Source: Eukaryota sp. TZLM1-RC
Lineage: Eukaryota > Protista > Metamonada: BaSk clade
Length of the DNA: 64,000 nucleotides
Direction of reading: 5' to 3'
Assembly (NCBI GenBank): GCA_040285825.1
Contig: JAUPSS010000007.1
Location: 2,888,689-2,952,688, forward strand
Shown: in pieces, positions 1 to 64,000 of the stretch
Numbering within the stretch: position 1 is the first letter of the stretch
Layout of the letters: the number at the start of each line of letters is the position of its first letter
Notes under the pieces: generated by a model
Told to the model about the DNA's origin: nothing
Seen by the model: the letters and a program-made list of their open reading frames with translations, nothing else
Databases searched by the model: none
Made by a program: the position numbers and the translations under genes

Positions 1-763
1 CCTGAGCTTCAGTTAGTCCTTTAAGGCTTGCTGACACTAACCCGAGAAGGGAGAGCCTGATGACTTGCTGCTGAGATTGAGGATCCAGCTTTGACTGAAA
101 GTGAACAGGTAATACAGGTACATCTGGTATATCGTAATCGTACATGAAATGGTCAGGGCGCATTGGTTGGTGCATTGGTTGTTGTCCAAGAAACGGATGT
201 CTTTCCTGTTGGTACATAGGCATCAACGAGTTTGAGTACATTGGCCTAAATCCTCCACGAGTTAGATCACTCATTGGTTGCCTGAATGGAGACTGCTGAT
301 GTGTAATTGCTGGATGAACAGATCGAAGCAGCTCTGTCTGTGAAGAACGTGATGCATCAGTAAGTGGAGGTCTCCCTTGAGATGATGGCCTTGAGTCATC
401 GCCTTCACGTTCTTCTGAAGGACTAGACAGTGGTGAAGGGTCACCATCAGATGGATAGGATGAACTCACTTGGATGGCTTGTGGTACATGGCTTTCTTTC
501 GAAGCAAAACTGACCAATGTTTTGCCTGACTCAATTTTAGTTATAATCTCAGATATTTTTGTTGCCATTTTATTAACAACAGTGGTCAGTTCTGTGATGT
601 TCTTGTTCAATGTTGATATGTTATCGGAAAGCACTTGACCATCTGGAGATGGAGAGTTCAGTGAACCCTGAGATAGGGAATGGACTTGCTGTGATTGAAC
701 ACTTGTGGAGTCTGTAGTTGGATTTGCTCCTGTTTCGGTATTTGTATTGGAACCACCAGTCAT
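1..763 (-). CDS. Partial ORF (>254 aa, runs off the window start), Ser/Pro/Gln-rich with an N-terminal coiled-coil-like stretch; host protein or gag-like
   Basis: Hand translation from ATG at 763 (MTGGSNTNTETGANP...NKNITELTTVVNKMATKISEII...) stays open to position 1. The region is more GC-rich than its flanks. It is missing from the ORF track because no stop lies in the window. Confidence 0.55.
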   Translation of the reverse strand, partial: MTGGSNTNTETGANPTTDSTSVQSQQVHSLSQGSLNSPSPDGQVLSDNISTLNKNITELTTVVNKMATKISEIITKIESGKTLVSFASKESHVPQAIQVSSSYPSDGDPSPLSSPSEEREGDDSRPSSQGRPPLTDASRSSQTELLRSVHPAITHQQSPFRQPMSDLTRGGFRPMYSNSLMPMYQQERHPFLGQQPMHQPMRPDHFMYDYDIPDVPVLPVHFQSKLDPQSQQQVIRLSLLGLVSASLKGLTEAQ

Positions 764-932
764 TTGCGAACGGATGCTAAACAGTGTGTAAGAGTTCGCT
801 GTTTTAGACTGTTTTATAGATATCCGTAAAACATTACAATAAAGGAACTGTAAACACAATTTAGTTCAACAATTAATGTTAGTTTTTTTACATCTCATCT
901 TTTTGCAACAACACACTCTAAAGCAATTTGAT

Positions 933-2110
933 TAAATTCCCAGCCATTCACTCCCAAATTTATGTTTTTGCCTGAAAAGGCTTCAGCACCATCTGGTTAA
1001 ATTATATGAAAGCTTGGATTATGAAGTAGGACTTGGCTTGGCCAAAACTGAAAATCCCGCTTTCGGTAATTTTTTCAAGGACATTCGTGATAGTTCTGCT
1101 GCTGCTCTAGTAACTCAAATTCCCTCTGTTTATGGACTTTTGTTAAAAAAACAACGAATGGCTTTTAAACATGCGTTTTCTATGGCCAAAGTTTTCTATG
1201 TATTCTATGGCCAAACAATATGTCCAATCATTCAACATGTAAATGTAACAAACCTCTTTTGTTTACTCATCTTGTGAACTGTAAACATTTTATTGCATTT
1301 AGAAGCAAAGTACAAAATAATGTCAGATCCCAAATTTATGGCATTGCAAATCATATGGAGTAGATTCCTGTTTGGTGATGCCGTTAGGCAGAAATACCAA
1401 AGAAGAAAAGACAGAAGAGAGCATTTATTAATAAAAGATACCTGTTCTTGAACAAGTGTCACGTCATAACGTGAAATACTGAGACACCTAATAACGTAAC
1501 TTATCAGCAACAACAACATTAGAGCCTTTGCTATCAAAATTAATTCTTGATGACCCTAATATTGACAGTACGCGCTACAACAGAGCTTTTATGGGTTTGA
1601 CAAGGAATGATTTGGTTGTTCCGGGCTTAAATGGAAGCTTTACCATTTGAGAGGCCATGTCCATTGACCCTTGTAATTCTTCTAACGAACATTTCATTAA
1701 CTCAGATGTAAAAAATCCTCTTCTTGCTGGCGAAAAATGCAAAATTGCTGAGTACGCGAAACCCATTTCCTCAGTTAATGAAAATTCTCATGCCCAATAT
1801 AATTTATGTCCCTTTGGTTTTTCTTTGCTTGAATCTCTAGGTAAGGCTGCTATGGTTTTCCTTGAGGATTTTGTTGTAGTTGTAAAGGAAAGAACTGGAA
1901 GAATTTTCAATCGTGTTTACTGGCAGAACAGGATTGTACTTTCTATTGGTAGGGGAATGGTGAAAATAATTTCTGAGTCACTTTCTTCTTTTGGTGATTT
2001 TTCTGAATCTTTAGCAATTAATTGTTTCGCTGTAGCAGAGGCAGGTTTTGAGGATGTGCAGCTTAAATTGTGCATTTGATGATTTTTGTTCGTTATTGAT
2101 AGATAAATAT
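933..2110 (+). mobile_element. Degenerate 3' part of a CRE-like RLE non-LTR retrotransposon, family C
   Basis: ORFs 1014-1277 and 1657-2079 align by eye with the intact family C copy at 50900-52117 (MSIDPCNSSNEHF...YWQNRIV...EAGFEDV). Interrupted at 1376-1518. Confidence 0.85.
1376..1518. mobile_element. Solo LTR (143 bp)
   Basis: Absent from the intact family C copy. Ends are TG...AACA, flanked by ttgg/ttag (4-bp TSD, 1 mismatch). The first 15 nt (TGATGCCGTTAGGCA) match 14/15 to the start of the Ty3 LTR at 40033 (- strand). Confidence 0.65.
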
Positions 2111-2905
2111 AATATGAAAATATTTGGTGGGTTTTTGTCAAGCTAAATATTCAGGAAGTTTAGTATTTCGAGGTGGTTTGAAAAATGCGCCACGTAAATT
2201 TGATGAAAGGTAGTTGTGGAGTTTGGGGAAATAGATTTACAACTTTTATATAATGTCGTTTTGAAGGGTATAACTAATTTCAAAAAAGAAAAAACAATTC
2301 AGAGATTTGCCATTTTTTATGACGCTCTTGAATTCAATTCTTTTATAATGAATAGCTTACCTTGGTTTTTCATTAAATAAGAGAAGCAATGGCAAGACAA
2401 CAAGCAGGCCAGGATTTTGTTGAAAAATTTTGGTTCACTGAATTTCCTTCAATCAGTTCTGATTTTATTTTATTAACTGTCTTAGTTCAATAAAATAATT
2501 TTAGATAGAACTGCTTTGTCTTTTTTAATTGTTGTTACCCAAATCGTTAAAAATTGATCAGGAAGAATTTTTGAGCAACTTTTCTGGCAAAATGGAATTG
2601 TATTTTCTATTTTCGAGGAAATGTACAACAAAATTGCTAGTTTGTTGTCATCACTTAAAAATACTATGAACAAGAGGTTATATGTAAGTTTTCGATATTG
2701 GTTGAGGAGTTTGAGGTAATAGATTATTAGTGTTAAAAATTCATTTTGGAAAACACTAATGAAAAGTTCTTGAACACTTCAATAATAATAAGTTCTAAAT
2801 GTTTGTCTAAAAACATAACTGTCATTTTAAGATATCTTTATGATAAATAGAGCAGTGTTGATGGTATCACGATTGATGAAGTTGTATATAATTCGATTGC
2901 AACTT

Positions 2906-4346
2906 ATTTATTGCAAGTTATTTTGGAAAAAATGAAAATTGAACTTGATTCAATTTCTTCTTTAGATATAGAAAAGCATATTAAATTTTTTATGCTTAAA
3001 ATTTGCTACACTGGGAGAATAACCCACATTTTGAGATCTTGTGCTCCTTCCATAGCATTAGATTTTTGTCGTTCTTTTAATTCATTGAGAACAGAATTTT
3101 TTGCTGATTTATTGGATGTAGAACCAGGAATGTTGAAAAGCCATTTATTTTCTTCAGCAAATTTGGGTGGTATTGGATTTACTAAATCTTCAATTTTGTG
3201 TCAATCAGCATTCTTGGGTGGAGGCAAAATTTTATTTATGAATTTTCTCGTAGATTTCCTGATGATTCTCATCTGTTAGTTCCCAATTGCAGTCCTTATT
3301 TGTATGAGTTATCTTGTGAACTTGAAAATTGCCGCCACAAATTTGGACCAAATGTTTTCCTCAATCAATTCAAGAAATTCCAAACCGATCCCTTTTTAAT
3401 TTACAGTTTTGCTGTAAAAAGCTTCAACAAAAATTGTCAAAGATTTTTGAAAGCTTGGATTTTGATGTTAGACTTGGCTTGGCCAAGAAAAAGAATCCCG
3501 CTTTTGCAAATCTTTTACAAGATATGTGTGACAGTACTTCTTCTGCCTTAGTAACAACAATTCCACAAGTTTATGGTACTCTCTTATCCGATTCTGCTTG
3601 GACTCTGAATATGAGATTTCGTTCCTTTATCTGGCCTGATAATTTACCTCATAATTTAATTTGTAAATGTTCTCGAGAAATTACAACTACTCATTTGTTA
3701 AATTGTAAACATTTTATTACTTTTAGAAGCAAGGTTCATGATGCTGTAAGAGACCAGTTATATTGTATGTGTAAATCTCATAGAATTGAATCCTTCTTGG
3801 AACCTCTGTTGTCAAATCTGTTTGATGCTGAAAATGATTTTCATAAGAATAATAGAGGTGATGTCATATTACCTGGATTAGATGGAAGCTTCATTTTATT
3901 GGATGTAATGTCTGTTGATCCTTGTAATGCCTCAAATGAAAGGCTTGTTAATTCTGAAATTCATAATCCCCTTTCAAATGCTGAAAATTTTAAATTCAAA
4001 AAATACAATGAACCTTTGTCCAAATTGGCCAGTCTACAGCATGCAAAATACAATTTGTATCCATTTGTATTTTCCCTTTTTGGTTCACTTGCACCAACTG
4101 CTTTACGTTTTTTGGATGATTTTGAAATGATTGTAAAGAGAAGAACTGGCAGAAATTTCAACAGATTGTTTTGGCAAAATAGAATTGTGTTTTCTATTTT
4201 TAAGGGGATGTTGAAGATGGTTTCTGATGCTTTGCTTTCTCTTGGATCTCATTATGAGAGAGTTGCATCTAGTGTTTTTGTTCTGGGAGAGATGGATTTT
4301 TTAGATGTTGATTTATAGGTTTTGAATAAAATTAAAATTAAAAAAA
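2906..4346 (+). mobile_element. 5'-truncated CRE-like retrotransposon, family A, with poly(A) tail and 16-bp TSD
   Basis: CCHC (CKC..HLLNC) and RLE (RGDV..DV..E..K..KY) motifs in ORF 3329-4318; A-tail. TSD aattcgattgcaactt at 2890-2905 and 4347-4362. Confidence 0.92.
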
Positions 4347-5047
4347 AATTCGATTGCAACTTTGTGGTTTCTTTTGTTTAATAATGGTGCTTGATTTTGT
4401 TTGTATTGTGGAACAACAAGAGCCTATTTTAGATTAGATAAACTTTCTTTTAAAAATCTGTATAGATTTATTACAAAACATTTTTATGAATCAAATTATA
4501 AATTAAACAGACACAATAAAAAAATGACGGGTATATCTCGCAAAAGCCACTACGAATGACTGGCTCGAAATTATGAGTGCGACCGAGTGCGAATATGTTT
4601 GCCCTCAAGAAAATCAGAAACCATTCTGGTATCACACCTTAAATACCAAACTTTGTTGAATTTGAATTTTAATCTAAGAATTTGTAAGTTCCACATCAGG
4701 TAAATAATAGAAAGAGAACTGATGAATTTAGTCATTTGGTGTATTGTAACAATTTGACAATAAAAACAATTGGATTTAAAAGAAAAAGAAAAGATTTACT
4801 ACAGAGATTACTATTAAACACAATGAAGAAAGCTGCAGGTACTGGAATCCTCATAATAAAGCCAAAGTATACATTAAATAAAGGTAGAAATGATGAAATT
4901 AAAATGAAAAAGAACAGACCTCCTGCTAAGGTATACAAAATAAGTTCTTATTAAGTAAACCAAAACAACAACGCTCAATGAGTAAAAACCTCCAATTCTG
5001 GAGGAACACAGTCAGAACTGCATCCCATCTATCGTTGAAGGCAATTC

Positions 5048-5479
5048 TTAGCTTATATGAGGCCAAAAATCGAGCTCCTCAATCTCCTGGTCAGTTAGAG
5101 GAATCCACTTGCCGGCAAAGGGGATGGCCATACAGTTGACCAGTTTCATGTTCTCTGCACCAAAAGGAACGAATACAAGTGATGCAAGAAAGCCAATGCC
5201 TAATGTGGCATGAACTACAATAACAATGATACCACCAAACAGCACCCAAAGCGCTGTGATGACGGAATACTCTAGTGAATTCCGATCTATCGACTCATCT
5301 AGTATGATTTTCTTGTCAAAGGGCATGAATGCATAGAGAGCAAAATGCCAAATTTTATCAATATGGAAGAATCCAATAACCGTGGAGGCAAATATTATGG
5401 ATGAAAGAATGTACAATATGAATAAGATCCACCCAATGGTAAGTGCCCATGTCCAATTATAGATACGAACCAAGTTCAT
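5048..5479 (-). CDS. YccF-like (inner membrane component, DUF307) two-repeat membrane protein, 143 aa
   Basis: Two repeats fit the YccF pattern: NWTWALTIGW...STVIG...ALYAFMPFDKKI and LWVLFGG...HATLG...VPFGAENMKL...PFAGK. First ATG at 5479. Confidence 0.7.
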   Translation of the reverse strand: MNLVRIYNWTWALTIGWILFILYILSSIIFASTVIGFFHIDKIWHFALYAFMPFDKKIILDESIDRNSLEYSVITALWVLFGGIIVIVVHATLGIGFLASLVFVPFGAENMKLVNCMAIPFAGKWIPLTDQEIEELDFWPHIS

Positions 5480-5999
5480 TAGTATTAGTGGCTGAGATTT
5501 CAAGAAACAGAATTCGTTGTTGAAGATAGTGTCTATAACAATGAAATAAAATGGCCTTCTATGAAGAGGAACCAAGATGTTTTTGAGAAATGGAACTACT
5601 AGTGGTAAGATTTTTTTTTTCAGTTTTGATGATACCTTCTTTTTGAATCATGGTGATTACTTACAGCCATGTACTTCATTTACGCTCTATTGATTCAACG
5701 AAGGCTTTGGACTGATATTTCACACACTTTTGATTGATTCACTCATGGATGACCTATTCCATGTTCTTGTATCTATGACCGTCGAAACAATTGCACTGAT
5801 TTCTCCATTTTTCACAATCGAAACAGCAACAACTGGTTTGAAACACATCAATTAAAAAGACGCTACACTCTTCTATTTTTGATGTCAAACTTTTTCTTAT
5901 GGTAGGTTCTTTGATTTTCCTACGTTTTCGATTTTTGTTGATTTACAAGCCAAAATCACTTGAATAATAAATAATAAATAAAAAATAAAATTCATTGAT

Positions 6000-6170
6000 G
6001 TGTGTGTTTCTTTGTACAGAAGTGTTCCCAAGTACTTAAATTTAATGATTTCCAAGCTGTATAAGGATTCATCAAGAGTTGGCGTGGAGAATTTTGTTTC
6101 TTATGTGTATTAATTTCTTTTGTTTTGTTTCTTCGAAGAAAATAAAATCTTTATAAAATAATAAACGATA
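6000..6170 (+). mobile_element. 3' end fragment of CRE-like family H
   Basis: Near-identical to 41157-41320 (SVPKYLNLM.SKLYKDSSRVGVENFVSYV* plus 3' UTR). Confidence 0.75.
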
Positions 6171-6945
6171 CTAAAAAATAAATATTAAATAATAAATTAA
6201 TTTTGTTACTTCCTACATTGTACTTACTAGTACAAAATCGTTATTCAAAAATCTTTTGGTGTAGGTGAATAATCCAAAGTCGGTAGCTACATTTGATAGA
6301 AGTGAAGAATAGTTGATGACCGCAAGAGCTTTACCTTTCACAAATACCATTTGAAACAAAATTACGAATAATGACTCTTGATAAGGAGATATTGTCTTGA
6401 TACTGTGTAGAGACAAGTTGCTGAATGAATAATATGTTCAGTGGTTAAATAAATAATAGAATCAGTAGCAACAATAAAAAACATTAACATTTTAACATTG
6501 AAATTTCAAGAGAAAATTGAGTCAAAAACAGAATTTGTAACTGCTTGAGCAGAGTTTTCAAAAAATTTATTGAACAAACAAATACAAATTACCTCATCTC
6601 CCGTGTGGTTTACTATATTATAGCATTATTAAATAACGGCCCTAATGACACTTTTTTTAGTTTCCAATTCAATTATTACTTTGTATCACAAATTTCACAA
6701 AGATAAGCGTAATTAGAATCTGGTATGTCATACATCCTATTAGAACCATTACTCATAATTCATTAAACTTCTATATCAGAAATGTGGAGAAAAGTGCACG
6801 ATTAAGTCGAAACATAGGTATTGAAGGTGAAAATGACAAAAACTCTTACTATGGTAAGTTTGATACATTGAATCACTGAATCAATACCTTTTAATAAAAC
6901 AAAAAGTCAATTATCGAAGAATTCTGTAGTTAATTATTTAAAAAA

Positions 6946-7180
6946 TTTTTTTTATTTAAATTTAATTTTATTCTAAACCTATAAATCAACATCTAAAAAA
7001 ATCCATCTCTCCCAAAACAAAAACACTAGATGCAACTCTCTCATAGTGAGATCCAAGAGAAAGCAAAGCATCAGAAACCATCTTCAACATCCCCTTAAAA
7101 ATAGAAAACACAATTCTATTTTGCCAAAACAATCTGTTGAAATTTCTGCCAGTTCTTCTCTTTACAATCATTTCAAAATC
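6946..7180 (-). mobile_element. Short 5'-truncated family A insertion with 13-bp TSD
   Basis: ORF 6986-7171 is the family A C-terminus. TSD attatttaaaaaa at 6933-6945 and 7181-7193. Confidence 0.88.
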
Positions 7181-7301
7181 ATTATTTAAAAAAGTCAGGT
7201 TTACAATAACTAAAATGAACTTAATTTATTGATTTGTTAATATGCAAAAAATCTGCTACTCTGAGTTTTGAACACCCATATTCCTGAAATGTAATTTTAT
7301 A

Positions 7302-10300
7302 TTATTTCTTCAATGCAATTCCAAGCATTTCCATCAGCTTCTTCCTATCTTCTTTATAACTCAAAGTTGACCATGATTCACCCATCAAAAGATCAGACAC
7401 ATCATCAATCAAATCATTTTGATTGCAGAACCTATCAATCAAATCCTTTAAAAACAGACAAGAGTATAAGTGGTGTACAGCACAGAGACGCACTCTGGGC
7501 ATTTGATGACCAAGTAACAACACTAAACCGCGAATGCAAGGCATTGGTTCTGTTTCGCAAATATTTGTTAGAATTGAACTAATAACTTCAATTTTCGACA
7601 ATTCAGAACATCGAGCAAGTTCTTTTTTTATATAATTCACCAATTCAGAGGCCAAAACTTTATTATTAAATGTGTAGTCTGGTTCCAAAGTACCATTTTC
7701 TAAAAGTAATTTGAAAGTTTTCAACAGAGGCAGAGACAAACGTGGACATTTGATGGACTTGGTCCAAACAGAAAACAAAGAATTAATAAAAATTTCAGAA
7801 TTATCAAAATTTAAAACAGAGATCAGCTTTGAAAATGCAAATTTTGAAATATATTCAGTTTTTGCGCCAACAGAAGTCACAAGACCTCTAGTAACATAAA
7901 AGGAATAGTTCGGGTCAAAAAGTAAGGTCAATAAGGAATCATAATTGAAATCAATTGACCACCCAAAATTCAAGCATTTCAAACAATTCAAGGCCGCTGC
8001 TGACACCTTGGAATTTTTGGAGAAATACTGCTCCAAAACCAGACAGTTAACCAAATTTTGAAATTTTTGATTGAACTGATCTCCTTTTGTCCTGGAGAAG
8101 TTTGTGTAACAATGATGTAAAATTTGCAATACTGACAACCTGACCCAAGAGCCAACATCGCCTCTGTTGTCATTTTGATAGTCTGAGAGACCATCAATCA
8201 AATCAGAAAAGATGATTTCATCAAGGGTCAAAAAAGAGCTCAAGTTGGAAACTGCCTTGACTGCCAAAGACCTGATTAATGGATCAGAAATGGCAGAACT
8301 TGAATTTTTACCAATCATTGATTCATGGCAGTAATCAATCACTTTTGATTGATTACTGATAAGACAGTCAGAATCAATAACAGCAAACAACCTCAAAATA
8401 GAAGCATTTGGTTTAATCAAAAATTGCTCCAAAATTTGAGGAAAAACAAAAGAGAAAATTGACTGAAAAACCATCGAGAGAGAGCATTGAAGATCAGGAT
8501 TTTCAGTCGAAATTAGCGAAAATAACCAATCAATAATGATTGCTGAGGGTTTAATTGAAGATTTGGAGAAGAACACAGTTAAAAAATCACAAAAAGTTCT
8601 TCCCAAGTCTTCGTTGGTCTTGAATATTGACCTTTTGGTAACATCATTCAATGCTGTAGTGATCAAATCAACCACACAATCATCCAAAGTCAACAAATTT
8701 GATTGAATGAGCTGAGAAAGAAGTAATAATGACCCATGAGGTAGTCTTATGTCAAACCTGGAACCTTTTGCTAGATTACTGAATAATAAATCTAAATCAA
8801 AATCAGTAAAAACAATCTTTCTTGCAATCAAAATGATTGATTTAGCAGACAAAACTCTGATAACAGGGTCCCAATGGAAGATTTTCCGATCTAGCAAATG
8901 ATTAATCATGCTAGATCCATAAAAATGATTGGAAAGATGACTAGCTGACGTCATGAATGAATGATTGAGGTTTCCGACCTGCGAGAAATCAGCACTGGTG
9001 ATTATCTCTAAGCCATCCTTAACATTGGCTCTCCCTACAAGTTCTTGGAAAACTGCCGATCCTGCCCTCCTGCAATTAAGATCACGGTCAAAAAGGGTCA
9101 CATTCAGCAAAAATTTGGATATTTTGTCAACAATTTCTTGATCTTTTACCAAAAACTCATTAGCCTTTATCATACACCACAGCACAAAACAAGAAGAATC
9201 ACGAACATTGGAACCTACCCAGCGACCAGATTTTGGTCGCTCAAAATACAGTAAATGGTCAAGAATGGTCTCAAGAAATTCTTTGACTTGAAGATGGGAA
9301 ATTTGATTTGCCCTGATTGATTCAGCTATGGCCAAAAGACATCCGTGGACAACATCATCATCGTTAGAAGTGGAATTTTTGAATACGTGATCAATCAATA
9401 ATTCTCTCAAATTGTAACTATTTTTAGCAACAGTCGACAAAGAGCGAGCAGCAGTCCATCTAATCATGCTCATTGATGATGTTGTGAAGGACAGAATAAA
9501 TTGGAAACAGTTTAAAATGAATTGATGATCAGAAAAGGATCTACTGCAGATGGTAGTCACTAATTCAATTAAAATACACGTAATCAAAGAATTATTAGAA
9601 ATTAAATTATCTTCAAAATTAGATAGAATAGACACTAATTCAAATATTTTAGGAATAAACTCAGAGAAGCAATCTCCATATAACAGAGAAAAATACAAAG
9701 TTCTCATCAGATTCATGAGTAAATTAATAGTAGAAAGGGAACTATCAAACGTGATTGATTGATTGAATGATTGGAAGGTTGCTGGCTTAGAATTATCTTT
9801 CAAAAAGCCAATCAGACTATCAATCAAATTAATGATAACTTCCATCAAATGATTGCCTTCCTTTCTTACCAATAAACGAGCTAAAGCTTCAGCGGCAGGA
9901 ATTTCGGTAATCGAATTTGATAGAAAGGGAAGCAAACAATCAAAAACCTGCTCTGGTGAACAACGGTCAACGCTGGTCAAGGAGAAAGGTTCAAAAAGAA
10001 CACGACTAACCCAGACCAAGACGACATAAAAAACTACTTCTTTGTGTTGACGACTAACTAACACGTTAATCAAGAGATTTAGTTTAGACAAATTACTGGG
10101 AAAATGAGCACACACAGCTTCAACTGAGCAGACTCTCATCAGGAGATTCAAAGCATTGCAATAGCGATCAATCAAATCATTGCAATCTGATTGATTATGA
10201 TTGATTGACTGAGTCAACAATGGGTCAATTTGACTTGTCAAGCTGATGACAATATGCTCAAGGCCTGGTTTGAGCAGGTAACCATGATGTGAGTACTTTC

Positions 10301-11009
10301 CCACAATATTATTAAACTCAATCAAATCAAAATGATTTGATGGGCTTTTTGATTGGCAAATTTGATTTAATTGTTTTAAATCAGAAGCGACAAATAAACC
10401 GTGCTTTGACTCTTCAAGTTCATTCTCATCCAAGATAGGCAAGTCTACAGTAGACAGGTCATTAATCAGCCAATTGATTGCCTCAGAAATTCCTTGACCA
10501 GTCGCTGCCGAAACAGGAAACACCTCCCAATTTCTATTTTTAGTGACACTTGACACATCATCATGAGTCATCAATCCCAATTCCTCTACCACTTCTTCCC
10601 TTGAAAGTGCCCCTGGAAGATCTTGTTTATTAGCTAAGATGAGAAGAGTGCTCCCAATGAGTCTGTCTGAGCGAAGAACTTCCATTAGTTCAGAGAAGCA
10701 CTCGTCTAAGCGGCCAATGTCAAAAGAGTCCAAAACCCAGATAACAGCATCTGTTCTGTCAAAATAAGTTTTCCAGTAAGAGCGTATGGTGGTCTGTCCA
10801 CCAATATCCCAAATATTGAGTTTAAGAGGTGAAGATGGGGGAGAGTAAGTGTGAATATCAAAGCCAAAGGTAGGAGACATTGTGGAAGTATCATGACCAA
10901 ATATAGATTTAACAACTGTTGTTTTTCCAGCAGAGTCCAGTCCGAGCATAAGAACACGCCGCTCACATTCCTGAGACTTAATATGTCGTATAAGTGAGAT
11001 AAGAGACAT
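7302..11009 (-). CDS. ARL2-TBCD: In-frame fusion of ARL2 small GTPase (aa ~1-185) and tubulin-folding cofactor D (aa ~190-1235)
   Basis: Arf-family motifs GLDSAGKTT, SPTFGF, WDIGGQTTIRSYWKTYF, NKQD with the Arl2-type switch II. Then TBCD signatures GSNVRDSSCFVLW, LFDRDLNCRRAGSAVFQELVGR, YQNDNRGDVGSWVR, LLGHQMPRVR. No stop between the two parts. Confidence 0.92.
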   Translation of the reverse strand: MSLISLIRHIKSQECERRVLMLGLDSAGKTTVVKSIFGHDTSTMSPTFGFDIHTYSPPSSPLKLNIWDIGGQTTIRSYWKTYFDRTDAVIWVLDSFDIGRLDECFSELMEVLRSDRLIGSTLLILANKQDLPGALSREEVVEELGLMTHDDVSSVTKNRNWEVFPVSAATGQGISEAINWLINDLSTVDLPILDENELEESKHGLFVASDLKQLNQICQSKSPSNHFDLIEFNNIVGKYSHHGYLLKPGLEHIVISLTSQIDPLLTQSINHNQSDCNDLIDRYCNALNLLMRVCSVEAVCAHFPSNLSKLNLLINVLVSRQHKEVVFYVVLVWVSRVLFEPFSLTSVDRCSPEQVFDCLLPFLSNSITEIPAAEALARLLVRKEGNHLMEVIINLIDSLIGFLKDNSKPATFQSFNQSITFDSSLSTINLLMNLMRTLYFSLLYGDCFSEFIPKIFELVSILSNFEDNLISNNSLITCILIELVTTICSRSFSDHQFILNCFQFILSFTTSSMSMIRWTAARSLSTVAKNSYNLRELLIDHVFKNSTSNDDDVVHGCLLAIAESIRANQISHLQVKEFLETILDHLLYFERPKSGRWVGSNVRDSSCFVLWCMIKANEFLVKDQEIVDKISKFLLNVTLFDRDLNCRRAGSAVFQELVGRANVKDGLEIITSADFSQVGNLNHSFMTSASHLSNHFYGSSMINHLLDRKIFHWDPVIRVLSAKSIILIARKIVFTDFDLDLLFSNLAKGSRFDIRLPHGSLLLLSQLIQSNLLTLDDCVVDLITTALNDVTKRSIFKTNEDLGRTFCDFLTVFFSKSSIKPSAIIIDWLFSLISTENPDLQCSLSMVFQSIFSFVFPQILEQFLIKPNASILRLFAVIDSDCLISNQSKVIDYCHESMIGKNSSSAISDPLIRSLAVKAVSNLSSFLTLDEIIFSDLIDGLSDYQNDNRGDVGSWVRLSVLQILHHCYTNFSRTKGDQFNQKFQNLVNCLVLEQYFSKNSKVSAAALNCLKCLNFGWSIDFNYDSLLTLLFDPNYSFYVTRGLVTSVGAKTEYISKFAFSKLISVLNFDNSEIFINSLFSVWTKSIKCPRLSLPLLKTFKLLLENGTLEPDYTFNNKVLASELVNYIKKELARCSELSKIEVISSILTNICETEPMPCIRGLVLLLGHQMPRVRLCAVHHLYSCLFLKDLIDRFCNQNDLIDDVSDLLMGESWSTLSYKEDRKKLMEMLGIALKK

Positions 11010-11074
11010 CAGCTGATAGATGTAATGAAGATGAGTAGAATTACAAAGTAAGATGAATCATCTTGGATGATTTT

Positions 11075-12190
11075 TTCACTTCATTTGCACTCATCCACAA
11101 CATGAATCATATTAAGAACAGCATTGACATTACGATTCCATAGACATCCACACTTCTTGCAAGTGAGTAATCCATCTCTTAGGACCATTGGAGTCTTTGC
11201 TCTCCTGTAAGGTCTTGGATTAGGTACTCGATGTTTCATTACATTTTCACCTTCTTTTTCCTTGAGTACACATACATGACATCGACAACTTGTTCTATAT
11301 TCATCCAGTAGCAATAAACGGCAGTTGGTTGGTTTCCAATCACCCATTACTACAATGTTATCTTCTGGACCTCCAAACTTATTTTCAAATTCATTCATCC
11401 ATTTTGCTTAAAACCTCTCTGTGGCCATGAATCTTCACAGTTTCATCACTCTTTATTATTCTTTAGTAAAAAGCTCCAATTTGGAGAGAAGAGTTGTTTT
11501 TTTACCTTGCAGTAGTTTAGGAATTTTTCATGTTCCGAGGTTTTTTTGAAAACTGTTTTAATTCTTCTTCCCACTCTTTTACAGTTTTGTTTTGAATAAT
11601 CCATGATTCTTTAGCATTCTTATAGAATTTTTGATGGTCTTTGTTCAGAGTTTCTCTTCTTTGTTGAGGAGCAGTCAACCTCTTGAAGGCATATTCCTTT
11701 AATTTTGTTTTCTTGTTTCAATTTGGAGGAGGATTTTGTTTTTGTTTGAAGTTTAAAATCTTTTGTTTTGTCTTTTTGTCTTGTTCATTCTGTTAATTAA
11801 ACCTCTATTTCTTTCTTTGTTTTCTTCATGACGCCATTCGTCCCATTTTAATCTTGAATCTGTTGGGCTTGAGTGTGGTTCAGTTAACATGTTGGGATTT
11901 GGACAATATAATTTTCAATTCCTAGCCATCAATTGGTCCCAAAATAGTAATGCCAGGGTCAATTACTTTGAAGTTGCAATACATAATAAATAAGCTATAA
12001 TATAAATTCTTAAACAAAAATAAGCATGAAATCAGGTATTCTTGTGGGTTGACTCTTAAACAGTAATTCAATCTTTGAATTTTTTTTAAATAACAAAAAA
12101 ATGGGTTTAGATTTTGATGTAAAATTATAATTCTTGGAAACAACAGTTCTTTGAGGCTGTCAATAATCAAAACTTGATTAGGTAGAGTCA
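11075..12190 (-). pseudogene. Degenerate Fanzor (Fanzor1-like, TnpB-derived RuvC nuclease)
   Basis: Collinear motifs across frames: VNPQEYLISC; RuvC-I VIDPG..L...DG (~11925-11970); FKRLTAPQQRRET...KTVKEWEEEL..F (11520-11700); KFGGPEDNIVVMGDW; DEYRTSCRCHVC; GLLTCKKC..LWNRNVNAVLNM. Confidence 0.8.
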
Positions 12191-12429
12191 ATTTAATCTT
12201 ATAGAAGATCTTGATCGCTCAACAGAAAGAGGAAATGATAATGTGAAAAGTGAAGCACAATACAGCAAGCGTTGCGGAAATAACAAAGAGAATGAGTAAA
12301 CAGCTGCAAAGAGACTGTCTGTATCAGTAGTAATGCAAAACAATAATGAGGTTACTTTTGAAAAATAAGGAATTATCAATTAACAAATTTCAAAAAAGTT
12401 TTTCTGAATAGATCTCGTAAAAAGTTTAA

Positions 12430-13540
12430 TTCCACTTTCTTGTTAAATGGAATTGTTTTTTGCATTTTCAAGTCTATTCCAACAATGATTTCAAAGGCAC
12501 TTTTAGCTGTCGGTGTAGAATATGAACGTAATGCTGTGAGTAGGTTCAGTAATAGTGAGGCTTGTTTGGAGAATATTGAATACTGGATAAGATCCTATTT
12601 CAGTAACAATACAGTACCTAAAAAATATTGTCAAATTTCGTTGTTTTAAACAAAAATCCAAGTTTTCAAAACCTTTTTACATCCTTTTCTGCAATTTGGT
12701 GCATGTGAATCTTAAGGAAACGAAACTTCAGGGTGGAATTTCTTGAATATAGGCAGGAAAGCATTTGAACTAGATGTGAGAATCCAATTGCATTTTGCAA
12801 AGCCACTGAATAATCACTCACACAATGTTCTATTAAATGTTGGTTTTCAGGAAAATTTTTTGGTTTTCTGGCAACAGAGATGAGAGACATTGGCTAGTGG
12901 AAAGAAATGTCAAATAATGTAGTTTGATAATGAAGTGGTATTTATTGAACATGCACATTTGATTAAATTAATTCATAACTAATGGGACGAATATCATTAA
13001 ACCAAGATTTCCTCTACAAAATCTTGATCTGCTTGCGGTCTAGCTAAAGCTTCTCTAATTCGATTAAAAAGCCGAAGTAATCCATTAATAAAGGCAAATT
13101 GAAATCGTGAACGCCATAAAAGATATCAAATCTTTTCATTGTTTTTTCTTGCACTATTTTTTGGAAGTCATTCAAAAAAGTTTCTGCTTCAATTGATAAT
13201 CTTCCGTTTATCGAAAATGGGAAAGCAATGAAAACTAGCTGTGTATTTCTACCAGCACTAACTTCAATTTCTTTATCATTTTTTCTATGTTTTTCTTTCG
13301 CTTTAAATTCAAGAGCACTTACAGGATTGAGTTTTCTTCTGTGAACCAAACTATCATTTGCAACATAACATGAGACAAAGTCAACAATAGCTTCAGAGTT
13401 ATCAATTCAATTACAGTATACATCACCTCTATCATCAGAACCAAAATTATTCAGAGAAAGTGTTTCCTTCAGCAGAGGCTCTTTGAAACACGATATTCTT
13501 GCAGTTTGTGCCATATTGAAAACAGTGTCTCTAACAGTTT
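12430..13540. mobile_element. Cluster of decayed CRE-like fragments: family G 3' end (+, 12430-12590), family F piece (-, 12650-12870), family B 3' part (-, 12940-13540)
   Basis: Similar to 40800-40965, 28750-28950 and 21620-22220 respectively. Confidence 0.8.
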
Positions 13541-14262
13541 GATATAAATCAATTTGACCTTTTCAAAACAAATTTTGTTTTGTATTTCATTGGATTTACT
13601 CATCAATCACAATGAATGACAATCACAACACTTTTTACACTGAGATTGCACACACGTAACTAACGTCACTGACAATATTTTTGAAGGTTGATGCAACAAA
13701 AATCCATTCCAACACTAACAGTCCCACCACCAATTTCTCCCTCTCTTCTTCATCTTTCCAAACATAATGATGCCCCACAACTACGACTTTGTGATGGAAT
13801 GACGATATCAACTACCTATAGGCACACCTCAAAGATTTATTTCATTGATTTTGAAATTATTAGAAATATTGATAACAAAAAATCCAGTACTGACAGCTGA
13901 ATTAAACCATTTTTCAGCAGTGGAAGAACAAGTTGCAGAATAAGCACATTTGGGTCATTAGACTGTAATACATTCTACTCTAAACAACAGAATAACTTCC
14001 ATTATTTCTTCAAATTTTTGTCCAAAATCTAGCTTCAAAGCTACGGATTGTTCCAGAAAAGAAATCGGCTCACCGAGATTGGTGGCCAATAATGGAGCAT
14101 TCTAGAAGGTCTGTGGACGGTCTCACCAAGGATGAAAGTTTTTGGAATAAGTTTAAATGATATTTGAAGACAGTAAGTATGCCTGAAACACACAGAAGCA
14201 AAAAAAATACAAGTTATCCAAATTTGGAAGTTTGGTGTAGTTTTGATAGTCCCTTTCCGCTA

Positions 14263-15690
14263 ATGAGCTCTCGGTTTGATCTGATCACCGAGCCTCTCAA
14301 TGACTCAAAAGAACGTTCTACATTTGAGGACATACTACACAATGTCCGATCAATGTTTCCTTCAGAGATACCGGAGTTCACTACACCTCGCACAGGCTCT
14401 TATGAACCTTACGTGATTTCCGACGAAGATACTGCAATATCCCCTTCTTTTGATCGCACTTCTCCTAGATCTGAAATCCCCCACACTTTTCTTAACCCTT
14501 TGAATGTAGAACCTCCACTTGGGTCCTTTACCGGGTCATCTCTCTTTCTCAAGGATGAAATGCCAACTCCAACTCCTACTCTTGCAGCAACTCGTACACC
14601 AGCCCCAAGACCAAGGACCACTTCATCTACAAGCACAATGAGCACAAGTTCTACTGACCATGCAGTTTCTAGAATCAAGAAGAAACCCCCAAAACCAGCA
14701 TTTGAAGTTGAAGTAGACATTACTAGTTCTCCGGCATCCAGTGTTGGAGTAGTGGAACCCATTAGGAAGAAAGAAGCAAAAAAGAATTCTGGAAAGCGCT
14801 CAAAAAGGTCAAAAAGGTCTCCAAAAGTTCACCAGGAAACCAACCAATCAGCCAACCAATCAGCCTCCCAATCAATAACTGAATCAGTTCCTATTCAACC
14901 TTGTGATGATCCTTCGTCACTATTGGATCATGGTTTGGTTGATAACTATCTTCTTTCATTTAATAATTTTTCTTATTTTGTTTCTGGTTTTCTTCCTTTA
15001 CCAATTCGAAGACCTAGAAATAGCTCAGAATTAGAAACAGTCCAGAAAAGTCAATGGGGACCACTTTATCAACCTTCTCTTTTTGAACTGATTGCCTCAT
15101 TATTGATCCCTTTGTTTGTTCGATTTTATTTCTTAATTAAGCTAATATTTGGTGTTTTTGCTATCGGCTTTGCTGGCTTTACAAGATTAAATATTCTGGT
15201 TTTTACGATTTTTGTGCGGTTTCCTTTGAATTTCTTTTTTGCATCTTTTCTATTTATATTCAAATATGCTTTAAGTTTTGATTTTTTTAGGTGTGATTCA
15301 GTTGCTTCTTTTCTGTTTTATTGGTCTTTTCTTCTTTTATACAGCAGTAATCTCATTTTAAAGAAATTTTACTCTGGAATTGTTACCAAAATCTTGATTC
15401 TGCTATTTGGGATTTTAATAAGACCATGTTTTTTAAAACTACTTTCAGAGTATTCTCTGTTTGTAATGGTGTACATCATCAATTCTATTAGAATGAAAAC
15501 TTATTATAGGTTTAGTTCTTTGCTAGGATTACTCTGTAAGTTAGTTTTAATGTTTTTTGTGAAGGGATTTTTCCTTTTGTATTTGGGTCTTTTGCTTGAA
15601 CCATTCTGCTTCTTACCATATTTATATACTAACTATCGTGCAAGATCTATCGGAATTAGATCAAGATTTAGCAGAAAAAGAACAAAGTAA
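14263..15690 (+). CDS. Hypothetical protein: disordered S/T/P/K-rich N-half and multi-pass hydrophobic C-half (475 aa)
   Basis: Long uninterrupted ORF. Likely ATG at 14263 (MSSRFDLITEPL), though an in-frame ATG exists further upstream. Several Phe/Leu-rich TM-like segments and a basic C-tail. Confidence 0.7.
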   Translation: MSSRFDLITEPLNDSKERSTFEDILHNVRSMFPSEIPEFTTPRTGSYEPYVISDEDTAISPSFDRTSPRSEIPHTFLNPLNVEPPLGSFTGSSLFLKDEMPTPTPTLAATRTPAPRPRTTSSTSTMSTSSTDHAVSRIKKKPPKPAFEVEVDITSSPASSVGVVEPIRKKEAKKNSGKRSKRSKRSPKVHQETNQSANQSASQSITESVPIQPCDDPSSLLDHGLVDNYLLSFNNFSYFVSGFLPLPIRRPRNSSELETVQKSQWGPLYQPSLFELIASLLIPLFVRFYFLIKLIFGVFAIGFAGFTRLNILVFTIFVRFPLNFFFASFLFIFKYALSFDFFRCDSVASFLFYWSFLLLYSSNLILKKFYSGIVTKILILLFGILIRPCFLKLLSEYSLFVMVYIINSIRMKTYYRFSSLLGLLCKLVLMFFVKGFFLLYLGLLLEPFCFLPYLYTNYRARSIGIRSRFSRKRTK

Positions 15691-16559
15691 ACTCAAATAA
15701 ATTAATGGGAATTTTTCTTTTGTTCCATTAATTACCCTTTATTAAACAGAAATTGACTCATTTCATACAATCAACATGCAAAAAGCTATTTTTTTAGTTT
15801 TTTTGAAAAGTCATGTCATAATCAATAATAAGTATCTATCTATTTATTTTACGGATTGAGGACTGTTTTTGAATTAATATTTTTTTGTGTATAAAAATGA
15901 GTCCCATTTAATAAATTCTTCAATAAATATGCAAGAGATATAAATGGCCTGATATTTTTTGATTGCATTAACTCGTAATACTAATAAAAAACTCAATATT
16001 ATTTGTGGCATTCAGTACTTGAAGCTAGAATTTGTCAACATTGGTTGTAGTTCAAGTGCTAGCAAGTGGATTGTTCACTGATTACACGTCACCAATAAAT
16101 CATTTGTTGGGGATGTTGCATTAAGCTCTCTTAACTTCTCCATTTATTAGATTAAACAATATAATAATTTGTTTCGAAAAACTTTGCAACAGTGCATGAA
16201 TGTTGTCAAAGTTTGTAATTGTTGCAAAGAACCGTGCAAGTAATATTTTCCACAAGTCTTTTGAAAGAAATACGATTGTATAGGGTGCGATATAGGGTGC
16301 GATTTGGAAATGAATTCCTGTCAGCCTAAACAAAGTACCTTATCATTATCTCAAGATTTGGAATTCACATTCATTGGCCCTAATGATTAACCTAGTTATT
16401 TTCAAGATAATGTATTAGTCTATTTATTTTGTTTTTGTCATTATATTTCTTATTTTGAAAAATATTTATTTATCAGAAATTATTTGAAAATTTATTCCTA
16501 GAACAGCTACATTTTAAAACTTAACCAAAAACCTTGACTAAAGCTTTTACCTACTTAAA

Positions 16560-17700
16560 CTATATCAATTGAATGACGAAAGGTTTTCGCTAATCACTTG
16601 CTCAGCAACTCGCTTGTTATAAAACTCCGTAATGTTATTCAAAATGGAATTATTATAATGAGGAAGTGCTTTCAAATTACAATTCTGTTCTTCTAAATGT
16701 GACAATCAAATGTACAACCACTTTCTTTGAGAAGGGTTCCTAAATCATGTAAAAAGTTTAGACTTTCACTTTCAATGGCACCAAAAATTGAAATTGCGAT
16801 TGCGACAAATTTGATGTTTCTGCCTCTTGCTCCATTAAGAAGTTGTAGAACTTCGTACTTTGGTTTCTTGCAAAGCTCTACAATTTTGAGTAATTGTTGA
16901 ATGTCAGAATTGCAACTCCTTTTCTACAAAAATACAGTGGTACAATCAATAATTAGTTCCATCATACCAAGCACAATGAATGTCTGTCACTTCTTTTTTT
17001 TGCTCAAACTAAAATTTAAGTAATCAAACAACGGTTCTGAACGAACTGGATGATGATCACATTTTAACAGATCATTAATACAATCTCGAACAGCATTATG
17101 GATAATTGATCTTGTTTGAGTGAATTTACTGCAGGAAATAATGTGATCAAAAGAAGCACAAGCACAAGCACCACATTTACATTTTTCATTTGATAAACAT
17201 TGATAAGGAGAAGAAGGGGTAGATTAAGTCTTATTGGCATGACTGTCAAAAATTGAATATATGATAGCAAAAATCAGAAATGGCGAGGAACTTGTGTTAT
17301 CAAACAAGATGAACTATTTAAATAAGAATGCGAACTGCTCAAAGAAGACAAAAATAATTTCAAAGAAAAATCACCAAAGTTATGAGCCATAGTAATTTGG
17401 TTGTTCTGTAATTCTGATTCAAAATAATTAATATTGTGCCTCTGTAGTTTAGGAACAGTTCTTAAAAAGTTTGTTAAATCTTTAATTTCCATTGATGAAA
17501 AGTCAACGTTTGAAGGAAATATCGATTTCCAGGAATCATTGGAACAATTTTCCAAAAAGGTACGTGAAATTTTCATTGCAACCGAAGAAGAGTTATTCGC
17601 CAAATAAATCCATTGATGAGGAGACCTTAAAGCAAGTTCAAACACAAAGTTCTTGATTCCACCTAAAAACGCAGCATTTGATAAAATAGGTCAACGTGAA
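16560..17700 (-). mobile_element. Old degenerate CRE-like element related to family E
   Basis: KDLTNFLRTVPKLQ and SSCLITQVPRHF match family E (53633-55138); many stops and frameshifts. Confidence 0.8.
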
Positions 17701-17818
17701 ATTGAAGAATGAAAACAAAACATTAAAAATGAAAACCACAGAATTCCACTCCTTTCATCATCATATTCCAATAATCTCAACAGATTACTATTACTTGGCA
17801 TTTTTCTGCTTTTAGTCA

Positions 17819-19036
17819 ATGTCAGTTCTCGATCGACCCGCTGTTGTTATTGATAATGGTACGGGTTATACCAAACTTGGATATGCTGGTCAAAACATTC
17901 CCAATTACATTGTCCCTTCTGCTGTTGCACACAACTTCAAAAAGCCAAGAACAATAACATCAAACTCATTTCCCGATATGGATTTTTTCATCGGCGATGA
18001 AGCTCTCAAGATGGCTCGCACTTATGAAGTGGACTACCCTCTTAAACATGGCCAGATCGAAAACTGGGACATGATGGAAAAGTACTGGCATTCTTGTATG
18101 TTTGACTATCTCCGATGTAACCCTGAAGAACACAACTTTCTTCTCACTGAACCCCCTCTCAACTCACCAGAGAACAGAGAGTACACCGCGGAAGTAATGT
18201 TTGAAACCTTTGGTGTTTCAGGTCTTTATATTGGAGTCCAGGCCGTTCTAGCGCTCTATGGTAATCTTAACCCTGAAGAAAAGGTGCCTATCACCGGAAC
18301 CATCATTGATTCAGGAGATGGTGTCACTCATATCATTCCCATTGTAGAGGGCTATGTCGTTGGCTCTGCTATCAAGCATATTCCTCTTGCTGGCCGTGAC
18401 ATTACTCAGTTCATCGCCAAAATGCTGCGTCATAGAGAAAAGAGCATTCCACCACATGAAGTTAATGCAATGGCAAGTTATGCAAAGGAACGACATTCTT
18501 ATGTATGTGGAGATTTGGCCAAAGAGTTCAACAAATTTGATGACAGACCTGCTGACAAAATCAAACAGCTCACAGGAATTGATTCAGCGTCTGGAAAACA
18601 ATTTGAATTTGACCTTGGCTATGAACGCTTTTTAGGACCAGAGCTGTTTTTTAGACCAGAAATATTCTCCACGCAGTTCACTACTCCCCTGCACGAGCTC
18701 CTTGATCAGTCTATCCAGGCATCCCCTATTGATGCTAGGAGAGCGCTCTATGGAAAAATTTGTTTATCTGGAGGTAGTACCATGTTTCCCAAGTTTGATA
18801 AGAGACTACAACGAGATTTAGCTGGCATTGTAAACCAACGAATGTCTGATATAAGGAAAAGGAGCACTCAGCATGTAGAAGATATTACAGTAAATGTTGA
18901 AACTTCACCTTTTCAGCGGTTCGCTGTTTGGTATGGTGGTTCAAAGATGGCGAGTACCCCAGAGTTTAAACACCATGTTTACACTAAGGCTGATTACGAG
19001 GAACATGGTCCAAAAAGGTTTTACTCTGTTTTATAG
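17819..19036 (+). CDS. ARP3: Actin-related protein 3 (Arp2/3 complex)
   Basis: PAVVIDNGTGYTKLGYAG, DFFIGDEAL, LTEPPLNSPENREYTAEVMFETF, GYERFLGPELFF, QRFAVWYGGS. Intronless, 405 aa. Confidence 0.96.
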   Translation: MSVLDRPAVVIDNGTGYTKLGYAGQNIPNYIVPSAVAHNFKKPRTITSNSFPDMDFFIGDEALKMARTYEVDYPLKHGQIENWDMMEKYWHSCMFDYLRCNPEEHNFLLTEPPLNSPENREYTAEVMFETFGVSGLYIGVQAVLALYGNLNPEEKVPITGTIIDSGDGVTHIIPIVEGYVVGSAIKHIPLAGRDITQFIAKMLRHREKSIPPHEVNAMASYAKERHSYVCGDLAKEFNKFDDRPADKIKQLTGIDSASGKQFEFDLGYERFLGPELFFRPEIFSTQFTTPLHELLDQSIQASPIDARRALYGKICLSGGSTMFPKFDKRLQRDLAGIVNQRMSDIRKRSTQHVEDITVNVETSPFQRFAVWYGGSKMASTPEFKHHVYTKADYEEHGPKRFYSVL

Positions 19037-19212
19037 TTTTGTAGATAAATTATTATAATTATTTATGTTATTTTGATTATTATTTTTATTAATGAATGAA
19101 GTAAAAATATATTTACAAGCACCAAGGCCACCAAACTGTTTTGGGCGATATACATTTGATTTACTGGTTAATGACCCGTATGAAAAACAAACCTAAGTTA
19201 ATTAAACCAAAG

Positions 19213-19770
19213 CTAGAGAGATTGAGACAAATCGGGCACCAAGACACTAGGTACATTCTGTCCAGTGTCAAAATAGGGGTTTGGACTTCCAGAAAGGCCC
19301 ATCGGCACGTCAAGGCCATGTAACGATGGATAAGTAGATGGCATGTGGCTCACTGTGTGCGAATTATACAAGAAACTACCAGTATTGAAAGATGGGAACG
19401 TAGGATTCAATAGAGCAGAAGATGAAAGATGAGAAAACGGTATGGGCATGGAGTGTGGCTGAACATTAGGCTGATTACAGCTAACATGAGATAATCCTGA
19501 GACCTCATTTACAGGGGTGAGCCGTGCCCTAGACTTGTTCTTACTGCGACTTCTGGTGTTTTGAAACCAAACTCGTACCTGACTTTCAATGAGACCAGCC
19601 TCGGCTGCAATAATAGCATACTCATTAGGATCTCTAGACTTTGGAAGTGGGTTTTGAAGAAACTTCTTCCATAGAATCTCATATTGCTCAGGACTATAAG
19701 CTCTACCACGCTTGCCAGAACGCTTACTGTGTTTCAATGACTTACATGCTGTTGATAATGTAGAAACCAT
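19213..19770 (-). CDS. Homeodomain transcription factor
   Basis: KRGRAYSPEQYEILWKKFLQNPLP...IAAEAGLIESQVRVWFQNTRSR, followed by an S/P/H-rich tail. Confidence 0.85.
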   Translation of the reverse strand: MVSTLSTACKSLKHSKRSGKRGRAYSPEQYEILWKKFLQNPLPKSRDPNEYAIIAAEAGLIESQVRVWFQNTRSRSKNKSRARLTPVNEVSGLSHVSCNQPNVQPHSMPIPFSHLSSSALLNPTFPSFNTGSFLYNSHTVSHMPSTYPSLHGLDVPMGLSGSPNPYFDTGQNVPSVLVPDLSQSL

Positions 19771-20149
19771 CAAACAATGTGGTGGATGGAATCAAATTTA
19801 TGATCAATTTGTTCTATCAAAAGTTGTGATTAAATACTAATTAATCACGAATTATACAACTAGTGGTATGGAGAGATTTAATATAACGCCGAAACATTTT
19901 CACAAAGGGAAAATTGTAAGGATTTGATTGAGGTTTGTACATTAAATTCAATTGTGTTTCTCTATTTTAAGTAAGTTAATGAGGTTATTTTAACAAGCAA
20001 AGACATTCTCCATCATTGACTTGGACAAGTTTCATAATTACATAAATTGCAAAAAGGAAGGGAGAAAACATTAATTTCGAAAATCCCTTTTTCGCCACTG
20101 AGTGTATGATACTTCCTCATCAAATACTTATCCAAGTGCAGTAGATCAT

Positions 20150-20521
20150 ATGCCTGTCAAAACCCGTACAGTCAAGCGTGCCGCTAAAATTATAATCGAG
20201 AAGTGGTATCCCACGCTCACTACCGACTTCGATACTAATAAAAAAGTTGTTGAAAAGGTTGCTGAGATTCCATCCAAGCGTCTCCGTAACAAGATTGCCG
20301 GATATGTCACCCATTTAATGCGTAGAATTCAAAAGGGCCCTGTCCGAGGAATCTCCTTCAAACTCCAGGAGGAAGAACGCGAACGTCGTGATAACTATGT
20401 TCCCGACACTTCTGCTATTGCTGTCGATGCCGATACCACCATCGAAGTTGATGCCCCCACCCTTGAAATGCTTACCCATTTAGGTTATGAGTTCCCCAAT
20501 GTTATCACCAACGAATTGTAA
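20150..20521 (+). CDS. RPS17: 40S ribosomal protein S17 (eS17)
   Basis: [27 protein letters not shown]...[49 protein letters not shown] at 20150. Confidence 0.96.
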
Positions 20522-20769
20522 ATCCTCTCTCCTTGGATCTCTTCTTACAATTAGACATATGTGCACAATTCATTAGTCAATGGTGTGATTTCACACACAC
20601 AATAAATATAAACTTAGTTGTTTTCATGGATGATCAGGAAAACTACATTGACTTTTAAAATCATTGATAATCTAACGCTCATGGAAGTTCAACCTTTATT
20701 CACAAATGTAACAAACAAGTGAAGTTTGCTTTTTGTAGATCAATCAATATATGATTTGTCTGATTTGAC

Positions 20770-21470
20770 TGATTTAAACTTGAACTCATAACTAATGGGA
20801 CGAAATTCATTCAACCAAGATTTCCTCCAATAAATCTTGATCTGTTTGCTGTCTCGCTAAGGCCTCTCTAATTCGATTGAAAAACCGAGGCAATCTATTA
20901 ATTATAGCAAATTCAATTCGAGCGCGCCATTAAAAAATATCAAATCTTTTCATTGTTGTTTCTTGAACCATTGTTACGAAATCATTGAAAAAATTCCTGC
21001 TTCTACAGATAGTTTTTTGTTAATAGAAAATAGGAATTTCTATCAGCATTAGCTTCTTCGATATCTTTGTCATATTTTCTACGTTTTTCTTTGGCTACAA
21101 AATTCAAGAGCACTTACAGGATTAAGTTTTCTTCTTTGAACCAGAGTGTCATTTGCAACATTACAGGAGACAAAGTCAACAACAGCTTCAGAGCTCTCAA
21201 CCCAATAACAGTAGATAACACCTGTGTCATCAGAACCGACATTATTCAATGACAGTGTTTCTTTCAGCAGAGGCTCTTTGATACACAAAATTCTTGCAGT
21301 TACTGATTTATTATATTATAAACAACTTAAAAATCAACAACTCAATACTCCATCTCTCCCAGAACAAAACAACTAGATGCAACTCTCTCATAGTGAGATT
21401 CAAGAGAAAGTAGACCATTAGGAACCATCTTGAACCTCCCTTTAAAAATAGTAAACAAAATTTTATTTTG
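20770..21470 (-). mobile_element. Decayed family B 3' part (20770-21300) and family A 3' end (21330-21470)
   Basis: CIKEPLLKETLSLNN and the conserved B 3' UTR; A C-terminal sequence. Confidence 0.8.
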
Positions 21471-21609
21471 AGTTTAAAATGAATAATTGTAAAATTCCTT
21501 TTACCAATTATTCATAAGAAGCTTTTTGTGTTCTAGGTTGTTGGTTAGGAAATGTTGATGAAATTACTAAAAATCTTAACGAAATTGTTGTCAAACTTGG
21601 TACTGATCT

Positions 21610-24600
21610 AAAATTGTATTTATTGAATTTGCACACTTGATTAAATTAAATCATAACTAATGGGACGACTATCATTAAACCAAGATTTCCTCTACAAAAT
21701 CTTGTTCTGCTTGCTGTCTAGCTAAAGCTTCTCTAATTCGATTGAAAAACCGCGGTAATCTATTAATAATGGCAAATTGAATCCGTGAACGCCATAAAAA
21801 AAATATCAAATCTTTTCATTGTTTTTTCTTTCACCATTTTTTGGAAGTCATCCAAAAAAGTTTCTGCTTCAACTGATAATCTTCCATTTATCGAAAATGG
21901 GAAAGCAATAAAAACCAGCTGTGTATTTCTATCGACATTTGCATCTTCAATTTCTTTATCATATTTTCTATGTTTTTCTTTTGCTTTAAAATCCAGAGCA
22001 GCCACAGGATTAAGTTTTCTTCTGTGAACCAAAGTATCGTTTGCAACATTACATGAGACAAAGTCAACAATAGCTTCAGAATTATCAATCCAATCACAGT
22101 ATACATCACCTCTATCATCAGAACCAAAATTATTCAGAGAAAGTGTTTCCTTCAGCAGGGGCTCTTTGATACACGATATCCTTGCAGTTTGTGCCATATT
22201 GAAAACAGTGTCTCTAACAGCATCATGTAATGAAGAACGATAAGTTATCAATTTAGAGCAATTTAGAGCATGGCGCAAAGTGAGTTGAGGTGAATTCGAA
22301 CAAATACATCTTTCTTTTGATAATAATTGGTTAATGGGGATGTTCAAATATAATCTCATTTTTGTTACAAATGCTTCATTAGTGGCACAAAATGCAAATC
22401 TTCGTGGTACAATGGCTACAAAAAGTGAAGAATCTGACGACCTATTTTCACAAACACCCCTTTCCAATAACAATGAGTGAAGATCTTGATTTAAAACAGC
22501 TGAGCTGCATATATTATTATAAAGATCATTTTCATACATTCCAGTCAATCTTTTCTGTAATGTTCGAAGAGTGTACTTCAAATTTAAAACATTTTTTTCT
22601 GGAATATTGCCATTGAATGATTGGGGAAAACATCGACCCCATTTTTCTACATCAATTCTTGAAATTTCTTCATTTAATGCAAAAACAGTGGAACTTTGCG
22701 TTGTCATCAATAAATCTTCCCAATCTGCAAATCTTTCGGAAAACTCAAAGATTGAATTTCTGCATCCACCAACAAAAGCACACGAGGTAAGAATAGAAGC
22801 CTTCGTCCACCCTAAACCACCATAATGTGGACTAAGGTAAGCATGATCTGGAATTTGAAACATTTTACATCCCAGTAATTGAGACAGAACTTTTGCACGT
22901 AACTCATTAAACTTTTGAGCCAAAGGTCTAGTGATGAGAGGATTTGTAGATCGAAATATATGATTAAAATTGGAACTAAAACACAGTCTTATAATGGTAA
23001 ATTTGATGTGTTTTTTTATATCTAAATTCATCATTCGGTCAATTTTGTCAGAAATTGAGTTCAACTTTTCAAACAATTTTTTGGTAATTTCATCATTATT
23101 TCCTCAAAACGAACCCAAATGACGAATAGCATCAATTGAATATAATTTGGCTTGAATTTCAATACCATCAATTATTGTGGAAACTGGAGAATTCGATAAC
23201 AAAACACATTTAAGTAAATTAAGTCGGAGACCAATATTGGTAAATAATTCTTTAAAACATACAGTTGCTTTTTTCACAATATTTAAATCACCAATAAGCA
23301 CAACATCATCCATATATGCAATCATTTTTAGTGAAGGAAACATCTCTTGAATTTGCAGTAGAATAGGATGAATGGCCAAACAAAACAAAAGAGGTCCTAA
23401 CGGATCTCCTTGCTTTACGCCACTTGATGAACTCAAAATGTTGTTACCAAAATGTAAATTAGAATATGTGCAATATGTTGATTGAAAATATGGTATTAAT
23501 TCCGGCATATATTGCAATAGAGCACCATGGATACTGCGACGACTTAGTGAATTGAAAGCATTACTAAAATCCAATGACATGCAAACATTGGATTCATTTT
23601 GACGAAATAAGACATCAGTAGCAAAAATCGCTAAAGAGACTCCATCTGTAGTATTTATACCATATTGAAAGGGTAATAAAATCTTTTTAGCTTTTTCATT
23701 GAACCTGCTTAAGCAACACGCAGAAAAAATATTGTGTAAGCTCTCAGAGACTGCAATAGGACGAACATCCATTTTTGAATTTTTGACAAGTGCAGTCAAA
23801 CGAGAACTTCTTAATTCTTCTGGGTATTTGAGTTGACCAGATAATATTTGGTTGAAAAATTTGGTCAATAAACCAAGGCAATCTTCTGAAGAAATAATTG
23901 CGGCTTTTACATGATCAAGAGTAATACCAGAAAGTCCGGCAGACTTACCACGTGGTCTCTTTTTGATAACCGAAAAAACTTCTGATGGCATCAATGGATA
24001 ATTTTCCCAGTATGTGCCGTAAAAATTTTGATCCATTATAGGGTCTTCATAAGGATGAAGTATTTTTAGTTTATCTATTGTATTTTCATTGTTGGGTGCT
24101 TTAACTCCGGGACTTAAAGCTGACAAAGCCTTGGACCATTTGTTGTCAAAGCATTTGTCTTCAAAAATTTTACTTAATTTCTCGGATGACTGATTTCTCG
24201 GTGCTATATTAGTTAAATCTTCGGAAATATTAACGAAATTTTGTTCAAAAGGAGGACAAAAGAACCAAAAAATTCCCAAATAATATTGATAGCATACTTT
24301 CCTTTACATAATTGATCCAAAAATCTTTGAAAAACGAAAGCAAATTCATTGCATTTGGTCGGATGAATTTCTTGAGGTATTCTTATAGGAGGATGGTAGT
24401 TATCAACTATGCGGCATTTCAAGCAGCGGTCAGAAGTTTTTCCTTTTGCATTTTTTCTAAAAGAAATACCACAAGTGTTGCAAGTTTTGTGCTTTAATCG
24501 GTTGCAAACTGGTTTTGCAACAATTTGTGGAGCATTATTTATGGGTTCTACCTTAGACTCTTTCCTTCTAATAAATTTTCTTTTACATTTTGTTTCAGAA

Positions 24601-24950
24601 TTTGCCGCATCATTTTTTCCAACATTGGGGCATGTTCGAGCATTATGTCCCTGTTGTCGACACTTTGAGCATCTGTAGGAGCGTGGCTTTGTTTTTGAAC
24701 AAACTTTGTTTTCATCGTGATTGTCTAAAAATTCTTGATCAGAATTTTTTTTGTCCAAAAATGAAGAGAGAAGAGGTTGAGGAGGAGAGGTGGAAAGGAC
24801 GTCTTGAGCATCTTGTTGACTATCGTTCTTTCTTTTGACTCCATTAGAATCAGAAACTGATTCAGGCATCAACAAGAAAGAATAGAAGCAATGATCTCGG
24901 TTCAGCCAGGTTTTAAGTTAAGCGGTTATATGTAGAGGAAGAAAAAAACT
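21610..24950 (-). mobile_element. Full-length (~3.3 kb) CRE-like retrotransposon, family B, with 9-bp TSD; frameshifted
   Basis: T-tract 5' end, Zn knuckle CSKCRQQGHNARTC, RT (GVKQGDPLGP, YMDD), CCHC and RLE. TSD tactgatct at 21601-21609 and 24951-24959. The flanks rejoin into another RT fragment (LGCWLGNVDE...KLGTDL|QLISELEKEKHLKFF). Confidence 0.93.
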
Positions 24951-25005
24951 TACTGATCTTCAATTAATTTCTGAATTAGAAAAAGAAAAACATCTCAAAT
25001 TTTTT

Positions 25006-26378
25006 AGCAAATGCCTTCTGATTGGCTCTTCTGCTCAAGATCTTGTGATAAACGATTCTATTGTCCCTTTTACTAATTATAGTAGTGATGCTTTTAAGTT
25101 CCTTGGTTGTTGGTTAGGAAACGTGCCTCAAATTCAGAATGAATTGCAAGTTTTGGAAAAAATGAAAATTGAACTTGATTCAATTTCTTCTTTAGATATA
25201 GAAAAGCATATTAAATTTTTCATGCTTAAAATTTGCTACACTGGGAGAATAACCCACATTTTGAGATCTTGTGCTCCTTCCATAGCATTAGATTTTTGTC
25301 GTTCATTTAATTCATTGAGAACAGAATTTTTTGCTGATATATTGGATGTAGAACCAGGAATGTTGAAAAGTCACTTATTTTCTTCAGCAAATTTGGGTGG
25401 TATTGGATTTACTAAATCTTCAATTTTGTGTCAATCAGCATTCTTGGGTGGTGGCAAAAATTTTATTTATGAATTTTCTCGTAGATTTCCTGATGATTCT
25501 CATCTGTTAGTTCCCAATTGCAGTCCTTATTTGTATGAGTTATCTTGTGAACTTGAAAAATTGCCGCCACAAATTTGGACCAAATGTTTTCCTCAATCAA
25601 TTCAAGAAATTCCAAACCGATCTCTTTTTAATTTACAGTTTTGCTGTAAAAAGCTTCAACAAAAATTGTCAAAGATTTTTGAAAGCTTGGATTTTGATGT
25701 TAGGCTTGGCTTGGCCAAGAAAAAGAATCCCGCTTTTGCACAAGATATGTGTGACAGTACTTCTTCTGCCTTGGTAACAACAATTCCCCAAGTTTATGGT
25801 ACTCTCTTAACCGATTCTGCTTGGACTCTGAATATGAGATTTCGTTCCTTTATCTGGCCTGATAATTTACCTCATAATTTAATTTGTAAATGTTCTCGAG
25901 AAATTACAACTACTCATTTGTTAAATTGTAAACATTTTATTACTTTTAGAAGCAAGGTTCATGATGCTGTAAGAGACCAGTTATATTGTATGTGTAAATC
26001 TCATAGAATTGAATCCTTCTTGGAACCTCTATTGTCAAATCTGTTTGATACTGAAGATGATTTTCATAAGAAAAATAGAGGTGATGTTATATTACCTGGA
26101 TTAGATGGAAGTTTCATTTTATTGGATGTAATGTCTGTTGATCCTTATAATGCCTCAAATGAAAGGCTAGTTAATTCTGAAATTCATAATCCTCTTTCAA
26201 ATGCTGAAAATTTCAAATTCAAAAAATACAATGAACCTTTGTCCAAATTGGCCAGTCTACAGCATGCAAAATACAATTTGTATCCATTTGTATTTTCCCT
26301 TTTTGGTTCACTTGCACCAACTGCTTTACGTTTTTTGGAAGATTTTGAAATGATTGTAAAGAGAAGAACTGGCAGAAA
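25006..26378 (+). mobile_element. Family A element, 5'-truncated and cut at its 3' end by the next element
   Basis: ORF 25045-26403 is nearly identical to the other A copies up to KRRTGRNF. Confidence 0.9.
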
Positions 26379-29300
26379 TTTTTTTTCTCCCTCCCTTAGT
26401 TAACCCTCTCATATTTCACTTTCTGTCACGGCGTCAAAGTCGTACTGTTTCTCTGTCAAAACGATGCCATTGGCTGATAGTGACTCTGATACTGATTGGA
26501 ACGCCCGAGTAAAGATTCTACCAGTCAGACCAAGCTCATCTTCTTCACTTCTCCACTCTCCCCACAATACAAGCTATGCTCGAAATTCATCTCAAAAAAA
26601 TTTCAATTCAAAAACTGATCATTGTACCAGAAAAAACACACAAAAACCACAATTACGTTCCTTACGTTCTGTTGCGCGTTCTATCAACAGCTCCGTTTCT
26701 CGAAATTTGTTTGCTCCAGCTGAAATTGGAAAAAGTCAAAAATCTATTTCTACTTTTAACTCACCAATTGACAAAATAGAAATAACTGAAAAAATGAAAC
26801 CATTACCATTAAAAACTGGAAAAGTTCATTCTCAGAGTTGTGGCAAATGTCGTCAACCGGGACATAACGTTAAAACATGTCCCCAAGTAAAACAAGAACA
26901 ATTCAAAGCTCGTGCTGCATCTGCTGATTTGAAACAATCACTCTCTTCGTTACCCATAAATGATGATAATGCTGATCAAGAAATACCAGCAATAGTACCT
27001 GTAAATTCATCCATTGATTCTCCGAATAATAAGTGTATATTTTGTACCAAAAATTTGGGCATTAATTCTTCTGGCCGACCATTACGTTTTTGCGAATCAT
27101 GTAAAGCTGTTGATTCCTTGAGGCCTCCAATACGTGTTCCATCACAGGTAAGTCCTCTTTCTTGCATCCCCTTTTCGATTAGTTTTCGAAAATTTACTAC
27201 CAATTTAAAAAAAGGCATATGGGATGTAACACCGCTATGGAAATTTTTTTTGCTTAAAGATAAAAAATTATTGTCATCGAAATCAAAATTTCGTCCTTCA
27301 GTAATGAAGAAAGAAAAAATTGTTCGAAAATTAGCTTTAAAGGGACGCTATGGTTCCGCTAAGCAATGCCTGTTTTCCTCTGAACTTGCAGAATGTAATG
27401 AAAATACTATTGCTCAACTAAAGTGTCTCCATCCTGTTGAAAATTTTAAGTGCCCTAAACCTAATAATGTAAGTTATTGGGAGCAAAATCCCGTAACTAA
27501 TGATGACCTAATTAAATTGATTAACCACTTACCATCTGGAAAAGCGCCTGGTCCATCAATGATCACTTTTGACATGTTGAAATCTACGATAAACCAATGT
27601 CCTGAATGTATTGATGATTTGGTTTTCTTTTTCAACAAAATTTTAACATTAAACATCAAGCTTCCATCTGAAATGACAAGTTCACGCTTAATTGCTTTAA
27701 AAAAAATGAATCAAAAATAAGGCCTATTGCAATTGGTGAATCTTTGTCTCGTATTCTTGCTTCAGCTGTGTTTGGCAGGATTGGTAAAAATGCTAAAGAT
27801 TTTTTTAGTCCTTTCCAATTTGGAATTAAAACAGTTGATGGTGCATCTTCTGCAGCACTCTCTTCTGATGTCTTTTTTAATTCCAATACTTCGAATTATA
27901 CTTTCAATTTAGATTTTAAAAACGCTTTCAATGCAGTGAAGAGGTCGTCCATCTTGCCCTTGCTTCAAACTCATTTTCCAGAAGCTGAGTCGTTCTTTTA
28001 CAATTTTTATGGCTCACAGTCGACTCTTGTTTATGAGGAATTCAATCTAATATCAACATCTGGTGTCAAACAAGGTGATCCATTAGATCCTTTCTTTTTC
28101 TGCCTTGCTATCCATCCTTTAATGTGTGAATTAAAACACGAATTTCCGGATGTTCATATAACTGCTTATATGGATGACATATCAATAATTGGTCCAATTG
28201 ATTCATTGAGAACAATTTGCTGAAATTGTTCAACAGCGCTATTATCAAATTGGTCCTTCTCTAAATATTTCCAAATGTTTATTGATTGGTAGAGAGCCTG
28301 CTGATCTCATTATTGATGATCAAAGTGTTCCTTTTATCAATTATTTTGAATCAGGATTTCGTTTTTTGGGTTGTTATTTAGGCAATTTTGATGAAATTGG
28401 AAATCAACTTTCCTCTCTTTTGGATAATTTTGAAGAAGAATTGATGGTTCTTTCAGATTTAAATATTGAAAAACATCTTAAATTCTTCTTCCTCAGAATT
28501 TGTTATTCAGGGAAATTTACTCATATTTTACGATCAACATCACCATCTATTTCTCTCGAATTCTGCAGAATTTTTAATGAATTAAGAACAAAATTTTTGG
28601 CTAATTTGCTCGATATTGATTCTTCTTTTTTACGTAGTCATATTTTTTGTAGCACAGAATTGGGAGGCCTGGATTTTCACAAATCAAAATATTTGTGTAA
28701 AGCCGCATTCATCGGTGGAGGAAAAAATTTCGTCTTTGAATTTTTGAAACGATTTCCTGAAAACCAGCATTTAATAGAATGTTGTGTTAGTGACTATTTA
28801 GTGTCCTTGCAGAGTGAAATTCAATGCATCTCTCCTCACATATGGTCCAAATGCTTTCCTGCTGATATTCAAGAAATTCCACCCAGGAGTTTGATTTCCT
28901 TGAAATTTGCATATGCTAAATTGCAGAAAAGGATATTAAAAGTTTTTGAAAACTTGGATTTCACTGTTCGTCTTACCTTGGCTAAAGTCAAGAATCCCGT
29001 TTTTGCAAACTTTTTAATTGACCTCAAGGATAGTAGCTCAAGTTGTCTTATTTCCCAGATTCCAAATGTATATGGTCTATTATTAAATGATCATCAATGG
29101 ACAACTGCCTTCAGGATGAGGTGTTTTCTGTGGCCATGTAGTGTGCCAAATGATTTGATTTGTCGTTGTGGTCAGCTCATTAATCTGAATCATTTATTTA
29201 ATTGCAAATTTAATATTACATATCGCTCAGTTGTTCACGATGCTGTTAGAAACCAACTATTCGCTGAGTGCAAAAGTCATCACATTGAAGCTTTTGTTGA

Positions 29301-29875
29301 ACCACTTGTGCGAAGGTTGTCATCTGAAAATGAAGATGAAAATACTTTTGGGAAACGCCGTGCTGATTTAATTACCCCTGCGTCTGATGGTGTTATTAAA
29401 GTTGTTGATGTTGTCACTGTTGATGTTTGTAAAGACTCAGCAATTGATTTTGCTAAAAGAGATGAAACTCCACTTTGCTTTGCTGAAAAGAGCAAAATCA
29501 AAAAGTACAATGAACCCTTATCTCAGCTAGGACGTGTTGAGCATGTCAAGTATCAGTTGGTTCCATTTGCTGTTTCTCTTTTTGGTAACATTGGAATATC
29601 TGGCATTAAATTTCTTGAAGCTTTCAGAAGTTTAATAAAAGAAAGAGCAGGAAAAGAATTGAACTTCAATTTCTGGCACAATAGAGTTGTTTTCAGTATT
29701 CTTAAAGCAATTCCAGAAATGTTGACCAAAACACTGTTACAATTAGGAATAGAGTATGAAAATCGCGCGCTTAAGAGATTTGATGATGTTGATGCGTGTA
29801 TTGAAGATATTGAGTTCTAGTTTTTTGTTTAATGCTATGTTAGCGTTCAAAATAAATTTCATCGAATAAAAAAAA
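26379..29875 (+). mobile_element. Full-length (~3.5 kb) CRE-like retrotransposon, family F; frameshifted
   Basis: T8-CTCCCTCCC 5' end; MPLADSDSDTDW start; CGKCRQPGHNVKTC knuckle; RT GVKQGDPL and YMDD; CRC..HLFNC; RRADL..VDVVTVD..E..K..KY; AATAAA and A-tail. Confidence 0.93.
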
Positions 29876-30029
29876 GAAGCTTTAGCTAGACAGCAAGCAG
29901 ATCAAGATTTTGTAGAGGAAATCTTGGTTCAATGATAGTCGTCCCATTATTTATGAGTGAATTTAATTAAGTGTGCAAATTCAATAAATACACACTGTTT
30001 ACTGGCAAAACAGAATTGTATTTTCTACT

Positions 30030-31141
30030 TTGAATTTTAATTTATTTTCCAAAGCACAGTCTAAAAGTCAATATCTTCAAAACAAGCTTCCACACCATCA
30101 AACCTTACGTCAGCAATGTCTTCGTAATGTGCACTGACAGATATCAAAGCTTTCGAAATAATTTTAGGAATTGATTTGAAAATGGTAAAAACAATCCGAT
30201 TTAGCCACAAGCGACGATCAAAACGCTTATTCATTCTTCTTTTCACAAGATTTTCAAAATCATCAATAAAATTCATAGCAGTATTTCCAAGACGACCATA
30301 CAACGATATAGCAAATGGGCAAATTTGGTAATCTACATGGCGAACATGTTTCAATTCTTTTAAAGGATTTGCATATTTTTTTCGTTTGTACAATTCGGAG
30401 TCATCAAGGGGAGATACTTCGGATTGTGCATTTCTCAAGACATTTTTCTTGCAAACATCCACTGTAACGACATCAACAACATTCAAGACATCATCAAACA
30501 AGGGCACAACAACATCAGCACGTCGTTTTCCATATTCTTAATCTCTCACGCTTTCATTTATATCAAGAGACCTCAACAATGGTTGGTTCTACAAAAGATT
30601 CAATATGATAGGAATTACACATTGCATGGATTTGATCTCTGACTGTATCATGCAACATAAAACGATAAGAAATAAATCTATTACAATTGAATAAATGTGA
30701 TAATGTCAAACCAGCTCCACATTTGCAAAAAAAATCATTGAGCAAATTACAAGGCCATAACTAACAACGCATTCTCATTGCAGTGGTCAATTGGACGTCA
30801 TTCAAAAATAGGCCATAAATCTGGGAAATTTGATTTATCAAAACTGCAGATGAACTGTCCTTCAAATCAATCAAAAAATTTACAAAACCGGGATTTTCCT
30901 TCTTAGCCGTGCTAAATCGAACAATAAAATTCTTGCTTTCAAATTTTTTCAAAAAATGTCGTTGGAGCTTTTTCAACGCAAATTTTAAAGATTACAAACT
31001 TCTGTCTGGAATTTCTTGAATGGATATGGGGAAACATGATTGCCATAAGTCGGGAAATAAACTGGATACTTCTTCTCTTAAGTTATCAAGGAATAGGCTA
31101 CTTGTAGTTTCAAGAAGATTTTCGGCAAAAGAATATCTTCT
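30030..31141 (-). mobile_element. Family D element (3' part), split by the Ty3 insertion; continues at 40034-40325
   Basis: Joining ...gaatatcttct with agagaattc... rebuilds the uninterrupted site seen at 60271-60290. Confidence 0.88.
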
Positions 31142-31157
31142 ATAGGTATCTCACTAG

Positions 31158-31242
31158 TGAGTACCTAAGTATATAGAATAACATTAAATAAAATTATCTT
31201 TATCTTAACCCGCCTTATACATACGTCTAACATGCAGCTAGC
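31158..31242 (-). repeat. Truncated 3' LTR of the Ty3 element
   Basis: Direct repeat of 39930-40014; both termini are altered. Confidence 0.85.
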
Positions 31243-31585
31243 TGGTCGGGATTATCATTTTATTATTATTTAACCAGATTTCAGTGTCTTTGCATAGTGT
31301 AGCGTTTTTGAATAATGAATCATTATTGCTAATGGCTAGTTGTTGCTCTGAACTAACTTTTGAGAGCCAATTTGAAAAAATGGGGAAATCTGGGTGCTTT
31401 GCTAGTTCGAAAATGTGGATTGGATCTGGATCTTCATAATCAGAATCGTCGTCGGGGGGGGGGGGTGGTATTTCACCGTGCCAAAAGGGATCATGTGGGT
31501 AGTTTTTTTTAAAAAAAAATGTGGGTAGTTGATGTGATTTATTTCCGGGTTTTCTAAATTTGAATCTATATTTCTTGACATCATG

Positions 31586-34250
31586 TCAGCCCAGTGATGG
31601 TCTTCTCCTTTTTTCGTGTACGATATCAAAGTCAAATTTAGACAAGATAGGTAACCATTTTTTGACGATTCTGTTCTTTTCAGGAGCCGTGGCGAGGAAT
31701 GCAATATTCCTATGATCTGTGAAAATGGTCAGATGTCTAGTAATGAGAAAGCTTTCCAGATGACTTTCTGTTAGTATTAATAGTATTGCATATAATTCTT
31801 TTTGTAAAGTAGACCAACGCTTTTGAGTATCGGTTAAAATCCTACTGTAAAAGGAAATTGGTTTTACTTTTCTGTCTTTTAATGCAGTTCCAATGGGTGC
31901 ATTCCAAGGTGTGACCTCTTGCCAAATGACTCCTCCTACTGCGATGTCGGATGCATCGGTGCTTATCAGAATGCGTTTGTCTGGTGAAGGTAATTCCAGA
32001 GGCATGTGATTCATTATGAGTTGTTTTATTTGGTCTAATAATTGATCGTGTTTGGCTTCCCAATTTACACGACATTGTTTGTGCTTAATTAACTCATTTA
32101 TGGGTGCTATTAGTTGTGAATTAGTTATTATTAGTTATTTTTTCTGATGTTCAACTTGGCGGTGTTGGATTCAATTCATCAAAATATTTGACCAAAGCTT
32201 CATTTATTGGTGGTGGAAAAAATTTTGTATTTGAATTTTCTAGAAGATATCCTTTTGCCGAAAATCTTCTTGAAACTACAAATAGCCTATTCCTCGATAA
32301 CTTAAGAGAAAAAATATCCAGTTTATCTCCCGACTTATGGCAATCATGTTTCCCCATATCCATTCAAGAAATTCCAGACAGAAGTTTGTATTCATTAAAA
32401 TTTGCGTTGAAAAAGCTCCAACGACATCTTTTGAATAAATTTGAAAGCAAGGATTTTATTGTTCGACTTAGCACGGCTAAGAAAGAAAATCCTGCTTTTG
32501 CAAATTTTTTGATTGATTTGAAGGACAGTGCATCTGCAGTTTTGATAAATCAAATTCCCCAGATTTATGGCCTATTTTTGAATGACGACCAATGGACCAC
32601 TGCTATGAGAATGCGTTGTTATTTATGGCCTTGTAATTTGCCCAATGATTTGTTTTGCAAATGTGGAGCTAGTTTGACATTATCACATTTATTTAATTGT
32701 AATAGATTTATTTCCTATCGTTCTACGTTGCATGATGCAGTCAGAGATCAAATCCATGCAATGTGTAATTCCTATCATATTGAATCTTTTGTAGAACCTT
32801 TGCTGAGGTCTTTTGATATGAATGAAAGCGTAAGAGATTCAGAATATGGAAAACGACGTGCTGATGTTGTTGTGTCCTCGTTTGATGATGTCATGAATGT
32901 TGTTGATGTCGTAACAGTGGATGTCTGCAAGAAAAATGCTTTGAAAAATGCTCAATCCGAAGTATCCCCCCTTGATGACTCCGAATTGTACAAACGGAAA
33001 AAATATGCAAATCCTTTGAAAGAATTGAAACATGTTCGCCATGTAGATTACCAAATTTGCCCATTTGCTATATCGTTGTATGGTCGTCTTGGAAATACTG
33101 CTATGAATTTTATTGATGATTTTGAAAATCTTGTGAAAAGAAGAATGAATAAGCGTTTTGATCGTCGCTTGTGGCTAAATCGGATTGTTTTTACCATTTT
33201 CAAATCAATTCCTAAAATTATTTCGAAAGCTTTGATATCTGTCAGTGCACATTACGAAGACATTGCTGACGTAAGGTTTGATGGTGTGGAAGCTTGTTTT
33301 GAAGATATTGACTTTTAGACTGTAGTTTAATAATAAATTAAAATTTTAGTTGTGAAATATTTGGGAGCCAATCTCTTATAAAATTGACTGAGCCAACAAA
33401 TGACCGTACTTCCTTGATAGTTTTTGGAGCAGGTATGTTTATTACAGCATCTGCTCGTTTTTTGCTAATTTTTTCGTTGTTTAAATTGGAAAGTGCTGCC
33501 TAAAATGTCGATTGGTTGTTTGTCAGTAACGAATTTACATTTTCTCAATCCAATGTTGACTCTTCTACTCCTTGCGCATTGCAGTACTCTCTGTATTCTT
33601 TCAAATAATTCTTGAAGGGATGATCCTATTATGATTATGTCGTCGATGTAAATAAATACTCCTTCTATTTGAAAAATTTCCATCATTACATTCTGAAAAA
33701 TTGCTGGAATATTCTTAAGTCCGAAGCATGCCCTTTAAACATAATAGATCTGCCAAAAATAGAGAAACATGTCTTTTTTTTGAAATAAAAAAGATGTCTT
33801 TTAACATGTCTTTTCAAAATCTTCATCGGCTACTTTCATTTGTCAAAAGGCCTTTGGGAGGTCCAAGGTGGCAATAAAATTGGCCTGGCTCAAATATTCT
33901 AAAAGATCTGAAATTAATGGTAAGTTAGACTCGAACGGAATTGTATGAGCGTTAACTCCATCTTTACCACTGAAGTCGCCCGTCAACCTAGGTTTTCGAT
34001 CATCAGGGTATATTACTAATACTATTGGGGAACTAAACTTGTAGTTCGATTCAATTGCATAGCCCATTTCAATCAATTCATCGAAAATCTGATTGGCTAT
34101 TTGTAATTTCTTTGGGTTGAGGCCCCGAGCTGGTTTATGTACAATTGTATTAGTATTGTAGAAGGGGATCGTCATAGGTGGACAATCGATTCCATCTTTA
34201 TTGGGCTTTTCGCTGAATACGTCCTTGTATTGAGCTAGAATATCAGACAA
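31586..34250 (-). pseudogene. Ty3 pol: RT and RNase H (frameshifted, interrupted by a family D insertion)
   Basis: ORFs 33843-34250, 33465-33686 and 31586-32014. The frame rejoins across the insertion as DWLPNISQL|IAPINEL. Confidence 0.88.
32121..33345 (+). mobile_element. 5'-truncated family D element with 11-bp TSD, inside Ty3 pol
   Basis: Intact 376-aa ORF 32188-33318 (CCHC and RLE). TSD ttagttgtgaa at 32110-32120 and 33346-33356. Confidence 0.92.
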
Positions 34251-34343
34251 ATTCTTATTATATCTAAATTAATCTCACATTCAGATCTATCTAATTGCTG
34301 AGTGAAATCTTCTTCACTGCGAGAAGTTGATTTTACATGGCTA

Positions 34344-36848
34344 TTTAAACATTTATTTATATTTATTCTACAAATCACGTGATTTAGAGAATAAATATTA
34401 AATCAATTTGTAATTCTATTATGGTTAGCTATCTAAATTTTATTAATTTCTCTATCTTATTCAAACAATATTTGTCACATTTCATCTTTAGGTATTGTAG
34501 CAAACAATCAAAAAAATGCCAAAAGTTGATGAAATATTGAGAAAAAAGTTCATTTTGACTTGATCAAGCCGAATAATTCCTGTGTGATTTTGATCATAAT
34601 TTTATTATTATTATTTCTTATTAAATCTTATTAAAAACCTTAAATGATATATTTATTGAACTTGCACACTTAATTAAATTAAGTCATAACTAATGGGACG
34701 AATATCATTGAACCAAGATTTCCTCTACAAAATCTTGATCTGCTTGCTGTCTAGCTAAAGCTTCTCTTATTCGATTGAAAAACCGAGGTAATCTATTAAT
34801 AATGGCAAATTGAGTCCGAGAACGCCATAAAAGAATATCAAATCTTTTCATTGTTTTTTCTTGCACCATTATGTGGAAGTCATTCAAAAAAGTTTCTGCT
34901 TCATCTGATAATCTTCCATTTATCAAAGATGGGAAAGCAATCAAATCCAGCAGTGTATTTCTATCAGCATTAGCCTCTTCAATATCTTTATCATATTTTC
35001 TATGTTTTTCTTTTACTTTAAAATCAAGAGCACTCACAGGATTAAGTTTTCTTCTGTTAACCAAAGTATCATTTGCAACATTACAGGAGACAAAGTCAAC
35101 AATAACTTCAGATTTATCAATCCAATCACAATATACATCACCTCTATCATCAGAACTAAAATTATTCAGAGAAAGTGTTTCCTTCAGCAGAGGCTCTTTG
35201 ATACACGATATTCTTGCAATTTGTACCATATTGAAAACAGTGTCTCTAACAGCATCATGTAATGAAGAACGATAAGTTATCAATTTAGAACAATTCAGAG
35301 CATGGCGCAAAGTGAGTTGAGGTGAATTCGAACAAATACATTTTTCTTTTGATAATAATTGATTAATGGGGATATTCAAATATAATCTCATTTTTGTTAC
35401 AAATGCTTCATTAGTGGCACACAATCCAAATTTTCGTGATACAATGATTACAAAAAGTGAAGAATCTGTTTTTTTCCTTTATTGTTTTTTTATTAATTTA
35501 AAATTTATTAAAAACCTACAAATCAACATCTAAAAAATCCATCTCTCCCAAAACAAAAACACTAAATGCAACTCTGTTATAGTGAGATCCAAGAGAAAGC
35601 AAAGCATCAGAAACCATCTTCAACATCCCCATAAAAATAGAAACCATAAATCTATTTTGCCAAAACAATCTCAAACAGATTTGACAACAGAGGTTCCAAA
35701 AAGGATTAAATTCTATGAGACTTACACATACAATATAACTGGTCTCTTACAGCATCATGAACCTTGCTTCTAAAAGTAATAAAATGTTTACAATTTAACA
35801 AATGAGTAGTTGTAACTTCTCGAGAACATTTACAAATTAAATTATGAGGTAAATTATCAGGCCAGATAAAGGAACGAAATCTCATATTGAGAGTCCAAGC
35901 AGAATCGGTTAAGAGAGTACCATAAACTTGAGGAATTGTTGTTACTAAGGCAGAAGAAGAACTCACATATCTTGTAAAATATTTGCAAAAGCGGGATTCT
36001 TTTTCTTGGCCAAGCCAAGTCTAACATCACAATTTTAAGCTTTCCAATTTTTTTGACAATTTGAAGCTTTTTACAGCAAAACTGCAAATTATAAAGAGAT
36101 CGGTTCGGAATTTCTTGAATTGATTGAGGAAAACATTTGGTCCAAATTTGTGGCGGCAATTTTTCAAGTTCACAAGATAACTCATACAAATAAGGACTGC
36201 AATTGGGAACTAACAGATGAGAATCATCAGGAAATCTACGAGAAAATTCATAAATAAAATTTTTGCCACCACCCAAGAATGCTGATTGACACAAAATTGA
36301 AGATTTAGTAAATCCAATACCACCCAAATTTGCTGAAGAAAATAAATGGCTTTTCAACATTCCTGGTTCTACATCCAATAAATCAGCAAAAAATTCTGTT
36401 CTCAATGAATTAAATGAACGACAAAAATCTAATGCTATGGAAGGAGCACAAGATCTCAAAATGTGGGTTATTCTCCCAGTGTAGCAAATTTTAAGCATGA
36501 AAAATTTAATATGCTTTTCTATATCTAAAGAAGAAATTGAATCAAGTTCAATTTTCATTTTTTCCAAAACTTGCAATTCATTCTGAATTTGAGGCACGTT
36601 TCCTAACCAACAACCAAGGAACTTAAAAGCATCACTACTATAATTAGTAAAAGGGACAATAGAATCGTTTATCACAAGATCTTGAGCAGAAGAGCCAATC
36701 AGAAGGCATTTGCTCGCATTAAGATAAAGCCCAATATTTTCATATGAATCGGCAATTTCTTGAGCAACCAATTCTAGTAAATTAAATGAACCAATCAAGG
36801 ATATATTATCCATATAAGCAACTATTTTTATAGAAGGGTATTTTTGCT
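34344..36848 (-). mobile_element. Composite insertion (family A + family B 3' part + ~300 bp unassigned DNA) between Ty3 protease and RT
   Basis: Flanked by tggcta at 34338-34343 and 36849-36854. The Ty3 frame rejoins as THQIS|HVKSTS. Confidence 0.78.
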
Positions 36849-36854
36849 TGGCTA

Positions 36855-38955
36855 ATTTGGTGAGTTTTAATTCTGTTATCAAAAATGGCTTCAGCATTTA
36901 GCAGGGTGCGGCGCTCTTCGTCTAGTAAAATAACTAAACGGTCAGATGTCAGTAGCCCAAATTGTTTTAACATGTCTACCCCAATTAAAAATTTGTTCGA
37001 ACCTGGTATAATGGGGAGAGTATGATTTATTGATACTTGGTTCGCGATGCTGCCAACATTGCACGTCAGAATGCCTTGTACACTCCCAAGCGAATTCGTT
37101 GATACATTGCTAGCAGGGATGAATTGTGTTATATCGTTTTCATTTATGGACATTGAACACCGATTTGCTAGGTCGAGGGAAATGACAGAACAAAATGCAG
37201 CTGTGTCTAACATGCCTTTTATGACCGTTGATTCTAACCTGAAGATCTAGAAACTGAGGCTGCTTGGATCTGTTGTGGTTCATACAAGGTGCAGATTCAT
37301 CTGCTCGATTGCATCAATCTCTTTCTAAACTGTTTAAACTCAAATATTTATCTACTTTATTATCATTACCGAAAGAGAGTGGGTTTAAGAGGGATGCTTG
37401 AGCTGAATGTTACGATTGGTTAGTTGAATAAATATGGCTCAATTCGGGAGCTGTAGCGTGCGACGATTGGTGTATGTGAAACAGATATGCACGATTTTTA
37501 TTACCTCTCGTATTACGGCCCACTCGACCCCTGTATCTACCTTGGCCTTTACTATGGCCTCTATGAACATTTTTAAAACTATCGTAACTACCTCTGAATG
37601 GTCTTCCTCAACCTCTACTTCTGCCGGCGCTTCTTCGTTGATCTAGTGGAACCAGAGATCTGGTGCATCCGGGATCTTCGCATTCTGCAATTACATGGCC
37701 TGGCTTCTGACAGAAAGTGCAGAATTTGTGGCCTCCTCTGTATTGCTTCTCTTTTTTCAGATTGGGGATGGATGAATCTGGTTGGCTTGTTCTTTTTTTC
37801 CGACTGAGGTTTGAAAATCACCTGTTTCTATTTTGGGTCTGGACGCAGCTTTCCTCAATAGCTGGACCGTTTCCCTATTTTGCGCAACCTTCATCCATGA
37901 TAATAGGTCATTTCTTACCTTCCTTGTTAATTTGGGGAAGCTCTCCAGCTTGTCCTTCCAATAGCTCTCCTTACAGAATTCTTCGAACAGGGGCTCAGTG
38001 AAAGCCAAGTTGTTAATGCCTGTTAAAAAGGCATGAGCCACTGTTGACATTGGAAGAGTGAATACTCCGCTCGAGTGGTCAACATCTTCGATCCTGGCTG
38101 ATACATCAGTGATGTATGTAGACATTCTCAGGATGTCTCCAAAATTTTCCATGTATATTGCAAATTCCCTTTCCGCGCCTTCGATTGAATTGACTTTACG
38201 CCAATTGAAATGGGGTTTGTGGAGTGCTAGTTTGGCGTCGTGGAGCGAGTTGAATTGGCTCATCCTACAAAGAAGCAGTAGAATTTCTGCGTCTGTAGGT
38301 TCCATGCTAAGAATTTGTTGCTGTTTCCAGAAAATAATGATTCTTGCGCTGATGCAACCCGAAATTCCCAGGGGGTTGGTCGTCGCCACAATGGACCTGA
38401 AAAGGTCGTATGCGTGAATGGGTGGCCCTATTTTGTTAATGAAGTAGGGTCTATTCTGTAAATTTTGGGCGTCCGAAGCGAGTCAAGCTGAGACTTTAAC
38501 GAATCTATTTGTTGTTGTATCTCAGTTGTAGCACCTCCTTGTATTGCTAGTAACTGAGATAGACTGTTGACCATGTCAGCAATTTGTTTTTGTTGCTGAA
38601 CTGAACTTGTTTGAGGCATTTCAATTTTCTCGACATTTGTCGTTCCTCCTCTGCCTGTACTGTCCCAGAGAGCAAATTCCAGTAGCAAATGTACTATTTT
38701 CATTTGAGTTTCTGGAAACTCGAGTCTGGGGGGCTTATAAAGCGTATCGTGTTCTACAGCCTTTGTTCTATAATGGTATCCAACGTGAGATTGCAGGTTT
38801 AAGTCGAGGACTTGACGTGGGTCATGAATTCCAGATGATGTTTCTGATTGAGATGAGGAGAGATCTTGTCTGCTCAATCCTGGACTTGTTTGATGGGAGG
38901 TCGGCTCTTCCATTGGTACAGATGTGTCTAATGGTTGGACAGTGAGGACCTCCAT
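36855..38955 (-). pseudogene. Ty3 gag and aspartic protease (frameshifted)
   Basis: ORFs 38428-38955 and 37757-38389, CCHC knuckle in a third frame, protease ORF 36806-37213. Confidence 0.8.
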
Positions 38956-39088
38956 AGGAATGTCCTGATTATTAGCTGTGGTAGCTGGTCAATTTGTAGT
39001 TTTTGAAGAGGTTTCGATTCCTCTTGATTGTTGAGCTGGATGGATGGCCTGAAAGGTCTAATGCTTTGTAAAGGCGTATTTTCTATAC

Positions 39089-39547
39089 TTAATATTGGGG
39101 TAAAGGCGAAAGCCTTGTTATTAACCCAAGTGTCCCCAAATTGTACATTGTGGTGATTGGGGGAAACGTATAGGTGGAGATTACTGCCGTTTTCATGTCG
39201 GCATGATCTCGTTTGAAGGTGACTCCTTGCTCGACGAAGATTAGCCTGAACGGCTGAGATGCGGGTCTCATCTCAACGAGATCAGGGTTTGATGACGATG
39301 GGTAGCATTCGTCAACCTCTGTTATTACGGTGTAATCCACCCCAGATGTGCTGTTGACTTCATAAATTTTGTCCAGACCTGGCCTAAACCAGTCTTGGAG
39401 GAGGTGTACGTTCTCAGGTCCATCCAAATTGTAAGCGAAGTCTCGACCATACTCCATGACCTCCAGCCACCGTATTTTGAAGTCATAAATGTCGAGAATG
39501 GCCTTTTTTCCGATAAAATCGAATCTGTCAGCGCGAGGCTTGGACAT
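39089..39547 (-). CDS. Accessory 152-aa ORF between the 5' LTR and gag of the Ty3 element
   Basis: ATG-initiated ORF of globular composition inside the element boundaries; no motif recognised. Confidence 0.45.
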   Translation of the reverse strand: MSKPRADRFDFIGKKAILDIYDFKIRWLEVMEYGRDFAYNLDGPENVHLLQDWFRPGLDKIYEVNSTSGVDYTVITEVDECYPSSSNPDLVEMRPASQPFRLIFVEQGVTFKRDHADMKTAVISTYTFPPITTMYNLGTLGLITRLSPLPQY

Positions 39548-39923
39548 GATGGATTTATAGGAGGAGTCTAGTGGGGATAATCATCTTCTGCGTTCAGCAG
39601 ATCTTACCGTCAACTCCTTGCTTTTTTGGTCAAGAATCTTTATAGAATTTTTAAGGACTTGTGAGGTGAGGGGAACTTCTTTGAATCCTTCTAAAGTCTC
39701 GTTTAGGGTTTGTACCGAAACACAGTTCTCTAAGTCAGGGTACAGGGACGTATTTGAAGGGAGAGACTCCACAAAGTCTGTTGGCTCCTGTTTCTCACTT
39801 TTTTCTTTTGAGAAAGTGGCGAGAAGCGCTTCTAACTCTAATATTAGAACAAAAGCGTTATCCGCAGAGGAAGCGGAAGAACAACTGTAAAAAATTTTAA
39901 TTAAGAAAACGGGAGAAGGTAGG

Positions 39924-40033
39924 TGTTAATGAGTACCTAAGTATATAGAATAACATTAAATAAAATTTTTTTTATCTTAACCCGCCTTATACATACATCT
40001 AACATACAGCTAGCATAATGCCTAACGGCAACA
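39924..40033 (-). repeat. 5' LTR of the Ty3 element (110 bp, TGTT...AACA)
   Basis: Terminal inverted TGTT/AACA, internal TATAA on the - strand, direct repeat at 31158-31242. Confidence 0.88.
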
Positions 40034-40588
40034 CTCCTAGAGAATTCAAATACAAAGTTTTTTCCACCAAAAATAAATGCAGCTTTGGTCAAATATTTTG
40101 ATGAATTGAATCCAACACCGCCAAGTTGAACATCAGAAAAAATATGATTTTTCAAAATTGATGGATCAACAGACATTAAATAAGCCAAAAATTCTTGACG
40201 TATTTTGTTAAATTGTTTACAAAAATTGTAAGTTAGGGATGGAGGTAATGATCTAAGTAAATGAGTAATTTTTCCAGCATAACAAATTTTCAAAAGAAAA
40301 ACTTAAGATGTTTTTCCAATTCAAGGTGTTCTAGACGGTATTTCCTGTACGTTGTCGGGAAAACATTTACTCCAAATTTCAGTGGGCAAACAATCGAGCA
40401 TTTTGTAGGTCTCTGAGAAAATTATTGCTTGTAAAATTCAATAAATTAATATCATTGGGAAAACGTTGCAAACTTCAAAAACAAAAGGTCAACTCCTCCT
40501 TCAGTATCTTTTGATTTATGTAGATCTTTCAACAGATTTCGGGTCAAATTTGTTTCTTCATTATTAGAGGTAAATGAATCTTTAATTC

Positions 40589-40651
40589 AATGATAGTCGT
40601 CCCATTAGTTATGAGTTAATTTAATTAAGTGTGCAAATTCAATAAATATTG
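40589..40651 (+). mobile_element. 63-bp family B 3'-UTR-only insertion with 11-bp TSD, inside a family C fragment
   Basis: TSD atctttaattc at 40578-40588 and 40652-40662. The insert is tgatagtcgtcccattag...aataaata. Confidence 0.85.
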
Positions 40652-40719
40652 ATCTTTAATTCGAAGTCATGTTTTTTGTTCTGCTGAATTAGGTGGAATT
40701 GGTTTCACGAAACCCTCGA

Positions 40720-41320
40720 TTTTACACCTCAATTATTTTGTGCCGTTTGCAATTTCTCTTTTTGGCAATAATGGACCTTCAGGGTTGCACATTTTTTAAA
40801 ACAATGAATTCCACTTTCTGGTTAAATAGAATTGTTTTTTGCATTTTCAAGTCTATTCCAACAATGATTTCAAAAGCACTTTTAGCTATTGGTGTAGAAT
40901 ATGAACGTAATGATGTGAGTAGGTTTAGTAATAGTGACACTTGTTTGGAGGATATTGAATTCTAGATAGATTTTTTTATCTCTATAAATATTCCAGTTAA
41001 AAAAATTATTTTGGTTATGAAAAATTGGGAAAAATAAATAAAAATAAATAACATTGGACAGTCTGCCTTGAATTTTCTCAATTATTTTGGTAATTTATGT
41101 CGTTCAAGTGGTAAGAATTTTGCAGTGAATTTGTGGAAGAAACGTATCATTTTTGCTTTGTACACAAGTGTTCCCAAGTACTTGAATTTAATGATGTCCA
41201 AGCTGTATAAGGATTCATCAAGAGTTGGCGTGGAAAATTTTGTTTCTTATGTGTTTTAGTTTGTTTACTTTGTTTTGTTTTGTTTTGTTTCTTCGTAGAA
41301 AATAAATAAACTCAATTAAA
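40720..41320 (+). mobile_element. 3' ends of CRE-like families G (to ~41000) and H (41050-41320)
   Basis: FWLNRIVFCIFKSIP..CLEDIEF* and LWKKRIIFALYTSVP..FVSYVF*. Confidence 0.78.
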
Positions 41321-41330
41321 ATCATAATAA

Positions 41331-42715
41331 CAGTGTTCGGCCGTGCGTGAGATTTTAAGGTGCACCCCAGAGTGCATGCACTCCGTGCAGCGCACCTGCA
41401 CTCTGTCACGCACTCTGACCTTGATGAGTATGGCGTATTTTTAACCTTATGTTTAATAAACAATTATCTGCGAAACTAGTTTAGGTGAAAACTTTTCCGT
41501 TACTGATACATAATGTCCACCAACACTTTTTCTGTGAATGATTTCCTAACTACTATTCGAGAACCGGGCAAAAATGCCAAGGGCAACCACATACATGGCC
41601 GTTATCGCTGTAATGCTTGTTCCCATGAATTCACTGCAAGTGCAACACGTAAGATGAACCATTTTACGAACTCCGGAGGTGTCAAAGGTTGTTCTTCTCC
41701 CCCACCAGACCTGGTTTCTAGTATATCTACTTCTAAAGCCAAAAAACTGGAAAACAACATCAGACAGCTCGAAACTGAGGCTCTACACCTACTTACTTCT
41801 CCTCCATCTACACCTCTTCCTTTGTTTTCTCTCGAATCCCTTGAAGGTAAACGCCGTAGTACTGACATTTCCTCACAGTGTCACGATCAACTTTCGACAA
41901 ATGGCAATGATGTTGAAGTTCTTGGGGTACTGGAACCAGCTAAGAAAATCCGTCGACAATTGAGTTTGAAAGAAAGCTTTAGTCCAAGTTACAAGAAAGA
42001 AGCTGACCTGGCGATACTTAAGTTCTTTCTCAAATTTAAAGTGCCTTTCTATGCACCATCTTCAAATGAATACAAGACTATGGTTCAAGCAATCAATGTT
42101 GTGGAAAAAGATTATAAACCCCCTTCCACCAAAAGACTTTCTGGATCAATGATAGATGAGTATCATTCATCAATTATAGACAATTTATCGGTAATTGTTG
42201 ATATGTTCGATCATACAGGAGTTAGCCTTGTTTCTGATGGATGGAGCGATCGTCAATCACGTCCTTTGATAAACCTACTTGCAGTAACTCCAACTGCTTC
42301 TATGTTTTTAACAGCCTTCGACACATCCGGAGGTGAAAAAAATTCTGAATTTATTGCTGAAATAATTTCCAAATATTTGCAACATCAAAATGACAAAATC
42401 TCTAAGAAATTTCGAAGAAGAAAATGATAGCAATTATGAGCTAGAAGAAGATTTGGGTTCGGAGACATCAAAAGATTGTGAGGTTGATGAAGTTGAGTCT
42501 GAGGATGAAGTATTTGAAACTGAGTGGTTTGTAGATCCGCTTTTTGATGATTTGACAATTGACTAATACTCCATTGATCTAGTATAAATTATATGTAATT
42601 TCTTTTATTGTTAAATAGAACAACGCACCCTGCACCCGCACCACTTTCTTCACGCACTGAGGGTACGGGGTGCGCACCCAGCACGAACCCGTGCACCCCG
42701 CACCGCCGAACACTG
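41331..42715 (+). mobile_element. Internally deleted hAT DNA transposon (1385 bp)
   Basis: 11-bp TIR CAGTGTTCGGC/GCCGAACACTG; perfect 8-bp TSD cataataa at 41323-41330 and 42716-42723; subterminal (G)TGCAC(C) repeats. Confidence 0.95.
41513..42427 (+). pseudogene. Truncated hAT transposase (BED finger and DUF659-type first catalytic Asp)
   Basis: YRCNAC..F...RKMNHF...C and VSDGWSD..RPLINLL. Ends at 304 aa, without the later catalytic and dimerisation regions. Confidence 0.85.
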
Positions 42716-42729
42716 CATAATAATAATAT

Positions 42730-42802
42730 TGCCCAAACTGAGAATCGAACTCAGGACCTTTCCCTTACTAAAGGAATGCTCTACCAACTGAGCCATTTGG
42801 GC
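42730..42802 (-). tRNA. tRNA-Thr(AGT)
   Basis: GCCCAAA/TTTGGGC acceptor stem, A box TGGCTCAGTTGG, anticodon arm TTCCT-TTAGTAA-GGGAA, B box GTTCGATTC. 73 nt, no intron. Confidence 0.95.
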
Positions 42803-43065
42803 AATTCAAAGATATAGAAAAGCCAGTTCATTGGTGACATTTCACAAATATTGCCAAAAACCAAAAACATGCACACTTAATTAAATTAATTCATAACTAA
42901 TGGGATGACTATCATTGAACCAAGATTTCCTCTACAAAATCTTGATCTGCTTGCTGTCTAGCTAAAGCTTCTCTTATTCGATTGAAAAACCGAGGTAATC
43001 TATTAATAATGGCAAATTAAATCACCACATTTACATTTCAAATCCATAAGAATTGATTGGGGAGG

Positions 43066-43735
43066 AATTGATTTTTTTTCTTCCCCCCCCCCTTCTGCGT
43101 CGAACTTCCTCTCCATCATGATTGTTGAAAACCTCCCTCATCACGGTCCAGGCCCTCCTATTGTTTTCTTAACAATTATTCCATACTGCTCAGCGTTGTC
43201 TCCCCCTTCTTTGTTGACTCTACTGAATGTTCTTCCACTGATAACATCATCCTTTGAAACATCAATTTGGAGACAAATTAGTTCCCTTCTCACAAGCATT
43301 TTGTTTCTTGTTCAATTTGACTTGACCATCAGCAGATGTTCGCATTTCTCTTCTCATGAAAAGCTTGCTGTCGCCTTTAAACCGCTCTTGGAGCTTCTTA
43401 GACGGCTGCTTAGTAATGGAAGTAGAAAGTTTGTGATCTGTTTACTGAAGGTTTGGTTAGTTGTTCTTGAGATAGAATCCTCACTCTTCTTATTGGATGT
43501 TGTTGCTGGTTCTAACTATCGTATGTGTGATAAAAAGCCTGCTGTCGCCTTTAAAACGCTCTTGGAGCATCTCAGACGGCCGCTTAGTAATGTCAATCAT
43601 GTACTTTTTGGTTTTGTGCTGGTTGTTCAGTGTCTTTTTGGAGTATTGACTACTAGTAGTGGAGTAGTTGGATGAGAAATTTCTGAATTGTCGTAGTATT
43701 TAGCTAATTTAATAAAAAAATGTTTACAAAAAAAA
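43066..43735 (+). mobile_element. Non-autonomous poly(A)-tailed retroelement (~670 bp) with ~91-bp TSD
   Basis: T8 plus pyrimidine 5' end, AATAAA and A-tail, flanking direct repeats at 42975-43065 and 43736-43827. 3' parts recur at 49490-49889 and 57188-57586. Confidence 0.8.
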
Positions 43736-44173
43736 TATTCGATTGAAAAACCGAGGTAATCTATTAATAATGGCAAATTGAATCACCACATTTACATTTC
43801 AAATTTGATAAGAATTGATTGGGGAGGTAGATTAAGACTAATTGACATGACTGTCAAAAATTGAATAGCTGAAAGCAATAGTCAAAAACCGCAAGGAATT
43901 TGAGTTATCAAACAAGCTGAACTATTTTGAAAAACGAAGAAATTTTTGCCTGCACAAAGCAGACAAAAATAATTCCAAAAAATGCACCGCAATTTTTTAG
44001 CCATATTAATTTGGTTGTTCTGAGACTCTGCTTCTTCTAAATAAGTAATTTTGTTCTTCTGTAGTTTAGCAACAGTTCTCGAAATGTTTGGTAAATCTTT
44101 GATTTCAACTGATGAAAAGTCATTTTTTGAAGAAAATAACGATTTCCAGAAATTATTAAGTTATTAAATGTTT

Positions 44174-45130
44174 TCAGTTTAAAATACGGGAAAGCGTAAC
44201 CACACTCTTGCAGCGACAAAGTAAATCATTTGGTAATGAACAAGGCCATAACAAACATCTCATTCTCATTGTAGTGGTCCATTGGTGATCATTGAGTAGA
44301 AGGCCGTAAATGTTGGGAATTTGGGAGATTAGGCAATTTGAGCAAGTGTCTTTAAGATCAATCAAAAAGTTTGCAAAAACGGGATTTTTTTCATTAGTCA
44401 AGCTAAGACGTACAATATAATACAAGTTTTCTAAAACTTTCAAGCTTTTTTTCTGCAATTTTGCAAAAGTCAGTGGTAAGGAGAGCAAGCTTCTTGGAGA
44501 AAGTTCCACAATAACAGAGGGGAAACATTTAGACCAAATATTGGGTGAAAGAGTTTCAATTTCCTGTTGCAAAAAAATAAGATAAGAGCTGCCACAATTT
44601 TCAATAATTTGTGTAAAGCCGCATTCATCGGTGGAGGCAAAAATTTCGTTTTTGAATTTTTGAAACGTTTTCCTGAAAACCAACATTTAATAGAATGTTG
44701 TGTTAGTGACTATTTAGTGTCCTTGCAGAGTGAAATTGAATGCATCTCTCCTCACATATGGACCAAATGCTTTCCTGCTGATATTCAAGAAATTCCACCC
44801 AGGAGTTTGAATTCCTTGAAATTTGCATATGCTAAATTGCAGACAAAGATATTAAAAGTTTTTGAAAACTTGGATTTCACTGTTCGTCTTAGCTTGGCTA
44901 AAGAAAAGAATCCCGTTTTTGCAAACTTTTTAATTGACCTTAAGGAAAGTAGCTCAAGTTGTCTTATTTCCCAGATTCCAAATGTATATGGTCTATTATT
45001 AAATGATCATCAATGGACAACTGGCTTCAGGATGAGGTGTTTTCTGTGGCCATGTAGTGTGCCAAATGATTTGATTTGTCGTTGTGGTCAGCTCATTAAT
45101 CTGAATCATTTATTTAATTGCAAATTTAAT
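44174..45130. mobile_element. Back-to-back CRE fragments: an F-related family (-, 44174-44610) and family F (+, 44610-45130)
   Basis: ORFs 44174-44686 and 44567-45145 match the post-RT/CCHC region of 28282-29820. Confidence 0.85.
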
Positions 45131-45147
45131 ATTCTATATATATAATA

Positions 45148-45445
45148 TTTTTTTTTCTCCCTCCCTTGGTCAAGCCTCTCATATTTTACTTTCTGTGTTG
45201 GCGTCAAAGTTGTACTGTGTCTTTGCCAAAACGATGCCAGTGACCGATAGTGACTCCGATACTGATTGGAATGCCCAAGTGAAGGTTCTACCCGTCAGAT
45301 CAAGCTCATCCCCTCCACTCCTCCACTCTCCCCACCCTCCAAGCTATGCTCGAAATTCTTCTCAAAAAAATTCAAATTCAAAAAATGATCAGTGTGCTGC
45401 TAAAAACACTAAACTCTCAAAAAATATTCCCCGTTGCTCATCCTG
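45148..45445 (+). mobile_element. 5' leader and N-terminus of a CRE element, truncated
   Basis: T9-CTCCCTCCC followed by MPVTDSDSDTDWNAQ. Confidence 0.85.
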
Positions 45446-45449
45446 TATA

Positions 45450-48100
45450 ATTCAATTTATTGAATTTGCACACTTGATTAAATTAAATCATAACTAATGG
45501 GACGACTATCATTAAACCAAAATTTCCTCTACAAAATCTTGATTTGCTTGCTGTCTAGCTAAAGCTTCTCTAATTCGATTGAAAAACCGCGGTAATCTAT
45601 TAATAATGGCAAATTGAATCCGTGAACGCCATAGAAAAATATCAAATCTTTTCATTGTTCTTTCTTTCACCATTTTTTGGAAGTCATCCAAAAAAGTTTC
45701 TGCTTCAACTGATAATCTTCCATTTATCGAAAATGGGAAAGCAATAAAAACCAGCTGTGTATTTCTATCGACATTTGCATCTTCAATTTCTTTATCATAT
45801 TTTCTATGTTTTTCTTTTGCTTTAAAATCCAGAGCAGCCACAGGATTAAGTTTTCTTCTGTGAACCAAAGTATCGTTTGCAACATTACATGAGACAAAGT
45901 CAACAATAGCTTCAGAATTATCAATCCAATCACAGTATACATCACCTCTATCATCAGAACCAAAATTATTCAGAGAAAGTGTTTCCTTCAGCAGGGGCTC
46001 TTTGATACACGATATCCTTGCAGTTTGTGCCATATTGAAAACAGTGTCTCTAACAGCATCATGTAATGAAGAACGATAAGTTATCAATTTAGAGCAATTT
46101 AGAGCATGGCGCAAAGTGAGTTGAGGTGAATTCGAACAAATACATTTTTCTTTTGATAATAATTGGTTAATGGGGATGTTCAAATATAATCTCATTTTTG
46201 TTACAAATGCTTCATTAGTGGCACACAATCCAAATCTTCGTGGTACAATGGTTACAAAAAGTGAAGAATCTGACGCCTTGTTTTCACAAACACCCTTTTC
46301 CAATAACAATGAGTGAAGATCTTGATTTAAAACAGCGGAGCTGCAAATATTATTATAAAGATCTTTTTCATACATTCCAGTCAATCTTTTCTGTAATGTT
46401 CGATCAGTGTACTTCAAATTTAATACATTTTTTTCTGGAATATTGCCATTGAATGATTGGGGAAAACATCGACCCCATTTTTCTACATCAATTCTTGAAA
46501 TTTCTTCATTTAATGCAAAAACAGTGGAACTTTGCGTTGTCATCAATAAATCTTCCCAATCTGCAAATCTTTCGGAAAACTCAAAGATTGCATTTCTGCA
46601 TCCACCAACAAAAGCACACGAGGTAAGAATAGAAGCCTTCGTCCACCCTAAACCACCATAATGTGGACTAAGGTAAGCATGATCTGGAATTTGAAACATT
46701 TTACATCCCAGTAATTGAGACAGAACTTTTGCACGTAACTCATTAAACTTTTTGAGCCAAAGGTCTAGTGACGAGAGGATTTGTAGATCGAAATATATGA
46801 TTAAAATTGGAACTAAAACACAGTCTTATAATGGTAAATTTGATGTGTTTTTTTATATCTAAATTCATCATTCGGTCAATTTTGTCAGAAATTGAGTTCA
46901 ACTTTTCAAACAATTTTTTGGTAATTTCATCATTATTTCCTAAAAACGAACCCAAATGACGAATAGCATCAATTGAATATAATTTGGCTTGAATTTCAAT
47001 ATCATCAATTATTGTGGAAACTGGAGAATTCGATAACAAAACACATTTAAGTAAATTAAGTCGGAGACCAATTTTGGTAAATAATTCTTTAAAACATACA
47101 GTTGCTTTTTTCACAATATTTAAATCACCAATAAGCACAACATCATCCATATATGCAATCATTTTTAGTGAAGGAAACATCTCTTGAATTTGCAGTAGAA
47201 TAGGATGGATGGCCAAACAAAACAAAAGAGGTCCTAACGGATCTCCTTGCTTTACGCCACTTGATGAACTCAAAATATTGTTACCAAAATGTAAATTAGA
47301 ATATGTGCAATAAGTTGATTGAAAATATGGTATTAATTCCGGCATATATTGCAATAGAGCACCATGGATACTGCGACGACTTAGTGAATTGAAAGCATTA
47401 CTAAAATCCAATGACATGCAAACATTGAATTCATTTTGACGAAATAAGACATCAGTAGCAAAAATCGCTGAAGAGACTCCATCTGTAGTATTTATACCAT
47501 ATTGAAAGGGTAATAAAATCTTTTTAGCTTTTTCATTGAACCTGCTTAAGCAACACGCAGAAAAAATATTGTGTAAGCTCTCAGAGACTGCAATAGGACG
47601 AACATCCATTTTTGAATTTTTGACAAGTGCAGTCAAACGAGAACTTCTTAATTCTTCTGGGTATTTGCGTTGACCAGATAATATTTGGTTGAAAAATTTA
47701 GTCAATAATCCAAGGCAATCTTCTGAAGAAATAATCGCGGCTTTTACATGATCAATAGTAATGCCAGAAAGTCCGGCAGACTTACCACGAGGTCTCTTTT
47801 TGATAACCGAAAAAACTTCTGATGGCATCAATGGAAAATTTTCCCAGTATGTGCCGTAAAAATTTTGATCCATTATAGGATCTTCATAAGGATGAAGAAT
47901 TTTCAGTTTTTCTATTGTATTTTCATTGTTCGGTGCTTTAACTCCGGGACTTAAAGCTGACAAAGCCTTGGACCATTTGTTGTCAAAGCATTTGTCTTCA
48001 AAAATTTTACTTAATTTCTCGGATGACTGATTTCTCGGTGCTATATTAGTTAAATCTTCGGAAATATTAACGAAATTTTGTTCAAAAGGAGGACAAAAAG
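45450..48100 (-). mobile_element. Family B element, 5'-truncated (RT through RLE)
   Basis: ORFs 46743-47963 and 45512-46699 are near-identical to 21763-24279; one frameshift in a T-run. Confidence 0.93.
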
Positions 48101-48549
48101 AATCCTGTCATAAACTTGATCATAAAAAAAATTCTCAAAAGTGTGAAAATTATCAAAATCCATCTACTTCTTATTCTGTAACTGCCGCTGCTGCTGAATT
48201 AAATAATTTAGAATTTAATTTACCTCCCAAACATGAGTGCACTGCAGAAGACAATGATGTAATAATGTTAGATATTTGTCATGAAGCAAGTCAAATTGAT
48301 AATTGTGCTATTTGTAATGAAAAAGCTGAAAGATATATTTTAAAAAATAATTTATATGTATGCCATGTTTGCTCCTCGCTTGATACACTACGGCCTCCAT
48401 GTTAGATTCCGAATGTTCTCAGTCCCAAGGCTTCCGTTCCCTTTTCTGTTGCGTTTAGAACATTCAGTCTTGCTTTGAAAAAAGGAGAATGGGATGTTTT
48501 TTCTATTTGGAAATTCTTCCTTGAACAAAAATCAGATTCTCGTCCCAGA

Positions 48550-49489
48550 TTAGCTTTGAACCCATCTAAATGTCTCTTGATTGGTAGAGAGAAACAATCT
48601 TTGATGATTGGTGGAGCTCAGATTCCTTTTATCAATTATGACTAACAAGCTTTTAAGTTTCTTGGATGTTGGCTTGGCAATTTGGATGAAATTTATTCCC
48701 AGTTAAACAATTTATTGGAGAAGTTTGACAAGGATCTTAGTTTTATTGCTGAATGTGACATTGAGAAACACATCAAATTTTTTATTTTAAAAATTTGTTA
48801 TTCTGGAAAATTCACTCATATTTTAAGGTCAACTCCCCCATCGGTATCTCTCAATTTTTGCAGATCTTTTAACAAACTTCGAGTCAAATTTTTTTCTTCT
48901 TTATTAGAAGTAAATGAATCTTTAATTCGAAGTCATGTATTTTGTTCAGCAGATTTGGGTGGAATTGGATTCACCAAATCTTCGATTCTGTGTAAAGCAG
49001 CATTTTTGGAAGGTGGTAAAAATTTTGTTTTTGAATTTTTCCAAAGGTTCCCTTTTGATGTTCATCTGATCAATGGTGAATCAAATTTTTACTTGAATCA
49101 ACTGCAATTTGAATCAGAAAATTTGCCTAGTGATATCTGGATTCAGTGTTTTCCTCAAAATGTTCAAGAAATTCCCACCCGATCACTTCCAAATTTACGT
49201 TTTTGCTTGAAAAAGCTTCAGCACCATATGGTTAAATTATATGAAGGCTTGGATTATGAAGTAAGACTTGGCTTGGCCAAAACTAAAAATCCCGCTTTCG
49301 GTAATTTTTTAAAGGATATTCGTGATAGTTCAGCTGCTGCTTTAGTAACTCAAGTTCCCTGTGTTTATGGACTTTTGTTAAAAAACAATGAATGGCTTCT
49401 AAACATGCGTTTTCGTTGTTTCCTGTGGCCAAACAATTTGCCCAATCATTTAACTTGTAAATGTGGTAAACCTCTTTTGTTTACTCATC
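48550..49489 (+). mobile_element. Family C internal fragment (start of the duplicated composite block)
   Basis: ORF 48682-49518; near-identical to 56247-57187. Confidence 0.88.
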
Positions 49490-50205
49490 TTTTTTTTATG
49501 GACTTTTTTTTTTATTAAATGAGCTAAATACTACAACAATTCAGAAATTCCTCATCCAACTACTCCACTACTAGTAGTCAATATTCCAAAAAGACACTGA
49601 ACAACCAGCACAAAACCAAAAAGTACATGATTGACATTACTAAGCGGCCGTCTGGGATGCTCCAAGAGCGTTTGAAAGGCGACAGCAGGCTTTTCATCAC
49701 ACATACGATAGTTAAAACAAGCAACAACATCCAATAAGAAGAGTAAGAATTCTATCTCAAGAACAACTAACCAAACCTTCAGTAAACAGATCACAAACTT
49801 TCTACTTCCATTAGTAAGCGGCCGTCTGAGAAGCTCCAAGAGCGGTTTAAAGGCGACAGCAGGCTTTTCATCACACATACGATAGTTAGTTTGGAACAGG
49901 TATGTCTTCTTTTTTGCACTTTTTCAGGCGTAATATCAGGGGCATCACACAAAGGCAAAAAATCTTTTTTAAAAATTTTCAAATTTTTTTGAGAAGAATT
50001 TCGAGCATAGCTTGAAGGGTGGGGAGAGTGGAGAAGTGAAGGGGATGAGCTTGATTTGATGGATAGAATCTTTGCTTGGGCGTTCCAATCAGTATCAGAG
50101 TCACTATCAGTCAATGGCATCGTTTTGGCCAAGACACAGTACAACTTGGACGCCGTGACAGAAAGTGAAATATGAGAGGGTTGACCAGGGGAGGGAGAAA
50201 AAAAA
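49490..50205 (-). mobile_element. Chimera: CRE leader/N-terminus (50205-49890) joined to the 3' part of the non-autonomous element (49889-49490)
   Basis: Junction cctgttccaaa|ctaactatcg. The same chimera occurs at 57188-57901; the uninterrupted leader element is at 61209. Confidence 0.85.
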
Positions 50206-50704
50206 TATGGAATCAAAACCATAGATGGAGCTTCAGTTGCAGCTTTGACATCTGATCTGTTTTTCAATTGTCACGAAAATAGTTGCGTTTTTAATCTTGA
50301 TTTCAAAAATGCTTTCAATTCAGTGAAAAGTGATTCAATTTGGAAAGAAATCAAATCAAATTTTCCTGAACTCGAAACCTTTTCTTATAGGTTTTATGGT
50401 AATTCATCTGATTTAATTTTTAATTCCTTTAATCTGGATTCTTTATCAGGAGTTAAACAAGGAGACCCTTTAGGTCCTTTCTTTTTTTGTCTTGCAATTC
50501 ACCCAATTTTGAAAAAATTAAAAGAAGAAAATTCTGACCTTCAAGTGGTAGCTTACATGGATGACATTTCTTGTATTGGTCCAGAAAGTACAATTAATAG
50601 GGTTGCTAATGAAGCTGCTACATTATACCAATCCATTGGTCTTGATTTGAATGTTCAAAAATGTTTTTGTATTTCTAGAAAAAATGTTAAGTTAATAATT
50701 AATT

Positions 50705-52169
50705 GACAAGGATCTTAGTTTTATTGCTGAATGTGACATTGAGAAACACATCAAATTTTTTATTTTAAAAATTTGTTATTCTGGAAAATTCACTCATATC
50801 TTAAGGTCAACTCCCCCTTCGGTATCTCTCAATTTTTGCAGATCTTTTAACAAACTTCGAGTCAAATTTTTTTCTTCTTTATTAGAAGTAAATGAATCTT
50901 TGATTCGAAGTCATGTATTTTGTTCAGCAGATTTGGGTGGAATTGGATTCACCAAATCTTCGATTCTGTGTAAAGCAGCATTTTTGGGAGGTGGTAAAAA
51001 TTTTGTTTTTGAATTTTTCCAAAGGTTCCCTTTTGATGTTCATCTGATCAATGGTGAATCAAATTTTTACTTGAATCAACTGCAATTTGAATTAGGAAAT
51101 TTGCCTAGTGATATCTGGATTCAGTGTTTTCCTCAAAATGTTCAAGAAATTCCCATTCGATCACTTCCAAATTTACGTTTTTGCTTGAAAAAGCTTCAAC
51201 ACCATCTGGTTAAATTATATGAAGGCTTGGATTATGAAGTAAGACTTGGCTTGGCCAAAACTAAAAATCCCGCTTTCGGTAATTTTTTAAAGGATATTCG
51301 TGATAGTTCAGCTGCTGCTTTAGTAACTCAAGTTCCCTCTGTTTATGGACTTTTGTTAAAAGACAATGAATGGCTTCTAAACATGCGTTTTCGTTGTTTT
51401 CTGTGGCCAAACAATTTGCCCAATTATATAACTTGTAAATGTGGTAAACCTCTTTTGTTTACTCATCTTTTGAACTGTAAACATTTCATTACGTTTAGAA
51501 GCAAAGTGCATAATAACGTCAGGGACCAAATTTATGTAATGTGCAAATCATATCGTGTAGATTCCTTTTTAGAACCGCTGTTATCAAAATTAATTCTTGA
51601 TGATCCCAATATTGATAGTACGCGTTACAACAGAGCTTCTATGGGTCTGACTAGAGGTGATCTAGTTGTTCCTGGTTTAAATGGTAGTTTTACTATTTTG
51701 GACGCCATGTCTATTGACCCTTGTAATTCCTCTAACGAACATTTCATTAACTCGGATGTAAATAATCCTCTTCTTGCAGGCGAAAAATATAAAATTGCTA
51801 AATATGCGAAACCCATTTCCTCGGTAAATGAAAATTCTCATGCCCAATATAATTTGTGTCCATTTGTTTTTTCTTTGCTTGGATCTCTAGGTAAGGCTGC
51901 TATGGCTTTCCTTGAGGATTTTGTTGTAGTTGTAAAGGAAAGAACTGGAAGAATTTTCAATCGTGTTTACTGGCAAAACAGGATTGTATTTTCTATTTTT
52001 AAGGGAATGGTAACACTAATTTCTGATTCACTATCTTCTTTTGGGAAATTTTCTGAATCTTTAGCGATTAATTGTTTTGATGTAGGGGAGGCAGGTTTTG
52101 AGGATGTGGAGTTTTAATTGTGTATTTCATATTTGTTGTTGAATAAAAATAAATTATTGATGTAAAAAA
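50705..52169 (+). mobile_element. 5'-truncated family C element with 14-16-bp TSD
   Basis: TSD aagttaataattaatt at 50689-50704 and 52170-52185. The empty site is present at 58385-58400. Confidence 0.93.
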
Positions 52170-53556
52170 AAGTTAATAATTAATTCCCTCGAAGTTCCAT
52201 ATATTGATTATACTTCAACTAGTTTCTGCTTTCTTGGTTGCTATTTAGGTTCCGCCGAAAAGACACTTGATAACCTTGAAAATTATTTAAATTCAATTAG
52301 AAAAGAGCTAGAAGTCATAAAGACTCTTGAATTGGAAAAACATCTTAAGTTTTTTCTTTTGAAAATTTGTTATGCTGGAAAAATTACTCTTTTACTGCGA
52401 TCATTACCTCCATCCCTAACTTACAATTTTTGTAGACAATTTAACAAAATACGTACTCAATTTTTGGCTTATTTAATGTCTGTTGATCCATCAATTTTGA
52501 AAAATCATATTTTTTCTGATGTTCAACTTGGCGGTGTTGGATTCAATTCATCAAAATATTTGACCAAAGCTGCATTTATTGGTGGTGGAAAAAATTTTGT
52601 ATTTGAATTCTCTAGAAGATATCCTTTTGCCGAAAATCTTCTTGAAAATACAAATAGCCTATTCCTGGATAACTTAAGAGAAAAAATATCCAGTTTATCT
52701 CCCGACTTATGGCAATCATGTTTCCCCATATCCATTCAAGAAATTCCAGACAGAAGTTTATATTCATTAAAATTTGCGTTGAAAAAGCTCCAACGACATC
52801 TTTTGAAAAATTTTGAAAACAAGGATTTTATTGTTCGACTTAGCACGGCTAAGAAAGAAAAATCCTGCTTTTGCCAATTTTTTTGATTGATTTGAAGGAC
52901 AGTTCATCTGCAGTTTTGATAAATCAAATTCCCCAGATTTATGGTCTATTTTTGAATGACGACCAATGGACCACTGCTGTGAGAATGCGTTGTTATTTAT
53001 GGCCTTGTAATTTGCCCAATGATTTGTTTTGTAAATGTGGAGCTGGTTTGACATTATCACATTTATTTAATTGTAATAGATATATTTCCTATCGTTCTAC
53101 GTTGCATGATGCAGTCAGAGATCAAATCCATGCAATGTGTAATTCCTATCATATTGAATCTTTTGTGGAACCTTTGTTGAGGTCTCTTGATATAAATGAA
53201 AGCGTAAGAGATTCAGAATATGGAAAACGACGTGCTGATGTTGTTGTGCCCTCGTTTGATGATGTCATGAATGTTGTTGATGTCGTAACAGTGGATGTTT
53301 GCAAGAAAAATGCCTTGAAAAATGCTCAATCCGAAGTATCCCCCCTTGATGACTCCGAATTGTACAAACGGAAAAAGTATGCAAATCCTTTAAAAGAATT
53401 GAAACATGTTCGCCATTTAGATTACCAAATTTTCCCATTTGCTATATCGTTGTATGGTCGTTTTGGAAAAACCGCTTTGAATTTTATTGATGATTTTGAA
53501 AATCTTGTGAAAAGAAGAATGAATAAGCGTTTTGATCGTCGCTTGCGGCTAAATCG

Positions 53557-55163
53557 ATTAGGATTTATTCCAAGAATGCAAATAAGATTACTATAAACAA
53601 CAACAATGCAAAGCAATATTCTAGATAAGTGATCACTGACAAAATGAAGGTAGATTCTCACTATTTACGGGTTCATGAGCACGTACATTGTGAAACTCAG
53701 TGATACTTAAAAGTATTGAGTTAAAATAACGCGGTAGAGCCTTAAAGAGTGAGAAAACAATTCTGTTCTTCCAAATAAGTTGATCAAAAGAACGTCCTGA
53801 GTCTTTTAAGAAACTGCCTAAATCATTTAAGAAAGATAGTCCTTCCCTGACTAAAGTACCAAAAATAGAAATTCCAATTGGAACAAAAACGATGTTTCTG
53901 CCACGTTGTTTGTTCAAACGTACAAGTAAATCATTGTACTTCGAGTGCTGGCTCCTTTCCGCATTCTTGAGGGTTGATTCAATGTCGGAAGACGAAGACA
54001 ACTTCCAAGGAGAAACAGTTGTACAATCAATAATTAATTCCTGGCCGCTACGCCAAGCACATTGAATATCACCTCTTTTTTGACTTTGAGCAAGCTGCAT
54101 TTCATCAAAAACTGGTTCCAGTCGTACTGGATGATGGGCACTCTTCAACAAATCATAAATGCAATCGTCAACGGCATTGTGAATAATCGACCTCTTCTGA
54201 GTGAACTTCCTACAAGATAAGACATGAGTATAGGAAGCAACTGCTCCACATTTACAACGAATATTTGTTAAACATTGAGGGGGAGGTAAGTTCAAACGTA
54301 GTCTCATAATTGTTAAAAACTGGGAATCGGAAAGCAACAGACCAAAACGGCGAGGTACTTGGGTTATTAGGCAAGATGCACTGTTGATAAAAGAACCCTT
54401 ATCGCAAAGAGAGGATAGAAATGTTGCAAAGGATGAATCACCTGAATTGTTAGCCAAGCTAATTTGTTCTTCTAGTGATTCAGCTTCGAGAGCATTAATC
54501 AACTTCTTTTGCAGTTTAGGGACAGTTCTCAAAAAATTACTTAAATCTTTAACTTCAACAGAGGCACGATCAACTGTAGAAGCAAACATTGAAAACCAGA
54601 GTTTATCAGAGCAGTTATCAAGGAATATTTTGACAAAGAGAGCAGCACTTGAGTTAGAATTAGTGACTAAATCAATCCAGCTATTAGGGAATCGTACAGA
54701 TAATTCAAACAAGAAATTCTGGATGCCTCCCAAGAACGCAGCATTTGTCAAGATGGATGAACGAGTCAAACCACCACCACCATACGAATGTGACCTGAAA
54801 CAGTGAAGTGGAATATCCTTAATGTTCTTAACACTAAGTAAGTCAACCAAAAAGTTGGTTCTTCGAGACAAAAACAATTTGATTTCAGGTGTGGTCAAAT
54901 CCGGTGGAATAGAGCGAATCAGGTGATGTACTTTAGAACTGAAGCATAATTTATCCACATGGAATTTAATATGTTTTTTCAACGGCAAAGCCTGAATTTC
55001 ATCCAACTTAGCAGATGCACTTTCAATTTCCTTATGTAATGATCTACTAATGGCTGATTCATTTCCAATGAAAGTACCCAGTAATTCAATACAATCATTT
55101 TGATAATCCACAAAAGGAATTTCTTCATCGTTAAGCACAATTGAATGAAACTAAATCGTATAT
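53557..55163 (-). mobile_element. 5'-truncated family E element with 10-bp TSD
   Basis: 501-aa ORF 53633-55138 (CKC..HVLSC, KRGDI..IDCT..AE...H.KY). TSD ggctaaatcg at 53547-53556 and 55164-55173. Confidence 0.9.
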
Positions 55164-55484
55164 GGCTAAATCGTATTGTTTTTACTATTTTCAAATCAAT
55201 TCCTTAAATGATTTCGAAAGCTTTAATGTCTGTCAGTGCACATTATGAAAACATTGCTGCTGTAAGGTTTGATGGTGTGGAAGCTTGTTTTGAAGATATT
55301 GACTTTTAGACTGTGGTTTTGAAAATAAATTAAAATTAAATTAAAAAAATAAACTTCTGTCTGGAATTTCTTGAATGGATATGGGGAAACATGATTGCCA
55401 TAAGTCGGGAGATAAACTGGATATTTCTTCTCTTAAGTTATCCAGGAATAGGCGATTTGTATTTTCAAGAAGATTTTCGGCATA

Positions 55485-55975
55485 TTAATTTTATTCAAAA
55501 CCTATAAATCAACATCTAAAAAATCCATCTCTCCCAGAACAAAAACACTAGATGCAACTCTCTCATAGCGAGATCCAAGAGAAAGCAAAGCATCAGAAAC
55601 CATCTTCAGCATCCCCATAAAAATAGAAAACACAATTCTATTTTGCCAAAACAATCTGTTGAAATTTCTGCCAGTTCTTCTCTTTACAATCATTTCAAAA
55701 TCATCCAAAAAACGTAAAGCAGTAGGTGCAAGTGAACCAAAAAGGGAAAATACAAATGGATACAAATTGTATTTTGCATGCTGTAGACTGGCCAATTTGG
55801 ACAAAGGTTCGTTGTATTTTTTGAGTTTGAAATTTTCAGCATTTGAAAGGGGATTATGAATTTCAGAATTAACTAGCCTTACATTTGAGGCATTACAAGG
55901 ATCAACAGACATTACATCCAATAAAATGAAACTTCCATCTAATCCAGGTAATATAACATCACCTCTATTATTCTG
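55485..55975 (-). mobile_element. Family A 3' fragment
   Basis: ORF 55502-55987 is the RLE domain of family A. Confidence 0.88.
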
Positions 55976-55999
55976 AACTTTCTGCATATTTTTATTTAT

Positions 56000-58616
56000 T
56001 TTATGGAAAAAAATCAGACTTAATTTTTGACTTCTTTACCCTTGAATCTTCTTCTGGTGTGAAACAAGGTGATCCTCTTGGCCCTTTGCTGTTTTGTTTG
56101 GCTATTCATAATATTATTAAAATGACACAACAAGATTTCCCTGATTTGCGTATTGTTGCCTATATGGATGACATTTCTATTATTGGTTCTTTTGAAAGCA
56201 TTTCTAGGGTCTCTGAAAACATTGCGGCGAAATACAAAGAAATTGGATTAGCTTTGAACCCATCTAAATGTCTCATGATTGGTAGAGAAAAACAATCTTT
56301 GATGATTGGTGGAGCTCAGATTCCTTTTATCAATTATGACCAACAAGCTTTTAAGTTTCTTGGATGTTGGCTTGGCAATTTGGATGAAATTTATTCCCAG
56401 TTAAACAATTTATTGGAGAAGTTTGACAAGGATCTTAGTTTTATTGCTGAATGTGACATTGAGAAACACATCAAATTTTTTATTTTAAAAATTTGTTATT
56501 CTGGAAAATTCACTCATATTTTAAGGTCAACTCCCCTTCGGTATCTCTCAATTTTTGCAGATCTTTTAACAAACTTCGAGTCAAATTTTTTTCTTTTTTT
56601 ATTAGAAGTAAATGAATCTTTAATTCGAAGTCATGTATTTTGTTCAGCAGATTTGGGTGGCATTGGATTCACCAAATCTTCGATTCTGTGTAAAGCAGCA
56701 TTTTTGGGAGGTGGTAAAAATTTTGTTTTTGAATTTTTCCAAAGGTTCCCTTTTGATGTTCATCTGATCAATGGTGAATCAAATTTTTATTTGAATCAAC
56801 TTCAAATCGAATTAGATAATTTGCCTAGTGATATCTGGATTCAGTGTTTTCCTCAAAATGTTCAAGAAATTCCCACCCGATCACTTCCAAATTTACGTTT
56901 TTGCTTGAAAAAGCTTCAGCACCATCTGGTTAAATTATATGAAGGCTTGGATTATGAAGTAAGACTTGGCTTGGCCAAAACTAAAAATCCCGCTTTCGGT
57001 AATTTTTTAAAGGATATTCGTGATAGTTCAGCTGCTGCTTTAGTAACTCAAGTTCCCTCTGTTTATGGACTTTTGTTAAATAACAATGAATGGCTTCTAA
57101 ACATGCGTTTTCGTTGTTTTCTGTGGCCAAACAATTTGCCCAATCATTTAACTTGTAAATGTGGTAAACCTCTTTTGTTTACTCATCTTTTTTTTATGGA
57201 CTTTTTTTTTATTAAATGAGCTAAATACTACAACAATTCAGAAATTCCTCGTCCAACTACTCCACTACTTGTAGTCAATATTCCAAAAAGACACTGAACA
57301 ACCAGCACAAAACCAAAAAGTACATGATTGACATTACTAAGCGGCCGTCTGGGATGCTCCAAGAGCGTTTGAAAGGCGACAGCAGGCTTTTCATCACACA
57401 TACGATAGTTAAAACAAGCAACAACATCCAATAAGAAGAGTAAGAATTCTATCTCAAGAACAACTAACCAAACCTTCAGTAAACAGATCACAAACTTTCT
57501 ACTTCCATTAGTAAGCGGCCGTCTGAGAAGCTCCAAGAGCGGTTTAAAGGCGACAGCAGGCTTTTCATCACACATAAGATAGTTAGTTTGGAACAGGTAT
57601 GTCTTCTTTTTTGCACTTTTTCAGGCGTAATATCAAGGGCATCACACAAAGGCAAATAATCTTTTTTAAAAATTTTCAAATTTTTTGAGAAGAATTTCGA
57701 GCATAGCTTGAAGGGTGGGGAGAGTGGAGAAGTGAAGGGGATGAGCTTGATCTGATGGATAGAATCTTTGCTTGGGCGTTCCAATCAGTATCAGAGTCAC
57801 TATCAGTCAATGGCATCGTTTTGGCCAAGACACAGTACAACTTGGACGCCGTGACAGAAAGTGAAATATGAGAGGGTTGACCAGGGGAGGGAGAAAAAAA
57901 ATATGGAATCAAAACCATAGATGGAGCTTCAGTTGCAGCTTTGACATCTGATCTGTTTTTCAATTGTCACGAAAATAGTTGCATTTTTAATCTTGATTTC
58001 AAAAATGCTTTCAATTCAGTGAAAAGAGATTCAATTTGGAAAGAAATCAAATCAAATTTTCCTGAACTCGAAACCTTTTCTTATAGGTTTTATGGTAATT
58101 CATCTGATTTAATTTTTAATTCCTTTAATCTGGATTCTTTATCAGGAGTTAAACAAGGAGACCCTTTAGGTCCTTTCTTTTTTTGTCTTGCAATTCACCC
58201 AATTTTGAAAAAATTAAAAGAAGAAAATTCTGACCTTCAAGTGGTAGCTTACATGGATGACATTTCTTGTATTGGTCCAGAAAGTACAATTAATAGGGTT
58301 GCTAATGAAGCTGCTACATTATACCAATCCATTGGTCTTGATTTGAATGTTCAAAAATGTTTTTGTATTTCTAGAAAAAATGTTAAGTTAATAATTAATT
58401 CCCTCGAAGTTCCATATATTGATTATACTTCAACTAGTTTCTGCTTTCTTGGTTGCTATTTAGGTTCCGCCGAAAAGACACTTGATAACCTTGAAAATTA
58501 TTTAAATTCAATTAGAAAAGAGCTAGAAGTCATAAAGACCCTTGAATTGGAAAAACATTTTAAGTTTTTTCTTTTGAAAATTTGTTATGCTGGAAAAATT
58601 ACTCATTTACTGCGAT
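56000..58616 (+). repeat. Direct copy of the composite block (C, non-autonomous element, leader, D RT), without the C insertion
   Basis: 56247-58400 matches 48550-50704, and 58400-58616 matches 52186-52400. Confidence 0.9.
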
Positions 58617-61525
58617 TTAATGTTTAACAAATATTCGTTGTAAATGTGGAGCAGTTGCTTCCTATACTCATGTCTTATCTTGTAGGAAGTTCACTCAGAA
58701 GAGGTCGATTATTCACAATGCCGTTCGCGATTGCATTTATGATTTGTTGAAGAGTGCCCATCATCCAGTACGACTGGAACCAGTTTTTGATGAAATGCAG
58801 CTTGCTCAAAGTCAAAAAAGAGGTGATATTCAATGTGCTTGGCGTAGCGGCCAGGAATTAATTATTGATTGTACAACTGTTTCTCCTTGGAAGTTGTCTT
58901 CGTCTTCCGACATTGAATCAACCCTCAAGAATGCGGAAAGGAGCAAGCACTCGAAGTATAATGATTTACTTGTACGTTTGAACAAACAACGTGGCAGAAA
59001 CATCGTTTTTGTTCCAATTGGAATTTCCATTTTTGGTACTTTAGTCAGGGAAGGACTATCTTTCTTAAATGATTTAGGCAGTTTCTTAAAAGACTCAGGA
59101 CGTTCTTTTGATCAACTTATTTGGAAGAACAGAATTGTTTTCTCACTCTTTAAGGCTCTACCGCGTTATTTTAACTCAATACTTTTAAGTATCACTGAGT
59201 TTCACAATGTACGTGCTCATGAACCCGTAAATAGTGAGAATCTACCTTCATTTTGTCAGTGATCACTTATCTAGAATATTGCTTTGCATTGTTGTTGTTT
59301 ATAGTAATCTTATTTGCATTCTTGGAATAAATCCTAATCGATTTAGCCGCAAGCGACGATCAAAACGCTTATTCATTCTTCTTTTCACAAGATTTTCAAA
59401 ATCATCAATAAAATTCAAAGCGGTTTTTCCAAGACGACCATACAACGATATAGCAAATGGGCAAATTTGGTAATCTACATGGCGAACATGTTTCAATTCT
59501 TTTAAAGGATTTGCATACTTTTTCCGTTTGTACAATTCGGAGTCATCAAGGGGGGATACTTCGGATTGAGCATTTTTCAAGGCATTTTTCTTGCAAACAT
59601 CCACTGTTACGACATCAACAACATTCATGACATCATCAAACGAGGGCACAACAACATCAGCACGTCGTTTTCCATATTCTGAATCTCTTACGCTTTCATT
59701 TATATCAAGAGACCTCAACAAAGGTTCTACAAAAAGATTCAATATGATAGGAATTACACATTGCATGGATTTGATCTCTGACTGCATCATGCAACGTAGA
59801 ACGATAGGAAATATATCTATTACAATTAAATAAATGTGATAATGTCAAACCAGCTCCACATTTACAAAACAAATCATTGGGCAAATTACAAGGCCATAAA
59901 TAACAACGCATTCTCATAGCAGTGGTCCATTGGTCGTCATTCAAAAATAGACCATAAATCTGGGGAATTTGATTTATCAAAACTGCAGATGAACTGTCCT
60001 TCAAATCAATCAAAAAAATTGGCAAAAGCAGGATTTTTCTTTCTTAGCCGTGCTAAGTCGAACAATAAAATCCTTGTTTTCAAAATTTTCAAAAGATGTC
60101 GTTGGAGCTTTTTCAACGCAAATTTTAATGAATATAAACTTCTGTCTGGAATTTCTTGAATGGATATGGGGAAACATGATTGCCATAAGTCGGGAGATAA
60201 ACTGGATATTTCTTCTCTTAAGTTATCCAGGAATAGGCTATTTGTATTTTCAAGAAGATTTTCGGCAAAGGATATCTTCTAGAGAATTCAAATACAAAAT
60301 TTTTTCCACCACCAATAAATGCAGCTTTGGTCAAATATTTTGATGAATTGAATCCAACACCGCCAAGTTGAACATCAGAAAAATATGATTTTTCAAAATT
60401 GATGGATCAACAGACATTAAATAAGCCAAAAATTGGGTACGTATTTTTGTTAAATTGTCTACAAAAATTGTAAGTTAGGGATGGAGGTAATGATCGCAGT
60501 AAATGAGTAATTTTTCCAGCATAACAAATTTTCAAAAGAAAAAACTTAAAATGTTTTTCCAATTCAAGGGTCTTTATGACTTCTAGCTCTTTTCTAATTG
60601 AATTTAAATAATTTTCAAGGTTATCAAGTGTCTTTTTCGGCGGAACCTAAATAGCAACCAAGAAAGCAGAAACTAGTTGAAGTATAATCAATATATGGAA
60701 CTTCGAGGGAATTAATTATTAACTTAACATTTTTTTCTAGAAATACAAAAACATTTTTGAACATTCAAATCAAGACCAATGGATTGGTATAATGTAGCAG
60801 CTTCATTAGCAACCCTATTAATTGTACTTTCTGGACCAATACAAGAAATGTCATCCATGTAAGCTACCACTTGAAGGTCAGAATTTTCTTCTTTTAATTT
60901 TTTCAAAATTGGGTGAATTGCAAGACAAAAAAAGAAAGGACCTAAAGGGTCTCCTTGTTTAACTCCTGATAAAGAATCCAGATTAAAGGAATTAAAAATT
61001 AAATCAGATGAATTACCATAAAACCTATAAAAAAAGGTTTCGAGTTCAGGAAAATTTGATTTGATTTCTTTCCAAATTGAATCTCTTTTCACTGAATTGA
61101 AAGCATTTTGAAATCAAGATTAAAAATGCAACTATTTTCGTGACAATTGAAAAACAGATCAGATGTCAAAGCTGCAACTGAAGCTCCATCTATGGTTTTG
61201 ATTCCATATTTTTTTTTCTCCCTCCCCTGGTCAACCCTCTCATATTTCACTTTCTGTCACGGCGTCCAAGTTGTACTGTGTCTTTGCCAAAACGATGCCA
61301 TTGACTGATAGTGACTCTGATACTGATTGGAACGCCCAAGCAAAGATTCTATCCATCAGATCAAGCTCATCCCCTTCACTTCTCCACTCTCCCCACCCTT
61401 CAAGCTATGCTCGAAATTCTTCTCAAAAAAATTTGAAAATTTTTAAAAAAAGATTTTTTGCCTTTGTGTGATGCCCCTGATATTACGCCTGAAAAAGTGC
61501 AAAAAAGAAGACATACCTGTTCCAA
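58617..61525 (-). repeat. Inverted copy of the composite block (leader, D, E)
   Basis: Reverse complement of 49890-50704 plus 52186-54275, with the same D/E and D/leader junctions. Confidence 0.9.
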
Positions 61526-62630
61526 ATGTGGCAAGGTTGGTCATAACATTAGAAAATGTCCTGATGTTATTACCGAAAAATTGAGACTGAAAACCAATAT
61601 TTCTATTGTTAATAGTTTGCAAACGCCATCCGAACTGATTCTTCCCTCCTGTTCCCAATGTTTCTGCTGATGATGTTCATTATGATTTAAATATTGATCA
61701 AACTCATTTACCAAAAACTGTTGCTCCTGATCCTACGGATAATGTCTTGAAACATAATTGTCCTTTTTGCAAAAAGTTCCTCTTTAATTCTTCTAATGGT
61801 CGCCCTCTCTTGTTTTGTTTCGACTGTCAAACAAGTGATTCTCTTCGTGCACCTGTTAAAATTCCTGTAGAGGTGAGTCCTGCCAGTTCTGTTCCTTTGT
61901 CAATGGAAATGCGTTCTTTTTCTTCGCAATTGAAATTGAACAAATGGAACATAACAAGATTTTGGAAATTCTTTGCCAAAAAGAATAAGAAAAAAATTAA
62001 TTACAAACCAAAACAGAGAAAAGCTAATTCATCTTTTCAAGCAAGAAAATTGTTTTTGAGAGGTAGATATGGAAGCGGATTAAAAAATATTTTTTCGGGA
62101 AAACTGGCTGATAACAATCTCGAAACTGTTGAAAAATTGAAATCCCTCCATCCAACTGAAAATTTTTGCCCCAGTAAGCCTTCTATTTGTCAATATTGGC
62201 TCGAAAATCCATTTCAGGCTCAAGAAGTATTGAATGCCGTTGCTAAATTACCAAAAGGAAAAGCTGCTGGTCCTTCAGGCATTTCCTTTGATTTGTTGAA
62301 AACTTTCTGTAAAAATGCTCCTGAAATTTGTGAGGATCTTGCTTCCTATTTTCAAAATTTAATGTGTTTGAATTGTGTTCCTCCGCATGAATTGACTGCT
62401 GCCCGTTTAGTTGCTTTAGTTAAACCTGGTAAAGGTGACAAACCTGATGGAGTTAGACCAATTGCTATTGGAGAGTCATTAACCAGATTGCTTTCTTCAC
62501 TTATTTTTAACAGAATTTCTACTAAAGCAAGGGACTATTTGAAGCCTTTCCAATTTGGTATAAAAACTGTTGAAGGTGCTTCTGTTGCTTCAATGACTTC
62601 AGATGTTTTTTTCAATAGTCAACAACATCA
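61209..62630 (+). mobile_element. 5' half of a CRE-like element (leader, Zn knuckle, RT start), cut by family A copies
   Basis: MPLTDSDSDTDW, CSKCGKVGHNIRKC, CPFC..CFDC, GKAAGPSG, VRPIAIGE, FQFGI. Confidence 0.9.
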
Positions 62631-62634
62631 ATAT

Positions 62635-63810
62635 ATTCAAAATTTAAATTTTATTCAAAACCTATAAATCAACATCTAAAAAATCCATTTCTCCCAGAAC
62701 AAAAACACTAGATGCAACTCTCTCATAGTGAGATCCAAGAGAAAGCAAAGCATCAGAAACCATCTTCAACATCCCCTTAAAAATAGAAAACACAATTATA
62801 TTTTGCCAAAACAATCTGTTGAAATTTCTGCCAGTTCTTCTCTTTACAATCATTTCAAAATCATCCAAAAAACGTAAAGCAGTTGGTGCAAGTGAACCAA
62901 AAAGGGAAAATACAAATGGATACAAATTGTATTTTGCATGCTGTAGACTGGCCAATTTGGACAAAGGTTCATTGTATTTTTTGAATTTAAAATTTTCAGC
63001 ATTTGAAAGGGGATTATGAATTTCAGAATTAACTAGCCTTTCATTTGAGGCATTACAAGGATCAACAGACATTACATCCAATAAAATGAAACTTCCATCT
63101 AATCCAGGTAATATAACATCACCTCTATTATTCTTAAGAAAATCATCTTCAGCATCAAACAGATTTGACAACAGAGGTTCCAAGAAGGATTCAATTCTAT
63201 GAGATTTACACATACAATATAACTGGTCTCTTACAGCATCATGAACCTTGCTTCTAAAAGTAATAAAATGTTTACAATTTAACAAATGAGTAGTTGTAAT
63301 TTCTCGAGAACATTTACAAATTAAATTATGAGGTAAATTATCAGGCCAGATAAAGGAACGAAATCTCATATTCAGAGTCCAAGCTTTTTTTTTACCAAAA
63401 TTTTAATTTTATTCAAAACCTATAAATCAACATCTAAAAAATCCATCTCTCACAGAACAAAAACACTAAATGCAACTCTCTCATAGTGAGATCCAAGAGA
63501 AAGCAAAGCATCAGAAACCATCTTCAACATCCCCTTAAAAATAGAAAACACAATTCTATTTTGCCAAAACAATCTGTTGAAATTTCTGCCAGTTGTTCTC
63601 TTTACAATCATTTCAAAATCATCCAAAAAACGTAAAGCAGTTGGTGCAAGTGAACCAAAAAGGGAAAATACAAATGGATACAAATTGTATTTTGCATGCT
63701 GTAGACTGGCTAATTTGGACAAAGGTTCATTGTATTTTTTGAATTTAAAATTTTCAGCATTTGAAAGGGTTATGAATTTCAGAATTAACTAGCCTTTCAT
63801 TTGAGGCATC
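62635..63810 (-). mobile_element. Two tandem 5'-truncated family A copies (62635-63385 and 63386-63810)
   Basis: ORFs 62662-63369 and 63450-63722, each followed by the A 3' UTR. Confidence 0.9.
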
Positions 63811-63872
63811 AATCCTCAAGGATTTCCTCCTGAGTTGTCTGCGTCACGTTTAATTCCTCTCAGTAAGAAAAA

Positions 63873-64000
63873 TATTTCTGATTCACTATCTTCTTTTGGG
63901 AAATTTTCTGAATCTTTAGCGATTAATTGTTTTGATGTAGGGGAGGCAGGTTTTGAGGATGTGGAGTTTTAATTGTGTATTTCATATTTGTTGTTGAATA
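63873..64000 (+). mobile_element. Family C 3' end
   Basis: Identical to 52020-52145. Confidence 0.85.

What the first reader, a model, noticed from the sequence alone, without database searches (positions are those of the whole stretch)
7302..11009. Natural ARL2-TBCD fusion: a GTPase joined to its own effector in one polypeptide
Seen: one stop-free 1235-aa ORF with a complete Arl2 G-domain, a short acidic linker (WLINDLSTVDLPILDENELEESK) and a near full-length cofactor D. Position 2 is Ser rather than the Arf-family Gly. Established: Arl2 binds TBCD, and together with TBCE forms the tubulin chaperone complex; free excess TBCD destroys microtubules unless Arl2 restrains it. Inference: the fusion fixes 1:1 stoichiometry and may cut Arl2 off from its other partners (PDE-delta/UNC119, BART). 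I know of no described natural fusion but cannot search for one.
Basis: partly seen in the sequence, partly recalled or inferred. Interest (0 to 1): 0.88.

Follow-up and report, generated by a model that had tools for sequence, protein, structure and literature searches.

The report
Arl2 GTPase fused to TBCD
A free-living anaerobic flagellate encodes the small GTPase Arl2 and its tubulin-chaperone partner TBCD as one protein; the same fusion occurs in three related species, so it is a real, conserved but apparently undescribed single-chain form of a complex that other eukaryotes build from two proteins.

Summary
Window 7302-11009 (-) is one stop-free 1235-aa ORF. Residues 1-187 are a complete Arl2 with all G motifs and the N-terminal helix. 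Residues about 194-1235 are a full-length TBCD. It is not an artefact: the public annotation of this assembly (GCA_040285825.1, most likely Skoliomonas litria) calls the identical product. The same Arl2-then-TBCD architecture, joined at the same point, occurs in Skoliomonas sp. RCL, Skoliomonas sp. GEM-RC1 and Carpediemonas membranifera. An exhaustive HMMER search of 1.84 billion representative proteins found no other carrier.

One refinement: the "acidic linker" is not an added linker. It aligns with the conserved acidic N-terminal motif of stand-alone TBCDs. Canonical Arl2 ends exactly where it begins, so the join is head-to-tail with a tether of about 12-17 residues.

Most likely function: a covalent D+G module of the TBC-DEG tubulin chaperone. 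Arl2 is at the N-terminus, so its helix stays free to insert into the TBCD turret.

Not tested here: transcription across the junction (no RNA runs), cis docking (no model coordinates), and whether a free Arl2 persists.

No paper describing the fusion was found. Verdict: a new variant of a known system, of moderate interest.

The parts
7302..11009 (-). Whole Arl2-TBCD fusion gene: single exon, 1235 codons plus stop
   Evidence: ORF, translation, both domain sets in Pfam, identical 1235-aa product called in the public annotation of GCA_040285825.1
10449..11009 (-). Arl2 moiety, aa 1-187 (N-terminal helix plus Arf-type G domain)
   Evidence: Pfam Arf 1e-53. PDB sequence hits rank Arl2 171 bits > Arl3 156/140 > Arl1 134 > Arf1 122. 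Every named hit among the best 120 is annotated Arl2, 43-52% identity. Model 15-188 aligns to Arl2 1ksh_A, Z 25.9, rmsd 1.4
10959..11009 (-). Arl2 N-terminal helix region, aa 1-17 (Ser at position 2)
   Evidence: Aligns with the N-termini of canonical Arl2. DSSP helix 3-10 in the model. In solved TBC-DEG this helix is encircled by the TBCD turret (PMC12881605)
10917..10943 (-). G1 P-loop GLDSAGKTT (aa 23-31)
   Evidence: Coordinates checked. G23, L24, D25, A27, G28, K29 and T31 are invariant in all four fused proteins
10794..10808 (-). G3 DIGGQ with the catalytic Gln72
   Evidence: D68, I69, G70, G71, Q72 invariant
10620..10631 (-). G4 NKQD (aa 127-130)
   Evidence: N127, K128, D130 invariant
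10497..10511 (-). G5 SAATG (aa 167-171)
   Evidence: S167, A168 invariant
10398..10448 (-). Junction/tether, aa 188-204: the Arl2 C-terminal tail runs straight into the TBCD N-terminus
   Evidence: Canonical Arl2 proteins end at the position of L193-D194. The model has coil only at 188-194 and a helix from 195. The first residue aligned to solved TBCD is 199-207
10404..10430 (-). Acidic motif DENELEESK (aa 194-202): the conserved N-terminal motif of TBCD, not an added linker
   Evidence: Aligns with GEDDEHESK, EDDDEHDSK, QEEDELESK and similar motifs near the N-terminus of stand-alone TBCDs. Register confirmed by hhalign, P 99.8%, E 5e-30
7305..10430 (-). TBCD moiety, aa 194-1235 (HEAT solenoid: turret plus spiral)
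   Evidence: PDB sequence hit to TBCD 9m1i_D, 174 bits. Foldseek TM 0.53-0.63. VIA-align Z 27-33 over model 204-1197 vs human 27-1150
9024..9515 (-). ARM_TBCD_2nd domain (aa 499-662), the best-conserved TBCD block
   Evidence: Pfam 3e-29, coordinates checked
7593..7943 (-). TFCD_C domain (aa 1023-1139)
   Evidence: Pfam 2.5e-16, coordinates checked

Best explanation
The gene encodes a single-chain version of the Arl2-TBCD pair that forms the core of the tubulin chaperone TBC-DEG. A complete, switch-competent Arl2 sits at the N-terminus. Its natural C-terminal end is joined, with essentially no added linker, to the natural N-terminus of a complete TBCD.

Shown here: the ORF, both complete moieties, the intact G motifs, the position of the join, and its conservation in three Skoliomonas species and Carpediemonas.

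Inferred: Arl2 folds first, and its free N-terminal helix is then enclosed by the TBCD turret formed just downstream. The G domain rests on the first HEAT repeats, as in the solved complexes. The tether of about 12-17 residues only makes permanent a contact that is already constitutive.

The expected result is obligatory 1:1 stoichiometry and co-translational assembly. No free TBCD would exist, which matters because free TBCD destroys microtubules when in excess. Arl2's GTP cycle would be retained for TBCC-driven tubulin dimer assembly and release. The fused Arl2 copy is then unlikely to serve other Arl2 partners.
For: - One ORF with both Pfam domain sets.
- The public annotation of the same assembly calls the identical 1235-aa product.
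- The same architecture is found in Skoliomonas sp. RCL (1296 aa, one ORF), Skoliomonas sp. GEM-RC1 (junction in one frame) and Carpediemonas membranifera (1466 aa, one ORF).
- The junction is in the same place in all four.
- P-loop, switch-I Thr, DIGGQ, NKxD and SA are invariant across the four.
- The G domain is Arl2-like rather than Arl3, Arl1 or Arf.
- TBCD is complete from its N-terminus, and the acidic stretch is TBCD's own motif.
- Published structures show the TBCD turret H1-H13 encircling the Arl2 N-helix, with the G domain touching the turns of H1-H3, H5, H6, H8 and H10 (PMC12881605). TBCD-TBCE-Arl2 is a stoichiometric heterotrimer (PMC4574351 abstract).
- Arl2-first order keeps the N-helix free, as that geometry requires.
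Against: - No RNA run was available, and no read contig bridges the junction.
- One low-depth contig of run X2 leaves the window sequence at 10383/10384, seven codons past the motif. This is unexplained.
- Cis docking could not be measured because model coordinates and PAE are not returned.
- The model is weak for aa 300-470, and the N-helix has pLDDT of only 55-75. This is partly because MAFFT misplaced the stand-alone TBCD N-termini in the input alignment.
- Taheri et al. report that tags or truncations at the subunit termini disrupt reconstitution, so compatibility of a join at these termini is inferred from conservation, not shown.
- TBCE and TBCC were not looked for in this genome.
Confidence: 0.75

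Rival explanations
1. The fused G domain is a dedicated paralogue ('Arl2b' type), and a free, canonical Arl2 still exists in these organisms. The fusion would then fix the stoichiometry of the chaperone but would not cut the cell's Arl2 functions off from PDE-delta, UNC119, BART or mitochondria.
For: Giardia muris has a stand-alone protein that its annotators named Arl2b, which implies a second Arl2. It groups with the Skoliomonas fused G domains, though weakly (81/62, long branches). The fused G domains sit on a long, well-supported branch (100/99), as expected of a specialised copy.
Against: No stand-alone Arl2 from Skoliomonas or Carpediemonas appeared in any list. That is uninformative, because the listed cut-off (182 bits) lies above the score of G. 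muris Arl2b itself (171 bits), and 50% clustering would hide a canonical copy. Scan notes on this genome mention no other Arl2, which is also weak evidence.
Confidence: 0.35
2. Skoliomonas and Carpediemonas fused Arl2 to TBCD independently (convergent Rosetta-stone events), rather than inheriting one fusion from the common ancestor of Fornicata and the barthelonid-skoliomonad clade.
For: Carpediemonas is not resolved with the Skoliomonas fused G domains in the Arl2 tree. Giardia, inside Fornicata, has a stand-alone Arl2. Because the join is simply end-to-start, the shared 'linker' motif is TBCD's own and is not evidence of common origin.
Against: The domain order and junction position are the same in all four. 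The G. muris Arl2b tail aligns with the TBCD N-terminal acidic motif, which canonical Arl2 proteins lack. That fits a later fission of an ancestral fusion. No fusion was seen anywhere else among 1.84 billion representatives, so the event is rare.
Confidence: 0.25
3. The long ORF is translated as a precursor or from two starts, and the cell actually holds separate Arl2 and TBCD proteins, by cleavage in the tether or by internal initiation.
For: Nothing direct. The tether is the only low-confidence coil between the two folded parts.
Against: There is no Met in roughly the first 90 residues after the junction. The tether is very short and consists of conserved termini of the two parts. The architecture has been kept across deep divergence (24-45% identity).
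Confidence: 0.07
4. Assembly or annotation artefact: two adjacent genes merged by a sequencing error that removed a stop codon.
For: The assembly is nanopore-based. The GEM-RC1 orthologue does show frame breaks at homopolymers.
Against: Four independent assemblies have the junction in frame at the same position. Errors would break ORFs, not create a 1235-codon one. Short-read contigs that lie on the gene match it exactly where they cover it (records 2-5, 13, 14).
Confidence: 0.03

Closest known systems
TBCD-Arl2 core of the TBC-DEG tubulin chaperone (yeast Cin1-Cin4-Pac2, PDB 9EDT/9EDR; human TBCD-ARL2, PDB 9M1I-9M1N)
   Same: Both components are present and complete. The Arl2 N-helix and all G motifs are kept. 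The TBCD HEAT solenoid aligns over its whole length with the solved chains.
   Different: Here the two are one polypeptide, with the Arl2 C-terminus joined to the TBCD N-terminus. In all characterised systems they are separate gene products. Sequence identity is low: about 20% to human TBCD and about 50% to Arl2.
Uncharacterised database entries with the same architecture: Skoliomonas sp. RCL KAL0228386.1, Skoliomonas sp. GEM-RC1 KAL0240916.1 (plus two adjacent gene calls), Carpediemonas membranifera KAG9393108.1 (UniProt A0A8J6B0R9)
   Same: Arl2 first, TBCD second, join at the same alignment position, acidic TBCD N-motif, invariant G motifs.
   Different: Identity to the window protein is 37%, 45% (over the part called) and 24%. 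Carpediemonas keeps Gly2 and has long insertions. The GEM-RC1 gene is split into three frames in its assembly. They are named only 'hypothetical protein' or 'Small GTPase superfamily ARF/SAR type'.
Other multidomain ARF-family proteins (TRIM23, Arl13 variants, Arl17, VPS9-Arf and others; Vargova et al. 2021, PMC8358228)
   Same: An Arf-type G domain joined to further domains in lineage-specific genes.
   Different: That survey of 114 species lists no Arl2-TBCD combination. In those cases the partner domain is not the GTPase's own known stoichiometric scaffold.
Giardia muris 'Arl2b' (TNJ30236.1)
   Same: It is the closest stand-alone relative found within the fornicate/skoliomonad group. It carries a C-terminal acidic tail that aligns with the TBCD N-motif at the fusion junction.
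   Different: It is 199 aa with no TBCD attached. The two downstream genes show no TBCD similarity.

Membership tests
Arl2 (ARF family small GTPase) | Arf-family G domain with G1-G5 motifs and catalytic Gln | tested here: met
   Pfam Arf E 1e-53. GLDSAGKTT, T47, DIGGQ, NKQD and SAATG are present and invariant among the four fused proteins
Arl2 (ARF family small GTPase) | Closer to Arl2 than to Arl3, Arl1 or Arf1 | tested here: met
   PDB scores: Arl2 171/170 bits, Arl3 156/140, Arl1 134, Arf1 122. Every named hit among the best 120 database hits is annotated Arl2. The tree had no Arl3 rows, so clade membership was not tested by phylogeny
Arl2 (ARF family small GTPase) | N-terminal helix that inserts into the TBCD turret | tested here: inconclusive
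   The helix is present by alignment and in the model. Its insertion into the turret could not be examined because no coordinates are returned, and its pLDDT is only 55-75
Arl2 (ARF family small GTPase) | GTP binding and TBCC-stimulated hydrolysis | not testable with these tools
   Biochemical property
TBCD (tubulin-specific chaperone D) | TBCD-specific Pfam domains | tested here: met
   ARM_TBCD_2nd 3e-29 and TFCD_C 2.5e-16, both above the curated cut-offs. ARM_TBCD is also on record for the public product
TBCD (tubulin-specific chaperone D) | Full-length HEAT solenoid (turret plus spiral) matching solved TBCD | tested here: met
   VIA-align Z 27-33, model 204-1197 vs human 27-1150. Z 24-26 vs yeast 1-994. 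N-terminal register by hhalign, P 99.8%. Model confidence is low for aa 300-470
TBCD (tubulin-specific chaperone D) | Binds beta-tubulin and TBCE | not testable with these tools
   Biochemical property. TBCE and TBCC genes were not searched for in this genome
TBC-DEG chaperone system | Arl2 docked on the TBCD turret (here in cis) | not testable with these tools
   Structure prediction returns no coordinates or PAE. Feasibility is argued only from the tether length (12-17 aa) and the published H1-H3 contacts
TBC-DEG chaperone system | TBCE and TBCC present in the same genome | not tested
   Only the 64-kb window can be read. Scan notes hold nothing on them
Conserved ('Rosetta-stone') gene fusion | Same fused architecture and junction in independent genomes | tested here: met
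   Four assemblies, junction aligned
Conserved ('Rosetta-stone') gene fusion | Transcribed and translated as one unit | not testable with these tools
   No RNA runs were served. The only support is that RNA-seq-guided public gene models call one product

The most novel reading that the evidence does not exclude
The fusion arose once, before Fornicata and the barthelonid-skoliomonad clade diverged, in a lineage where Arl2 became wholly dedicated to tubulin biogenesis with no free Arl2. This would go together with the extreme reduction of mitochondrion-related organelles, which would remove Arl2's mitochondrial role. Diplomonads later split the gene again, leaving the TBCD N-terminal acidic motif as a scar on Giardia Arl2b. 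It would be a natural experiment showing which Arl2 functions a eukaryote can do without. It would also show that the Arl2 C-terminus and TBCD N-terminus can be joined although artificial tags at these termini break the complex.
Probability: 0.2. Interest if true: 0.7.

Novelty: new variant of a known kind. Interest (0 to 1): 0.55.

Why it matters
Arl2 and TBCD are essential in most eukaryotes, and mutations in them cause human neurodevelopmental disease. How tightly the GTPase is coupled to its scaffold has been debated since 2000.

- A fusion kept across deeply diverged protists is independent, evolutionary evidence that the two act as an obligate 1:1 unit.
- It supports the Arl2-first geometry of the cryo-EM structures, in which the N-helix is enclosed by the turret and the G domain sits on the first HEAT repeats.
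- It predicts that the Arl2 C-terminus and TBCD N-terminus lie within reach of a tether of about 15 residues.
- It offers a ready-made single-chain construct. TBCD is otherwise hard to produce without co-expressed Arl2.
- It raises a testable question: have these organisms, which have minimal mitochondrion-related organelles, given up the non-tubulin roles of Arl2?
- It adds a case to the catalogue of multidomain ARF-family proteins in which the added part is the GTPase's own known partner.

Tried and rejected
- Reads: only four low-depth DNA runs were served.
- The search for homologous proteins with alignment A1 was swamped by Arf-family words and even missed Carpediemonas. It is not informative for distribution.
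- The Arl2-domain search cannot show absence of a free metamonad Arl2, because its display cut-off lies above the score of G. muris Arl2b.
- I tested whether the genes downstream of G. muris Arl2b are a hidden TBCD. Pfam, BLASTP and hhalign were all negative.
- Metagenome scan: 80 Arl2-like loci, none with TBCD similarity in its flanks.
- Structure: the model gives folds but no coordinates, so cis docking stayed untested.
- MAFFT alignments A2 and A5 placed the N-terminal ~150 aa of stand-alone TBCDs on the Arl2 columns. A5 was therefore discarded, the second folding job was not run, and the N-terminal third of the model is treated with caution. The register was settled by hhalign of separate alignments instead.
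- The search of earlier findings by sequence and by words gave nothing on other Arl2, TBCD, TBCE or TBCC genes.
- Literature: no paper describes the fusion. The paper behind PDB 9M1I-9M1N is not in the library.
Full report
**Observation.** The window holds one ORF at 7302..11009 on the minus strand: 1235 codons, starting at the first possible start codon after the upstream stop (translation). With the ORF's own base composition (36% G+C), the chance of 1235 codons without a stop is about 1e-36. Pfam finds an Arf-family G domain at aa 5-184 (E 1e-53). It also finds two TBCD-specific domains, ARM_TBCD_2nd at 499-662 and TFCD_C at 1023-1139, both above their curated cut-offs.

**Source and gene model.** An exact look-up finds this 1235-aa product called as a single gene on a 3.2-Mb contig of NCBI assembly GCA_040285825.1. 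That accession lies between those of Skoliomonas sp. RCL (GCA_040285805.1) and Skoliomonas sp. GEM-RC1 (GCA_040285855.1). The scan counts 16 pieces for this genome. This matches the 16-contig, 31.9-Mb, 55%-repetitive first genome column of Table 1 in Williams et al. 2024, which I take to be Skoliomonas litria (PMC11316075). The window is therefore most likely from S. litria; this is an inference and was not verified. That paper's gene models were RNA-seq-guided, which gives mild support for a single transcript.

**Is the fusion real?** An exhaustive HMMER search with aa 1-1200 against 1.84 billion representative proteins put three proteins with both halves at or near the top. Pfam, source names and a local phmmer scan of every protein fetched up to that point confirmed them:
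- KAL0228386.1 of Skoliomonas sp. RCL: 1296 aa, 37% identity end to end, one ORF at L003 8001-11891.
- KAL0240916.1 of Skoliomonas sp. GEM-RC1: 529 aa, comprising Arl2 plus the first part of TBCD.
- KAG9393108.1 of Carpediemonas membranifera: 1466 aa, one ORF at L002 6001-10401, annotated only as 'Small GTPase superfamily ARF/SAR type'.

In GEM-RC1 the rest of TBCD follows directly as two more gene calls. tblastn shows one collinear gene in three frames. The first break is at a run of seven T, as expected of nanopore indels. The Arl2-TBCD junction itself is in one frame.

No other protein among the fetched hits combines the two domains. A fusion would have scored at the top of the exhaustive search because the scores of its two halves add. 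A scan of JGI metagenome contigs gave 80 Arl2-like loci. None has TBCD similarity in its flanks, and 18 of the best 29 have at least 1.5 kb downstream. The architecture is therefore real and conserved. As far as these libraries reach, it is confined to skoliomonads and Carpediemonas, two branches of Metamonada that Williams et al. place as sister groups (Fornicata and the barthelonid-skoliomonad clade).

**The Arl2 half.**
- By sequence it is closest to solved Arl2 (171 and 170 bits), ahead of Arl3 (156, 140), Arl1 (134) and Arf1 (122).
- Every named hit among the best 120 database hits to aa 1-190 is annotated as Arl2, at 43-52% identity.
- The model of aa 15-188 superposes on Arl2 (1ksh_A) with Z 25.9 and rmsd 1.4 Å.
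- The P-loop, the switch-I Thr, DIGGQ with the catalytic Gln, NKxD and SA are invariant in all four fused proteins. The domain is a working switch, not a decayed one.
- The N-terminal helix is kept.
- Position 2 is Ser or Thr in the three Skoliomonas species but Gly in Carpediemonas. From general knowledge, Arl2 is not myristoylated despite its Gly2. In the complex the helix is buried in TBCD, so this change has no obvious consequence.

**The TBCD half and the 'linker'.** The AF2 model has mean pLDDT 84 and pTM 0.65. It matches the cryo-EM chains of human TBCD with TM 0.53-0.63. VIA-align gives Z 27-33 over model 204-1197 against human residues 27-1150. Against yeast TBCD residues 1-994 it gives Z 25.7, and against 4-1011 Z 23.9.

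I then compared two profiles: the fused N-terminal segments, and the N-terminal parts of 37 stand-alone TBCDs. They align in register, columns 46-364 to 46-386 (probability 99.8%, E 5e-30). TBCD is therefore complete to within about a dozen residues of its native start.

Canonical Arl2 proteins end at exactly the position of L193-D194. The acidic stretch that follows (DENELEESK, aa 194-202) aligns with a conserved acidic motif near the N-terminus of stand-alone TBCDs from plants and other eukaryotes, such as GEDDEHESK, EDDDEHDSK, QEEDELESK and IKDDEMPSN.

So the 'short acidic linker' is TBCD's own N-terminal motif, and the join is head-to-tail. The model shows coil only at aa 188-194 and a helix from 195. 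Between the last residue aligned to Arl2 (188) and the first aligned to TBCD (199-207) lie about 12-17 residues.

**How it most likely works.** Established from the literature:
- The TBCD turret (HEAT repeats 1-13) encircles the Arl2 N-terminal helix. The G domain rests on the turns of repeats 1, 2, 3, 5, 6, 8 and 10.
- TBCC engages GTP-bound Arl2 (abstract).
- Arl2 regulates the interaction of cofactor D with native tubulin (PMC2174823).

Inferred: in the fused protein Arl2 emerges first from the ribosome and folds. The turret is made immediately after it and closes round the free N-helix. The short tether then holds the G domain on repeats 1-3, where it sits anyway.

A tether of 12-17 residues can span roughly 40-55 Å, which is about the width of the G domain. 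Geometry is therefore unlikely to forbid this arrangement. The reverse order, TBCD then Arl2, would block the N-helix and is not observed.

Expected consequences are fixed 1:1 stoichiometry, no free TBCD, and a fused Arl2 copy that is rarely available to other partners. None of these functional steps was tested.

**What could not be tested.**
- Only four low-depth DNA runs were served, and no contig bridges 10398-10448.
- Where short contigs lie on the gene they agree with it exactly (table 8).
- One contig of run X2 follows the window from 10234 to 10383 and then continues for 91 letters that are not in the window. The matched part is single-copy in the window. This may be a chimeric low-depth unitig or foreign DNA admitted at the 85% threshold. 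A second allele or locus cannot be excluded, and I leave it unexplained.
- Model coordinates are not returned, so docking in cis was not measured.
- The MAFFT alignment fed to AF2 had put the N-terminal ~150 residues of stand-alone TBCDs on the Arl2 columns. This explains the low confidence for aa 300-470. A second alignment had the same fault and was discarded.

**One origin or two, and is there a free Arl2?** In a tree of Arl2 G domains the three Skoliomonas copies form a clade (100/99). Carpediemonas is unresolved. A stand-alone Giardia muris protein annotated 'Arl2b' joins the Skoliomonas clade weakly (81/62), with a long-branch warning.

That Giardia protein has a 12-residue acidic tail beyond the canonical Arl2 end. 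The tail aligns with the TBCD N-motif at the fusion junction. Its downstream neighbours show no TBCD similarity. This fits a fission of an ancestral fusion in diplomonads. However, the motif is short and acidic, so I rate it as suggestive only.

Whether skoliomonads keep a second, free Arl2 is open. The lists I could obtain would not have shown one (see Tried and rejected).

**Comparison with what is known.** The system is the TBCD-Arl2 core of TBC-DEG, and both parts pass the membership tests that could be run. What is new is the covalent join. The eukaryote-wide ARF-family survey, which devotes a section to multidomain members, lists no such combination and mentions TBCD only in its references (PMC8358228). 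Searches for Arl2 with TBCD and 'fusion' or 'fused', with Carpediemonas, or with Giardia found no description. Taheri et al. note that tags or truncations at the subunit termini disrupt reconstitution. That makes a naturally tolerated join of the Arl2 C-terminus to the TBCD N-terminus informative. The proteins themselves are already in public databases under uninformative names.

**Verdict.** This is a genuine, conserved Arl2-TBCD single-chain gene: a new variant of a known system, apparently undescribed. Interest is moderate (0.55). It is not a new mechanism, but it is a clean natural Rosetta-stone case for an essential chaperone. It makes concrete, testable structural and evolutionary predictions.

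Noticed in passing
window 11081-11398 (-), repeats to about 11330: The ORF 72 bp upstream of the fusion's ATG carries a Cas12f1-like TNB domain (Pfam E 3e-6), consistent with the scan's note of a Fanzor/TnpB relic. Read contigs here are multi-copy and diverged, with many variant letters and a 62-nt skip at 11204-11267.
   Followed up: partly
window 7000-7190: The stretch just 3' of the gene's stop codon is a high-copy repeat in the read sets (summed contig depth 436 and 201, against 2-5 over the gene). Several contigs leave the window sequence at 7088, 7126 and 7180-7182.
   Followed up: no
window 10234-10384: One contig of run X2 (depth 6.7) matches up to 10383 and then continues for 91 nt of sequence that is absent from the window. 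The break is at codon 209 of the fusion, just past the junction. It could be a chimeric unitig, foreign DNA or another allele or locus.
   Followed up: partly
L001 8232-12082 (Skoliomonas sp. GEM-RC1): The orthologous fusion gene is annotated as three separate genes because the assembly changes frame twice. The first break is at a T7 homopolymer (9585-9591), so it is probably an uncorrected nanopore indel rather than a pseudogene.
   Followed up: partly
L004 8001-8600 (Giardia muris): The stand-alone 'Arl2b' ends in an acidic tail (RIDDDDLETAAWK) that canonical Arl2 proteins lack. The tail aligns with the N-terminal acidic motif of TBCD, so it may be a scar of gene fission. The downstream 157-aa and 1382-aa genes have no Pfam hit and no TBCD similarity.
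   Followed up: partly
P0002 (Aphanomyces stellatus, 821 aa), P0169 (Phytophthora citrophthora, 1550 aa), P0171 (Mnemiopsis leidyi, 597 aa): These are other long gene models with a bona fide Arl2 domain at one end and unrelated sequence attached. None has TBCD. They may be merged gene models or further Arl2 fusions.
   Followed up: no
window 17819-19036 (+) and 23104-24279 (-): There is an uninterrupted actin ORF (Pfam E 3e-83), in line with an intron-poor genome. There is also a reverse-transcriptase ORF (RVT_1, E 3e-19) belonging to one of the many retroelements. Seven other ORFs of 329-512 aa have no Pfam match.
   Followed up: no
window about 5048-5479 (L085 8531-8962): The public annotation also calls the 143-aa YccF-family protein (PF03733) downstream of the fusion gene. 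The scan had flagged it as a bacterial-type protein in a eukaryote.
   Followed up: no
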